A DNA stretch of 64,000 nucleotides from Pachysolen tannophilus NRRL Y-2460 (lineage: Eukaryota), in NCBI GenBank assembly GCA_001661245.1, contig KV454011.1, positions 1,328,724 through 1,392,723 on the forward strand, read 5' to 3'. The translations under genes and the position numbers were made by a program. Positions 1 to 64,000 of the stretch are shown one piece after another. The stretch's first letter is position 1, and every line of letters starts with the position of its first letter. The notes beneath the pieces are model-generated. The model did no database searches. It was not told the DNA's origin and worked only from the letters and a program-made list of their open reading frames with translations.

Positions 1-709
1 ATGACAGAAAGGAATTGAAAGGAAAGGAAAGGGGAGTTGGAGTTTTATTTGGATATGATATGGGTGTAGTATGTATCATTGTATATTCTTTGGGAATGAT
101 TATTGTTTTAATTAAGCTATGTTTTCAATATTCTGATACTTCTCCTGTTATTCCAAACACTGTATATAATTCTATCTACTATATCATTAATAGTTATTAT
201 AGACGCAAAAACAGTTTACGAAAACAGATGAAAAAATTACCCCCAATTTTGGGGGTTAACTGTATCCGTAGTAACACTTGAACAAATCTTGCATATTTTT
301 TGTTTTTTGTTTTTTGTTTGCATTCTTTAATCAAATTTGTTACACAAAAACCAAATTAAAGACTTACAAAAACAGGTTTCTATTGGCTCAAATTATGATT
401 TCTAGCACCTGAGAAGCTTGAATGTAAACTTCCTTTCTCCTCTTCCCCCTATCTTGCAAAAAAAAATTATCAAACGGTTTTATTGGGAATTAGCTTATCA
501 TTAATCTCAAACTATTGTTAAATTTTGAAGTAAAAAATTATTTTTTTTTTCTTTTTTTTTTTTTTTTTTGGTTCTTTGGTTCTTTAGTTCTTTGATTCTT
601 TGCTTCTTCAAAGCAGATGCATCCTTTTGAATCATCGTGATCTTGAGTTTTTTTTTTTTTTTTTTTTCTTTTTTTTTTTTTTCAAAGTAAAATATTGCTA
701 AGGACTATT

Positions 710-2440
710 ATGGATTCAATCTTTTCCAACTCCCATAATGAAAGTTTGCATAATTCAATAATTTCATTTCTTAATACATCTTCTCCATTGACAAATGCAC
801 TTTTGATTTTACTTTCCGTTGCTATATTATACTTAGGACTGGATATCTCTGGACTAACTTGTACTGAAGTTATCAAGAATATTCCTTCAATTCCAAGTTA
901 TCCCATAGTAGGTAATGCTTTTCAAGTTATATATAATCCATCAATAAGATATTTTGAATGGGCAAAAGAATATGGTGATGTTTTTCAAATAAGATTAGGT
1001 ATTAAGCGTGTTATAGTCGCTAACTCTTATGATTCTATAAAAGATTTATGGATTAGAAATTGTAATTCAAATAATTCAAGACCAGTTTTACATACTTTCC
1101 ATAAAGTATTATCTAAATCTGCAATTTATACCATTGGTACAACACCTTTTGGTGAATCATATAAAAAAAAGAAAAAATATGTTTCAACTCATTTAAATAA
1201 AAGAAGTGTGGATAGTTTTTCTAAATTAATTGGTGATGAAACAACATGTGCTGTCTTCAGAGTTTTATTAAATTCAAAAAATGAACAGATTTATGGAAGA
1301 AAAGGTGTTGATATGGATATGCTTAAATTTGTTCAATATTTTTCACTTAGAATAAGTTTAAAATTAACTTATGATTATACAATAGATGTAGATTATTCTG
1401 AAAGAAATTTAGCAGATGAAATTATTTATGTTGAAAATTGGATTACTAGAATGAGATCTCATACTTCAAATTTACAAGATTTTATTCCATTATTAAGATG
1501 GTTATCCTTTGATAAAAATTCAAAAGCAGAAGAACTTAGACGTAGAAGAGATGAATATATGGATAAATTTTTTGAATATGCACAAAGTTCTAAATCAAAA
1601 AATTGTCTTGTTAATGAAGTATTATTGGATCCAGAAAGAAATATTTCAATTAATGAATTGAAAAGTATTTGTTTAACTATGGTTAGTGCTGGTTTAGATA
1701 ATACTGGATTAAATCTTGATTATTGTTTAGGTCATTTATCAAATCTGGAAAAAGGTTATAGAATTCAATCTATAGCTTATCAAGAAATTTTAAATAGTTA
1801 TGGTTCACTGTTTAATGCATGGAAAAATTGTACAGAAGAATTTAGTTGTGAATATATTGTTGCATTAATTAGAGAAACTTTAAGACATATGACAGTGTTA
1901 CCATTAAGTTTACCAAGAGAAACTACTAAAGATATTCATTATCATAATGCTATAATTCCAAAAGGTACAATTCTTTTCATGAATGCTTATGCAGGAAATC
2001 ATGATCCAAAATATTTTCCAGAACCTAATAATTTCATGCCAGAAAGATATTTAAATTCAAATTTAAAATTATTAGATGGTTATAATAATCAAAATGGACG
2101 GAATTGTGTAAATTGTAATAACAATACTGGTGGAACTATTATTCCAAGTTTTTCATTTGGAGTTGGATCTAGAATGTGTTCAGGAAATCATTTAGCATTT
2201 AAAGAAATGTATGTTTTCTTGATTAGATTTTTATTAATGTTTCAAGTAAATCTGCCACTTGATGAAAATTTAACAATGGAATTAGATCCTATTAAATTAA
2301 ATGAAAAACCAGATTCAATTGCAATTGAACCAAAACTTTACAAAGTAAACTTATCGATTAGAGATTTGGAGTTTATGGAAAATATTAAGAAACATGAAGA
2401 AAAGTTATTAATAAAAAATTCACTTGTTTTTAAAAAATGA
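710..2440 (+). CDS. Cytochrome P450, CYP501/CYP504 (phenylacetate hydroxylase-like) type
   Basis: N-terminal TM anchor, I-helix SAGLDNT, ExxR (ETLR), PERY, heme motif FGVGSRMCSG; first ATG at 710 (track starts at TTG 695). Confidence 0.85.
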   Translation: MDSIFSNSHNESLHNSIISFLNTSSPLTNALLILLSVAILYLGLDISGLTCTEVIKNIPSIPSYPIVGNAFQVIYNPSIRYFEWAKEYGDVFQIRLGIKRVIVANSYDSIKDLWIRNCNSNNSRPVLHTFHKVLSKSAIYTIGTTPFGESYKKKKKYVSTHLNKRSVDSFSKLIGDETTCAVFRVLLNSKNEQIYGRKGVDMDMLKFVQYFSLRISLKLTYDYTIDVDYSERNLADEIIYVENWITRMRSHTSNLQDFIPLLRWLSFDKNSKAEELRRRRDEYMDKFFEYAQSSKSKNCLVNEVLLDPERNISINELKSICLTMVSAGLDNTGLNLDYCLGHLSNLEKGYRIQSIAYQEILNSYGSLFNAWKNCTEEFSCEYIVALIRETLRHMTVLPLSLPRETTKDIHYHNAIIPKGTILFMNAYAGNHDPKYFPEPNNFMPERYLNSNLKLLDGYNNQNGRNCVNCNNNTGGTIIPSFSFGVGSRMCSGNHLAFKEMYVFLIRFLLMFQVNLPLDENLTMELDPIKLNEKPDSIAIEPKLYKVNLSIRDLEFMENIKKHEEKLLIKNSLVFKK

Positions 2441-3226
2441 TGATACTTTTATCATTATTTTTTTAAAAAAAAATTTTTTTATTTCTTTATTTTCTTATAT
2501 TCATTCAATAATAATATAGCAATTTATTTTTCTTTATCGCTATAACCTTTTAACATGGCTTTTTTTTATTAATTGATATAAAAAAAAAATGAATGATTTG
2601 TTGTTTATTAAATCTAATAACATTAACATTAACTTATTTAGCTTAGTTTTATGACTTAATACTATAACTTACTTTACTTTACCTTTTACCTAATAACACA
2701 CACTAAGCTAAGTTAAAAAAAAAACTAAGCTAGAAACAAAATGAGTTTTCGCAGTTGCAGTTGCAGTTGCAGCTGCAACTGCAGAAGATTAAATATAATA
2801 AGAAAAGTCGTGTGTCCAGCAACGAAAACGTATTTGAACCTGTGGTCCAATTTGTGACCCAATTTTTACCGGATGAGAACTGAATTGAACTTTTCTTTTA
2901 TTTTTTACTAATAATTCTATCATAAGTAAGTAACTAAGTAACTAAGTCACTATTTTTTTTTCTTTTTTTTAGACTTGATTGAATTCTTTAATTAGTTCAA
3001 AAGAAGAAAAAGAAGAATAAAATATATTAAAGTAGTTAGTTAATTAATTACGGAATTGCTTTTTATTTTATTTTATATTTTTCTTTTTCAATTATTATTA
3101 TTATTGTTTGGTTTTTTACTTTTTCTTTTTTTTTTTTTTTTTTTTTTTCTTTGGAGTTAAAGTTATCTTTTTATTGTTGAAAAGGCTTTTCTATTTTTAT
3201 TAATTAATTGACCATATAACCATAAG

Positions 3227-5962
3227 ATGTCTGAGCAACCATCATCACCGGAAGGGTTGATTTATGCATCATCAATTTTGCTTAATAAATCACCTTCGGA
3301 TTCAATTGAAGCATTGAAATTGAGATTAGATGAATCTAAGGAAATAAATGCAGCTTTTATTTCATTTTTTGAAGATTATTTAAAAGTACAAGAATCTTAT
3401 GCAGCTAATTTGAGTAAGATTTTATTAAAAGGTTCTGGATTATTTCATGATAAAACTAAATTTAGTGAAGAAATTGAAACATTAGGATTATTTGAACCAA
3501 TTTGGAATTCTCTTATTGGTGAAATAAATACAGAATTAAATTCTTTTGATACTAAGGCAAGAGTAATAGATGTTGGTGTTTTAAAAAAATTTAAAGCTTT
3601 TGATAAAAAATATTCAGGTAATTCTAAAAATTTAAATAGTTTAAGATTACTTGCATATAAAATTAATCAATTGGAAAAAATAACTAATAGAACAAATGAT
3701 CAATTACAAGAATTAAGTAATTTAAAAAATGAATGGTCTCAAAGATCTCCAAATTTTTTCGAAATAGTTGAAAGTTATGATTATAGTAGATTATTATTAT
3801 TAAAAGATGCTTTTTTACAATTTCAAACTTCAAATCAAGATAGTTTACCAAATTTAACAAAACAAGTTGATAAAAGTTTAGAATTTATTTTAAATTTTGA
3901 ACCAACTGATGAAATTAAAAGATTTTCAGAAGAAATTAATAAAAAACAATTACATTATGATCAATCTGATATAGTTGCATTGATTTCACTGAAAAATTCA
4001 GATTTATCAAATCAACATATACAACAACCTCCTAAAGTTCCAGAAAAACATAATCATCATACAGGTGGAGGATTATTACATAGATCTAGACAAGCATCTG
4101 CTGCATCAACTGTTAAATCAACTTCATCAAATCTGAATAATACTGGAACAAAGGCTAATGGTAAAGAAAAGGGTAGATTGAAAAGATTTAGTTCAATTCT
4201 TGGTGGTAGAAAGAAAAATAAAGATGGTAAAAATGCAAGTAATAAAAATTTTAATCATCATGATCTGGCAATTGAAGAATCACCATCTTCATCTACAAAT
4301 AATTCAACATCAAGTTTTTCTCATCCAAATGCTTATACAAATACTTCGGATAGAAGAACTTCTGATATTCCATCAACTTTAAATGAAAGTGTTAATGAAC
4401 CAGAACTTTATCATACTCAAGAAGCCAATTCTACTGCTTTACCAAGACAATCTTCACCTAATAGAGATCAACCTCAACCTCATTCACTGATAAAAGCACC
4501 AATTAATTCTTTTGAACAACAACAGCTGAAATTAACTGCAAATAGTCAACCTTTAACACCATCCACCAATACTATCAGTCCTAATTATGAGACTGCTAAA
4601 CAAGTTCCTGAAGATACAATACTTGAACAACCGGTATTGGATCCAAGAGCATTGCAACAACAACAACAGCTGCAAGGACAGACTCCAATACATGTACCAC
4701 CACCTGTTCCTGCTGCAAGGTCTATAACCGCACCATCTACAGCAACTCCAACAGCAACATCAACATCTATTGTTGACCAGCAGACGGCTAATTCTGAAAC
4801 AAAACGTATTTCTGCTCATCATAATCCTCTTCCACCTCCACCTCCACTGAATCCTCGTTCAAAGAGAGATATTAATTCACTGTTATTTGCAAATTTGAAA
4901 CAATCGGACTTGCAAGCTGCAGGAAACCCAAACCCAAACCAAAACTCAAATGCAAACAACAACGGTGTACCTCCTTTGCTGCCGCCGGAGTACAAGAGTA
5001 TATCTGCTAGTAGTCCAGGGACTATTGGTTCTATCAATAGACAAGTTACAGGTTCATCATTACAAAGACAGTCTACTGGATTATCATCTATTAGAGGAGG
5101 AGAGAGTGCTATTCATCATCCAGATTTAACTTTACCTGGTTTAAATGCTAGTGTCGCAGAAGTTATTGATGCTACATTTAGAGATGGGAAATTTGAAAAA
5201 GGTAATGTTCTTGGTGAAGTTGCCTTTAGTTATATTTTACAAAATGTTGATTCTAAATTACCTTCTTCAATTAGATTGGCTTTAAAAAGTAATAGTAATT
5301 TGGGTAAAATTATTACAAATTTTCAATTTTTAAAGCAATTAAATGAAGAAGGAACAGAATTTGAAATTATAGATCCAAATCAAATCCATTTAAAAACTAT
5401 TGGAGGTATTAAATATTCAACACCTTTAGAATCTAGTGCTATTGTTATACATCCAATTTGGAGATTTGAACCACATCAAGCTAGTGTTGTTATAAATATT
5501 AAATTATCGGATGAAGTCTTATCTAAATTGCCCGAGGGCACTTTTATAACTTTGAACAACTTGATAGCTTCAATTTCAGTCACTGGAGCGGTTGCAACAT
5601 CAGCAGCATCAAGACCTCCTGGTTCTTTTAATAAGGAAAAATCAAGAGTAACATGGGTCTATAGAGGTCCTGTAGTATTAGGAGCTAATAAAGAAGAAAG
5701 AATTGTAGCTAGATTCATGACAGAAGGTGTTGCCAAGGAAGGTGAAAGTGGATGCCAGGCAAAATTCAGTATTAACGATGCTGATGGTGCTGGTCATATT
5801 GTTAGAGATTTGGAGCTACATAGTAGAAACGTGTATGCGGTGGATCCATTCAGCAGTGGTGGAGACCTAGCCCTCAGTAATGGCGATGGCCTAGAAGATG
5901 ATTGGAAATTAGTTCCATGTTTCAAAACTGCAATCAGTGGTCAATACGAAGGACATAGCTAG
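3227..5962 (+). CDS. SYP1: Endocytic adaptor Syp1 (F-BAR, Pro/Ser-rich linker, mu-homology domain)
   Basis: Helical N-terminus (DYSRLLLLKDAFLQFQT); C-terminal muHD (GLNASVAEVIDATF, PIWRFEPHQAS, SRPPGSFNKEKSRVTW, GQYEG). Confidence 0.9.
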   Translation: MSEQPSSPEGLIYASSILLNKSPSDSIEALKLRLDESKEINAAFISFFEDYLKVQESYAANLSKILLKGSGLFHDKTKFSEEIETLGLFEPIWNSLIGEINTELNSFDTKARVIDVGVLKKFKAFDKKYSGNSKNLNSLRLLAYKINQLEKITNRTNDQLQELSNLKNEWSQRSPNFFEIVESYDYSRLLLLKDAFLQFQTSNQDSLPNLTKQVDKSLEFILNFEPTDEIKRFSEEINKKQLHYDQSDIVALISLKNSDLSNQHIQQPPKVPEKHNHHTGGGLLHRSRQASAASTVKSTSSNLNNTGTKANGKEKGRLKRFSSILGGRKKNKDGKNASNKNFNHHDLAIEESPSSSTNNSTSSFSHPNAYTNTSDRRTSDIPSTLNESVNEPELYHTQEANSTALPRQSSPNRDQPQPHSLIKAPINSFEQQQLKLTANSQPLTPSTNTISPNYETAKQVPEDTILEQPVLDPRALQQQQQLQGQTPIHVPPPVPAARSITAPSTATPTATSTSIVDQQTANSETKRISAHHNPLPPPPPLNPRSKRDINSLLFANLKQSDLQAAGNPNPNQNSNANNNGVPPLLPPEYKSISASSPGTIGSINRQVTGSSLQRQSTGLSSIRGGESAIHHPDLTLPGLNASVAEVIDATFRDGKFEKGNVLGEVAFSYILQNVDSKLPSSIRLALKSNSNLGKIITNFQFLKQLNEEGTEFEIIDPNQIHLKTIGGIKYSTPLESSAIVIHPIWRFEPHQASVVINIKLSDEVLSKLPEGTFITLNNLIASISVTGAVATSAASRPPGSFNKEKSRVTWVYRGPVVLGANKEERIVARFMTEGVAKEGESGCQAKFSINDADGAGHIVRDLELHSRNVYAVDPFSSGGDLALSNGDGLEDDWKLVPCFKTAISGQYEGHS

Positions 5963-6326
5963 TAATCTCACGAGGAACGAGCTGTCACATATATATAAAA
6001 ATGATATGGACTAGTTTTTTTTTTTTTTATTCAATTGTTTAATTTTTTTAATTTTTTTTATTAAATTTTTTTATTTTTATTTTTATTTTTTATGTTTATT
6101 TTTTTTTTTTTTAATTTTTAAAAGATGCCAATTGTATTAGTGATTTTTTTTTAGTTTGAAGAGTCAAGAGTTGAAAAATCTCCTTTCAGTATAGTTACAA
6201 CATGTTGTTACAATGATAAGAAGAAAGTTAGAAATTATTATGTGATAAAAAAAAGAATGAAAAACTGTAGTTACTTAGTTAAATACCATAAAGAGTAGCG
6301 AACAAAGTAGTTTCTAAAATATCAAA

Positions 6327-6332
6327 ACGCGT
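6327..6332. promoter_or_regulatory. MCB element (ACGCGT) upstream of SPT21-like gene
   Basis: Exact ACGCGT in AT-rich intergenic DNA; SPT21/Ams2 genes are G1/S regulated, but the site is about 720 bp from the ATG. Confidence 0.35.
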
Positions 6333-7052
6333 TTTTTTTTTCTTGTTTTTTTTCTTGCAGCGAAAAACAAGAAAAACAAAAAAAACAAAAAAAATAAAAA
6401 GTAAACAAAAGAACTCTCTCCAAACCGTACGTTTTCACGGTAGTAAAGCAGTGGAACGAGAGACCCCCAAACCCGTCCGCAATCCATCTCATCGCTGGGG
6501 CCCTTATTAACTGTCCTCGTATAGGCAAGTCCAAAGAGCTCCAAAGAGCTCCCAAAGAGCCAAATAACCAAAAAATACGCTAAAAGTCCGCAAAAACCAA
6601 AAACCAGAAACCAAAAAAAAAAAAAAAACGCTAAAAACAAAAATCGTGTCCGATTAATCAAGGCACGTATACTAAATTTCGTGTTGTTATCAAAAAGCCG
6701 CACTTCTTTAAAGTTAAAAGATCTGATTTATCCAGTGATTTTTAGCGTTAAATATTGTTTTGTTGGTGAACAAAAGAGAGTTTTTTGAATGTTTATATAT
6801 ATATAAAAGTAATGAGAATTGGTAATAATAAGAGCTATTGTTTGTTGTTAATCATTTTTTTTTCGTATCGATCAATTAATCAATTAATCAAGGTTGATAA
6901 TAATAAATTATCCATTATTGGATAGATAAGAGAATAAATAGAGCTTGATCAGCTCATCAAGGTACTATATATATTATATATATATATTATATATATAATA
7001 TATTAGTATTAATAAACAAGAGAAAATAGGTATTTGAACAAAACAAGAAGAA

Positions 7053-7123
7053 ATGAAGTACCAACGAGCATACCATACTCCATCACTTCCAGAAGAGATA
7101 GCGCGTTATGGAGGGAATAGAAC

Positions 7124-7155
<32 letters not shown>

Positions 7156-9677
7156 TTGGTTTAGGAGATTCGTTTGTTTCTTCTTCTGTTCCTACTCTTA
7201 CTCCTTTGAAACAAAACATGCATTTGAAAATCTTATATAGTATGGATGATGAAACTACTTTTTTAGCAAGATCTTCAAGACCTTATAATGTCAGGTTGAT
7301 ATCTTTACCTCAATATCAAAATAAAATGGGTAATAATAGTTTTTTACAACAAATTGGTGCTGTTGATTTACGAAGATGTTTGAAAATATTGTTAGATGCT
7401 AGTCCCGAGCTTTCTACAAATGAAAAATATGACTATGCTTTATATTCAAAGGATATTAGTGAGATTGATGAACCATATGTTGGACATGGTTTGATGTCAA
7501 CTTTTAATAGTAAAAATAAAGAAGTATTGATTCCTGGAAGAATTTGTACCTCGTTTGCATCTCTATTGGGTGGAAACTCAAGAGAAACTTTAGAAGTGAA
7601 AATTAGATTATCCAAAGTGGTGGCAAAATCAACAAGACCAGAATTGGGAAATTCAGCTTCTAAATTAGGAGAAAAACAACAACAACAACAACAACAACTG
7701 CATCACTTCTTAGAAGAAGAAGAAGAAGAAGAGGAGGAAGAGGAACAAGAAGAAGAGGAGCAACAACGAGAAGAAATTTACAACAACCAGCGACAATTGC
7801 AGCAATCTAGACAACGAATTGGAATTGAACAAGAATATGAAGAAGACCAGGAAAACAACAATGATGTTGATCATGGCATGAAATCAGATGATGATGCAAC
7901 AGAAGATGAAGAACTGGAACAAGCGCCTGGTAATATAAATCAATTCCAACCTCCAACTCATAGGTATAAAAGAATAACCACATCTTCTAAACCAGTGAAA
8001 GCTTTTAGAACAAAATCACTTCCAGTATCCATAATAAATAATAATAGTAATAATAACAATCTGAATAAGAGAAGAAAACCAAATTTATCACAAAGAATGA
8101 TGTCTGTTGTGGAACTGCCAATAATGGAAGACAATTGTATGATGAACTCTTCTCCAGTTGGTGATTTTAATACAAACATTCATTCAAATCTGGATTTTTC
8201 AATTCCTGATCCTAAAAGAAAAATTTTCCATCAACCTTTACCACAAAAACCAAGATTAACAGCAAGTGGTAAACCTGCACCCTCTTGTGTTAATTGTGGA
8301 ACTTATGAATCAAAGACATGGAAATACGTCAAAGATGGTGATTATTTACTAGGATCCACTGGTGTTTTATGTAACGATTGTAATGCTACAATTTTGATGA
8401 AAAAAATAAATAATCAAAATATGAGAACAAATTTTATGAATCAAAATAAAAGAATGTCAACAACTACAACAACACAATATTATAAATCTATAAATTCAAA
8501 TACAAATATAACTACAAGTTCTACTAATAATAAAAATTCAAAAGTTCAAAAATTATACAATAATACAAATCAACTGTTTCAAAAAAGACAAAGATTGCCT
8601 GGAACACCACAAGGCATAATTGCAAAGACATCAGTGGCTGCAGCATCAACAGCTGCCTCTTCTTCTTCCTCACGCTTATCTTCATCATCACCATCATTGC
8701 TGAACATTGATAACATCGATCTAAGTGACATATTCGACTATGATTTGACAAAGTACGGAGGACCATTGACAGATATTGATCCATTACCTCAGCAACATGA
8801 TTTAATAGTAGATCAAAATCAACAACCAACAAGAGCTACAAAGATAAATACAACTTTGATAGATTCAAATTTTGAAGATAGTAATAATAATAGCAATAAT
8901 ATTAATGCTAATAAAAATACCAATGATGACATCAACGATGATATCAATGATGCTGATGATGAAAATAAGGAAAATATTAGACCTACATACTCCCTTTCAA
9001 ACTCTAATTCAACAGAGAAACCTTTACTGGTTGTTGATAAACAGACTGCTTTCGAAAAAATGCTAGCCCAATCTTTTGGGGATTCTACTGCATTAATCGA
9101 TTCACCAAAAGCTACTACTAGTGATGATCATTGTAATAAAAATGATGTTGAAGATAACGGTAATTGGATGAACACTTTATTTTCACGAGCAGAAGAAGAA
9201 GAAAAACATATTCTTGAAAATCATGATAATAAAATTGATAAAAATATAAGAAATGATAATAAGACTACAGGAAACGAAGAATATGATAAAACTCCAAATG
9301 ATTTGGATCTTTCATCTCCAGCTAAAATGATTTTCAATAGTTCAAAAAAAATACCAAATTCACTTTTGGTCAACAGAATTGATAAAAATAGTAACTCTTG
9401 TCAAAGTATTGAAGAAAAAGAACAATTTGATGATCTTTTTGAAGTGAAAAATGATGATAATGAAAATGATATACCTACTGAAAACATTGCTAGTGTGAAC
9501 TCGTCTGAAGAAGAACAAGAAAGGAATTCAAATAATATTGATACAGCCAAGGATGGTAATGATTCATCTCCTGTCTTGAATTCAATGGATTATTTAAGTG
9601 ATTGGAATAGCAGCAGTTCTCGCAACGATAAAACTTCGTCTCCACTCACATCGTTTATCGATAAGGATGATAAATGA
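7053..9677 (+). CDS. SPT21: Spt21/Ams2-family histone gene regulator with GATA-like zinc finger
   Basis: Ams2/Spt21 N-domain (LKILYSMD, TTFLARS, YSKDISEIDEPYVGHG, ETLEVKIRL); CVNC-x24-CNDC finger; next to ALG5/CET1. Confidence 0.8.
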
Positions 9678-9967
9678 AAAGGAACAAAAAAAAAAAAAAA
9701 AAAAGAAAAAAAAGTTCAATTTCTGTGTAATTATGTATTTTTATTACAATTTTTTTCGTCTTGCATTCATTTTATTTTAGGTATTTTATTTATGCCTCTT
9801 AAGCTAATTTTTTTTTTTTTTTAAAAGTACAAAATATTTTATTATTTTATATATAAATTTTTTGAAAACAAGTAATAACAAAGACTCTACATGTAAAGTG
9901 GAAAAATATGATGGTATCTAATGTACTGAAAAGTGATTGTGGAGGAAGTAAATAGGGTATTTTTTGT

Positions 9968-10986
9968 TCAATCAGATTTTATCTTTTTATGATCTTTATA
10001 AACACCCAAGAGATAAGCCAACCTAGTAACAACCAAGTCTATTGCCATATTCATACTATCTCTTGCCAAATCCATTTTTGAACCATCAACTTCATGCCAA
10101 GAAATTGGAACTTCTTTAATAAGTATGCCTTTCCTTATTGCAATAATCAACACTTCAACATCAAAAATCCAACCTTCAGTATGCATATTGGGGAAAATTA
10201 AATCTATCGAAGCCCTATTAAATAACTTAAACCCACATTGAGTATCCTTAATTGTTCTTATACCAAATACGAAAACCAAAAAATGTAGACCATACATTAA
10301 AAAATTTCTAATAAATGATCTTTTAACCACTGCATCTGTATTAACCATATGTGCTCTTGAACCAATAGCAATCGCAGGATTGATAAAAGGTTCATTTTTA
10401 TCCAACTGCTTGATTGAATCAAGCAATTTCTCAACATCACTAAATTTGGAAGCACCATCAGCATCTGCAAATATACCATAACTGCCTCTTATAAATTTCA
10501 TACCATGAGTAACTGCTCCACCTTTACCCCTATTCTTAACAAATTTCACTACTCTCAATTGCCCCGGACTTAAACCAAATTCATTGGCCAATTGTAATGC
10601 ATACTCTGCGGTACCATCTTTTGAACCATCATCAACTATCAAGATTTCGAATCCTTCTTTTGATTTTTCATATTTTTTTTCAAAAATTGTATTGTTTCAT
10701 CAAGCATTAGCCTCAATCTTTTTGTTTCATTATAACATGGAATTACAACACTCAATTCAATTTTTTCTGATTTTATAACATCTTTTGGTAAAGGAAGTAG
10801 ATCTGAATTTTTTTTCAGATCCAATGTTGTTGTTATATATTTCAATTCACTTTCATATGGATTCCTAGGTGTATGTGAAAATATCAATATTACAATATAT
10901 AAACACGTAATCAGCAACACTAGTAGCCCCAAAGCTAACACTATGTAACTTTGAAAAAACTGAAATTGCATCAACAGTATCACCAT
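9968..10986 (-). CDS. ALG5: Dolichyl-phosphate beta-glucosyltransferase, split by a 1-nt frameshift in an A8 run (10673-10680)
   Basis: 5' ORF 10639-10986 has TM + LSVVIPCYNETKRL; 3' frame has FEILIVDDGS, NRGKGGAV, FADADGA, DTQCGFKLF, GWIFDVE; adding one A to the run fuses them. Confidence 0.9.
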
Positions 10987-11346
10987 TACTTTCTTCTCTT
11001 CAATAATAGCTAAACTTTTTCAAAAAAAACCATGAGCTTTATAAATTATTTACTTATCTCTTCAGTGTTATAGATAACTAACTTTATTATTTATTACTAG
11101 GCGCCAACTGCTAAAGCTTTACGTTTTCTTTCTTTGATCCAACCCTAATTTATTTTATTACTATTACACGACTGTTGTTCCTTTAATTTTGACCTAAAAT
11201 CAAACAATACAAGATGTATATAAGAAACAAGAAGAATTTACAAAAAAAAAAATAAAAATGAAAGAAGCAAACAAGTGGAAGATGTCAAGTTTGTTTGTTT
11301 GTTCGTCCTTAATGGGGTCCTTTCCATTTTATATTTCGGCTTATTT

Positions 11347-13062
11347 TTATGATAAATGTCTTGCAATCAATCGACCATTATCCAAAAAAGTCTTTACTAA
11401 ATCTTCAAAATAATAAGGGTCGGATTCTAAAGATTCAATGCTGTTTAAAAGTTCGTGAGTATCAACCTCTAATTCGACTTCACATTTTTTAATTGGTGGT
11501 TTATTTTTATTCCCATGTTCCTTATCGTACTCTTCCACTTTTGTTACATCAATCCGAGTGAATGTTGCATGATGGATATACGAAGTTCTATCTTTTATTC
11601 TAATCAAATTTACTTGTTTTTGGAAACTATTCAATTGTTCTTCTTTATAATCCAATGGAATTTCCAATGATATGGAAATTCTTATATCGAAAAGTGAGTT
11701 TGGCAAGTATACAAATAAATCAGATAATCTTTTCTTATCAATGGTAGCATCTATTCTATTAGTTGTTACATCTGTTGTTACTCTTGCATTTGTTGGTAAA
11801 CTATTTCTAACTGCAGATCTGAAAAATTCATCTTTTTGTTTAAATTTTTCAATGACAAATTGAGTTTTCCTACTTTTTTGAGATTTATTTAACATTTCCA
11901 AATAATCTTTTAAATCTCTTAATTGTTGATAAGGAATACCACTTTTGAAAAAACAATTTTCATTAAAATATTGTGTATTTAATATACTTTCAGATGTAAC
12001 TGGTAACATCAACCTTGCATCATTCTCCTTTGACCAAATAAATCCTAATTTTAATTCAATTTCTAAAAATTGTTTTAAAGATGGATCATGGATTCCATCC
12101 AAGACAGCATAAATCCATTGGGAAATTAATCTTGTTAAATCGTTAAAAGGTTCAACATTTGATATAGATAATGCCTCTAAACTAGTGGAAGTCTTTCTTA
12201 ATCTTTGCCTACTACTATTACTATTACTACTATTTTGTTTATTAGTTTTTAATGTTGATGAAATCCAATCGGTAGCCCATATTGGAGGTGTAGTAAGCCT
12301 TCTTGGTTTGTTATTCTTTTCAGTTTTTTTCTTTGTTATTTCGTTTAATAATTTAATATCTTCAGCTATGCTCATAGGTTTTACTTCATGGTTCTTTTGT
12401 GGGAAAGAATTTATAGTACTAGGAGTACTGGAAATTTCTTGTTCTTGTTCATTAGCATGAACATGTTCATTATCATGTTCTAATTTTGGGACTGGTGATG
12501 TATTATCAGATTCTTTTTCTCCCGAATATTGTTTATTTGAAACATTTGTATTACTTGTTGCTTTCATTATTGGTCCTGGAACAACAAAATCTTTTTTCAA
12601 AGTTGTATTAGATGGAATTGGTAATTGTCCATTAATATTAACTTTATGAACCACTGGAGAATTATTTTCACTACTTGAATATCTTCTAGCAAAACTTGGT
12701 GTAGCATTTCCCTCAATATCCACATCTTCTTCATTTGTTATATTCACTATACTATTTCGCAGTCTTATATCATCCACAGAATGAGCTAAACTACTGGTGC
12801 TACTCTTATTACTAGAACCGGAATTTGTAGGGTTGAATAAATTTGCCTGCTTCGTCAATGGTGTTGATAAAAGTCTTGGAGGTGGAGATTCTTCTTCATT
12901 AACCAAATGGTTAATCGATAATCTTGGTTTCAAATCCGGAGGATGAAGTGGCAGCTGTTGCTGTCCCTGCTGCTGCAGTTGCAGTTGCAGTTGTTGTTCC
13001 TGTTGATGCCGAGCATCAGTTTCATTCGGCCTGTCAGAAGTAATAATGTTGCTTATATCCAT
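11347..13062 (-). CDS. CET1: mRNA capping enzyme RNA 5'-triphosphatase
   Basis: PPIWATDW (Ceg1-binding WAxxW), LEIELKLG motif A, RISISLE, RIKDRTSY, EVELEV motif C. Confidence 0.92.
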   Translation of the reverse strand: MDISNIITSDRPNETDARHQQEQQLQLQLQQQGQQQLPLHPPDLKPRLSINHLVNEEESPPPRLLSTPLTKQANLFNPTNSGSSNKSSTSSLAHSVDDIRLRNSIVNITNEEDVDIEGNATPSFARRYSSSENNSPVVHKVNINGQLPIPSNTTLKKDFVVPGPIMKATSNTNVSNKQYSGEKESDNTSPVPKLEHDNEHVHANEQEQEISSTPSTINSFPQKNHEVKPMSIAEDIKLLNEITKKKTEKNNKPRRLTTPPIWATDWISSTLKTNKQNSSNSNSSRQRLRKTSTSLEALSISNVEPFNDLTRLISQWIYAVLDGIHDPSLKQFLEIELKLGFIWSKENDARLMLPVTSESILNTQYFNENCFFKSGIPYQQLRDLKDYLEMLNKSQKSRKTQFVIEKFKQKDEFFRSAVRNSLPTNARVTTDVTTNRIDATIDKKRLSDLFVYLPNSLFDIRISISLEIPLDYKEEQLNSFQKQVNLIRIKDRTSYIHHATFTRIDVTKVEEYDKEHGNKNKPPIKKCEVELEVDTHELLNSIESLESDPYYFEDLVKTFLDNGRLIARHLS

Positions 13063-13400
13063 AATTCAACAAACTCTACTGAAAAACACCACTATCGTCT
13101 CGATTTCCCCAACCACCTAGAGATTGATCGATTCATATAATTCTATAATTCCTAAACACTTCAAATTCATAAACCAACCTCCTCAAGATAAATTGTGTTT
13201 TGTTGGTGTTGAGACAAATTTTTTGAAAAGAAAATAATTTTTGATATTTCAGAACACGACCAAGTTTTTCCCAATATTTCAGCGTCAAATGTGGAGAAAA
13301 ATGGTGTAATTGGGAATTCAATTGACAACAACAACAACAACAGGAATAAAGAAGAAGAAGAAGAATTGTTGAAAAGACGAAAGGAAGGATTGTTATTAGT

Positions 13401-14690
13401 ATGGATCGGGATTCAATTCATTATTTGATAACGAGCTCGAAAGAGATTTTTGAGGACCGGCTGTTGGTGAAGCCATGGTTGCAATCAAAATTAATTTTAA
13501 AAGGAATTAATGTTGCTATTGAAAGATCTGATGAGACCAAAATTGTGTTTAAATGTAAGAGTCCCAAGAGAATTAATATGATACCATTGGATTCTCTGGA
13601 AGAAATTGGGAATGGTAATGGGAATGATAAGGGGAATGATAAGGGGAAGGGGAAAGAAGGTTTAGTTTTGCGTAAGAAGAAAAAAAGGACTCATTGTCCA
13701 TTTAGAATTAGAGCTAATTTTTCAGTAAGGACAAAAAGGTGGTCAATTGTAGTTGTTAATGAAAATCATAATCATCCTTTATTCCCAATAAATGAAAACA
13801 AGAATGATCGTAATCGTGGTGGGAAAATAACTGATCAACCTTCTTTAGACTTGATGAATTTATCTTTACCATTACCATTACCATTACAATTACCTTCTTC
13901 TCCTTCTTCACCTTCATCGCCTTCTCCTCTTTGTTTAAACAACAATGATCATACTTCTCTTATCAATAATAATGATAATAATCCTCAAATGCAACAATTA
14001 CCAAATACATCAACATCAAACTCACAAATTTCACAAGAAGTTACATCAAATTTCTTACAATCTTCTAGGAATGATTTCAATAACAAGGAAAAAACTTTAA
14101 ATGAACTTCAACTGGAATTTAATAATGGATTATGGAAGATCAATTGCTTACGTGAAGAAGAAGAAGTCAAACAATTATATTCAAAACTATTAGGTGTTTT
14201 AAATTCTTTTTCTTCACTGATTTCTCAAAATAATCAACAAGAACATCATCATCAACAACAACAACCATATACTAGTAGTAGTAGTAGTACTACTACTACT
14301 ACTACTACGTTTCCACAACACTCAGCAAATAATATTAATGCCTTGATTGATAAAAATTCTTCTCCTCCTCATCCTCCAACCAGTGTTGTTACACCAATAG
14401 GTCCAAATTTCGGTTCTTTTACAACTACTACTGCTACTTCTGCTGTAGTTGCAACACCAAGTTCAGAATATAAGATGATAAGTGGCGATAGTGATGGAAA
14501 TATAATTACAAATAATAATAATACTATTAATAAAAACTTAGCGTTTACTGATCCAGCTAACAAGACTCATCATATTCAAAATTCTACATTACTATTACCT
14601 ACATTGCCGCATAATAATTCAAGCTTTACCAACAACAATAATGCTTTTTTGTACCGTAATGGAGGTGACAATGCATTTCTAAGATTCTAA
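13401..14690 (+). CDS. AFT2: Aft1/Aft2-type (WRKY-GCM1 fold) transcription factor
   Basis: FEDRxxVKPWL, IERSDETKIVFKC, CPFRIRANFSVR..W...HNH (AFT domain); near RPB9/MNP1 as AFT1 is in S. cerevisiae. Confidence 0.8.
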   Translation: MDRDSIHYLITSSKEIFEDRLLVKPWLQSKLILKGINVAIERSDETKIVFKCKSPKRINMIPLDSLEEIGNGNGNDKGNDKGKGKEGLVLRKKKKRTHCPFRIRANFSVRTKRWSIVVVNENHNHPLFPINENKNDRNRGGKITDQPSLDLMNLSLPLPLPLQLPSSPSSPSSPSPLCLNNNDHTSLINNNDNNPQMQQLPNTSTSNSQISQEVTSNFLQSSRNDFNNKEKTLNELQLEFNNGLWKINCLREEEEVKQLYSKLLGVLNSFSSLISQNNQQEHHHQQQQPYTSSSSSTTTTTTTFPQHSANNINALIDKNSSPPHPPTSVVTPIGPNFGSFTTTTATSAVVATPSSEYKMISGDSDGNIITNNNNTINKNLAFTDPANKTHHIQNSTLLLPTLPHNNSSFTNNNNAFLYRNGGDNAFLRF

Positions 14691-14779
14691 CATTATATAC
14701 CATTCTATATACTTTCTTTTCCTTTTGATAATATTCTCAATTTTTAGAAATATATTTTTAATTTATATTAATTTAATAT

Positions 14780-14809
14780 ACGCGCGCGCGTGCAATGTAA
14801 ATTGTTTAC
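14780..14809. promoter_or_regulatory. ACGCGCGCGCGT palindrome plus forkhead-like TGTTTAC site
   Basis: (CG)5 tract at 14781-14790 in very AT-rich DNA about 100 bp upstream of ORF 14897; TGTTTAC downstream. Confidence 0.35.
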
Positions 14810-14896
14810 CTTTTTTTTTAAATTATTATTATTATTTACTTTAAACAAGAAGAGAAGAAAAGAAAAGAGTTTGACTCCACAAAACAAAAACAAGAG

Positions 14897-15758
14897 ATGT
14901 TTCCCAGTGATGGTATCAGGACCAAACTATCGATTTTGAATGGAGATAAAAATGGATTTAATAATCAGAGGTTGAAATTGAATAATGGTAATGGTGATAG
15001 TGATGGCAATAATGGATTATATTCTAATCGAAATAAGAGAACTTCTTCGATATTAGATAGATCCAATGATTTATTAACTTGTACCACGGAATTAACAGAG
15101 ATATTGAATAGTATAAGTTTAAAAGAGAATAACGATTTAACAGAAGTGCAATTATCAGTTTTAAAAGATTTATTGGGAGTAACTTTTGATTTATTTTCTT
15201 TAGAAATTCAAAAAAATAATGAAAAAAAAAGTTTAATAGATAGTTCTTCTTTATCTTTATTTAGAAAATGTCAAGATTTAGTTACTTCAATTAGTGGATT
15301 GATTATGAATGTTGCAGAAAGAAAAGCGAATGATATTGATAATAATAATTTACAGAAAAAAAAAATAATTGAAGAAAATGAAGAATTATACGATCAAGAT
15401 GGAAGTGAATTTAGTGATGAAAATGAACTTCAGGTTAATAATAATAATAATCGTCTTTCTTATGGAAATGATGATGATTCTCTTTTACTTGTTGATGATT
15501 TTGGTAGACTAGGTTTAAATCAAAGTCGTAATGATAATAGAAATTTTTCAAGAACAAGAAGTAGATGTTCTACAGTGATAAGGCATGGGAGTAGTAATGG
15601 TGATTTAATTGGAAATCAATTTCTTTCAAATTTTGATCAATTGGAATTTAATAATAATGAACATTCTAATTTGAAAAATTTTAGCAGTATTTCAAATAGA
15701 AATATTAAAATGTTTGAAGCATCAAATTCACAAGATCCTAGTAATGGTATTTATGCGG

Positions 15759-15799
<41 letters not shown>

Positions 15800-15949
15800 C
15801 AATTTGATGGATTTAGCGATTTAAATAGTGGCATAATATCATCACTGACAAGTACTACTAATGATGAAGCTAGAAGTGTTCCAAGATCTTTTTCATTTCA
15901 GCATGGCAATGAGAATGGTAAACCGGTTGTTGAAACTTTGAAATTTTGA
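14897..15949 (+). CDS. Hypothetical Asn-rich protein with a central helical segment
   Basis: 350-aa ATG-initiated ORF with genome-typical composition; no family recognised. Confidence 0.65.
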
Positions 15950-16142
15950 ATATAAGATAAAGCAAAACAAAAAAAAAATAAAATAATTTCAAAAATGTGT
16001 TGTTATATTTATTCATTTATATATACAAGCCATTATAAATAAATTATAACAAGCTGGAGAGAGGGAAGAAGAAAAAACAAAAGAAAAAAAAATCTTGGTA
16101 ATATGTAAAAAAAAAATTAAAAAGATGATTGAAATGTATTTC

Positions 16143-16879
16143 TTATTCTAAAGAAACTTTAGCACCTAATCCTTCCAAGACACCTTTAATTTTTTCAGCT
16201 TCATCTTTAGCAACATTTTCTTTTAATACTTTTGGAGCAGCTTCAACGAATTTTTTGGATTCAACCAAGGATAAACCTAATAAAGATTTAATTTCTTTAA
16301 TAACTTTTGGTTTTGATTTTGGATCAAAACTTTCTAATTTAATAGAGAAAATTGTCTTTTCTTCAACTTCTTCCTTCTTTTCTTCTTCAGCTGGAGCAGC
16401 TGCTTGAGCAGCACCAGCAGCACCAGCTGCTGCTGCACCTCCAACAGGTAATGCAATATCAGCAATATTTAACTTGGATTTCAATTCGGTGATCAATGAA
16501 GAAGTTTCTAATAAAGTCAACTTGGAAATTTGATCAACAATTGTAGATATTTTTGGATCAACAGGAGCCGAAGCAGAACCAGAAGCAACAGCTTCTGTCG
16601 AGTTGAAACGAATTGATACTATCAAAGAAACAGGTGAACTCGATACTCTAAACAGAAAAAAAAAATAAAATAAAATATCAATGAAATTTTATCAAAAATT
16701 AAATAGTTAGTACCATTAAAACTCAAATCTTAATATTATTATTATTATTATCATAATTATTATCATAATTATCAAGTTGTTTTAAAATAAAACATTCTTC
16801 CCTTTATAATTTTATTCACTCACCTTTTGGTACCGACATTCAATACCGACCTTACAGACTGACGAATAATGCTAGACAT
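16143..16879 (-). CDS. MNP1: Mitochondrial ribosomal protein bL12m; exons 16879-16824 and 16647-16143
   Basis: L7/L12 motifs (IVDQISKLTLLE, KVIKEIKSLLGLSLVESKKFVE); spliced N-terminus MSSIIRQSVRSVLNVGTKRVSSSP resembles a mitochondrial presequence. Confidence 0.92.
16648..16823 (-). other. Spliceosomal intron of MNP1 (176 nt)
   Basis: GTGAGT 5'ss, TACTAAC branch point, TTTAG 3'ss; restores frame. Confidence 0.85.
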
Positions 16880-17298
16880 GATTATATGATGATTCTTTCT
16901 TTCCACAAGACCTTTAATCAACTCAATACAATCAATTTTGTACTATTATTTTTCACCTTTTTCACCTTTTTTTTTTTCCACCGTTTATTTGTCGATGATT
17001 TTGTGAGCCAAAAAGAGAAAAAAAAAAAAAAAAAAAAACTGTTAAAAAAATTGCCTAAAAAAAACGTTTTGTTTTGTGTTATGCTGAAATATTAAAAAAA
17101 AATTCCAAAAAGAGTAAAATTGTTAAGCGCCCACACGACTTTACAATTTTTTTTTTTTTTTTTTCTTTTTAAGTAGAATGTTCAGGAGACATATATATAA
17201 TACGGTTTTGGTGAACAAAAGAAACAAAGAAAATATATTATTATTATTATATTAGATTAGAGTGGTTATTGAGATAGTAATAGGATATATTGATCAAG

Positions 17299-17717
17299 AT
17301 GGCTTCATTTAGATTTTGTACTGAATGGTGAGTAACCTTTTTTTTTTTCCAGTTTTATTTATTAACTTTTTCAAATTTAGTAATAATATGTTATATCCAA
17401 AGGAAGATAAGGATAATCAAAGACTTTTGTTTTCCTGTAGAAATTGTGCATATACAGAAATAGCAGGGAATCCAAAAGTTTATAGACATGAATTAATAAC
17501 GAATATTGGTGAAACTGCGGGTGTTGTTCAAGATATAAATTCTGATCCAACATTACCAAGATCTGATAAAGATTGTCCAAATTGTCATAATAGAGATTGT
17601 GTTTTTTTCCAATCACAACAAAGGAGAAAAGATACAAGTATGATTTTGTTTTATGTTTGTTCGAATTGTAAACATGTGTTTAGACCAGAAAAGGATGACG
17701 AAAATAAATCAGGATAA
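17299..17717 (+). CDS. RPB9: RNA polymerase II subunit Rpb9; exons 17299-17327 and 17381-17717
   Basis: Spliced [19 protein letters not shown]...CRNC...DPTLPRS...CPNC...FFQSQQRR...CSNC. Confidence 0.95.
17328..17380 (+). other. Spliceosomal intron of RPB9 (53 nt)
   Basis: GTGAGT...TATTAAC...TTTAG; splicing recreates the first CxxC. Confidence 0.9.
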
Positions 17718-17773
17718 CCATTACCAATAAGCGCATAAGAGCTTATAATGTACTTATAAGAAGTTGCATTTCT

Positions 17774-17807
<34 letters not shown>

Positions 17808-18270
17808 CCCATACCATTATTTCAAAGACATTAAAAGGGAAAAGACAAAAATAGAAAAAACCCACCTTGTATTTATATATTGTTATTGGTGTAATATTTT
17901 TTTTTTTTTATCTTCTTCTTCTCAACTAATAAACGTTAACGAAGCTCACATGGCTAATAATACTTTGATAAATAGATATCTGATTCGTAGGTATTTAATT
18001 CAATTAAATTCAATCTCTTGTGTTAAGTAAATAATGAGGTAATAATGATTATTAAGGTAGTGTGCGATCTGGCCAAATGTACAGAATAGGAAGTTACTAA
18101 AATTGCGGAAAACACAACAAAATTAAAATGAATTCAAGCTTTTTTTTATTTGAACTGAAATAAGATTGATTGATTCCTATATATATATATATATAAAGTC
18201 AATTGTAAAACCTCTATATATATATATAAATATATTTAAGGTGGATATCAATTTGAGATAGCTGTTGGGT

Positions 18271-21200
18271 ATGAGTACGGTGCATCAATTGAATCTTGAA
18301 TTGACAAACTTGATATCGGAATCCAAAAGAAAAAATTCGGATATTAAACATGTACGTTTTTTGTTTTATCTTTTTATAACAAAAACAAAAAAATGATTGC
18401 ATGTGAATTTACTAACTTTTAATTATTCTTTAGGCTGCTGAAAAATCTCTTGAAGCTTTAAAAGCTTACTCGGCAAAGACATCAGAAACAGAGTTTGTAA
18501 AGGGTAAGTAACAATTTTTTTGAAATTATCAATTTAACTAACTAAACAAACAAACAAACTAACTAACTTATATTATAAAAGGCTTATCTAAAAATCCCGA
18601 TTTTATAACTCCATTTTTATTAGCTTGTAGGACAAGAAATACCAAATATGTTGCTATAGCCATATCATGCTTTCAGAAATTAATAATAGGGAAAGGTTTA
18701 CCAATAACAAAATTAGAATTGATGTTAGATGCATTTATAGAGTCAACAAATTTAGCAATTGAAATTCAACTTAAAATATTACAATGTTTACCATTTTTAT
18801 TTCAAAATTATTCTATTTTTATAAGTGATAAAATATTGATAAAATTATTATCAATTTGTTCTATCTTACAAGGTAGTAATAAAAGTAGTGCTGTTAATAA
18901 TACTGCAAGTGCCACTTTTTTACAATTAATAGGATTAGTTTTTGATAAAATAAATGATGAAGATAGTTTAGCTAAAGAAACTGTTGATAAATCTTATGTT
19001 GTTCCAATTGATAATGACAAAAAGATAAATATTGGTCCAAATGCTTATGATAGTCAAAGAATTTTCCTTGATTTATGTATATTGATAGAACATCATAAAC
19101 CTCATTTTTTGAAAACAAATTATATCACAGAAAATTTTGGATTTGAATTATTAGAAAGTGTTATCAAATCAAATAAAGATATTTTTTTAAATCATGTTGA
19201 ATTAGGGTTCTTATTAAGAACAAAAGTTGTACCTTTATTACTTAGATTTTTCTCTGTGAGTAAAGATTTCCCAATAATGGTAAGAGTTGCTAGATTAATT
19301 TTTTTATTAATAAGAGAACAATTTGATAGTTTAAAAATTGAATCTGAAGTAATGTTATCATTATTAACTCATATACTTTCAAAAGATTCTTCATCTCCAT
19401 TTTGGAAAAAAATATTATCATTGGAAATTTATAGAGGTATATTAAATGATTTCAAACTAGTTGAAAAAATTTTTACTCAATTTGATAATAATAAAAATGA
19501 AAATACTAAAAAAATCATTTATGATTTTTTGAAAACTAGTTATAACATATTAGATGAAAATAGATTTTTATTAAATACTGGTGATATTGTTCAACCACCT
19601 CCATCTCATACATCATCATCTTCACCAACATCATCATCTTCTTCTAATAGAGCTATATCACCACTGCCCAATAATCAATTAGAAAATGCTCCAGGTTTAT
19701 CAATTTCAAAATCTTCAATCAAAATTAATTTTATTGATTTATTAGATAAACCAGATGCTCCACCAATTTCAGAAACTTATCTTTTTTATTTGATTTTAAC
19801 TTCAATTACAAATTTTTGTGAAGGTATTTGTAAATATGCATTGGATTTATCATCTAATTCTTCATCAACATCAACATCCATTTCAGCTACTTTATCTTCT
19901 GTTCAAGATAATAATATTCAATTTTTAGATAAAGAAACTTCTTTTGAAAATAATCCAAATTTAAAAGGAAATTTGATTTTTATAACAGAACTAATTGAAA
20001 AAAATTATGGATTAATGTTACCAATTTATAAAATATTTATCTATTCAACTTTAGATAATGATATTTTCCACAAATTAATACGTTCTTTGCAAAAATTATG
20101 TCATGCTTCAGGTATATTAACCTTAACTAAACCAAGAGATGATATTTTTGAAATATTTGCTTTAATTACAATTAATTTAGTAGGAAAAGTAGGATTCGAA
20201 CAGAAAACAAACCATACTTTATCTTTTAGCGAATCAATTGTTGGTACTATAAGCTCTACTATAAATCAAGCATTAGCAACACCAGGTCCAGTTAGCACTT
20301 TGAATAGTCAACAACTGCATAACGAAATGTATACTAGAAATATTAATTCAAGAAACATATTGTGTTTTAGAGTTCTAAGCAGTCTTGCAATTTCATTGGG
20401 TACAGTTCTTCAAAGTAAATGGAAGTTAATATTTATTACTTTGCAATGGCTAGATTATTATATCAGAGGTCCTTCAGATGAATTGATAAAAGATTTTCCT
20501 CCTGCTTCAAGATATTTAACATCTCAAGATTTGATAAATATAGAAAATTCAATTAACAAATTGGATGAAAGTATTAATTTTTATTCAAATTCAGTATTCC
20601 ATGATATGACTGAAGCATTGATTACATTATCCGATGAAGTGGTCTATAGTGGTAACGATTCATTATTTAAAGAACCAGTTTTGAAGACCGACGGTGAATC
20701 AAAAATTCAACCATGTGCTTATAATAAAATCTATTTTTCGAATAAACTAATGAAATTATGCAGAATCAATCCAAGAAAATTCTTAATTGAAAATGACGAA
20801 AATTGGAATTTAATTGGTGATTTTTATTTCAAAATCATTTGTAATCGATCTTTAGATTATGAATTCAGATTGGAAATTGGTAAAGATTTTAACTCAACAA
20901 TTAAATATGTCTCAATTGATGGATTTCATCAGGATGATGGATTTGAATATGATAAATCCCAAACAGAACTCAAAGTCTTGAACTCATTGTATACGTTTAT
21001 TAAACATTTAACAAAACTATCAAAACCAAATCAGTTGTTAATTTTGAATTGTGAAACTGAAATTCATTTACAAGTTTTGAATACATTAAAAGAATTGTTG
21101 GATAAATATGGAATTTTTTTCAAAAACTGGAATCTAGTTTTTAAAATCATAAATTCTCCATTTGAAAAAGAAGATCAGTTTTTGCTATCCAATGAGGACG

Positions 21201-23467
21201 ATAAAATTTTAGTTGGAAAAGTAAAGATGGTAATTAATTCTTCGTTTGAAAATTTGAAATTGATCTTGGATGAATTCTTGTTATCATTACCGTCTAATCA
21301 GTTGAAGATTTTGATTGATTGTTTATCTAACTTCATTAAACAAACATACGACTTAAATATTTCATTTAATTCTATTAGTTATTTTTGGTTGATAAGCGAT
21401 TATTTAAGAGATGCTATTTTGAAAAATCAGCAAGAAGTTGAAAGTTCCAGAAGAGATATTGAAAGCTATGTTACTGATGAAGGAACTTTATTGAAACTGG
21501 TCTCTTCAACTGAAAAGGATGAAAATTTGCACCGTCTATTATGGATTTACTTGTTGTTTGTGTTATCTAAAAGTTTTAATGATGATAGAAACCAAGTTAG
21601 AAATGGTTCCATTCAGACGTTTTTCAGTATCGTCGATTCTCATGGTAGATTTTTACCAAATTGGAACTTAATATATGACGTTATTTTGAAGCCAAAATTG
21701 ATGAAAAAACCATCAGCAACAACTTTTTCCGGAGAAACTAGTAAGAAAGAATGGATTGAGAGTCTAACTTTAATATTGAATGGATTAGTTAAGCTATACT
21801 GCAATTTCCTAGTTGATTTTGATGAGAATTCGAACTGTGTAAAGTACTGGAGCGGACTAGTATCGTATTTTAATGATATACTAACTCTAAATTCAATAGA
21901 GCTAAATATAAAAATTTACAAAGCATTCAATGATGTTTTGAAGCCTCTAAGTGCTGAAAATGACAAAGATAAAAAACTACCAAATGAAATACTTGAATTA
22001 TTTTACAACTTCTGGTCAGGATCTCCTATTTTATACAATTTAATTCAAAACGCATTATATCAAGAATCATTAACTTCATTAATGGAATCTTTTCCTTTGT
22101 TATTCAAATTAATTGGACCTGTTTTAAATTTGGGCAAATTTGAAACTATTTTATGCATGTTTGATTCTTGTGTTAGATATCCAGTGTTACCGGAATTGTT
22201 TAGCAATGATGACATGAGATGTACACAACTACAGGAATCGATATATCAGAACTTATCTAAATTGGTTATAGCTGAGGACGATGAAATCAAAGATGCCAAA
22301 TATCAATCCTTACTTTTACAAGAGTTGCTTTTGATTGTGATATTACCTTTCTCTACTCGCATGAGAATTGAGCAAAAATTGAACGAAAAACTCACTGTAA
22401 CAAATTTGAAAGTTCCAACTTTTACTGCAATTAGCTATCAGACCCTTGAACTACTAAAGACTGATTTAAAGAAAAACGAAGTCAATTTAATGCTTTTACT
22501 AAAAGACAGATGCATTTTGAAAGTTTTTAAATCATTATCCGAACCTACTAAATTGAAGGCTAAAGGTGTCAAAAATAAACCAGAGTTATGGATTGAATCC
22601 TCAAAAATTTTAACCAATCTAGCACAGAAGTGTGTTGACATTTTGAAGCAGGATTCCGAAAATCAAGTCCCTGAGGACATTAAAACGGAATTGTGGACAT
22701 TGATAATTGAGCTGATTGAAAACAACTTATTGTATAATGTGGAGAACCCTGATTACGAAGAGATTGACATTTCAAATTACGATGAACTCAAGGGGATTTT
22801 GATACCAAATTTGGAATTGAAGTCCATACCTGATTCGCTCTTAGAGGAATATATCAATACAGTATGGTCAAAATCTTTCTTATATCCATTAGATGAAATT
22901 GAGCGTGCAATTTTGACTACTTCAAAATCACCATTAGAAGTTTCTGAGAAGCTTTCTTTTTTCGAATTTGACAACTTGATTGTAGGATCAACAAAAAGTT
23001 TGACACCTTTGCCAAGACTAACTTTTAACAAAAAAAATTTGAATGACTTGATATCGTTTGCTTTGCCAACTGGTGATAGCGGTGCAAAATCTAGACTTTT
23101 CCGTGTTTCTCTTCCGTATTTTGTATCACGCTCATGCTTTGTTTTGAGGAAGTTCATAAGCGATGAGAGTTTATTGAATAAATGTCCATTGCCCAAAATT
23201 CAACAATATGAAATGGTTATAATCTTAAATGGAATCTTAAAGATTTTCGATTTGGCAGAAGGCATGGATGAGAGATCACTAAAAACCTTGGATATTCTTT
23301 ATCCTTTGATTATCAAATCGATATCGGTAAGCAATAAGATTGATGGTATCATTTTAGTTTTGGAAAAAATTCTTATGAAAATCACCAAACTTTTGAAGAG
23401 AAATTATCAAGAAAAACTTGAAACAGCTGTTAACCAAAAAACATTAGATTTGAAATATATACAGTGA
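18271..23467 (+). CDS. MON2: Mon2/Ysl2 Arf-GEF-like scaffold; exons 18271-18351, 18434-18503, 18582-23467
   Basis: Spliced N-terminus LISESKRKNSDIKHAAEKSL...PFLLAC; IEIQLKILQCLP, DLNISF, DDRNQVRNG, CPLPKIQ motifs. Confidence 0.92.
18352..18433 (+). other. MON2 intron 1 (82 nt)
   Basis: GTACGT 5'ss, TACTAAC at 18410-18416, TAG 3'ss. Confidence 0.85.
18504..18581 (+). other. MON2 intron 2 (78 nt) with AAG acceptor
   Basis: GTAAGT 5'ss, tandem AACTAAC branch candidates 18557-18567, first downstream AG is AAG; restores frame. Confidence 0.75.
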
Positions 23468-23676
23468 TGACTTTTAGTATAAGAAGAAGATTAAGAATTT
23501 ATACGATGTAATAAAACCAAAAATAAACATTATATTTATAAAGATAAACCAAAATCTATTATGTGTTTACCACAATCACCCCTTTTTACCTTTGACTGAG
23601 AAAAACTTTGTAAAATAAATTGTTTATTTTTTTTTTTTTTATTTTTTTAAACCTCCAAAAAAAAAATTTATTGATA

Positions 23677-26600
23677 TTAGACGGAGACGTTATCAACCAC
23701 TATCATATCAGGTTCTTCATTACAATTATAAGTATACTGCTGAGAAGGATTCCAAGTCGCTACTGGAACGCTTAACAGTTTCTTTTCCCTTCTACGATCT
23801 CTTTCAAAGTCTTTCCATCTTTTTTGAATAATACTGGAGCCATCAAATTCCCCTGCATTTTCGTCGTGACCACCCCCTTTTATATCAGATGCCGTTTTTC
23901 TAGTATCACCCCAACTAAAATCATCAAACTTCCAATATGCATAAGCTGGTAATATAAAATTCCAAACAGGCAAAGCAAACATATAGATTATCATCCAAAG
24001 AACGTACATCCAACTTGAAACAGTAACGATGACCAATAGTCCTGGTAATCCAAATATCACGGCCAACAAAATCAATGTCAATACTGGTGTGGGCTTTGAG
24101 ACAATGGAGAAAATTATAACATAAAACGTGAAGCAAATTGCTGCAGGTAAGATTAGAGTACCTATCAACTCAATAGCGATAACAAATTGCATTGAAAAAC
24201 AAAATGTACCGCATAAATCTTTGATTAGAACTAGCTCCATCAAATTATGCACAGTAGAATTGATCCAACGGCGACGTTGTGATAATAATACAGAAAACTT
24301 ATCTGGCACAATAGTTTTACAAGCTGCTTTAGGGACGAAAATTTGCTTTCTCTTGGGGAAAGTTCTTAACATCAATGAAGACAAATAACGATCTTCTCCT
24401 AATAACAATAAATTCTTAGCATGTAAAGTTTCGATAATGTTTTCCGAATATCTCTCGACGATATCAGGATTTGCCAAAATTGGTACCCAATAACCGGTTG
24501 GACCTTTTGGAGCTTTAATACGATACATGCAGAAACAACCGGGAAGACATGTGACACAGCCGAACACAGATTCAAATGCTTTTGCTTGATGATGAGAGAT
24601 GTAATACTCAAAGACTTGAATTGCAGTTACCCAAGACAGAGTTTTATTTGAAATCTTAGTTTCCCCACATAGACCCATCACATCAGGATGCTTAACCATC
24701 TCTGCAACCATATGAGTTAGAGAGTCAGGATAAACTTTTGTGTCAGCGTCAACCATTAAAACAATCTCGTAGAATTCAGTCATTAAACCGGTGACTCTCC
24801 AAATGTTATTCAAGATTTCAAACTCCAATTCCGTCATTCTTTCGTCAAACATGATTTTTTGTAAAAATGACATAATGATTATTTGAGAGTCACGCTTACC
24901 TCTATTCCCTGGTTTAGCTGCGTTTTGCTCAGCTGGAGTTCCACATTTAACGATAGTTACTACTGGAACTCTCTGTTGTTTTTCAAGAGGAACTGTATTC
25001 TCGTCGTATTTATAAAATCCGGCAAAAACCTTTGCCATATTGTGTCTCTTAGTCCCTTGGGCTACAGAAACATAAGAATATGCTTTAACTTTATCTTCTG
25101 GAATAGCAAAATCAGTCATCATATTCAAAGCTATTTCGGGAGTGGTTTTATCATTACCAGAACCCTTAATCAAACCATCACATAAAATCACAATTAATTT
25201 GTGAGAATTTGGATAATCTGTGGTAGAAACTGAATCTAAAGTAGTTCTTAAACCACTTTCATCTTCTGAGTAACATGTAACTAAACAGATTGTGTGAGCC
25301 AATGGAAAATCATAAGGTTCATAGTCAACAGGTGGTTGTGGGACAACATCTGGAAGAACAATATCGGACAATAAACTTTGAATGTTATAATTATCAAACC
25401 CTCCAATAAGACTTTGATTTGTGGTTTCAAATAGGTTTAGTGTAGATTCACGGCGGTTATCTATCACTTCTGTGGAAGATTCATTTTCATAGAGCAAAGA
25501 TGTGGTAGAATGGTGACCATAAGGATTTTTATTAACTATTGTGTGGTGCTGATTTTGGGTTGCTTTATAAGCCTGTGTCCCCATTGTGACATACCTTGAA
25601 ACTTTTCCAGGATTATCATCATTTGCAAGAATCTGCTGGAATTGCTTTGAATCACCTAAAGATGACCTAGATCCTCTACTAAATAAATTTATTTTACTTT
25701 GCGTCTTCTTATTCACACAATAGCTTGCTCTTTGTTTTACAGGAACTTCTTTAATTGGACCTGGAGCATTTATATCATTGGACCAATCATCTATTTTTTT
25801 ATCATGTTCTAACATTGCCATATTGTCCACAATATTTGCACCTTGCTTTCTTGAGACCACCCATTTAAAATAACATGCGACAAAAAATTTTGAAATAACA
25901 ACTGATAAGATGAAGACTAATGAAACATATAGGACAATTATTGAAGCAATGCAACCTAAAGTAACAGAATCAATGGAGCCAACTTTAATGGTTTCAGAAA
26001 GACATTTTGCTGCTTTACGTTCTTCATTTGAAGATAAGAGCAATGAAATATCATGACCCCTCATTGTTTTATCATCTCTCAATCTGTCAAACAATTCAGG
26101 ATAATTGAGATCATCAGATTGAATCCAGTCAATTAAATCCAAGTCTAAAACTTCACCTGAGTAAACAATCAAATTTCTTGATGAATTTTTTATATCTTCC
26201 CAAGTAAAAAATATATTTGCAGCAGCAGTTAAGTCATAATATGCTTCCCTAGCATGTGCTGTTGTATGACACGCATAACCGTTATAATATTCGGCTGCAA
26301 AATTTGGTTTTGTTGAACCATCTTGATCAAATAATTTGCATGGCATGTACCAAGCTAACTCTTCATCATTATAAGGAATTGAGCAATTTGATTTGGGGGT
26401 AATTAAACCTTTACAATTACCATTAACATTTTGAAAGAGGAAAGATGCATCCTTGCCACCAGCATTAGTAGGAGGATATAATATGTTTGCTCCAGCAGAT
26501 ATACCAGCGACTTCTGGGTGAGAAGAACTTGTTAAATCGTATGCTTTTCCATTTATAATTAGATATCCTGTATTTATTTCGTTATTTTTCAATCTAGGTA

Positions 26601-27339
26601 CACCTTTCCCACATACAGAAGCTGTAAAACCAAAAGTTATAAACGCAACAAAAGCACCGATATACAAAATGATTGAAATCAATGCCATTTTTTCTCTCCA
26701 TGCGAATTGCCTAGTTTTTGATGTGAGCCCACATAATTTCAATAACGGAGCAGGAGCCCAAAAAGTTATTACCCAACAATATGCTTGCCACAAATTCATT
26801 TTATTTGAATTATTTGTCTTTTCGATATTAGTAGCCAGTACCAATGGTCGCTCAGCGTAATAGTAGCAACTTTCAAACTCATCATTTTCCAAACCACAAG
26901 CTTTGAGACTAGCCTTCAGCTCATCTTTTTCATCTTGATGAGGCATCTCAAGATCATTTCTATTACTACTAGAAGTCAAATCATCCAACTGTATATCACC
27001 CTCTCTTTCATAATCATCTCTGTATACTTTTTCTTCTTCTTCTATTTCTTCCTCTTCATTTAAAGGAGCACTTGTAGAAACTTTAGAACGCCTTGATTTT
27101 TTACTATTGGATCTTGTCATACTTGATGTCCTTGTTGGATCTAATCCAGTAGAAGATGGCCTTATATGTAAATGATCAGCTTCCTGGTTAACAACTTGGA
27201 CGTAATGATAATTTGGATTTGAAGGGTCATCCATGCGTGCTCTTTCATGCCTTACCAACGATTTTTTTCTTTGAAAATTTGGACCTGTTTCTGCATCAAA
27301 TTCATGGTATTTCTGGGAGGAGCTACTGGAAGATTTCAT
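23677..27339 (-). CDS. CHS3: Chitin synthase class IV
   Basis: AWREK, cytochrome b5-like domain, TCYSED, KPGNRGKRDSQ, LGEDRYL, QRRRW; first ATG at 27339. Confidence 0.95.
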   Translation of the reverse strand: MKSSSSSSQKYHEFDAETGPNFQRKKSLVRHERARMDDPSNPNYHYVQVVNQEADHLHIRPSSTGLDPTRTSSMTRSNSKKSRRSKVSTSAPLNEEEEIEEEEKVYRDDYEREGDIQLDDLTSSSNRNDLEMPHQDEKDELKASLKACGLENDEFESCYYYAERPLVLATNIEKTNNSNKMNLWQAYCWVITFWAPAPLLKLCGLTSKTRQFAWREKMALISIILYIGAFVAFITFGFTASVCGKGVPRLKNNEINTGYLIINGKAYDLTSSSHPEVAGISAGANILYPPTNAGGKDASFLFQNVNGNCKGLITPKSNCSIPYNDEELAWYMPCKLFDQDGSTKPNFAAEYYNGYACHTTAHAREAYYDLTAAANIFFTWEDIKNSSRNLIVYSGEVLDLDLIDWIQSDDLNYPELFDRLRDDKTMRGHDISLLLSSNEERKAAKCLSETIKVGSIDSVTLGCIASIIVLYVSLVFILSVVISKFFVACYFKWVVSRKQGANIVDNMAMLEHDKKIDDWSNDINAPGPIKEVPVKQRASYCVNKKTQSKINLFSRGSRSSLGDSKQFQQILANDDNPGKVSRYVTMGTQAYKATQNQHHTIVNKNPYGHHSTTSLLYENESSTEVIDNRRESTLNLFETTNQSLIGGFDNYNIQSLLSDIVLPDVVPQPPVDYEPYDFPLAHTICLVTCYSEDESGLRTTLDSVSTTDYPNSHKLIVILCDGLIKGSGNDKTTPEIALNMMTDFAIPEDKVKAYSYVSVAQGTKRHNMAKVFAGFYKYDENTVPLEKQQRVPVVTIVKCGTPAEQNAAKPGNRGKRDSQIIIMSFLQKIMFDERMTELEFEILNNIWRVTGLMTEFYEIVLMVDADTKVYPDSLTHMVAEMVKHPDVMGLCGETKISNKTLSWVTAIQVFEYYISHHQAKAFESVFGCVTCLPGCFCMYRIKAPKGPTGYWVPILANPDIVERYSENIIETLHAKNLLLLGEDRYLSSLMLRTFPKRKQIFVPKAACKTIVPDKFSVLLSQRRRWINSTVHNLMELVLIKDLCGTFCFSMQFVIAIELIGTLILPAAICFTFYVIIFSIVSKPTPVLTLILLAVIFGLPGLLVIVTVSSWMYVLWMIIYMFALPVWNFILPAYAYWKFDDFSWGDTRKTASDIKGGGHDENAGEFDGSSIIQKRWKDFERDRRREKKLLSVPVATWNPSQQYTYNCNEEPDMIVVDNVSV

Positions 27340-28665
27340 AATATAAAGATCTTTGGAAAAAATTAGATATAAAAATGTCAATTACAATGCAATGCAAAAA
27401 TGCTGGGAACAAGTACAAATAAAATAAATAAATTAATAAACAAACAAACAAACAACTAAAATAAAGAAAAGATAATTGATATTGATAAGTAGTAAATCAA
27501 CTTGGATAAAAGAGATTTTAACGTAAAAAATGACCAACAATTGGCAATAAAATTGAAATATTTGATAAACTGACCTAAGCGCTGTTGAATAAAAGTGATA
27601 GGTACAAGTGTTTACTTACTTTCTGATTTAAAATATCTTTTTAAAGAGTTCTTTCTTATGCTTTTGCAGAAACTAAAAAATCATCATTTACCGCTTTAGG
27701 AAATAGATTAGATTTTTGTTTTAATCCAGAGAAACTAGTGATACTTTTCAAAAGGGGTTTCCATACAATTATACCAATTAGAATAGCTTTATATCAAATT
27801 TAAAAATTATATTTGCAGAAATATGATTACAAGAATCTCACAATTGGATTCATAGATAATTTAATCAATTCCAAGAGATTATAAACTATCAATTGATAGG
27901 AATTTAAGGTCGAGATGAGGTCCAAAAATATTACAACAAAACACAATTATTCTTCCTCATTGGGATAAATTAAAAGTTACATACACGACCATCAGAGCAA
28001 AAAGTGTTAAAATGGCTTTTTTTTTCTTATAGAAACACCACCAACCGCTATTTGCAATACAAATGTATACGAAATGGACAATCAGTTAACGGATGTGTTG
28101 TTATTAACATCGTATGTAAAGATCATTCTTCAATTTCAAGATTTAAGTTGTTTTACTCAAAGCGCAAGGTACAATAGGTTCTTTTGAAAAGAACACAAAA
28201 GGGGAAAAAAAAAATTACTGAATTTTTTATAAATTTGATTTGATCAGAAATTTGGGTATACTGGGTCTTCAACGTGAAGAGTACAAAAATAGTTCACTCG
28301 GACTGGTGCACAGCGTTTATATCGTCACTTCAAATCAATAATATAATAAAAAAAACAATAACGAAAAAGCAAAGAAAAAAAAAGAAAAAAAAGAAACAAA
28401 TGACTTCTTTCAACTGAAAGCAAAAGCAAAAAAAGAATGAGTCTAATTTACAGCCATCTGTTTCTATATTCCAAAAGTACGGAGAAGCAAAAGATCCATA
28501 CAAGTTGTGGATTAATTAAAATTAAACAAATAAATAAATAAATAATTAAAAGAATAAAGAAATAAAACAAAAAGAAAAAACTTTTTATATTCAAATTCTT
28601 TTCGTCGTCGTCGTCCTCTCAAAAAAGACAAAAAAAAATTTTTTTTTTTTTTCATTCTGTTCGAT

Positions 28666-28673
28666 TTACCCGG
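28666..28673 (+). promoter_or_regulatory. Reb1-type site TTACCCGG
   Basis: Exact consensus next to a poly(dA:dT) tract about 100 bp upstream of the M20 peptidase ATG. Confidence 0.45.
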
Positions 28674-28774
28674 CGAAATGAACGGCGCCAATTCATTCTT
28701 TTCACCTTTTATTTCAGGGCTAGCGCCGATTTGTCTTATCTTTGTTGATACATTTGATAATTATTCGAACAAAT

Positions 28775-29998
28775 ATGAAGGTTTCTGCCCTGATTGTTTT
28801 CACTTTTTTTTCAGTGTTGAGAGGTTCTCTTGGAGCTTTTATTTGGGATTCTTTTAAGCAATTGGATTTTGCTTCTTTGGCTAATGATAATGGTGGGGGC
28901 AAGCAGTTTCTGGAGAGTTCAAATTTACAGTATGATTTATTAGAATTGCATAAAAAATTAATTGTGCATGATTCTATTACTAATAATGAAGGTGATATTG
29001 GTGATTTTCTACTGAATTATTTGAAATCTAAAGGGTTAACTGTTGAGTTAATTCCAGTTGAAAATGGTTCTGATTCTTCTCTGGAAAGATTTAACGTTTA
29101 TGCTTATTTGGGTTCTAAAAGAGATACTAAGGTTCTTTTGACTTCTCATATTGATACAGTTCCACCGTATCTTCCATATTTTGTCCAGGACAACAAGATT
29201 TATGGGAGGGGCTCATGTGATGCGAAGGCATCTGTTGCGGCACAGATTGTTTCATTTTTGGAGTTATTAGAAGATGGTGAAATTTCAGAAGGTGATGTTG
29301 CCTTATTATATGTTGTTGGAGAGGAATACGATGGTATTGGAATGAAAGCTGCTTCTACTTATCTTGAACCAATAAAGAGTTCGTGGAAACTGGTCATTTT
29401 TTCGGAACCAACTGAAAATAAGTTGGGTGTTGGTCATAAGGGGATCTTACTGGCTAAGATCTCGGTTAATGGTAAATCTGCTCATAGTGGTTATCCAGAA
29501 TTGGGAAGAAATGCAAATAATATTCTTATTGGTGTCTTGGAAAAATTGATTAATTTACAATTACCAGCTTCAGACTTGTTAGGTGAATCAACTTTAAATA
29601 TTGGGAAGATTAATGGAGGTATGGCATTAAATGTGATTCCATCTTATGCAGAAGCAGATATTTTAATTAGAGTAGCTTCAGACTTGAAAGAAATTAAAGA
29701 ATTAATTGAAGATATTGTACTTAAGGATAATCAAGAACAATATATTCATTTAGAATTTTTAGTTGATATCAGTGAACAATATCTTAAATATGATATACCT
29801 GGTTTTGAAACTGTAATTTTGAACTATTCCACAGATGTTGGTAATTTAGATGTCGATGTTGAAAAAGTTAAAAAGTATCTTTATGGTCCAGGATCCATAT
29901 TAGTTGCTCATAGCGATAATGAATACGTTGAAGTGGACACTTTAACTAGAGCCGTTGAAGATTATAAAAAATTGGTCAATTACACCCTTGTACATTAA
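28775..29998 (+). CDS. M20 metallopeptidase / acetylornithine deacetylase-like, with signal peptide
   Basis: TSHIDTVPP, GRGSCDAK, VGEE, EPTE, AHSGYPELG, GPGSILVAH; hydrophobic N-terminus. Confidence 0.88.
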   Translation: MKVSALIVFTFFSVLRGSLGAFIWDSFKQLDFASLANDNGGGKQFLESSNLQYDLLELHKKLIVHDSITNNEGDIGDFLLNYLKSKGLTVELIPVENGSDSSLERFNVYAYLGSKRDTKVLLTSHIDTVPPYLPYFVQDNKIYGRGSCDAKASVAAQIVSFLELLEDGEISEGDVALLYVVGEEYDGIGMKAASTYLEPIKSSWKLVIFSEPTENKLGVGHKGILLAKISVNGKSAHSGYPELGRNANNILIGVLEKLINLQLPASDLLGESTLNIGKINGGMALNVIPSYAEADILIRVASDLKEIKELIEDIVLKDNQEQYIHLEFLVDISEQYLKYDIPGFETVILNYSTDVGNLDVDVEKVKKYLYGPGSILVAHSDNEYVEVDTLTRAVEDYKKLVNYTLVH

Positions 29999-30428
29999 GA
30001 TGACCAATAAATAAATAAATAAATAAAGAAAAAAAAAAACCGCATTTATATAGTTATTTATGTATACATATTTCTATATCTTCTGCAAGTGAAAAAATTA
30101 GTTTCACAGAAGACTCAAACAATGTATTTCTTATTTTCAATCTAGCAATAAAAGTAGTTAAAATTATCAGCTATAGTAAAGCAAATTGATAACCCTAAAA
30201 CAAATATAGAATATTTATTTTAGAAACTTTTGCAAAACAAAAAAACTCCTTTACATTATCATGACCATAATACCTACTATGCCAAGTCATAATAACAAGA
30301 GAAATCTTTGCCTTCTAATCATTCAATTAATCAAATAATTAATTAATTAAATAATTAAATAATTAAATGTATTTGATGAAATCTAAGAGAAATTTTTTCC
30401 TGCATAAAGAAAAAAAAAAAAAAAAAAG

Positions 30429-30439
30429 TGAAAAATTTT
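30429..30439 (+). promoter_or_regulatory. RRPE element TGAAAAATTTT
   Basis: Exact RRPE about 70 bp upstream of a ribosome-biogenesis-type gene. Confidence 0.55.
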
Positions 30440-30505
30440 AGTTAAAATAAAAGTTATTAGTAAAAGACTTAGATTTAAACAAGTCAATATTGAAGATAGA
30501 GCGCA

Positions 30506-31606
30506 ATGTCTGGCCATATCCCTGCTTGGAAGCGTATAGGTTTGAATGTGAAGAAGGAACTAGATCAAGATCCTTTATCTATTGCTACTCATTTGGATTC
30601 AAATAAGTTTACTGCTAAACAACAGAAAAAATTAAAGAGATCAAGACAAGAATCATCAATCAATGATGAAGATAAACCAAACAAACCACCGAAAAGAGTT
30701 AAGCTTCCCAAGAGTGAAAGACCTCCACCTCCGGAAAAAGATCAATTACAATATTTAAGATTGTATGTTGAAGATACAGCAAATTGGAAGTTTTCAAAAC
30801 AAAAGCAGAATTGGATCTTAAAACATATAAGGTATATACCGTCAAATTATAATGAGGCATTAAAAAGTTATATTGCAGGATTACAAGGAAATTCGAGGAC
30901 AAGGGTTATAGAGGAATTGAAAAAGATCATTGAGAAGTGGAACAAGCTCGTACAAGAAGCTGAACTGAACGTTCTTAAAAAATTAGAAGAAAATCTCGAT
31001 GATGGTGAAAAAGAAGAAAAAGAAGAACACAAAGATCAGGGGAAAGTGGAAAAGAAGGAAGTGCAAAAGGAGGAAAAGAAAGAAGAAGATGGAGATGCTC
31101 CTGATTATGACTATGCTGTTAGAGCTAGAGAATTACTTGAAATTTTGACTGGTGAAAAATTATTCTTAGAAAGTGACGATAAAGACGAAGAGAAAGAGAA
31201 AGAGAAAGATTCACAGGAAGAAGAAAACAATCAAGTTGATGGTATAGAAAATACATATATTGAAACTCAGAAAGAAGAAGTAGGGGACGAAAAAAATGAG
31301 AAAGAAGAAGACGATAATAATTTGGACAACTTGTTAGTGGAAGAGGTTGAAGTGACAGAATTCCTCGACGATAAGGACTATGAAAGTAAAGAGAGCGAAG
31401 AAGAAGAAGATCAAGAAGAAGAGCAAGAAGAAGAAGAAGCAATCAAGCAGAACAAGTTGGAGAAAACTGGGAAGAAGGAAAAGAAAGAAAAGAAAGATAA
31501 AAAAAAATCCAAAAAAGACAAAGAAGTTAAAAAATCAAAGAAATCGAAAAAATCAAACCACAAGACTGAAACAAAGCATAAATCAAAGGAGACAAAGGAG
31601 GACTAG
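30506..31606 (+). CDS. WKF-domain nucleolar protein (YCR016W/Rbp95-like)
   Basis: MSGHIPAWKRIGL; PPEKDQLQYL...WKFSKQKQNWILK; Y..GLQG.SR; KKE/KKD-rich tail. Confidence 0.85.
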   Translation: MSGHIPAWKRIGLNVKKELDQDPLSIATHLDSNKFTAKQQKKLKRSRQESSINDEDKPNKPPKRVKLPKSERPPPPEKDQLQYLRLYVEDTANWKFSKQKQNWILKHIRYIPSNYNEALKSYIAGLQGNSRTRVIEELKKIIEKWNKLVQEAELNVLKKLEENLDDGEKEEKEEHKDQGKVEKKEVQKEEKKEEDGDAPDYDYAVRARELLEILTGEKLFLESDDKDEEKEKEKDSQEEENNQVDGIENTYIETQKEEVGDEKNEKEEDDNNLDNLLVEEVEVTEFLDDKDYESKESEEEEDQEEEQEEEEAIKQNKLEKTGKKEKKEKKDKKKSKKDKEVKKSKKSKKSNHKTETKHKSKETKED

Positions 31607-31825
31607 CAACCTCATACCTCCAGCAGAAATATATATAGATCACAAACTAATCAATTTAAACGTTGTTTTTAATACTATGTTGTGTTTGTATTGTAATGGG
31701 CCAAGTAGTGTAATCTCAAAATCTTTTATTTAAAATGATCTATTTAAATAGACCAGTAATTCCCCTTAAAATGTTTATATGCTACTATTTAACTTAACAA
31801 CGGACAATTAGTAGAATCATTTATC

Positions 31826-34800
31826 ATGTCACAGGCATCTCAGACTCAGATAAGAAATTTATTTGACTCGACTAAGAATGTTGATCATGATTTAAGGTTT
31901 ATGGCATTGAGTGATTTGTACAAGATTTTAAAAGAAAATGCTGTAGGTTTTAACAATTACAAGCGTAATTCAATTGAGTTATCATCGATCTTGTTGGATT
32001 CATTGGACGATCAGCATTCAGAGATACAAAACCAGGCGGTTAAATGTTTTGGGCCTTTAGTGCCATTGTTGGGGTTGAAAGATATTTTGGACTTAATTAA
32101 TAAGTTGTTATCGATGAAAAATGATGATGAAAGTATAATTACATCTTCTGTATATACAATGGCATTACGTACCATAATTCAAAGCTTATTGGTTTCAAAA
32201 GAAGATGCCAAGCTGATTGCTAGAAATACTTTGCCTCAATTGTTAAATTATGAGTTATTATTGGCAAAAATTGATATAATTGAAATCTTGGGTGATATGA
32301 TTATTTGTCTTGGTGCTTCTTTTGATACTAATCAAATCACTGAATGTTATCAAATTTTGATCATGTCAGCTTTCAATGCAGATAATACTATAAGCAAAGG
32401 TTCAATTTTATCTCTTGGTAGATTGGCTACATATATGGATGAAACCCATTTAAAAGACATTTTAGCTTTAATTGATCAACAATTTGAAAATAGACATAAT
32501 AGTTTTGATAAAAAAAATAATACTTTACAATCTTATGGAACACGTTTATCACTTTTCAATGTTCTTGTTAAAAATGAACCTATAAAATTATTGGTCTCGC
32601 CATTTTTAGAACATATTTTGGAAATTGTTTTCTCTAATTTATTTTTAAATCAAAAGGAAATAGATGAAGATTTTGATAAGCAATTAAGAATTGATCAAGT
32701 AAGAGATGAAGCTTTAACTTGTCTTGAAATTATTGTTTCTAACATAAGGTCTGAAGATTTATCCAGTTATATCACTAGAATTTCAAATATTGCAAATATT
32801 TTTTTAAATTATGATCCGTATAATAATAACAGCGATGATGATGTTGACATAGATGATGAAAATGAATTAGATGAATATGGAGGAGATAGTTCAGAAGATT
32901 ATGCGCTTTCAGATAATGAAGAATTTGAGTACGAGAGAGATGAAGAAGAAAATGATATTGATTTGTCTTGGAAGTTAAGAAAAAATGCCTCTAAATTAAT
33001 TGGATTAATAGTGGAACAACATTCTTTAACTTTAAAACTAATTTATCAATCAAATTTTGAAAATTTGATTAAAAGAATAAATGATAGTTCCATAAGTGTT
33101 TCTTCGGAAATTATCTTAACATTGACAAAGATTATATCGGCAACTTCCAAAAATGGTTCATATTACAGCTTGAAAGTTTATAGTTCAATCAGTACTGACT
33201 TCGAAAAATTAGCCAATTCTGATGATGTCGTTATGGAAGATCAAGAAGAAGTTGATCCGTTAGATTCATTAACAAAGTTTGTTCCACTGATTTGCAAAAT
33301 TTTTTTGGATCAAATGCTTTCTTCTAAAAATATCAATAGATTTAATATTTTTTTCAATTTGTTAATTCAATTAACAAACGCTGTTGGGATTCCAAAGGAT
33401 ATTTTACCAATTTTTTTACAAAAATTAAACAGTTTGAATTTGAAAATAACACTTGATTTATTAAGATTTTACTTAAATTTATTACGTACAAATCCGTTGG
33501 AAAATTTTGGAGAACAATTAAACGTTGTAACTAATTTGATTGCAGCAGCAATTTCTAATGATTCGAGTTATGATTTATCATTAGAGGGTATATCAACTTC
33601 AATTGAATTATTCAAGTCGTTAGATAACAAACCAATAAATATAGCTTTGCTGAATTTAGATGATATCATTATTGAAAAGGCATTATCTAAAAATAATTCT
33701 TGTGAATTGAGAACAAAATCGTTAATTTCATTAAATGAATTTATCTTGAATTATTCTGAAAACTTGAGTGGAACTCAAATTTCAAAAATTTTGAATACAT
33801 TTCAACAATGTTTAAACTATGAATCAATAGTAGAAAGTTCTATTAACTGTATCGGAGGAGTTTGCCATTTGAAAACAATTCAGTTTGAATCTTCATTTGT
33901 AAACTCCATTTTAAGTAAATTATGTGAGTTTTTGAATTTGAATGAATTGAGATATTCTTCTCTAAGAACTCTTTTGATTATATCTGAAAATGAAAAAATT
34001 AATGTTGACGATGATTGCATAAATCAAATAATATTGGGCATTATAAAAGTAATTTCAGAACATCAATTGGATAAAAAATATCTTTCAATTTCATTATATA
34101 TCTTGGGAAATTATTTATCTTCTGTGAAGTCACTTAGTTGTGAGGATGATTTGATCTCATTTTTGACACAGAAATTAATATATTTGAATTGGAATAACCA
34201 GAGTAATGTTGAAGAAGACTCTTTATTGTATTTTTCATCCAAAGTAGCATCAGAGTTGTCAAATGGTCAAGAACTCTTTCAGAAAATCATGTTGATTGAA
34301 GATGAAGTTCATAATACCCGCGAAGATACCACTTTAATTATTCCAAAAATATTAGCAGTAATTGCTACGACGTTAGATATGGATGAAGAAATTCTGAAAT
34401 TTGAACATTTGCTAACTACGACTTCCTCTAAATCTCTTTTTTGTTTATCATTTTTGGGGGAAGCTAGTAAATTTAGGAGACTATCTGTGGGTTTAAACCC
34501 GTTTTTAGAAAAAATAGAAAATGAGAATGAAGAAATGCCTATTAAAATTGCTTCCGCAGTTGCAGTAGGTAATACTATATCATTTGATGTTGATAATTAC
34601 TTACCAATTATATTAAACAAAATGGTTGATTCACAAACCAATAGCAAAATTTTGGATTTATTATTAATTTCTTTGAAACAACTATTGGAAATTAAAATTG
34701 ATCATAATAACAATGAGATAAAACCTGTTAATGGAAATATTTCAGAGTCGAATTATAATGCTATTTGGGAAGTGATATTTAAATATATTAGTGGTCAACT

Positions 34801-35728
34801 TGAAATCACTGAACTGTCTAAAAATAGATTAACCTTAAGCAATCTCGCTGAATTGAATTTATCAGCAGAAATTTTAACTTTAATTTCAATTTTAAAGATT
34901 GATAGAATTCAATTATTAGTTTCTAATATCGATAAGTACGAATCTTTGAGGGTCAAGTATACAATTATTTCAACTATAAAGTATTTCTTGAATTATAATT
35001 CAACGAATGTCGATCATCATGAGCATCAAAATTCGGTTTTACTTGACACTTATCTTTCAAGATTATTAGAAAAATCTTCTTTATTAGTATTCAATGATAA
35101 TTTATCAATTAAACAGGTTGCTGTTCAGTCATTAATAACTTTTTTGCATAATAAACCATTTATTGCGATACCCTTATTACTTAATCTTTTATCAAAAATT
35201 ATGGAAAAAGAATTGACAATGAGAAAAGAATATATAGACACTATTCAAATTGGTCCTTTTAAACATAAAATTGATAATGGTCTCGAGTTAAGAAAATCCA
35301 TTTATGAAATGATATACACTTTAATAATTGCTATTGAAAATAATAAAAATTTGGCTACTGTCATTAGCATTCAAAGAAAACTAAATTATGAGGACATTTT
35401 ATTGGTATCAATAGACAAAGGTTTAAAAGACGATAATGATGTAATTTCATTATCTTGCATCATCATTGGTAAAATTTTAACATTAAATCCTCATTTATTA
35501 TTGTCCAGTAAAGGAAGCATTTTAAACAAGTTAATTGAGAGATCGAATAAAATTATCAATAAAAAATTAAAGGAGAACGATACAAAACAAATAATTGAAA
35601 TGCATGAAGAAAGCGTTAAAGCTGTGAAATCCTTAATTCCTATTATTAATAACATTATCCTGGAAAGTAATATGACTAGTGTTGAATTAGGGGAATGGAA
35701 AATGTTTTCTACTCTGAATAGTAATTAG
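31826..35728 (+). CDS. TIP120: Cullin-associated NEDD8-dissociated protein CAND1/TIP120
   Basis: DHDLRFMALSDL, EIQNQAVKC, YDPY + acidic loop + DLSWKLRK, IGPFKHKIDNGLELRKSIYE. Confidence 0.9.
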   Translation: MSQASQTQIRNLFDSTKNVDHDLRFMALSDLYKILKENAVGFNNYKRNSIELSSILLDSLDDQHSEIQNQAVKCFGPLVPLLGLKDILDLINKLLSMKNDDESIITSSVYTMALRTIIQSLLVSKEDAKLIARNTLPQLLNYELLLAKIDIIEILGDMIICLGASFDTNQITECYQILIMSAFNADNTISKGSILSLGRLATYMDETHLKDILALIDQQFENRHNSFDKKNNTLQSYGTRLSLFNVLVKNEPIKLLVSPFLEHILEIVFSNLFLNQKEIDEDFDKQLRIDQVRDEALTCLEIIVSNIRSEDLSSYITRISNIANIFLNYDPYNNNSDDDVDIDDENELDEYGGDSSEDYALSDNEEFEYERDEEENDIDLSWKLRKNASKLIGLIVEQHSLTLKLIYQSNFENLIKRINDSSISVSSEIILTLTKIISATSKNGSYYSLKVYSSISTDFEKLANSDDVVMEDQEEVDPLDSLTKFVPLICKIFLDQMLSSKNINRFNIFFNLLIQLTNAVGIPKDILPIFLQKLNSLNLKITLDLLRFYLNLLRTNPLENFGEQLNVVTNLIAAAISNDSSYDLSLEGISTSIELFKSLDNKPINIALLNLDDIIIEKALSKNNSCELRTKSLISLNEFILNYSENLSGTQISKILNTFQQCLNYESIVESSINCIGGVCHLKTIQFESSFVNSILSKLCEFLNLNELRYSSLRTLLIISENEKINVDDDCINQIILGIIKVISEHQLDKKYLSISLYILGNYLSSVKSLSCEDDLISFLTQKLIYLNWNNQSNVEEDSLLYFSSKVASELSNGQELFQKIMLIEDEVHNTREDTTLIIPKILAVIATTLDMDEEILKFEHLLTTTSSKSLFCLSFLGEASKFRRLSVGLNPFLEKIENENEEMPIKIASAVAVGNTISFDVDNYLPIILNKMVDSQTNSKILDLLLISLKQLLEIKIDHNNNEIKPVNGNISESNYNAIWEVIFKYISGQLEITELSKNRLTLSNLAELNLSAEILTLISILKIDRIQLLVSNIDKYESLRVKYTIISTIKYFLNYNSTNVDHHEHQNSVLLDTYLSRLLEKSSLLVFNDNLSIKQVAVQSLITFLHNKPFIAIPLLLNLLSKIMEKELTMRKEYIDTIQIGPFKHKIDNGLELRKSIYEMIYTLIIAIENNKNLATVISIQRKLNYEDILLVSIDKGLKDDNDVISLSCIIIGKILTLNPHLLLSSKGSILNKLIERSNKIINKKLKENDTKQIIEMHEESVKAVKSLIPIINNIILESNMTSVELGEWKMFSTLNSN

Positions 35729-35775
35729 ATTTTGTTTTATATTTGTTTCCTTATATACAAATTTTTCCTATATTT

Positions 35776-36696
35776 TTAAGGAATAATTGACTCAGATATT
35801 CTGAGATCTTTAACTACTGGTTCTTCTGTATTTTCTTTAACAATTTGATCGTAAAAAATTTTCAACGAATATAAGATTATCCAATTAGATCTAAATCTCG
35901 GCTTAAAGATAGGAACACCTACTCTTGACCTTGGAGAAGTCTCAATGTCAATATTAATGGTCTCATCATTATTATTATCATTATCATTATTATTATCATT
36001 ATTAGGTCTTAAAGTAGATTGCACATGTGTATTACGAATTTGAGAATCAACAGTATTTCTAGTATCAATATCCAGATACCGCTGTTGCTGTTGCTGTTGC
36101 TGTTGTGATTGTGATTGCAACACTGATTCTGAAACTTCACTGCTTCCACTTGAATCTAATTCCAAATTGACATTTATTGTTGCTAAATTTGGATTCAATA
36201 GTCTATAACTACTTGGACCATTTCTCCTTCCATTACTTCTATTTATCAATGCTCTTCCTTCTTCCGCCAAATCTTGATTGTTAATTGGCAACTCTTGTCT
36301 GCTCATGTTACTATGATTTCTAAAAACTTCAAACACTGGCACCATGAATAAATTTGAAAACTTGGTACAAACAATTTTGCAAAGATGATGCAATAGAGAC
36401 AATGGGAATTTTGATAAGTGATCTAGTTTAAATCGATTATATAAAAACTGTGAAATATCTTTAATTTTCTTGGAAAAATTTTGAAATATAATTAAATGAG
36501 TTCGATTAATTGAAACGTTTAAGCCCAAGATTAGGGCAACATCTTTAGAAGAAATTTTTTTTGTGAATTCTCTGGATAATATCAACCTGAATAACTTGTA
36601 TCTTTTTTCTCTATGAACAGCATTTAAATTATTATCGTTTAAGTTTTTCCTATTCATGGAATGACGATCATTTTGAGATATTGAAAGAATTGGCAT
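35776..36696 (-). CDS. Hypothetical protein
   Basis: 306-aa ATG ORF with polyQ/N tracts; no family recognised. Confidence 0.6.
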   Translation of the reverse strand: MPILSISQNDRHSMNRKNLNDNNLNAVHREKRYKLFRLILSREFTKKISSKDVALILGLNVSINRTHLIIFQNFSKKIKDISQFLYNRFKLDHLSKFPLSLLHHLCKIVCTKFSNLFMVPVFEVFRNHSNMSRQELPINNQDLAEEGRALINRSNGRRNGPSSYRLLNPNLATINVNLELDSSGSSEVSESVLQSQSQQQQQQQQRYLDIDTRNTVDSQIRNTHVQSTLRPNNDNNNDNDNNNDETINIDIETSPRSRVGVPIFKPRFRSNWIILYSLKIFYDQIVKENTEEPVVKDLRISESIIP

Positions 36697-37212
36697 TGTT
36701 GCTTAAACTTGACAAGAAGATAATCCAATAAAATAAAACTTGAATGCCAATATCATATCTACTTCAATTCTATTTCAACTGTGTTATCGTCGGTTCCTTC
36801 TTTTGTGTAATGGTAAAACTCTGAAAAGTTCACCAACTTGCATAATCTTGAGTAATCATTAGTACCGCCCTTTTTTTTGCCTTTGAATGCGTTTATCTCC
36901 ATGAAACTTTTAAATGATGGTATTAAAGAAGAATTAATCATAAATCAAATCCTGAATGAATGAATGATTATAGATTTTTTTTTATTTACAGAAACCACAA
37001 TTGGATGTGAAAGTTAAATTAAAATTCAGTTCAGTTCGATTTGACTAATATAAAAAAAAAAAAGAAAAAACATATATAATTAATAAAAGCAGTTAAAATA
37101 AGAGTTAATTGACCAAAGAATAAAATGAAAAAAAAAAACTAAAAACCAAAATCTTTTTTATGTTTATTTTATTTGGATAGATATGGTTGAAAAGTTTTTC
37201 TATTTTCTTTAT

Positions 37213-38463
37213 CTAGTTCTTGTTTGATAAGTAGACAACACCTGGTAACTCCTTACCTTCCAATAACTCTAATGAAGCACCACCACCTGTGGAGACGTGT
37301 GACAACTTATCAGCACCACCGAATTTCTTGGCGACAGTAGCGGTATCACCACCACCGACAATAACAGTAGCACCTGACTCTGCAGCCTTGACTGTGGCAG
37401 CTAACATATCTTTTGTACCTGCAGCGAAACTATCAAATTCGAAAACACCTGGTGGACCGTTCCAAACAATTGTCTTTGATTTGGCAATAGCATCTGCAAA
37501 TAATTTTCTTGATTTTGGACCTGCATCCAAACCCATCCATTTATCTGGGATACCTTCTTCAACTGTTGCACTTGAGATTTTAGCATCTTTATCGAATTTA
37601 TCAGCAGTGACAAAATCAATTGGAAGAATAACTTCAACGTTATTTTTCTTTGCCTTTGCAATTAAATCTGGAACAATTTTAGCACCAGCTTCATCAAATA
37701 AAGAATCACCGATTGAAGTACCTTTAATAACCTTATTGAAAGTGAAAGCCATACCACCACCAATGATAATAACATCAACTTTATCCAATAAATTATCAAT
37801 CAATTGAATTTTATCAGAAACTTTAGCACCACCCAAGATAGCTAAAAATGGTCTAACTGGATTCTCTAAAGCTTTTGCAAAATATTCCAATTCTTTTGCC
37901 ATTAAGAAACCAGCAGCTCTTTGAGGTAAATCAAAACCAACCATAGAAGAATGAGCTCTATGAGCAGTTCCAAAAGCATCATTGATATAAACATCTGCCA
38001 ATGAAGTCAATTGTTGTCTAAATTTCTTAACAGCTTCACTTGAGGCCTTAATCTTTTGACCATCCTTCTTTTGTGATCCTTCTTCTTCAATATGGAAACG
38101 TAAATTTTCTAATAAGAAAATTTGACCATTATTCCCCTTGGCAACAGCTGCTTCTACCTCTGGACCAACACAATCATTAAGGAAAGTAACAGGTTGACCC
38201 AACAATTTAACCAATTCATCTGCAACAGGTTTCAATGAAAATTTGGCATTAACCTCACCATTTGGACGACCTAAATGAGAAGCTAATACAACAGTCTTTG
38301 GATTCTTCTCCAAAACATATTTGATAGTTGGTAAAGCAGCAACAATTCTTTGGTTATTTGTAATCGTAGTACCATCCAAAGGAACGTTGAAATCAACTCT
38401 AATGAAAACCCTTTTTCCAGTAACGTTGAGATCTTTTACTGAAAGTTTATTTGAAAGCGACAT
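37213..38463 (-). CDS. PGK1: Phosphoglycerate kinase
   Basis: [50 protein letters not shown]. Confidence 0.99.
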
Positions 38464-38870
38464 GTTTTAAAATCTTTTTTTTTAAAAAATTAGTTTTAAC
38501 CTTCTTTTCAATTAAACAAATTAAAATAAATTAAAACTTACTCTTTGATCAATTAATAAATCAAATTGAAATTGAAAATTGATAAATTAATTATTGAAAA
38601 CTAAATTAAACTGATTACAATTAATTAAATGGAAATATGGAAAGATGTTCTCCTTAAATAATTTTGCGTGTTGAGATTGATCATCATCATCATCACCTGC
38701 TGCTGAAAAAAAAAAATTCCTAAAAAAAAAACGTTTTCCTTTTGCGTGAGGAAGCCACCATTTGACAACCAACCGAATTTACGGGTCCGGGGGGATCAGC
38801 TGACAGTTTCAAGGCAAGGTGTAGACAGGTAGAGAGAAACAGTTTTAAGGCAGTTGAATATAGAAAGGTG

Positions 38871-38896
38871 GTGAGTGAGTGAGTGAGTGAGTGAGT
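38871..38896. repeat. (GAGT)n microsatellite
   Basis: About 6 tandem GAGT units upstream of PGK1. Confidence 0.8.
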
Positions 38897-39056
38897 AATG
38901 GAAGAAGGTTTATGAAAGGTTTTGTAGGAGACGGGTATTGATTAAGATGTATTGATTTTTTAAAAGAACAAGAGGTATGTCGGAGAACCGTTATCCATCC
39001 ATCTTCATTTATTATTATTCTTTTTTTTCTTTTACTTTTTAACAAAGAAAAAATAA

Positions 39057-41525
39057 TCATATATAATAATTGTTGCTACTTACATCGGAAGATTCTTCAT
39101 TGTTGAAAGGACAAGCCAATTCGGGACTTGGACTCATTGTGTTGTAGTATTTTAAGAGTTGTTCTTCTCGCAGTTGTCCTAAACATGGTTCAAAAACCAT
39201 TCTTCTTCTTTCGTGTTCTTCAAAAAAATTCATAAATGAATTGAAATCAACTTCATCGCATTTCTGTGCTCTAATGTTTTCTTGTTCAGAGTTATCATTG
39301 ATTTTATTTTTCAAAATTGGTCTTTGTTGGAATTGTTGGTGGAATGATTGTTGATTGGAAGATTGCTGATGTTGTTGGTAATTTGACTTTGAAATTTGAT
39401 CATCTTCAGATTCAGCTTCAACTAAATTCATATCAGTTTCTGTTTCCACTTCAGTTCCCACTTCTGTTTCTTTATCTTTATCTTTCTTCTTCTCCTTATC
39501 CTGACTTGATAATGATAATTTACTCAATGATCGTGAAATTCTTCTTCCTATAGAATCTGAAAAAAATGAATTACTACGATGAATTTTTTTATAATCATCA
39601 ACACAAAATGTAATATTGGCACTAAGATTACTTGTTGATTCAATCTTTTCCAATTCATTTTGATTGTTCTTCTTTGCTGGTAAAATGGAAGTACAACTTT
39701 CATTACCATCGTATAATAATAATTCTGCTTTTTCTCCAAATCTAATCTTACATTTATGTTGATTATTATGAACTTGAATATTAGAAAGAGGAGGAGGAGG
39801 AAGAGAAGAAGAAGGAGGAGCCTGATAACTTGGTGAATACCGATTTGGATTTGGATTTGGATTTGGAGATTGAATCTCAATCAAATATTCTAAATCTTCT
39901 TCGTTAATTGTTCCTTGTGAAAATTCAGATACAATATATGAAATATCAATTTCCTTTTTCCTAAAAGCTGGAATATTTATCGAAATGGGGGAAAATGGTT
40001 CTATTAATGAACAACCACTCGCATTCCCACTTCCAGGCTCGTTCCCATTCCCATTCCCACTTGCAATCTTATTCTCATTTCCCATTCCTTTTCCTTTGAA
40101 CGTTTCTTCATCCTTATTTGCAACTGTCTTTGAATTAACATTGTGTATAGCCTTCTTCAAAATATTTAATAAATTAGCATTTCTATATTCACCAACATCC
40201 AATGATCCTAATGAAATATCAACAGATTCAATTGGAGAATAAGTATTGGTTTTGTCTAAAGGCTTGAAACTCTCTGTGTCAAGAAACGGTGATAAATATT
40301 GTCCCTCTTCTTGAGTGGTTTCCAATTTTGGTTCATCATTATATAATTCTTCTTCTTCCTCTTCTTCTTCTTCTTGATCGTTCAAAGAAATCGCAGATGA
40401 GCCAACAGATCCAATAGCTTCCTCAAAAAGTTTCCCAGAATTTTCTGATTTATTCTCAACGTTATCATTACCATTACGAGCATCATCCATGTGGAAACTT
40501 AATCTTCTATTAAAATTAAAAGAATCTTGAGGAAAACTTTTAAACAAAGTCATCTTATCACCTTCATTTCTTAAAGAAGTAAATATATCATCAAGATCGT
40601 CTTCTCTAAAATGATTAAAACAAGATAAACTTCTTCTCTTATTATCAAATGAATTTTCAATCTCTTCATTAATATTTTCAACTTTAGATTCATTTTCTTG
40701 AAATTCTTTATAATCTTTTCCCCTTCCATTCTCTTCTTCAACCGACAATTCAGAATTATTATTAAAGTTGAAATTGAATTTCTCTGCTTTAGCAAGCTCA
40801 GCAGTATCTAAAGCTTCCACCAATTTCCCTGTTTCAAAACTTTTTGGGCTCATATCTTGTTCTCTAATTAAAATTCTATTACATGCATTCGATGCCTTCT
40901 TGAAAACCTTATGCAAAGTCTTGAAGTTATGATTACCATGCTGTTTACCATTACTATACTCTGAGATAAACTCACCGCTAGTAGATGTTGGAAAAGTGGA
41001 AGCATCGTTGCAAAGACTACCTTTAAAACTATTCTCTTTATCAAAAATATTCTCTTGCCAAGAATCACTATCAGTGGAATCACAAAGTGGGAGTGATACA
41101 GGATTATCACGAGAAATGTTTTTCCTTCTCAACGAAAAACCACTAGTCAAACGATTACGACTATTAATATTACTATTATTATTATTATGATCATGGTTAT
41201 GATGAAATGGAATGTCATTGGAATCTGTCTTGGAACGTTTGATAAACTTTCGAAACTTCCTCCTTGAAAAAGTATCATTCTCTACCTCAAATTCACTTGA
41301 TGTAGAAGGTCTAGGCCTTTTTGAACCATTTGATGACTTTAACTTGGAGTTCTTAAAAGTCTTAGAGTCTTTATAGCTCTCTTGCTCATTAGATTCTGTA
41401 ATCAGTTCCGAAGTTGGACTTGTCAAAATATTGCAATGACTGATATGCGTAGAGTCCAAAATATTACCATTGATTAAATCAATTATATTTGAAGCACAAC
41501 CTCCTTCATGTCCTGTTACAGTCAT
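39057..41525 (-). CDS. GIP1: Gip1-like sporulation PP1 (Glc7) targeting subunit
   Basis: RVxF-like KIRF, then PILKNK (SILK-like), then RAQKCDEV..F..FF..E..R..REEQL.KYY, matching the Gip1 C-terminus as recalled. Confidence 0.7.
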   Translation of the reverse strand: MTVTGHEGGCASNIIDLINGNILDSTHISHCNILTSPTSELITESNEQESYKDSKTFKNSKLKSSNGSKRPRPSTSSEFEVENDTFSRRKFRKFIKRSKTDSNDIPFHHNHDHNNNNSNINSRNRLTSGFSLRRKNISRDNPVSLPLCDSTDSDSWQENIFDKENSFKGSLCNDASTFPTSTSGEFISEYSNGKQHGNHNFKTLHKVFKKASNACNRILIREQDMSPKSFETGKLVEALDTAELAKAEKFNFNFNNNSELSVEEENGRGKDYKEFQENESKVENINEEIENSFDNKRRSLSCFNHFREDDLDDIFTSLRNEGDKMTLFKSFPQDSFNFNRRLSFHMDDARNGNDNVENKSENSGKLFEEAIGSVGSSAISLNDQEEEEEEEEELYNDEPKLETTQEEGQYLSPFLDTESFKPLDKTNTYSPIESVDISLGSLDVGEYRNANLLNILKKAIHNVNSKTVANKDEETFKGKGMGNENKIASGNGNGNEPGSGNASGCSLIEPFSPISINIPAFRKKEIDISYIVSEFSQGTINEEDLEYLIEIQSPNPNPNPNRYSPSYQAPPSSSLPPPPLSNIQVHNNQHKCKIRFGEKAELLLYDGNESCTSILPAKKNNQNELEKIESTSNLSANITFCVDDYKKIHRSNSFFSDSIGRRISRSLSKLSLSSQDKEKKKDKDKETEVGTEVETETDMNLVEAESEDDQISKSNYQQHQQSSNQQSFHQQFQQRPILKNKINDNSEQENIRAQKCDEVDFNSFMNFFEEHERRRMVFEPCLGQLREEQLLKYYNTMSPSPELACPFNNEESSDVSSNNYYI

Positions 41526-42136
41526 ACTTTGAATTGCTATTTTGAAGCAAAAAATTTATAGCGATTTGCAAAGAAATAATAATAAAAATAAAAAAAAAAA
41601 GTTAAAAACTACTTATTAATAATTGGTGAAAGAAAAGTTTTTTAAAATAAATAGAAAAATAATACTAGCAACAATAATGAAAAGATAGATATGGCAAATA
41701 ATAAAAAAAAAATATAGCTAGATCTAGTATACCTTGATTAATATATATATATAATCATTGCACAATTTTGACTTAACTACTTTAAAAATAAAAGTGTCTT
41801 TATTCTTTTTTTTCTTCTTCCAAAAAATTGGCGTACAATAAAATAAGTTTAGTACCCCAACTAAAACTTTCGTCTTTTCTCCTCTTTCCACTGTTGGTTT
41901 CCATGGACTTTTCAGACTCAAACAGAAAAGCTTTGCTCTGCTTAAACCATGTTTCAGTGCAAGAGAAAGTCATGAAAACTAATGATTTTGTGTAAGTTGC
42001 AAAAACAAAAACAATTCATCAAAACGCAGCCGCACCTAAAGAGGCGGAAATACGCACATTAGTGCATAAACACACATATGAACATACAAAGACATAATAA
42101 TCTTTTTGGGTTTATTTTTTTATCTTCTGTTCCATT

Positions 42137-43933
42137 TCAGTTCGCAAAATCTGATGAGAGTATAGTTTTTTCACCTGATTTGGTACGAGTAATTTTGAAA
42201 TGAAGATTGCTCAAGTATAATTCTTCCAATTGATCTAAATTCTTCAAAAAAATGCCTTTGATTATATCATTATGAAGAAATTCTTTTAAAACGTCATAAA
42301 AGACAACCATCAATTTATCAAATTGTTCAAATTTTGGATATGTTATATCTGTATTATAGTTCAAAAAATTTCCACCACGGGTTGTTTTTATAAAATTTCT
42401 TGGATATGATAAAAAATCTAATGAGGAACTAGTTGAAAATTTCCGAAATACACTTGCATAGGAAAGGTCTATACGACTAAATTTTTCCCATTCTTCAAAT
42501 AGAGCAGAAATATTACTTATCCATTGATGAGGAAAACCATCTAGGCAATATTCACACCACTCACACCTTAATTTAAATTCTTCAAAAAGTTTATCAAGGA
42601 TTTCTCTGTAATTATCTGAAAAATAGATAAATGGTATTATAAAATTATGTATCAAGATTTTTTTCAAATTCTTTAATGAAACTAATTGTTTTAAAAAACT
42701 ATTCCTGATACATGAATTATAAGGGTTTGGCGATTTGGATTGTTCTTTTGAAGTTGAGATATACAACATGAAATATTCCAACAATTTCCCATTTTTTTTC
42801 AAAACCAGTTTAAGAAAAGCACAATACAAGTCCAATATAATTGCCCAACTGTATTTTTTCTCATAATTTAAAACAATTGATAATTTTTCCAAATTTAAGT
42901 AATTGACGCTATATTCAGTGTTGGAAGTAAATATTGGAATTTCTTGAATATTATCGGTAATTACTGCAACATCAGATTGCATGAATAACAGTTCTACTTC
43001 ACGCATATTTGCTTCAGATTGTTCTATTATCAGTAAATCATTAAACATTGAAAATACTAATGGAAGAACAACTTTTAAAGTCTTGCCTAAATTTATTTCA
43101 ATTTCTAAATTTTTTAATAAATTTAAGTTAATTATTGAATTAAAATTAATCATATATTTCGATAATTCGTTTTCATATGAAACAATTCCTTCATATGTAT
43201 TATCATTGATTATCTTGACAATTAAAGTAGTTAAAGTTAATTTAACGTTAGGTGCTTCATATCTTCTTTTTTTTAACACCACATCAGGATATAAGTTATA
43301 ATGTCCTTTTTGATAATTTGAATCAAATAATGAATTAAATACAATTTTTTCAAATTTTTGTAATTTATTAATTGTTCTTGAATAAATCGTCAAGTGGTCA
43401 ATTTGTCTAAGAAATTTCAATTCAGAACTTGTTAAATATCCAAAATAAAATGCCAAATCAAGGTTTAGCTCTAAAGATGTAATATTTTTAATCGTTGAAT
43501 CTCCCATAGTACTCAATACATATAATGAATCAAATGAATGAACTCTGATAGGAACAGATTTTAACAAGATTAAAGGTAGCTCCAGATTTTGAGAGGGCGC
43601 CCACCATTCAATCAAATTATCCATCTCATTATTTGAATATATTCTCTTTATATATTTATTCTTAGATTTCAACAACTCATATCCAATTACATCCAACTTG
43701 ATTATCGTAACCTTACTGTTTGCATCTCTAAAATTCTGCCTAAACCTATAAGCATTCTTATCACACGGATGCCACAGCTTATCAACCAACAATATATTAT
43801 CAAAAATCAATCCATTGCAAATACTATTGAAAAACTTATTAGTAACCGATAATGAAAGTTGATCTCTTATCGGTAAAAAATCTAAAGTCGTTTCTAAAAT
43901 CTCTTTCGGAAAAGATTCCAACGTCCAAGTCAT
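42137..43933 (-). CDS. F-box protein, lineage-specific
   Basis: N-terminal LESFPKEILETTLDFLPIRDQLSLSVTNKFF; LRR-like repeats downstream. Confidence 0.75.
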   Translation of the reverse strand: MTWTLESFPKEILETTLDFLPIRDQLSLSVTNKFFNSICNGLIFDNILLVDKLWHPCDKNAYRFRQNFRDANSKVTIIKLDVIGYELLKSKNKYIKRIYSNNEMDNLIEWWAPSQNLELPLILLKSVPIRVHSFDSLYVLSTMGDSTIKNITSLELNLDLAFYFGYLTSSELKFLRQIDHLTIYSRTINKLQKFEKIVFNSLFDSNYQKGHYNLYPDVVLKKRRYEAPNVKLTLTTLIVKIINDNTYEGIVSYENELSKYMINFNSIINLNLLKNLEIEINLGKTLKVVLPLVFSMFNDLLIIEQSEANMREVELLFMQSDVAVITDNIQEIPIFTSNTEYSVNYLNLEKLSIVLNYEKKYSWAIILDLYCAFLKLVLKKNGKLLEYFMLYISTSKEQSKSPNPYNSCIRNSFLKQLVSLKNLKKILIHNFIIPFIYFSDNYREILDKLFEEFKLRCEWCEYCLDGFPHQWISNISALFEEWEKFSRIDLSYASVFRKFSTSSSLDFLSYPRNFIKTTRGGNFLNYNTDITYPKFEQFDKLMVVFYDVLKEFLHNDIIKGIFLKNLDQLEELYLSNLHFKITRTKSGEKTILSSDFAN

Positions 43934-44450
43934 TACTAAAGAAATTGAAATTAACTGAATTGAAATAAATGAAAAGCCAAAATTACATTATTTGCCTTGC
44001 CCGAGAAAGTCTTCATTCATTATATATATATATATATATATATATTTAAATATATTGTGCGTTTATCAGTAATTGATATTGAAGGTACCTTAAAAAGGAA
44101 ATTTCAGACCAAGTCAAACTACCATCAACACCACATCATCAGCGATATTAAAGAACAAGAGATATCGAAGGTCACGTTAGGTTGGTAGAGGTCAGTAGAT
44201 ACCGAGAGAGTTAGAAAGTTATTATTAGTCTACAGATTCCTGATGTTTTTAAGAGGTCTAATTTAATAGTAAATAATTTTAGAATTTACATAAATAGGTT
44301 CTCAGTGGAGATTAAATGAAAACCAAGCTAAATAAGTTGAAAAAAAAAATTAAGAGCATAATTCCGTAAAAACGAACATAGTAGTGTGTTATTGTATGTC
44401 TGAGCTGGTGGGTGTATTTGAGCGGGCGGATGGGTCACAGAGTCTCTTCT

Positions 44451-45941
44451 TCAGGCGATTGGGTTTTCCAATTTGACTCTTATAGCCTTAACCTGAGTGT
44501 AGTTTTCAAAAGCTTCAACACCCATTTCTCTACCAATACCAGATTGCTTGTAACCACCGAATGGGACTTGATGATGTAAATCATTGTAGGTGTTGACCCA
44601 GACAGTACCTGCCTTCAATCTATGAGCAACATTGATAGCCTTATTGATATCTCTTGAGTTAACACCTGCGGCTAAACCAAATGTTGAATCATTTGCCATT
44701 TCTACAACTTGATCAACAGTGCTAAACTTGGACAATGTGGTGACAGGACCAAAAATTTCTTCTTTAACAATACGATAATCTTCACGGTCTGTTAGGAAAA
44801 TTGTTGGTTCAACAAAATAACCTCTCTTACCGATTCTCTTACCACCAGTTAATATTTTGGCACCTTCTTTAACACCTATTTGAATATAATCCAAAACAGT
44901 TTGGAATTGATCAGGAGTAGCTTGAGCACCTTGGAATACACCTTTTTCAAATGGGTTACCAACTTTAATACTTTCAAAAGCTTTTTTCAACATTGCAGTA
45001 AACTTATCATAGATGGCATCTTGAACATAAACTCTAGTACCAGCACAACAAACTTCACCACCATTGAACAAGACTCCAGTAACAACATTTTGTACAGCTA
45101 ATTCTAAATTTGCATCAGCAAATACAATATTTGGAGATTTACCACCTAATTCTAAAGTGACTTTTTTAATATTTGATTCACCAGCACCTACCATAACATC
45201 TCTACCAACTTCAGTTGATCCAGTAAATGCAACTTTCATAATTCTTTTATGATGAACAATAGCATTACCACAAGATCTTCCTGAACCAGGGATAATGTTA
45301 ACAACACCTGGAGGAATACCAGCTTCCTTAACCAACTGTGCAGTATACAATGCAGACAAAGGTGTTGCAGATGCAGGCTTCAAGATAACTGTGTTACCAG
45401 AAACAATAGCTGGACCAACCTTCCAAGCCCACATCATAATTGGGAAATTCCATGGAATAATTTGACCACAAACACCTAAAGGTTCACGTCTTGTATAATT
45501 CAAGTATCCATCACCAGTATCAATACTTCTACCATCAATAAAATCGGAATAGCCAGCACATGATTTAAGATAATGAACAACCATGTTAAGATCCCATGAA
45601 GCAGAATCCAAAGATTTACCATTATCCAAAGATTCAATCTTGGTAATGATATCTTGATCTCTTTCAATTAATTCAGCCAATTTACGAACATATTCTGAAC
45701 GATCATCCGGTGTCAATGCACTCCATTTCTTAAAAGCCGCTTCTGCAGCATCCACTGCAACTTCTACATCCTTTGCATCTGCTTGTTGAAGTTCTGCTAA
45801 TAATGATTCATCAATAGGCGAGGTAACTTTAAAAGTCTTACCAGACCTTGCCTTGACAAATTCATTATTAATGAACAAACCAGTTGGTTGAACATAAGAT
45901 TCCCCAATAATTGGGAAAGTGATAGTAGTTGAGAGTGACAT
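44451..45941 (-). CDS. NAD(P)+-dependent aldehyde dehydrogenase, probably cytosolic
   Basis: GQIIPWNFP, FTGSTEVG, LELGGKSP, GEVCCAG, EEIFGP, PFGGYKQSG; no mitochondrial presequence. Confidence 0.96.
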   Translation of the reverse strand: MSLSTTITFPIIGESYVQPTGLFINNEFVKARSGKTFKVTSPIDESLLAELQQADAKDVEVAVDAAEAAFKKWSALTPDDRSEYVRKLAELIERDQDIITKIESLDNGKSLDSASWDLNMVVHYLKSCAGYSDFIDGRSIDTGDGYLNYTRREPLGVCGQIIPWNFPIMMWAWKVGPAIVSGNTVILKPASATPLSALYTAQLVKEAGIPPGVVNIIPGSGRSCGNAIVHHKRIMKVAFTGSTEVGRDVMVGAGESNIKKVTLELGGKSPNIVFADANLELAVQNVVTGVLFNGGEVCCAGTRVYVQDAIYDKFTAMLKKAFESIKVGNPFEKGVFQGAQATPDQFQTVLDYIQIGVKEGAKILTGGKRIGKRGYFVEPTIFLTDREDYRIVKEEIFGPVTTLSKFSTVDQVVEMANDSTFGLAAGVNSRDINKAINVAHRLKAGTVWVNTYNDLHHQVPFGGYKQSGIGREMGVEAFENYTQVKAIRVKLENPIA

Positions 45942-47291
45942 CTTTATAATTAATTCAATATTTTCTTTCCAGTTCTATAGAACATAAAAAAAAAAAAAAT
46001 ATCAAACAAATAATTATCAAAATTTAACAAACTCAAACAAGGTAATCTTTTTAACCTTTTTATAGCAATTTCAAATCAACCATTTTATAACTAGAACCCG
46101 ATTTCCGTAAATTATCTTCTGAATCTTTAAGAACTAAAATCATCTAAAGAATAATTATTAATATTATTAATATTATTTTATCGGACGACACTCAAACACT
46201 TGGATTATAAAACTTTCTTCATCACGTTATTAGGTGAACAAGAAGGACGAACGGGGTTCCAATCTACTAATACCTGGTTCCGAGAGCCAAAAAGACAAAC
46301 CAAACCGAACCAACCAAAAAATAAATAAATAATGGTACTGTATACCGCAAGTATTCTTTCTTCTTTCTCCGTTCCTTCTCTCCTCAGTTACTCCCATGGC
46401 CCATGGCCCATGGTCTATGAACAATGTGCCTCTTTACTTTCTCTCTTTCTCTCACATTTTTTCATTTAATTAATTACCTCTTAAGTGAACTTTCTAAAAG
46501 CTTAAACAGAAATGGCATGTTAAGTCCACATGTTCTAAGACAAGTTTCCATTTTAAAACTCCGTCTTCTCCAACATAAACCTTGCAAAATAACCAATTAA
46601 AAATCGAGCTGATACATTTTATTATACTATTATTAAACTTTCTACTTCAATCGGCTCCATTAAAACTAATGATAATTACCTCTTTACTTCACGGTACTTA
46701 CCGCCCCGCCAATTAATAATGATTTTAACCGACCGGGGAATAAATAAAAATCAACAACAACAACAACAGCAAAATATTGCTAATGCTAGCGCTAACCGAA
46801 TATTGATATTAATATTACTTATTTGTTTGCGAATGTCGGAGATTAAGGTCACCGAAAACCCTTCTCTTCTTCTTCTACATTTATGCTGCTCCCCTGTTTC
46901 TGTTTCTGTTTAAGACCTGACATCTAATTAATTAATTCTTTTAAAGTAATAAATATTAGTATATACAGAAAAGTCACATGCCATTCAGTGAATAAGTCTT
47001 TTTAATGCGATGATCAATCTTTTACCATTATTAATCCATCATCATTTTACAACCAACTAGCTAGCGAGAAAAACTAATCTAACCAGACTCTACTCTATTT
47101 CTAACCTTGTTCTTGGGAACTAGAACTCTTGATTATCAACAACTTTTTAATAATTAATTTATGGGCTAAAAAATTCCAACCCGCCAAAAAGCAAAGAAAA
47201 GCGAAAAAAAACACACATTGTATTTTTATAATCAAATTATGTTTTAGAAACAACGAGAAGAAACTGGGTTTTATCAGAGTTGTGATCTAAT

Positions 47292-48089
47292 ATGTCTAAG
47301 GTAGTAGCATCAGCGGAAATGGTAGACAGTGAGGAAGTGAATGAAGGTCCTCCATTAAAAAAATTCAAGATAGAAAAAATTGATAATAATGATAATCAAG
47401 GAGGAGAAAGTTTAACACAGACTTGGATCAATAATTACATTGATTCATTAATTATATCTGATTTTGAGACAAAGTCTCAACAGGAGGGGAATAAGGTGTT
47501 TAAACCTTTAGGAAATTTATCGAGGGAGAATATTGCTATTATTCGGAAAAATGATAATATTAAGAGAAGAATTAATCAATTATTAAGATTATTATTAGTT
47601 GAAGATAAAAATGAATTGTTAATAATATCGCAATCATCGAATATACAAAAAATGCTTTCAATATTAGAGATCTTGAAGAAAAAAATTAAGAATAACAAAT
47701 GTGAGAAATTTGAGAATGATGAAGATAATTTAATTGTAATTGGAAATAAACCTATCAATGGTGAATTCAAGTATAATTCTTTCCATCAATATAATCGATT
47801 AGAATCAATCACATCTGTACATAATCCGAACTACAAACAAAAAAATAAACCCCAACCTACTAAACAAGAGAAACCAGACCTGAGGGAACCAGATCTGAAG
47901 CATGAGACAATGAATATGAACAAAGACAAAAGCACTGAAACTTTTACTAAACTGCAATTAAGTGAGTTGAAAAATGGAAAATTATACAAGATACCAATAC
48001 TTTACGTTTACTTGAACGTTTTCAATACAAAGTCAAACACAGAAAAGAATGATGACTTGCTTCTAAACGGATGGACTTTCCAGCACTAG
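47292..48089 (+). CDS. Putative Alba-fold protein (Pop6/Rpp25-like?)
   Basis: IRKNDNIKRRI, IQKMLSILEILK, HQYNRL, IPILYVYL pattern typical of fungal Alba-like proteins. Confidence 0.5.
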   Translation: MSKVVASAEMVDSEEVNEGPPLKKFKIEKIDNNDNQGGESLTQTWINNYIDSLIISDFETKSQQEGNKVFKPLGNLSRENIAIIRKNDNIKRRINQLLRLLLVEDKNELLIISQSSNIQKMLSILEILKKKIKNNKCEKFENDEDNLIVIGNKPINGEFKYNSFHQYNRLESITSVHNPNYKQKNKPQPTKQEKPDLREPDLKHETMNMNKDKSTETFTKLQLSELKNGKLYKIPILYVYLNVFNTKSNTEKNDDLLLNGWTFQH

Positions 48090-48374
48090 CATTAGCATTA
48101 GCACCTAGCTCCAGCTATAACCAATATTTTGTGGGTTTTGGCATCGTCGGTTTTGGCTGTTGTTGGTTGAAACTGAAAAATTTCAGTCGTGTATAAATTT
48201 TTTATATATATTTATATAGGAAGAATTAATAGAAAACACTAGAATAATAATTGAATTATTTTGTTAATTGAATTATTTTGTAAATTGAATTGAATTGAAT
48301 TGAATAAAAGAGTTGACGAAAATAGTTATTATTCGGTAGTTATAACGATAATTCATTTTTATTAAGTTTTGAAG

Positions 48375-49436
48375 ATGTCAGAGTTTGAGGATCTTCAGTT
48401 GGAACCAAATTTAAAATCGATTATTGGTCATGATTCTTTAAAATGGATTTTTGTTGGTGGTAAAGGTGGTGTTGGTAAAACTACTACATCTTGTTCTGTA
48501 TCAATACAGTTGGCTTTAAATAATCCAAATAGAAAATATCTTTTGATTTCTACAGATCCTGCTCATAATTTATCGGATGCGTTTTGTCAAAAATTTGGTA
48601 AAGATGCTAGAGCTGTTGAAGGTTTATCAAATTTATCATGTATGGAAATTGATCCAAATGCAGCTTTAGAAGATTTACAAAATCAACAATTTTTAACAAA
48701 TTCTGATCCAAATGATCCTTTGAAATCGATCATGGGTGATATGACTGCTTCAATTCCAGGTATAGATGAGGCCTTATCATTTATGGAAGTTTTAAAACAT
48801 ATTAAATCTCAATCTGGTGAAAATTCAAATGAAATTAAATATGATACTATTATATTTGATACTGCACCAACGGGACATACTTTAAGATTTTTACAATTAC
48901 CTTCAACTTTAGAAAAATTATTGGCTAAATTTAATGAATTAAGTGGTAGATTTGGTCCATTATTGGGTAATTTAATGGGTGGTGGTGCTAATGGTAATGC
49001 ACAAAGACAAGATATGTTTCTGAAATTAACAGAAATTCAACAAAATGTAACTGAAGTTAATAAACAATTCCAAGATCCAGAATTAACTACTTTTATATGT
49101 GTTTGTATATCTGAATTTTTATCACTTTATGAAACTGAAAGATTAATTCAAGAATTGATGTCTTATAATATGGATGTAAATTCAATAGTTATTAACCAAT
49201 TATTGTTTGCTGATGATGAAGATGAATGTAAACGTTGCAGAGCAAGATGGTTGATGCAAAAGAAATATTTGACACAAATGGATGATTTATATGAGGATTA
49301 TCATTTGGTTAAAATGCCTTTATTAGGAATGGAAATTAGAGGTTTAAATAATTTAACAAAATTTTCAAAATTCTTGGTTAATGAATATAATCCAAAGAAA
49401 GATAATGAAATTATCTTTTCTTTAGAAGAGCAATAA
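48375..49436 (+). CDS. GET3: Get3/Arr4 ATPase for tail-anchored protein targeting
   Basis: [27 protein letters not shown], CxxC (CKRC). Confidence 0.98.
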
Positions 49437-49556
49437 AAGAAAAAAAGAAAAAATTAATTGAAATTGTTGTTTATTTTCCATTTTATATAAACTCTTAATA
49501 AAAATAATATATATATATATATACAGGTAGTAGTTCTTCTTGTAGTTGTTGTTTAT

Positions 49557-50423
49557 TTAATTTTGATCATCTTCATCTTTTAATAATGATTTAATAGTAT
49601 CATCGGTAACTTTCTCCAAGACAACAGTCTTATCAACAGTTTTAAAATAATCTGCAATTTCATTATTCTGATTTGGTTTATGGAATAAGATTAATTTTTT
49701 ACTAATGGCAACATCTTGTTCAAATTTAATTGCTTCATTAATATTATTAGGGAAATTTATTAAAATATAATTTTTATATTTTAAAGAATTTGAATTTTTC
49801 AATTCTTCTAATTTTAACCTCATCATTTTTGAAAAAACACCTTTTGCCAATCTATAATTAAATTTATAATTTCTATTTTGATCTTCTTTTGGATTTTCTA
49901 AATTAGCTTCCAATAAACTTCCATATCGATCTTGATGATTTAATAATTCATCTTTAATTAAATCATTTAAATCCACAACAATACTATCACCCAATTTTTC
50001 TTGTAATTGATTTAATTTTAAAGAATCATTCTTATTTTGTAAATCAACTTCTGGAACAAAAAATATACTAACTTCACGATCTTTAATTGGATCAAAAAGT
50101 AAAACTTTTCTCTTAATATTATTCATATATTGTTCCCATTCTTCATCACTATATGATTTTTTCCTTTTCAACATAGACTTACTTGCATCCTGAGAATTAA
50201 CCCTTTGAACAACAGCTCCAAATATACCAGTTCCAACTAATGCAACAATAAGAAAATTCTTTATATTAAAACCACCATCTTTCTTACCTCCAAATTCAGA
50301 ACTAGCATAAAAACGAACCATATTAAAACAACTTCCATTTCTAATAGGGAGAAAAAACCCCCCATTCTTACCATTAGCAATAACCCTCTTCAAAGGCATT
50401 AAACCTCTACCACATCTAATCAT
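49557..50423 (-). CDS. AIM36: Mitochondrial Aim36/Fmp39 protein (adenylate-kinase-like fold)
   Basis: Presequence-like N-terminus, single TM, FPNNINEAIKFEQDV, YFKTVDK; adjacent to MRPS8/TPP1 as in S. cerevisiae. Confidence 0.8.
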   Translation of the reverse strand: MIRCGRGLMPLKRVIANGKNGGFFLPIRNGSCFNMVRFYASSEFGGKKDGGFNIKNFLIVALVGTGIFGAVVQRVNSQDASKSMLKRKKSYSDEEWEQYMNNIKRKVLLFDPIKDREVSIFFVPEVDLQNKNDSLKLNQLQEKLGDSIVVDLNDLIKDELLNHQDRYGSLLEANLENPKEDQNRNYKFNYRLAKGVFSKMMRLKLEELKNSNSLKYKNYILINFPNNINEAIKFEQDVAISKKLILFHKPNQNNEIADYFKTVDKTVVLEKVTDDTIKSLLKDEDDQN

Positions 50424-50701
50424 CCTTGATCTATCTAATACCGTCTCTCTATCACAACACAACACAACACAACACTTTAATTCGTGCTTTCTTTTGTTAT
50501 TTTATTTTATTTGTTGTTTTATTTTATTTGGTTTGTTTTAGTAGTGTTTCCAAAAAATTCTCAACCATCCAAAAATTTTTCAATTTAATCATCAAAAATA
50601 ACTTGAACAAAACGATAAAATAAAAAAAATTGGTTGAAACCAAGTAAGAAGGTGTGATATAATAGGATAGCGTGTTGTTTGATTGTTTTATTGTGTTGAA
50701 G

Positions 50702-51172
50702 ATGTCATTAGTTCATTTGGCTAATGTATGTGCTCATTTACAAAATTGTTCAAGAGTTAATTTACCTTTAGCTCATATTCCTCTTACAAGGTTACATTTA
50801 CAAGTTGCCTTGGGTTTATATAAACATGGATTTATTAAATCTATTCAAAAAGGATCAACTTTAGGACCTGATTTGGTACCTACAGAGGTAACTCCTGATA
50901 ATATTTCTAGTAGAAGGTTATGGTTAGGTTTAAAGTATAAAAATTCAAAACCGGTATTAAATAAGATTTCTTTAGTTTCTAAACCAAATAGAAGATTATT
51001 TTTAGATAAAGAAGAAATAAGAGCTTTGTCTGGTGGATCAAGTGTTAGAGTCATTAAGCCTTTACAACCGGGAGAGATTATATTCATTAGAACTTTGAAT
51101 AAAGATCTTGTTGATTTACAAGATGCTGCTGAGAGACATTTAGGTGGGGAAGTTGTATGTAGAGCTCGTTGA
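50702..51172 (+). CDS. MRPS8: Mitochondrial ribosomal protein uS8m
   Basis: MSLVHLANVCAHLQNC, VTPDNISSRRLWLGLKY, GGEVVCRA. Confidence 0.95.
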   Translation: MSLVHLANVCAHLQNCSRVNLPLAHIPLTRLHLQVALGLYKHGFIKSIQKGSTLGPDLVPTEVTPDNISSRRLWLGLKYKNSKPVLNKISLVSKPNRRLFLDKEEIRALSGGSSVRVIKPLQPGEIIFIRTLNKDLVDLQDAAERHLGGEVVCRAR

Positions 51173-51225
51173 TTGTAAATAACACTGTATATATTTTACA
51201 TTTACATATATATAAATATAAATGA

Positions 51226-51999
51226 TTATGAAAAGATTTCTTCTGGTAAATAGAATGGTAATCCGATATTTTTAGCAAAAACTTTATCACTATCACTAAA
51301 ATCTTGTGGTCTTCCAGCAGCATCACCACAATAAAAACTATTTTCTAAATCGATTTCAAAATTGCCATTAATATTATTATTATTTTCAATTTTATAATTT
51401 TCTTTTAAATATTTGATTAATTCATCCCACATACCTGTATTGGGTTTCCTATATAGATCATGATCTTGTTGTTTTGAAATTAAATGATTAATTTTTTTTT
51501 TATCATAATTTGGTCTCTTTGGTGATACATATATAAATACATTTTCTAAATATGATAAGATATCATTTAATTTTGTAATGAAATTAATAAATGATTTTTG
51601 TTCTTTTTTAGCAATAATACCTCCTTGATTAGTGAAAATTATAATTAAATAATTATTCTTTTGATAATTTTTCAAAATATCAAGTGTATTTGAATTAAAC
51701 CATTTCCAATCTTTAAAATTCCTACTAAATCTTGAACCCGATTTTGTCTTTATAATTGTTCCATCTAAATCAAATGATGCAATTTTTAATTTATAAATTG
51801 ATTTATCTAATGGTATATTTTTGGGAATCTTATAAAAATGATGAGTTCCAATAATTGTCCATCCATCAAATTTAATTAAACAATTCAAATTATCAGTATC
51901 AATTTTTTTAGTAATAGTAGTTGATTTCTTTGTTTTTATAATTTTAGAAACCGTAGAATGTTTCCCCAATAACTTCAATATATCTCCATCTTTTGACAT
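51226..51999 (-). CDS. TPP1: Polynucleotide (DNA) 3'-phosphatase, HAD family, no kinase domain
   Basis: FDLDGT, TNQGG, RKPNTGMW, GDAAGR, FSDSD. Confidence 0.9.
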   Translation of the reverse strand: MSKDGDILKLLGKHSTVSKIIKTKKSTTITKKIDTDNLNCLIKFDGWTIIGTHHFYKIPKNIPLDKSIYKLKIASFDLDGTIIKTKSGSRFSRNFKDWKWFNSNTLDILKNYQKNNYLIIIFTNQGGIIAKKEQKSFINFITKLNDILSYLENVFIYVSPKRPNYDKKKINHLISKQQDHDLYRKPNTGMWDELIKYLKENYKIENNNNINGNFEIDLENSFYCGDAAGRPQDFSDSDKVFAKNIGLPFYLPEEIFS

Positions 52000-52171
52000 T
52001 GATGATATAACTCAAAACCATTCCTCAAATAATAATATATATATATATATATATATAGTTTTGGTGTAGAAAATGTACTGGCAAAAAAAGAAAAGCAACT
52101 TGAAATATAAAAATTGTACTCTTTTTTTTAGTAAAAACAATTATAATTAATTTAATTAAAAGAAATTGAAA

Positions 52172-53130
52172 ATGTCTGAAGAAGAAGTGAAAGATAAATC
52201 AGTTGAGCCAGTTGCCTCAGTTGATTCAACTGAGGAATCCGGTGAAAGTCAATTGAGTAAAGAAGAAAGATTAGAACAAGCTAGGAAAAAAGTATGTTTT
52301 ATAAATTAAATAAAATTAAGTAAATGTTGAGTATAATTACTAACAAGTTAAAACACTAATTTTTTGGTTTTTTTTTGAGTTTTATTGATCAATAGTTTGA
52401 GGAGTTGAAGAAGAAAAAGAATAAGAAAAAAAAGAATAAGAAGAAGAGTAAGGAAGAAGAGCTGAAACTGGAAGAAGAACTTAAGGAAGCAGAAGCTGAG
52501 TTAGAAGCTGAAAAGGAAGAAGAAGAAGAAACAGAAGAAAAAGAAGAGGAACAAACAGAAGAGGCGACAGAGAAAAAAGATGATGGTATAGAGCCTGAAA
52601 CGAAAACGTTGAATTGGCTGGAAGAAATCCAAAAACTGCCACTGTCGGATAATAGTAGTCACAATAGTGACCACAATAGTGGTCATGAAAACGACAATGG
52701 TGATGACGAATTAAAAGAAACAGTAAAGAATCAAGAACAAGAAATTTCCAAATTAAAGAAAGAAACTACAGATTTGAAACTTGAAAGAATCCAATTATTG
52801 GAAAAAATAGAATCTTTAGAATTAACAGTCAAGAAATTGAATAGATCACTTCAATTCAGTAAAACTGACCAACCAAACGTATACCAATCAGACTACAATA
52901 GCGACTTATCGTTATCTCCAGATAACTTTGACCCCATGTCTTCTGGAATCGCTGATACCGGTACTAGACCACCAAGCTTTGTTAAAACCCCATCTTTCCA
53001 AAACATCAATATGCCAATGCAAGCAGATGAGGTTGTGGATATGAGAGAACGCCTCATGAAATGGAAAAACTGGCAGATAGACATGACACACTGGAGAACT
53101 ATAGGCTCAGGCCCTATCTTGGAATTCTGA
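52172..53130 (+). CDS. BUG1: Golgi coiled-coil protein Bug1; exons 52172-52291 and 52396-53130
   Basis: Spliced RLEQARKKFEELKKKKNKKK; C-terminal WKNWQIDMTHWRTIGSGPILEF; near GET3 and SNU23. Confidence 0.85.
52292..52395 (+). other. Spliceosomal intron of BUG1 (104 nt)
   Basis: GTATGT, TACTAAC at 52338-52344, TAG; phase 0. Confidence 0.88.
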
Positions 53131-53312
53131 AAAAGTCACCTTCTTGTCGTTATCGTTGTCGTCACCGTTGTCGTCACAGTTATCGCTTCCAAAAAAGAGC
53201 GAGAGAAAGAAAATAATAACCAAAAGTCGTGGTTTAAAATACCAAATCAAAAATGCCAACCTAAAGTAGTGTTTAAGAACCCAATTTCTAAATTAGGAAA
53301 TTTTTTTTTTGT

Positions 53313-53323
53313 TGAAAAATTTT
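53313..53323 (+). promoter_or_regulatory. RRPE element upstream of TIF34
   Basis: TGAAAAATTTT. Confidence 0.5.
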
Positions 53324-53499
53324 TTTTTTTTTTTAAATAAAAAAAAAATCGTTAAAATTTGTATGGTAATTTTTTTGTATATGTGTTTTCTAAGAGTTTT
53401 TATTAATAATTATTAGATTAGATATTAAAAGAAAAAAAGAGTGATTTTCTTTTTTTTTTTTTCGTTGAAGAAGATATATTTTTCTTTTTGTAGTTGAAT

Positions 53500-54549
53500 A
53501 TGAGACCAATTATGTTAAAAGGACATGAGCGTTCGTTAACTCAAGTTAAATTTAATAGGGAGGGGGATTTATTATTTTCTGTTGCTAAAGATAAATCTGC
53601 ATCTGTTTGGTATTCTTTTAATGGAGAAAGATTAGGTACTTTTGAAGGTCATATTGGTACTATTTGGTCGATTGATGTTGATTCTAAGACTGAGTTAGCT
53701 GTGACTGGGTCTGCTGATTTTTCTGCTAAATTATGGGAGGTTAATAATGGTAAATGTATAAAGACATGGAAATTAAAGACACCAGCTAAAAGAGTTGAAT
53801 TTTCACCAAATAATGATAAATTATTAATTGTTACTGATCAAGTTATGGGTGAAAAGGGAACAATAACAATTTTACCTATAAATTCAAATTTTGAAACAAG
53901 AGAAGAACAAACTGATGAACCTTTATTAATTATAGAAACCGCTGAAGGTGCTGAAAAAGTTACAGTTGCTGGTTGGTCATATCTGGGTAAATATATTATT
54001 GCAGGTCATTCAAATGGAGTAGTTTCTAAATATGATGCTGAAACTGGAGAATTACATAAAACTGTAAAAGTTCATGATTTAACAATAACTGATTTACAAT
54101 TTTCACAAGATAAAACATATTTTATAACTTCATCAAAGGATAAAACCGCTCATATTTTGGATGTTGATACTCTTACAATCATGAAAACTTATGAAGCAGA
54201 TGCACCAATGAATTCTGCATGTATTACTCCAGTGAAAAATTTCGTCATATTAGGAGGTGGTCAAGATGCAAGAGATGTTACTACAACTTCTTCAAAACAA
54301 GGTAAATTTGAAGCAAGATTTTATCATAAAATTTTTGAAGATGAAATTGGAAGAGTTAAAGGTCATTTTGGTCCTTTAAATTATGTTGCTATTCATCCAA
54401 ATGGTACAATGTACGCTTCAGGAGGAGAAGATGGGTTTGTTAGACTTCATCATTTTGATAAATCTTATTACGATTTTAAGTATGACGTTGAAAGAACCGC
54501 TGAAGCTACAGGTGCAGTTGAAGTTAAAACCCCAGAAATTACAGCTTAA
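53500..54549 (+). CDS. TIF34: eIF3 subunit i (WD40)
   Basis: [45 protein letters not shown]. Confidence 0.97.
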
Positions 54550-54697
54550 AAATATATATTAATATTTTTTTAAATGTTTCTATATAACCTTTATATATAT
54601 ATATATATATATATATAAGATTATAATTTGATTTATAGGTCATTTATTAATTTCTCATTATCACATTTATTTCCAACCTTCCTTCAAACCTAGTCAA

Positions 54698-54874
54698 CTA
54701 TTTACCAGAATTAGCTTCCTCTGCCAGTGCTTTTTTCTTGGCAATTTTCTCTTGTAAAGCCTTTGCCTGTTCTTCTAATCTTTTCTTTGGATCACCTTCT
54801 TGCTTTTTCTTTGAATTTTGTTGTTTTTTCAAATTTTTTTGTCTTGCTAAATCTCTTTGATTACCTCTAGTCAT
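54698..54874 (-). CDS. SERF/4F5 small EDRK-rich protein (YDL085C-A-like), 58 aa
   Basis: Hand translation MTRGNQRDLARQKNLKKQQNSKKKQEGDPKKRLEEQAKALQEKIAKKKA(CTG)AEEANSGK*; below the ORF track cutoff. Confidence 0.9.
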   Translation of the reverse strand: MTRGNQRDLARQKNLKKQQNSKKKQEGDPKKRLEEQAKALQEKIAKKKALAEEANSGK

Positions 54875-55384
54875 GATTCAATTTTATCCTTTCCCTTCAC
54901 CTACTATTCAAAGCCCGAAAAGCCCAAAAGCCTAAACGCCAAAAATGCAAAAAAAAAAAAAAAATTCAAATCAACTCTGATGAGTTAAAACTTCACCATC
55001 AAATCTTTTCAAATAAACACTTTGCCGGGAAAAGATACTTCTGGAAGAAAAGAGTTTTAAAACGTGAAAAAAAAATTAATATTAACAATTCAACAGAATT
55101 ACTTAATTGGGTAATTAAAGCTATTTAAGTTTCCTAAAACGAATTAAAATTTCCTAGTTTGGGCTAGAACTTTCCTAATTAGTACCGATGAACCAAGTAA
55201 CGACGATATAATTTATAACTAACGTTAATATGGTTTCTGTTAAAAGTTATTGAAACTTGGTTTTAGTTGTAGTTGTAGTTTAATCAGTTTACAATTGGCT
55301 ATTATGAAAGCTTTGGTTGTTTTGTGATTTGTTTTTTTGAGCTATATATACTACATGAATTTTTTTTCGGGGGGTTTATTGGGT

Positions 55385-56038
55385 TTATTGCTGGCCGCCA
55401 AAACCTGAAAATCCCATCATCTTCATCATCATATCATCATCATTATCATTATCATTATCATTACTTGCTTTTTTTTGTTTCAACTTTTGTCTTTTCTTTG
55501 CTTGCTTTTGCTTTGTACGTTCTTTCTCTTTTTCTTCAAAAATTTTTCTCATTTCAATTCTTTTTTTCAAATTAAAACCTTCATCTTTCTCTAAAGCTTC
55601 CTTATCCTTCAACTGCTTCAATTTAGTTACACGATCTATAATCATTTCAAGTGTTATATCTTTATTATTATTTTCAATTTCATAATCAAATCCAGAATTT
55701 GAATAATGTTGCTTTGAATTCAAATGTTCAATAAATTCCAAATTATTCTTAAAAGTTAAATTACAAACATCACAATAAAAACCAACGCTTTTACCCCTCT
55801 TACCAGTAGCATCCGCCAGTTGTAAAGAAACTAATGATATCTTATTCAAATCATCAATTTGTTGTAAATTATCTAATCTTTTTTTATAAAAATCATATTT
55901 CTTCATTGTTGTCTTTTCATCATCCTCAACAACTCCAACACCTCTTCTTTTCTGTCTTTTCTCATACGCTACTCGCGCATACTCATCCTTATCCCATTGC
56001 CTTCTCCCAAACGATAACTCAGACTTCTTATCACTCAT
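55385..56038 (-). CDS. SNU23: U4/U6.U5 tri-snRNP zinc-finger protein Snu23
   Basis: GRRQWDKDEY, GFYCDVC...HLNSKQH, MMKMMGFSGFG. Confidence 0.9.
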   Translation of the reverse strand: MSDKKSELSFGRRQWDKDEYARVAYEKRQKRRGVGVVEDDEKTTMKKYDFYKKRLDNLQQIDDLNKISLVSLQLADATGKRGKSVGFYCDVCNLTFKNNLEFIEHLNSKQHYSNSGFDYEIENNNKDITLEMIIDRVTKLKQLKDKEALEKDEGFNLKKRIEMRKIFEEKEKERTKQKQAKKRQKLKQKKASNDNDNDNDDDMMMKMMGFSGFGGQQ

Positions 56039-56344
56039 CTTTTTTTTTTTTTTTCCATTTAATTCCAATCAATTTATACAACTTTACTAAACTCTTCGTA
56101 TTAAAAAGTATTTTGAAAAGTCGTGTTTCCCCTCTTCTTTTTTTATATATACATTTATATGAAAAGTTGAAAATTTTATTTGACAAAGACATTTTCTTGT
56201 ATTTTCCATTAATTTATTCATCGAAAATAGTTGGTTAATAGGAAGTTATCAGTATTGGGTATTAGGTAGAAGGTAATAGTAGGTCTAGAAGTTGTATTTT
56301 CTTTAAAAAAAAATTTTTTTTCGTTTAAATAAAGACCATCAAAA

Positions 56345-56896
56345 ATGAATAATAATGGGATATATTCTTCTAGTAATAATCAACAAAAATCAATGGCTGA
56401 AATGACTCCAGAAGAACAAGCAGAAGTTGGAGCAAAGGCAATGATTGATTTTATGCAATCTTGTCCTGGTAAAACTGTAATTAGTGGTGTTTCAGGTTTT
56501 GTCCTTGGTGGATTTTTTGGACTTTTCATGGCTTCAATGACTTATGATGTCCCACTTGCAGGTGGTGTATCACATATAAGTGATTTACCATTTAAACAAC
56601 AAGTAAAATTACAATTTGCAGATATGGGGAAAAGATCGTATAGCTCAGCCAAGAACTTTGGATACATAGGTGCCATCTATTCAGGGGTGGAATGTTCTGT
56701 GGAATCATTTAGAGCTAAAAATGATATATATAACGGTGTTATTGCTGGATGTATCACTGGTGGTGGATTGGCAATAAGTGGTGGACCTCAAGCCGCATTA
56801 TTTGGATGTGCTGGGTTTGCTGCATTCTCAACAGCTATTGATCTATACTTGAGATCAGATATGAAAATGCCTCCTAAAAACGATTATGATGATTAA
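56345..56896 (+). CDS. TIM22: Mitochondrial inner-membrane translocase Tim22
   Basis: [33 protein letters not shown]-like [20 protein letters not shown]. Confidence 0.96.
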
Positions 56897-57168
56897 TTAA
56901 TATAAAATTACCATAAAGCTTTTATTGTTTTATTTTTTTTGCTCATTTGTGTGTTACTTTAAGTTTATAGGAAAGGTTTATAAAGAAAATAATGTTCATG
57001 TATATATACAAAATATGAATCCAAAAGAGCGGTGAAGTGGATTAATTTAAAATCTATTAAACAAAGTCTCTGAAAATCTCTTGTAGTACAAAAAATATAA
57101 TTAAACAAAAAAGAAAGAAAAAAAAAAAGTAATGCGATGCGATGATGTGATTGAATTTTATTTTTTAA

Positions 57169-60100
57169 CTATTTCCCAATTATTCTCAAAAATAAATAAG
57201 AAACACATCCAACAAATCTGAAAAGTGCCATAAAAGCAACTAACCACAATATAACAGTTAAGAACACACTAGTATTTGTTGAAAGGTAACCTGAATCGTC
57301 CGTACTATCATTCCAACCTAATTGGTCAATACCACCAGTTTCTAAGACTATTGCAATAATTACAAAATTTGAAAACATCCAAAATAAAACTGTCATTGAT
57401 CTAATAAATGCATAATAATCTTTTTTCTTTTCTTCAGGATCAATTTTTTTAATTTTTTCTTCATCATTTGGATTTTTTAATAATACATTAATTTGTTCAG
57501 TATATGAATTATCAATATCTTCAGCAAATGTTGGAATATCAACTTCTAATTTACCAGAAGAAGAAGTCTTGGCAACACCTAAATCAAGCTTTATTGAATT
57601 ATCTCCCTTTGTACCCCAAGAAATATCATGGATATTACAAAAAGCATAAATATTTAATACATTCACATATGATGGTGAAAGTAAAAGATATTGTACAAAT
57701 GAAGTAAACATATGCCATGGATCTAAAAATAAAAATGCTCCAAGAAAATATAATAAATATGTAGAACATGTTGCCACTATTAAATCTCTAAATTTTGTAG
57801 AAGTAAATATCATTGAAACTGTAAATTCACTTGTTTCAGAAATTATATCTTTAATTGCATATACTGACATATATATGGCTGCAAAAATCATATATGCCAT
57901 TAATATTGCAAAAAAAATAGATATAACAATATAAAACATTTCTGTTCCTTTTGGTCTATTACCAAATGATAAAATAAATGTTGTAACTAATGATGCTAAA
58001 TATAACCATAAAAGAATGACTGAAAGAATATTTCCTGGTGCAAAATCTAAATCTGTTTCACTTAAATCAACAGTTAAAATTCTGAAAACTAAAAAATAAG
58101 ACCCTAATGAAAACCATGATACTAATAAACTTAAAATTTGATAAACAAGTTGAACATGAAGGAAAAATTTCCTTATAATAGAATGTGCAGATCCATAAAT
58201 TTTATAAAAATGAGAAACACTATAGATTGCAGCGAAAAAGGAACCATTTAACCATCTTCTTCTTTGTAAAATGAATTCAGGTAATCTTTCTGGAACATCC
58301 GTGGTGGCAGATGCTGCTTTCACATATTTTAAAACCCATCTACAATCTCTCTTTGCAACCAATTCAAAACACAAGATTCTATCTTCTGCTAAATACATAT
58401 TTGCAGTGAATATACCAGAGGAAGAATCATGTAATGATTCTCCTTTAAAGTAAGAACTTAAAGGTCCTTCACCAGTAACATCATTTTGTAATGCCACATA
58501 TCTATAAGCAGAAAAGGCACCTGGTAAAACTGTAACAAATCCAAACACACTTTCCATTGGTTTATCCAAAATATTAGAAGTCTTGTATTCAAAATTTTGA
58601 GCAGCAACCAAAGGATTAATCAATAACAGACCTCCTTTCCCTAAACTTGCTTTAATTTCACCACATGATCCAGCAACTGAAGGATTTCTATCAAAAGATT
58701 TCCACAAATGATAAATTGAATCACTTGAAGGCTGAGTACCAGCATCTAATAAAACAACAATATTTGGATCTAATATTGGACCAAAAGCTTGAAAACACCA
58801 TCTATGAGAATTAATTTTTTTTTGATTTTTTTCTTTTAAACAAAATAAAAGTTGAACAGGTGTAGTCTTTTCTGTAGTTAATTTAACCATATCATCTTTA
58901 ATAGAAGAAATACCAACCATTGATGTATATTCGTATATATGACTAACAACAGCTTTATCATTAACCATATTTTTGGCAAAACCTTCTTGATAGACACCAA
59001 GTGCAGCTAATAAAGCTCTTGCCCTTGGATTTATTATAGTTCTACCATCACTAACAATACAAACAACAATTTTTTTCCAAGCATCAGGTCCCCAAGTACT
59101 ACTACGTTTTTTACTCATCAAATATTTGATATTTTTTAAGACACCTTTTAAAGTTCTTGCTAATAATACATCTGATTCGTTATACATTGTAATAACAATC
59201 ATTATTTCAGTTACTCTAGGTTCTTTGTAACATTTTTGCCTCAAGGTAAAATTAGAATAAACAAATTCTGAAGGATCACATGTAGCTGCTTGATAACGCA
59301 TAAATAAAAATTCTCTATCATGTTCAGTTAATGGTTCTGGATATTTTGCCAATAATTTTTGTGATACAGGACAATCCAAAACTAAGTTACCATTAATCAT
59401 TTGGACTTTTTTAATCATTGTCTTTCCTCTTCTCGGTTGTTGACCTTCAGCTGGAGGCATAATAATGTCCTGCTCATCTCCAAAATTACCCATTGTAACT
59501 ATTGGACTTTCTGAGCCATCACCATAATCATTTACAACAGATGTTTCTTTCAAATTAAATGGATCATCACTACCTGCTATATAACTTTGGTTATCATCGT
59601 CTTCCTGACTATCAACCACGGTTGTAGGCAGATCTTCTATAAAAGTGTTCAATTGATATGAATCACCACTTATAGGAAACGGAGCAAAATCATTTTCAAA
59701 TTGATCTTGTTCATCATACTGATAAGGTTCAAACGCATCAAAGTAATTATTAGGCCGCAGTTTATTAATATTATTATTATTATTATTAATATTATTGTTG
59801 TTCCCATTTGTGAAAAAATCGTTGTTATTTCTTATAAATGGAACATTTGTGCTACTACCATTTTGTTGTAAGGGGTTTGTATCCATAACATAGGAATTGC
59901 GGTATGGATTATCCAACTCTAAATCATCATCATCATTTTCGTTTAAAGAAGGAGCATAATTTTGAGAAACTGGGAACCCACCTAACCGTGGAGATCTCAG
60001 GCCATTATTATAATTTCTATTCACAATAGAACTTGACCTTGTTGGTGGTAATGCACTATAATAATTATCGTTTGTTCTATAATCCGTGTTGTTATAATAG

Positions 60101-60204
60101 GACGTGTCAGCTACATCTCCATAATGATTATTTCTATTTGGACTCACACTATAAGCCGATTGTCTCGAAGGACTATTCTGAGAACTTATATAAACTCCAG
60201 ACAG

Positions 60205-60235
<31 letters not shown>

Positions 60236-60591
60236 TGATCAAATTGATCAAGTTGCCTCAGTCGTTGATGTAAATCATGATCACTTGTACTATGATTGTT
60301 TCTTGTTCCCAAGTTACTAAGCGGAATTGGCCGGTATGATTGAGGTAAAGGTTGAATCGATTGAAACCTATTTGCACCAGAGTTAACACCAGCATTTGCA
60401 CCAGTACTTCTATCTTGCACTCCTGTGACTTGAGGTCCATGAATATTTATCTGTGGTGGGACTGGTGGACCTCGATTATTTACAACATTTTGAGTTCGAC
60501 TACCATAATAATAATCAGGAATAGAATCATCACCTTCTTCACTTCCTTCTGAAAAATTGCGCTGATTGCCCTGATTATAATTATAGCTCAT
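57169..60591 (-). CDS. CHS1: Chitin synthase class I (S. cerevisiae Chs1 / C. albicans Chs2 type)
   Basis: GNLVLDCPV, FMRYQAATCDP, TMYNE, KKINSHRW, LAEDRIL, QRRRW, SWGTKG. Confidence 0.9.
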
Positions 60592-60998
60592 TTATAGAGA
60601 CAACAATAAAATATACTGATGATGATATAATATCTCATAGAAATATATATATATATATATATATAGTTAGACAGATATATAGATATATAAATAAATATTT
60701 ATATAAATATATTTATTTGATTCTATATTTATCTTTTTGCTTTGGATCTAAAGTAAATAAGCGCGTGTACTAAAAAGGAAAAAATTGCAAAAAAAAAAAT
60801 TTCAGGACAAAAAGATGAAAAAAATACAACGACAACGACAACGACAACAACAACAACGAGACAGAAAAATAACGATTAGAAGTTGTTCTCAGTAGAAAGA
60901 GGTGATAGATAAAAAGAAATGTAGTGATTAATATTGTTATTCTAAATGAGAGTCTATTCAAAAAAAATCGTATATTCTATAAATTTATACAGTACAAT

Positions 60999-61574
60999 TT
61001 ACTCGTCTTCGACAACAACACCTTTTTCAGAAACGTAGATACCATCCAAGAATTTACGGATATCCTTGTTTCTGACACGGCAGATTTGTTGGATATCAGC
61101 ACAAGTTTGTGAGACGTTTTCCAAAGAGTTACCGTAAACAACTAATTCATCCTTTTGAGCAGTTGAGATTTCAGCAGTTACACCTTCCAAGATCTTAACT
61201 AATCTAACTTTCTTGTCACCCAAAAAGTTTCTAATTTCAACAAAGTTTTGACCTTCTTGTTCAACAATGTTGACGTTAATTGGGAAATGCGCATAAACAA
61301 ATCTCATCTTGTACTTGTAACCTTTAGTAACACCAGTGATTAAGTTTGCAACCAAAGACTTGACAGTTCTTAAAGCAGCAACATGCTTTCTGTCACCATT
61401 GTGAACAGTGATCTTGATAGCATTTTCAGAAGTCTTAGCAAAAGTAACATCAATGTGCTTGAAATCTTTTGTTAATTGACCTCTTGGACCAGTAACGGTA
61501 ACAACTCTAGCCTTAATGACAACAGTTACACCTGCTGGAATTGCTAATATTTGATCAGTTTGAATATACTTCAT
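60999..61574 (-). CDS. RPL9: 60S ribosomal protein L9 (uL6), intronless
   Basis: MKYIQTDQ, YKMRFVYAHFPIN, KDIRKFLDGIYVS. Confidence 0.98.
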   Translation of the reverse strand: MKYIQTDQILAIPAGVTVVIKARVVTVTGPRGQLTKDFKHIDVTFAKTSENAIKITVHNGDRKHVAALRTVKSLVANLITGVTKGYKYKMRFVYAHFPINVNIVEQEGQNFVEIRNFLGDKKVRLVKILEGVTAEISTAQKDELVVYGNSLENVSQTCADIQQICRVRNKDIRKFLDGIYVSEKGVVVEDE

Positions 61575-62195
61575 CTTCACTTAATACTAATTATGATTTT
61601 GCCAAACGAATAATAATAGAAAAGAAAAAAATTTTTTATCAACTAAATTCTTGAATAATTTGGGGGAAGAAAAGAGGGATGCTCTCAGTAATAATTCACA
61701 CTGTTCGCCCATACAAAATTGGTGGTTAAAAAAAAAAAAAAAAGAAAAAAACGAAAAATTTTTTCAAGCTTAAAATTCGTGCATGAAACTACAAAAGTCT
61801 CAAAACGGAAATCTCGTTTGCGTTTTTATTTTTTTTTTTTTTTTTTTTTTTTTAATTTTTTAATTTTTAAATTTTATTTTCATTTTTAGCAGTCACAAAA
61901 AATAATTTAATTTTTATATTCATTCATATACTAAAATGCTTGGTTTGAATTTAAACTCAACTAAATTTAACTAAACTTATAAATAAAAATAATGCTGAAA
62001 TTTTGATGATACTGATAAAATCCCATCACAAAATACCTCTATGCCTATGGAAATAAAAAGTTTACACCTAGGGAACCTTTTTTCCTAAAAATAAATAAAT
62101 AGATAGAAAATGAAAATAAAAAAAAAAGAATCATTTATTCCTCAAAAGAGTTTTAACAGGTCAATATTTAAAACTTTCATCAAAGTTTTTAAAAA

Positions 62196-62251
62196 GCGCA
62201 GAAACCAGTCGCAGCCATATCTTTGATCATGGCGCGCCACGATGCTTCGCG
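62196..62251 (-). promoter_or_regulatory. HAC1 3'UTR bipartite element (Ire1-foci targeting stem-loop)
   Basis: UGGCGCG (62239-62233) and GCGAC (62212-62208) juxtaposed by the stem GCCAUG...AUGGC. Confidence 0.85.
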
Positions 62252-62320
62252 TCAATTGAGTCTGCTGAACCACTTTTTTTCATATCGGAGGAAAAAAATA
62301 AACCAGTGCAGGTTTGTTTT

Positions 62321-62351
<31 letters not shown>

Positions 62352-62429
62352 CTTATCTTTTATATTTATTATTATCTTAGTTGTTAAATTGTAGTAATTT
62401 TTCCAATTTTTTCCCCTAAATTTATCAAT

Positions 62430-63761
62430 TTATTCATCGACAAGTATGAAATCATCCAATTCAAATGGGGCGGTAGAGTTAAATGGTGCTGCGGACACAT
62501 TTATATATTAGGTTTTCTTTTTGTTTTTTTTTTTAGACTTCTGGGTGATGACATGTTACAAACATGGCAAATAGAACCCATACGCCTCTTTTATATATGT
62601 TCCAACTGGAAATGCACACATACAAGAGACATATGAACCTACTGCCATGTTTCAACCTGCCATTACCTTCATCATAAAAATGTTCTTTATGAACATCATC
62701 ACTGCTGGATGATGCATCATTTTAAATCCACTACCGCTAGCCATTGAGGAATCATTCATATTTTTACCAGTACTATTATTGTTTCTGCCTTTATCAGCAT
62801 CACCAAAAAATTCATCTATTGTCTTTTCTGTAGGTTCCATTTTTAAATCCGGTTCTCCAACTTCATTATTATTTCCCAGTTGTACAAGATTTAACAATAA
62901 ATTTCCATTGTTATCCATAGGAGATAATAATGTAGTTAAATCTTCATTTGAGAATTCGTGTTTAATTTGCAAATTTGTTGAAAATAATCCATTATTATCG
63001 TTATCTTCATTTAAATTCAAATCATCTGCAAACAATGGATTAGCCAAATAATCATCAACCATTTTTGGATTCAACTCCAAGGTTAAATTTGAAGGTGAAG
63101 TAGAACCCAAGTTAGACAGAGGTGGCGATAAATAAAGATTACTTTGCCTCAGTTCAACTTTTGGCACTTGCAAAGAAACCTGCTCCTTGTTTTTCTTGTT
63201 CTTGATATTTATCTTTTCATTTTCTTCTTCTTCTTCTTCGTCTGACATCATCATCATCTGCCCATCACCATCAGCGTCAGCATCTCCATCTCCGTCAACG
63301 TCAACGTCAACGTCAACATCAACATTGTTATCTTCCAGCCCCAAATTTTTATTACGTTTGTTGGTATTTTCATTGAAACCGCTCATAGATTTCTTTTTCC
63401 CTTGCATTAATTCCAAAGTATCAAATCTTGTATCTGGAATTTTCGGAAGCAAGCTAATTTCATTTTGTAATTCCAGCTTCAAGCTAGCATCAGTAACGTA
63501 ATCAATCAATTTAGCTTCAATAGACATCAATTTCGAATCTCTTTCTTTGAAAACTTTTAAACTTTTTTGCAATTCCAAAACATGATTTTCTAAAAACTCT
63601 ACATGTCTTCTTTTCTTTTCACGAGACGCATGTGCTGCCCTTCTATTTCTTAAAATTCTTTCAATTCTCCTTTGTTCTTTTTCTTCTTGAGTCTTTGCTC
63701 TCTTACGAGGCAGCAAATTTGTGATCACCACATTCTTCTCTGTACCCTGATCCAACGACAT
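62430..63761 (-). CDS. HAC1: UPR bZIP factor Hac1; induced form joins 63761-62705 and 62491-62430 (372 aa); unspliced form ends at 62652 (369 aa)
   Basis: PRKRAKTQEEKEQRRIERILRNRRAAHASREKKR bZIP; HHPA junction; spliced tail AAPFNSTAPFELDDFILVDE*. Confidence 0.95.
62492..62704 (-). other. Ire1-cleaved unconventional intron of HAC1 (213 nt)
   Basis: 5' hairpin CATCATC-CAG/CAGT-GATGATG (62694-62714); 3' hairpin TAAATGTGT-CCG/CAGC-ACCATTTA (62480-62503); both have 7-nt CNG/CNGN loops. Confidence 0.92.
62560..62652 (-). other. Long RNA hairpin within the HAC1 intron, AGUU tetraloop
   Basis: Arms pair over about 37 bp including several G-U pairs; apical UUCC-AGUU-GGAA. Confidence 0.85.
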
Positions 63762-64000
63762 GATGAATTTTTCTAAACCAGCAATAAAAAAAATAAAAAA
63801 TAAAAAATACCAATTTTAATTAATTAGTATTATTATTATTTCTATTTCTATGCTTGTTTATTTTTGTAGTGGCGATTTTCCCATCTATTTATATTAGCGC
63901 TATTGAACGAGCAGAATTTCAAAACGAAATTTCTAAAATTAATTTTTGCGCCTCAAAACCTTGATACCCTGTACACGACCTACGTTTTTCTTTTGTCTTT

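What the first reader, a model, noticed from the sequence alone, without database searches (positions are those of the whole stretch)
62560..62652. 93-nt G-U-rich hairpin with an AGUU (Rnt1/RNase III-type) tetraloop inside the HAC1 Ire1 intron
Seen (minus strand): AAACAUGGCAGUAGGUUCAUAUGUCUCUUGUAUGUGUG-CAU-UUCC-AGUU-GGAA-CAUAUAUAAAAGAGGCGUAUGGGUUCUAUUUGCCAUGUUU. By hand the arms pair over about 37 bp with two 1-nt bulges, one mismatch and 8 G-U wobbles. The wobbles only work on the mRNA strand, which argues for selection on RNA structure, not a DNA palindrome. The hairpin starts at the last base of the unspliced UGA stop. Known: yeast Rnt1 cleaves dsRNA stems capped by AGNN tetraloops about 14-16 nt from the loop. 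Inference: unspliced HAC1 mRNA or the excised intron may be an RNase III substrate, an intron-encoded kill switch that restrains UPR output until Ire1 removes it. I do not recall this mechanism being described for HAC1.
Basis: partly seen in the sequence, partly recalled or inferred. Interest (0 to 1): 0.78.

Follow-up and report, generated by a model that had tools for sequence, protein, structure and literature searches.

The report
Giant RNA hairpin inside HAC1 intron
A budding yeast's stress-response gene HAC1 carries, inside the intron that the ER stress sensor Ire1 cuts out, an unusually long and stable RNA hairpin that looks selected at the RNA level; it most likely keeps the intron compact, and the idea that RNase III cuts it remains untested.

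Summary
The hairpin is real. On the mRNA (minus) strand 62560-62652 folds at -44.2 kcal/mol (z -8.1), against -24.0 on the plus strand. It extends to 62544-62667: 53 bp, 9 G-U, -58 kcal/mol, z -8.5. It is the most stable of 3650 150-nt windows scanned over both strands. It lies in a 213-nt Ire1-type intron (62492-62704) of a Hac1 orthologue, and the unspliced stop codon sits in its stem.

G-U pairs make up 9 of 12 non-Watson-Crick appositions (p about 0.004), which points to selection on RNA structure.

The RNase III (Rnt1) reading is weak:
- The AGUU loop is present, but AGNN loops have a 4.8% chance background here.
- Only 4 bp lie under the loop before a 3-nt bulge, where the literature reports a need for 5.
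- Rnt1 is nuclear, whereas Ire1 removes the intron in the cytoplasm.
- No relative's DNA, RNA run or whole genome was available, so neither loop conservation nor cleavage could be tested.

There is no S. cerevisiae-type 5'UTR-intron pairing (37 of 80 shuffles did as well).

Shuffling the hairpin in silico lowers the predicted formation of both Ire1 stem-loops; 0 of 50 shuffles matched the native on both.

Best reading (about 0.4): an architectural, insulating core of a long HAC1 intron. Two unrelated long HAC1 introns also carry a covarying central hairpin.

The parts
62652..63761 (-). Unspliced HAC1 (Hac1u) ORF, 369 aa, bZIP at residues 27-85; the last 17 residues (AVMMFIKNIFMMKVMAG) are intron-encoded
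   Evidence: ORF list; Pfam bZIP_1 E 1.6e-05, 25.3 bits, below the curated cut-off of 27.6; Hac1 homologues, with HHPAVM conserved at the splice site; tail
62694..62714 (-). 5' Ire1 stem-loop: stem CAUCAUC/GAUGAUG, 7-nt loop CAGCAGU (62701-62707); predicted cut after G62705
   Evidence: Read from the sequence; stem pair probabilities 0.92-0.96; fits C-N-G|C-N-G-N. That consensus is recalled, not taken from a call; PMC2905327 describes two seven-base loops
62492..62704 (-). Predicted Ire1-excised intron, 213 nt, 34% G+C
   Evidence: In-silico removal keeps the frame and gives a 372-aa protein ending AAPFNSTAPFELDDFILVDE*
62672..62692 (-). Small A-U hairpin between the 5' splice-site loop and the long hairpin
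   Evidence: Minimum-energy fold of 62470-62730; weak and not tested further
62544..62667 (-). Extended hairpin: 124 nt, 53 bp (44 Watson-Crick, 9 G-U), -58 kcal/mol
   Evidence: z -8.51; most stable 150-nt window of the 64 kb
62560..62652 (-).
   Evidence: -44.2 kcal/mol, z -8.11
62604..62607 (-). AGUU terminal tetraloop on a 4-bp stem (62608-62611 / 62600-62603)
62612..62614 (-). 3-nt CAU bulge on the 5' strand, four base pairs below the loop
62652..62654 (-). UGA stop codon of the unspliced ORF; all three bases are paired in the lower stem
62502..62543 (-). A-rich, predicted single-stranded linker (run of 11 A) between the hairpin and the 3' splice-site loop; the window differs from DNA contigs of two runs at 62523
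62482..62501 (-). 3' Ire1 stem-loop, 7-nt loop CCGCAGC (62488-62494); predicted cut after G62492
   Evidence: Read from the sequence. Outer stem pair probabilities are 0.49-0.91; the inner pairs are predicted in another register, 0.05
62430..62491 (-). Exon 2 coding part: the tail of the spliced protein and its UAA stop

Best explanation
The hairpin is a selected, sense-strand RNA helix that forms the core of a lineage-specific long (213-nt) Ire1-spliced intron of HAC1.

Its most likely job is architectural. It locks 124 of the 213 intron bases into a self-contained rod. The long insert then cannot mispair with the two short Ire1 stem-loops or the exon ends, and the flexible path between the two cut sites shrinks to about 89 nt. 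This would favour correct double cleavage by Ire1 and re-joining of the exons.

Because the rod also buries the stop codon of the unspliced reading frame, a secondary effect on ribosomes that translate unspliced mRNA is possible.

Shown: the helix, its exceptional stability, its strand-specific wobble bias, its place in the intron, and the in-silico insulating effect. Inferred: that insulation or compaction is the selected function.
For: - Stability: -58 kcal/mol, z -8.5 on the mRNA strand, against -35.3 on the other strand. It is the most stable of 3650 windows in the 64 kb.
- RNA-level selection: 9 of the 12 non-Watson-Crick appositions are G-U. The binomial p is 0.0036 if a third of random changes give G-U. 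G-U outnumber A-C 9 to 1, p 0.011.
- Persistence: pair probabilities of 0.90-1.00 in a 700-nt context.
- Insulation test: with the native hairpin the predicted stem probabilities are 0.96 (5' site) and 0.77 (3' site). Over 50 dinucleotide shuffles of the 124 nt the means are 0.69 and 0.45. 8 of 50 shuffles reach the native value at the 5' site, 5 of 50 at the 3' site, and 0 of 50 at both.
- Analogy: two other yeast HAC1 loci with long introns (L003, 297 nt; L004, 626 nt) fold far better than shuffles (z -10.0 and -4.6). They share a central hairpin with 30 predicted pairs, 4 of them compensatory. In L003 the whole intron is one rod that brings its two ends together.
- The S. cerevisiae alternative, intron-5'UTR pairing, is absent here. 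The review PMC6627864 (passages) says that pairing is not conserved beyond close relatives of S. cerevisiae.
Against: - No close relative's DNA could be fetched, so there is no covariation evidence for this hairpin itself.
- The rod does not reach the splice sites. 37 nt on the 5' side and 52 nt on the 3' side remain, much of it a predicted unpaired A-rich tract. Juxtaposition is therefore only partial, unlike in L003.
- The insulation test is purely thermodynamic. Any stable hairpin would pass it, so it does not explain the 53-bp length or the AGUU loop.
- Relatives with HHPA(A)VM-type splice sites manage with introns of 26-33 nt (L005, L006). The long insert is therefore not needed for splicing as such.
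- No RNA data exist to show that the intron is spliced at the predicted sites.
Confidence: 0.4

Rival explanations
1. Ribosome roadblock (fail-safe). The helix starts 13 nt before the stop codon of the unspliced frame and continues for 40 bp beyond it. A ribosome translating unspliced mRNA would have to melt roughly half of a -58 kcal/mol helix to terminate. It would stall, and translation would be attenuated or no-go decay and nascent-chain degradation triggered. Ire1 splicing removes the block together with the intron.
For: - The stop codon 62652-62654 is paired inside the stem.
- No 5'UTR-intron pairing beyond chance is available to block initiation as in S. cerevisiae.
- The intron-encoded tail is short and hydrophobic.
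- The effector is cytoplasmic and depends on translation, so the compartment fits, unlike for Rnt1.
- That stable stem-loops stall ribosomes and trigger no-go decay is recalled knowledge (Doma and Parker 2006), not taken from a call.
Against: - No ribosome or RNA-end data exist.
- The position of the stop relative to intron structure cannot be compared in relatives. Their intron-encoded tails vary from about 5 to 45 residues.
- Destroying the mRNA reserve at every leaky translation event would be costly.
- Ribosomes can unwind stable helices.
Confidence: 0.15
2. RNase III substrate. Rnt1, or a Dcr1-type enzyme, binds the AGUU-capped stem in the nuclear precursor or the excised intron and cuts about 14-16 nt from the loop. 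This lowers the pool of unspliced HAC1 mRNA or clears the intron.
For: - There is an AGUU tetraloop on a long dsRNA stem.
- The 3' strand below the loop is continuous for 12 nt, so the CAU bulge could be extruded.
- Bulged AGNN stems are cut in vivo in S. cerevisiae: YDR514C and CAF4 in PMC13183374 (passages).
- In this same window a snR40 orthologue has an AGUU-capped stem about 80 nt upstream. S. cerevisiae snR40 is a listed Rnt1 substrate with a G2 loop (S1 Table of PMC4334505). AGNN-type signals are therefore probably used in this yeast.
- Intronic Rnt1 decay hairpins exist in RPS22B and RPL18A (cited in PMC4937481).
- Nuclear decay of pre-HAC1 is listed as a regulatory layer in S. cerevisiae (PMC5814838, search listing only).
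- The central hairpins of L003 and L004 end in UGGG and AGGU, both NGNN.
Against: - AGNN caps 4.8%, and NGNN 15%, of all 4-bp-closed tetraloops in the window.
- Only 4 bp precede a 3-nt bulge, where the first 5 bp are reported as required and 7 as preferred. Rnt1 is also said to prefer short stem-loops to long duplexes (PMC4334505).
- Rnt1 is nuclear, and Ire1 removes the intron in the cytoplasm, so the 'switch' logic fails.
- S. cerevisiae HAC1 is not named in the main text of two transcriptome-wide Rnt1 studies. In the supplements that could be searched it appears only with antisense predicted loops and no cleavage (8 of 20 and 6 of 17 files were not searched).
- No paper in the library links the HAC1 intron to RNase III.
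Confidence: 0.12
3. Binding or localisation element. The rod is a docking site for a dsRNA-binding or other protein, for example to target unspliced mRNA to Ire1 clusters as the 3'UTR bipartite element does in S. cerevisiae and K. phaffii.
For: - The length and conservation-like wobble bias exceed what simple compaction needs.
- The known targeting element is itself an extended stem-loop (PMC2905327, passages).
- The G+C-rich island in the 3' region, 62200-62275, shows no significant fold: z -0.2.
Against: No motif or partner is known. The conserved motifs of the 3' bipartite element could not be compared, because no source was read for them. This is pure inference.
Confidence: 0.1
4. Neutral relic. 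An inverted duplication or foldback insertion lengthened a short ancestral intron and is simply tolerated.
For: - Relatives with the same splice-site peptide have 26-33-nt introns (L005, L006), so the extra 190 nt were gained.
- A 13-nt internal direct repeat (62549-62561 and 62643-62655) suggests that the stem grew by local duplication.
Against: - The non-Watson-Crick positions are strongly biased to G-U on the mRNA strand: 9 of 12, and 9 G-U against 1 A-C.
- The stability is 23 kcal/mol higher on the sense strand.
- No other copy of the arm occurs in the 64 kb, and no flanking target-site duplication was found.
Confidence: 0.08

Closest known systems
S. cerevisiae HAC1 252-nt intron (Ire1-spliced; translation blocked by intron-5'UTR pairing)
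   Same: - A bZIP gene.
- Two 7-nt-loop stem-loops at the intron borders.
- The intron supplies a short alternative C-terminus and a UGA stop.
- Splicing swaps in an acidic and hydrophobic tail (PMC6627864, passages).
   Different: No 5'UTR-intron complementarity beyond chance here (37 of 80 shuffles as good). Instead, a 53-bp intramolecular hairpin occupies 58% of the intron and encloses the stop codon.
Komagataella phaffii (Pichia pastoris) HAC1, 322-nt intron (PMC2905327)
   Same: - One of the closest named relatives by bZIP similarity, behind Kuraishia and Ogataea.
- The same HHPAVM splice-site peptide.
- A long intron.
- The spliced tail there ends DFVFFQE by the paper's reverse primer; here it ends DDFILVDE.
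   Different: No central intron hairpin is described in the passages read.
Long HAC1 introns of other yeasts (C. parapsilosis 626 nt, PMC6222058; metagenome loci L003, 297 nt, and L004, 626 nt)
   Same: These long introns are highly structured and have a central extended hairpin. The L003 and L004 hairpins align, with 4 compensatory pairs among 30, and end in NGNN tetraloops.
   Different: - They have no evident sequence similarity to the window's hairpin (by eye only; not aligned).
- The splice-site peptide is different (QNSA type).
- In L003 the rod reaches the intron ends; here it does not.
- In the passages returned by a term search of PMC6222058, only the splice-site hairpins are described.
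Rnt1 (yeast RNase III) intronic decay signals in RPS22B and RPL18A, and mRNA targets such as BDF2 and CAF4
   Same: An intron-located stem capped by an AGNN tetraloop.
   Different: - Those are short stems with at least 5 bp under the loop, in spliceosomal (nuclear) introns.
- Here the stem is 53 bp, with a 3-nt bulge after 4 bp, in an intron that is removed in the cytoplasm.
- Cleavage is untested.
Conserved HAC1/XBP1 intron structures (Hooks and Griffiths-Jones 2011, RNA Biol 8:552)
   Same: The general idea that the unconventional intron carries conserved RNA structure.
   Different: That paper is not held in the library. I saw it only as cited in PMC4937481, PMC6222058 and PMC6627864, which mention the splice-site hairpins. 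It may describe internal stems of long introns, and I could not check this.

Membership tests
Ire1-spliced HAC1/XBP1-type unconventional intron | The host gene is the UPR bZIP factor (Hac1 orthologue) | tested here: met
   - bZIP_1 E 1.6e-05, though below Pfam's gathering score (25.3 against 27.6 bits).
- 286 homologues, many of them named HAC1.
- The basic region is invariant, and HHPAVM lies at the splice site.
Ire1-spliced HAC1/XBP1-type unconventional intron | Two stem-loops with 7-nt loops of the form C-N-G|C-N-G-N at the intron borders | tested here: met
   The loops are CAGCAGU (62701-62707) and CCGCAGC (62488-62494), read from the sequence. Stem probabilities are 0.92-0.96 at the 5' site and 0.49-0.91 for the outer 3' stem. 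The consensus itself is recalled.
Ire1-spliced HAC1/XBP1-type unconventional intron | Excision keeps a reading frame and replaces the C-terminus with an activation tail | tested here: met
   In-silico splicing gives a 372-aa protein ending AAPFNSTAPFELDDFILVDE*.
Ire1-spliced HAC1/XBP1-type unconventional intron | The spliced junction is observed in RNA | not testable with these tools
   No RNA run was listed. The four runs laid were DNA contigs.
Rnt1 (yeast RNase III) G2-loop substrate | Terminal AGNN (NGNN) tetraloop | tested here: met
   AGUU at 62604-62607 in both the minimum-energy and the centroid fold. The chance background is 4.8%.
Rnt1 (yeast RNase III) G2-loop substrate | The first 5 bp under the loop are paired, with a preference for 7 (PMC4334505) | tested here: not met
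   4 bp (UUCC/GGAA), then a 3-nt CAU bulge on the 5' strand. The criterion is quoted from passages read.
Rnt1 (yeast RNase III) G2-loop substrate | Double-stranded RNA at the cut sites, 14 nt (5' side) and 16 nt (3' side) from the loop | tested here: inconclusive
   Both positions (about 62621 and 62588) are base-paired. The bulge shifts the two strands by 3 nt, so the usual 2-nt stagger would not result.
Rnt1 (yeast RNase III) G2-loop substrate | Loop and stem kept in sister species; enzyme present in the genome; cleavage observed | not testable with these tools
   - No whole genome is held.
- No relative's DNA was found.
- No RNA-end data exist.
S. cerevisiae-type translational block by 5'UTR-intron pairing | Complementarity between the leader and the intron beyond chance | tested here: not met
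   The best duplex is -16.0 kcal/mol. The shuffled leader gives a mean of -16.2, sd 3.0, and 37 of 80 shuffles are as good. Only the 139 nt upstream of the ATG were tested, and the transcription start is unknown.
Any curated RNA family (Rfam 15) | Match at or near the gathering score | tested here: not met
   Only sub-threshold chance hits, for example mir-466 at 20.4 bits against a gathering score of 85.
Dispersed foldback or inverted-repeat element | Further copies; flanking target-site duplication | tested here: not met
   One match, itself, in the 64 kb at up to 3 mismatches. No flanking direct repeat was found. The rest of the genome could not be searched.

The most novel reading that the evidence does not exclude
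Long HAC1 introns carry an RNase III-family entry site. The NGNN-capped central hairpin (AGUU here; AGGU and UGGG in two unrelated long HAC1 introns) would be cut by Rnt1 or a Dcr1-type enzyme in the nucleus. The intron would then set the size of the unspliced HAC1 reserve, or yield small RNAs that target only unspliced HAC1. This would be a decay layer of the UPR that Ire1 splicing erases.
Probability: 0.1. Interest if true: 0.75.

Novelty: new variant of a known kind. Interest (0 to 1): 0.42.

Why it matters
HAC1 and XBP1 splicing is the textbook case of cytoplasmic mRNA splicing. Why some yeasts keep introns of 200-850 nt when 20-30 nt suffice is not explained outside S. cerevisiae, where the extra RNA blocks translation by pairing with the leader.

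Here the extra RNA does something else: most of it is one selected 53-bp helix that encloses the unspliced stop codon. If the helix insulates the Ire1 sites, stalls ribosomes or recruits a nuclease, it would be a second, independent solution to keeping unspliced HAC1 silent yet ready.

The question is directly testable with arm-swap mutants in a culturable yeast. The parallel covarying hairpin in two other long HAC1 introns suggests a general, undescribed feature.

Tried and rejected
- Whole genome: not held. RNT1, DCR1, AGO1 and other copies of the hairpin could not be sought.
- Sequencing runs: no RNA holder listed. The four runs laid were DNA contigs of the same or a near-identical organism, with no difference inside the hairpin. 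X6 gave one identical 311-nt contig, and X7 gave only low-complexity matches. There are therefore no expression, splice-junction, RNA-end or sister-species data.
- Earlier scan notes: nothing for this place, its relatives or its genome. The word searches gave only unrelated HAC1 and RNase III notes.
- Metagenome scan for Hac1 relatives: 15 loci, none a close relative. L001 and L002 showed no recognisable Ire1 loops with my pattern.
- Rfam: nothing near threshold.
- 5'UTR-intron pairing: a 16-bp candidate (leader -89 to -72 against the 3' arm) is not better than shuffles. Rejected.
- 3' G+C-rich island 62200-62275 as a folded bipartite element: z -0.2. Left open.
- Retroposon or foldback origin: no target-site duplication and no other copies.
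- In-frame read-through of the UGA stays open for 31 codons across the hairpin. By my rough estimate this would happen by chance about one time in ten, so it was not pursued.
- The DNA-level inverted-repeat scan of the window lists only A/T runs among its 25 longest. The hairpin is not prominent as DNA.
- Hooks and Griffiths-Jones 2011 could not be read.
- One window scan timed out and was repeated with a coarser step.
- I did not fold the published Rnt1 substrates from the S1 Table, because that would have meant typing sequences that come from neither the window nor a locus.
Full report
**Observation.**
- It folds into a single hairpin of -44.2 kcal/mol, z -8.11, with 0 of 200 shuffles as good.
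- The plus strand reaches only -24.0.
- The loop is AGUU (62604-62607) on a 4-bp stem, followed by a 3-nt CAU bulge.
- The helix is longer than reported. In a 261-nt context it runs from 62667 to 62544. That is 124 nt with 53 bp, of which 44 are Watson-Crick and 9 are G-U. The non-paired appositions are one A-C and two G-A.
- The extended helix folds at -58 kcal/mol, z -8.51, on the sense strand and at -35.3 on the antisense strand.
- Its pairs keep probabilities of 0.90-1.00 in a 700-nt context.
- Among 3650 windows of 150 nt over both strands of the 64 kb it is the most stable: -59 against a mean of -20.6, sd 6.8, at only 37% G+C.

**Context.** The hairpin lies at the end of a 369-aa ORF (62652-63761, minus strand).
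- The ORF has a bZIP domain (just under Pfam's cut-off) and 286 homologues, many of them named HAC1. The nearest named ones are from Kuraishia, Ogataea and Komagataella.
- The basic region is invariant, and the peptide HHPAVM marks the conserved 5' splice site.
- Reading the RNA, CAUCAUC-CAGCAGU-GAUGAUG (62694-62714) and a second stem-loop with loop CCGCAGC (62488-62494) fit the two seven-base Ire1 loops (PMC2905327, passages). The C-N-G|C-N-G-N consensus is recalled.
- Cutting after G62705 and G62492 removes 213 nt. This replaces the tail AVMMFIKNIFMMKVMAG* with AAPFNSTAPFELDDFILVDE*. The new tail resembles the end of the K. phaffii spliced protein, which the reverse primer in PMC2905327 implies.
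- The intron therefore consists of the 3' half of the 5' splice-site stem-loop, a weak A-U hairpin, the 124-nt rod, an A-rich unpaired linker of about 40 nt, and the 5' half of the 3' splice-site stem-loop.
- The UGA of the unspliced frame (62652-62654) is paired inside the rod.

**Is it selected as RNA?**
- Of the 12 apposed positions that are not Watson-Crick, 9 are G-U. If a quarter to a third of random changes to a pair give G-U, p is 0.0004-0.0036.
- G-U against A-C, which would be G-U on the other strand, is 9 to 1, p 0.011.
- As DNA the repeat is unremarkable. It is not among the 25 longest inverted repeats of the window.
- The arm has no other copy in the 64 kb, and there is no flanking duplication.
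- A decaying DNA palindrome is therefore unlikely, although an internal 13-nt direct repeat hints that the stem grew by duplication.

**What it is not.**
- Rfam gives only chance hits.
- The S. cerevisiae mechanism, intron-leader pairing, has no counterpart. The best leader-intron duplex (-16.0 kcal/mol) is matched by 37 of 80 shuffled leaders.
- This agrees with the review PMC6627864 (passages), which says that the pairing is not conserved beyond close relatives of S. cerevisiae.

**The RNase III reading.**
- For it:
  - The AGUU loop is present.
  - The 3' strand below the loop is continuous.
  - Bulged AGNN stems are cut in S. cerevisiae (PMC13183374, passages).
  - This window holds a snR40 orthologue with an AGUU-capped stem about 80 nt upstream. 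S. cerevisiae snR40 is a listed Rnt1 substrate with a G2 loop (S1 Table of PMC4334505).
- Against it:
  - AGNN caps 177 of 3716 (4.8%) of 4-bp-closed tetraloops in the window.
  - Only 4 bp precede the bulge, where the first 5 are reported as required and 7 as preferred. Rnt1 is also said to prefer short stem-loops to long duplexes (PMC4334505, passages).
  - Rnt1 is nuclear, while the intron is removed in the cytoplasm. Every precursor would be exposed before Ire1 acts, which makes a dimmer and not a switch.
  - HAC1 is absent from the main text of two transcriptome-wide Rnt1 studies. In the supplements searched it shows only antisense predicted loops. Part of the files was not searched.
  - Two searches (HAC1 + intron + Rnt1; 'HAC1 intron' + 'RNase III') found no paper proposing the link.
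- Conservation, the enzyme's presence and cleavage could not be tested.

**Comparative evidence.**
- No close relative's DNA could be reached. The runs hold the same sequence, the scan has no look-alike window, and the 15 metagenome loci are distant.
- They are still informative:
  - Two loci with HHPAAVM-type sites have introns of 33 and 26 nt (L005, L006). The long insert here is therefore a gain.
  - Two other loci have long introns: L003 with 297 nt and L004 with 626 nt, the length published for C. parapsilosis in PMC6222058.
  - These two introns fold far better than shuffles (z -10.0 and -4.6). They have a shared central hairpin with 4 compensatory pairs among 30, capped by UGGG and AGGU.
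- Structured central hairpins thus recur in long HAC1 introns. In the passages returned by a term search of PMC6222058, only the splice-site hairpins are described. Hooks and Griffiths-Jones 2011 could not be read.

**Mechanism.**
- In a 321-nt context the native RNA forms the 5' and 3' Ire1 stems with probabilities 0.96 and 0.77.
- After dinucleotide shuffling of the 124 nt, the means over 50 shuffles are 0.69 and 0.45. No shuffle equals the native value at both sites.
- I therefore commit, at about 0.4, to an architectural and insulating role. The rod sequesters most of a long insert, protects the two Ire1 stem-loops and shortens the flexible path between them.
- The caveats are that the rod does not reach the splice sites and that any stable hairpin would pass this test.
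- Rival readings:
  - ribosome roadblock at the buried stop codon, 0.15;
  - RNase III site, 0.12;
  - protein-docking or localisation element, 0.10;
  - neutral relic, 0.08.

**Verdict.** The Rnt1 interpretation is unproven and has counter-indications. The element is a new, lineage-specific variant of the structured long HAC1 intron and is of moderate interest. The decisive data are sister-species introns, RNA ends and arm-swap mutants.

Noticed in passing
window 28242-28332 (-) and 28407-28420 (-): A snR40 box C/D snoRNA orthologue (78.7 bits). About 80 nt upstream lies a 5-bp stem capped by AGUU (loop 28412-28415) on an interrupted 14-bp lower stem (z -3.2). It is a likely Rnt1 5'-processing signal; S. 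cerevisiae snR40 is a listed Rnt1 substrate.
   Followed up: partly
L003:3162-3458 and L004:3450-4075: Two metagenome HAC1 loci have long Ire1 introns (297 and 626 nt). Their central hairpins align and keep pairing through 4 compensatory changes among 30 pairs. The loops are UGGG and AGGU. In L003 the whole intron folds as one rod (z -10).
   Followed up: partly
window 62502-62543 (-), variant at 62523: The A-rich tract of the intron has a run of 11 A. DNA contigs of two runs (X1, X5) read a different base plus a 2-base insertion at 62523. This is a strain difference or a homopolymer assembly error.
   Followed up: no
window 62200-62275 (-): A G+C-rich island (GGCGCGCC, GGCUGCGAC) lies in the otherwise A/T-rich region about 160-230 nt after the HAC1 stop. 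It could be the 3' targeting element or belong to the neighbour. Its fold is not better than shuffles (z -0.2).
   Followed up: partly
window 62549-62561 and 62643-62655: A 13-nt direct repeat (85% identity) lies inside the hairpin. AUGGCA occurs twice in the 5' arm, and UGCCAU and UGUCAU in the 3' arm. The lower stem may have grown by duplication of the stem base.
   Followed up: no
window 12846-12995 (+), 2696-2845 (+), 16381-16530 (+): These are the next most stable 150-nt folds of the window (-52.8, -46.3 and -46.4 kcal/mol). The one at 2696-2845 contains a hairpin of about 21 bp with a single bulge. They were not identified.
   Followed up: no
L005:3201-3240 and L006:3105-3137: These Hac1 loci have an HHPAAVM splice-site peptide like the window's, but introns of only 33 and 26 nt. 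Intron length is very labile among these yeasts.
   Followed up: no
window 61726-61880 and 62320-62370: Very long A and T homopolymer runs (about 30 nt) flank the HAC1 3' region. They dominate the DNA-level inverted-repeat list.
   Followed up: no
window 62559-62651 (-): Reading through the unspliced UGA, the frame stays open for 31 codons, exactly across the 93-nt hairpin, and ends at UAA 62556-62558. By my rough estimate this would happen by chance about one time in ten.
   Followed up: no
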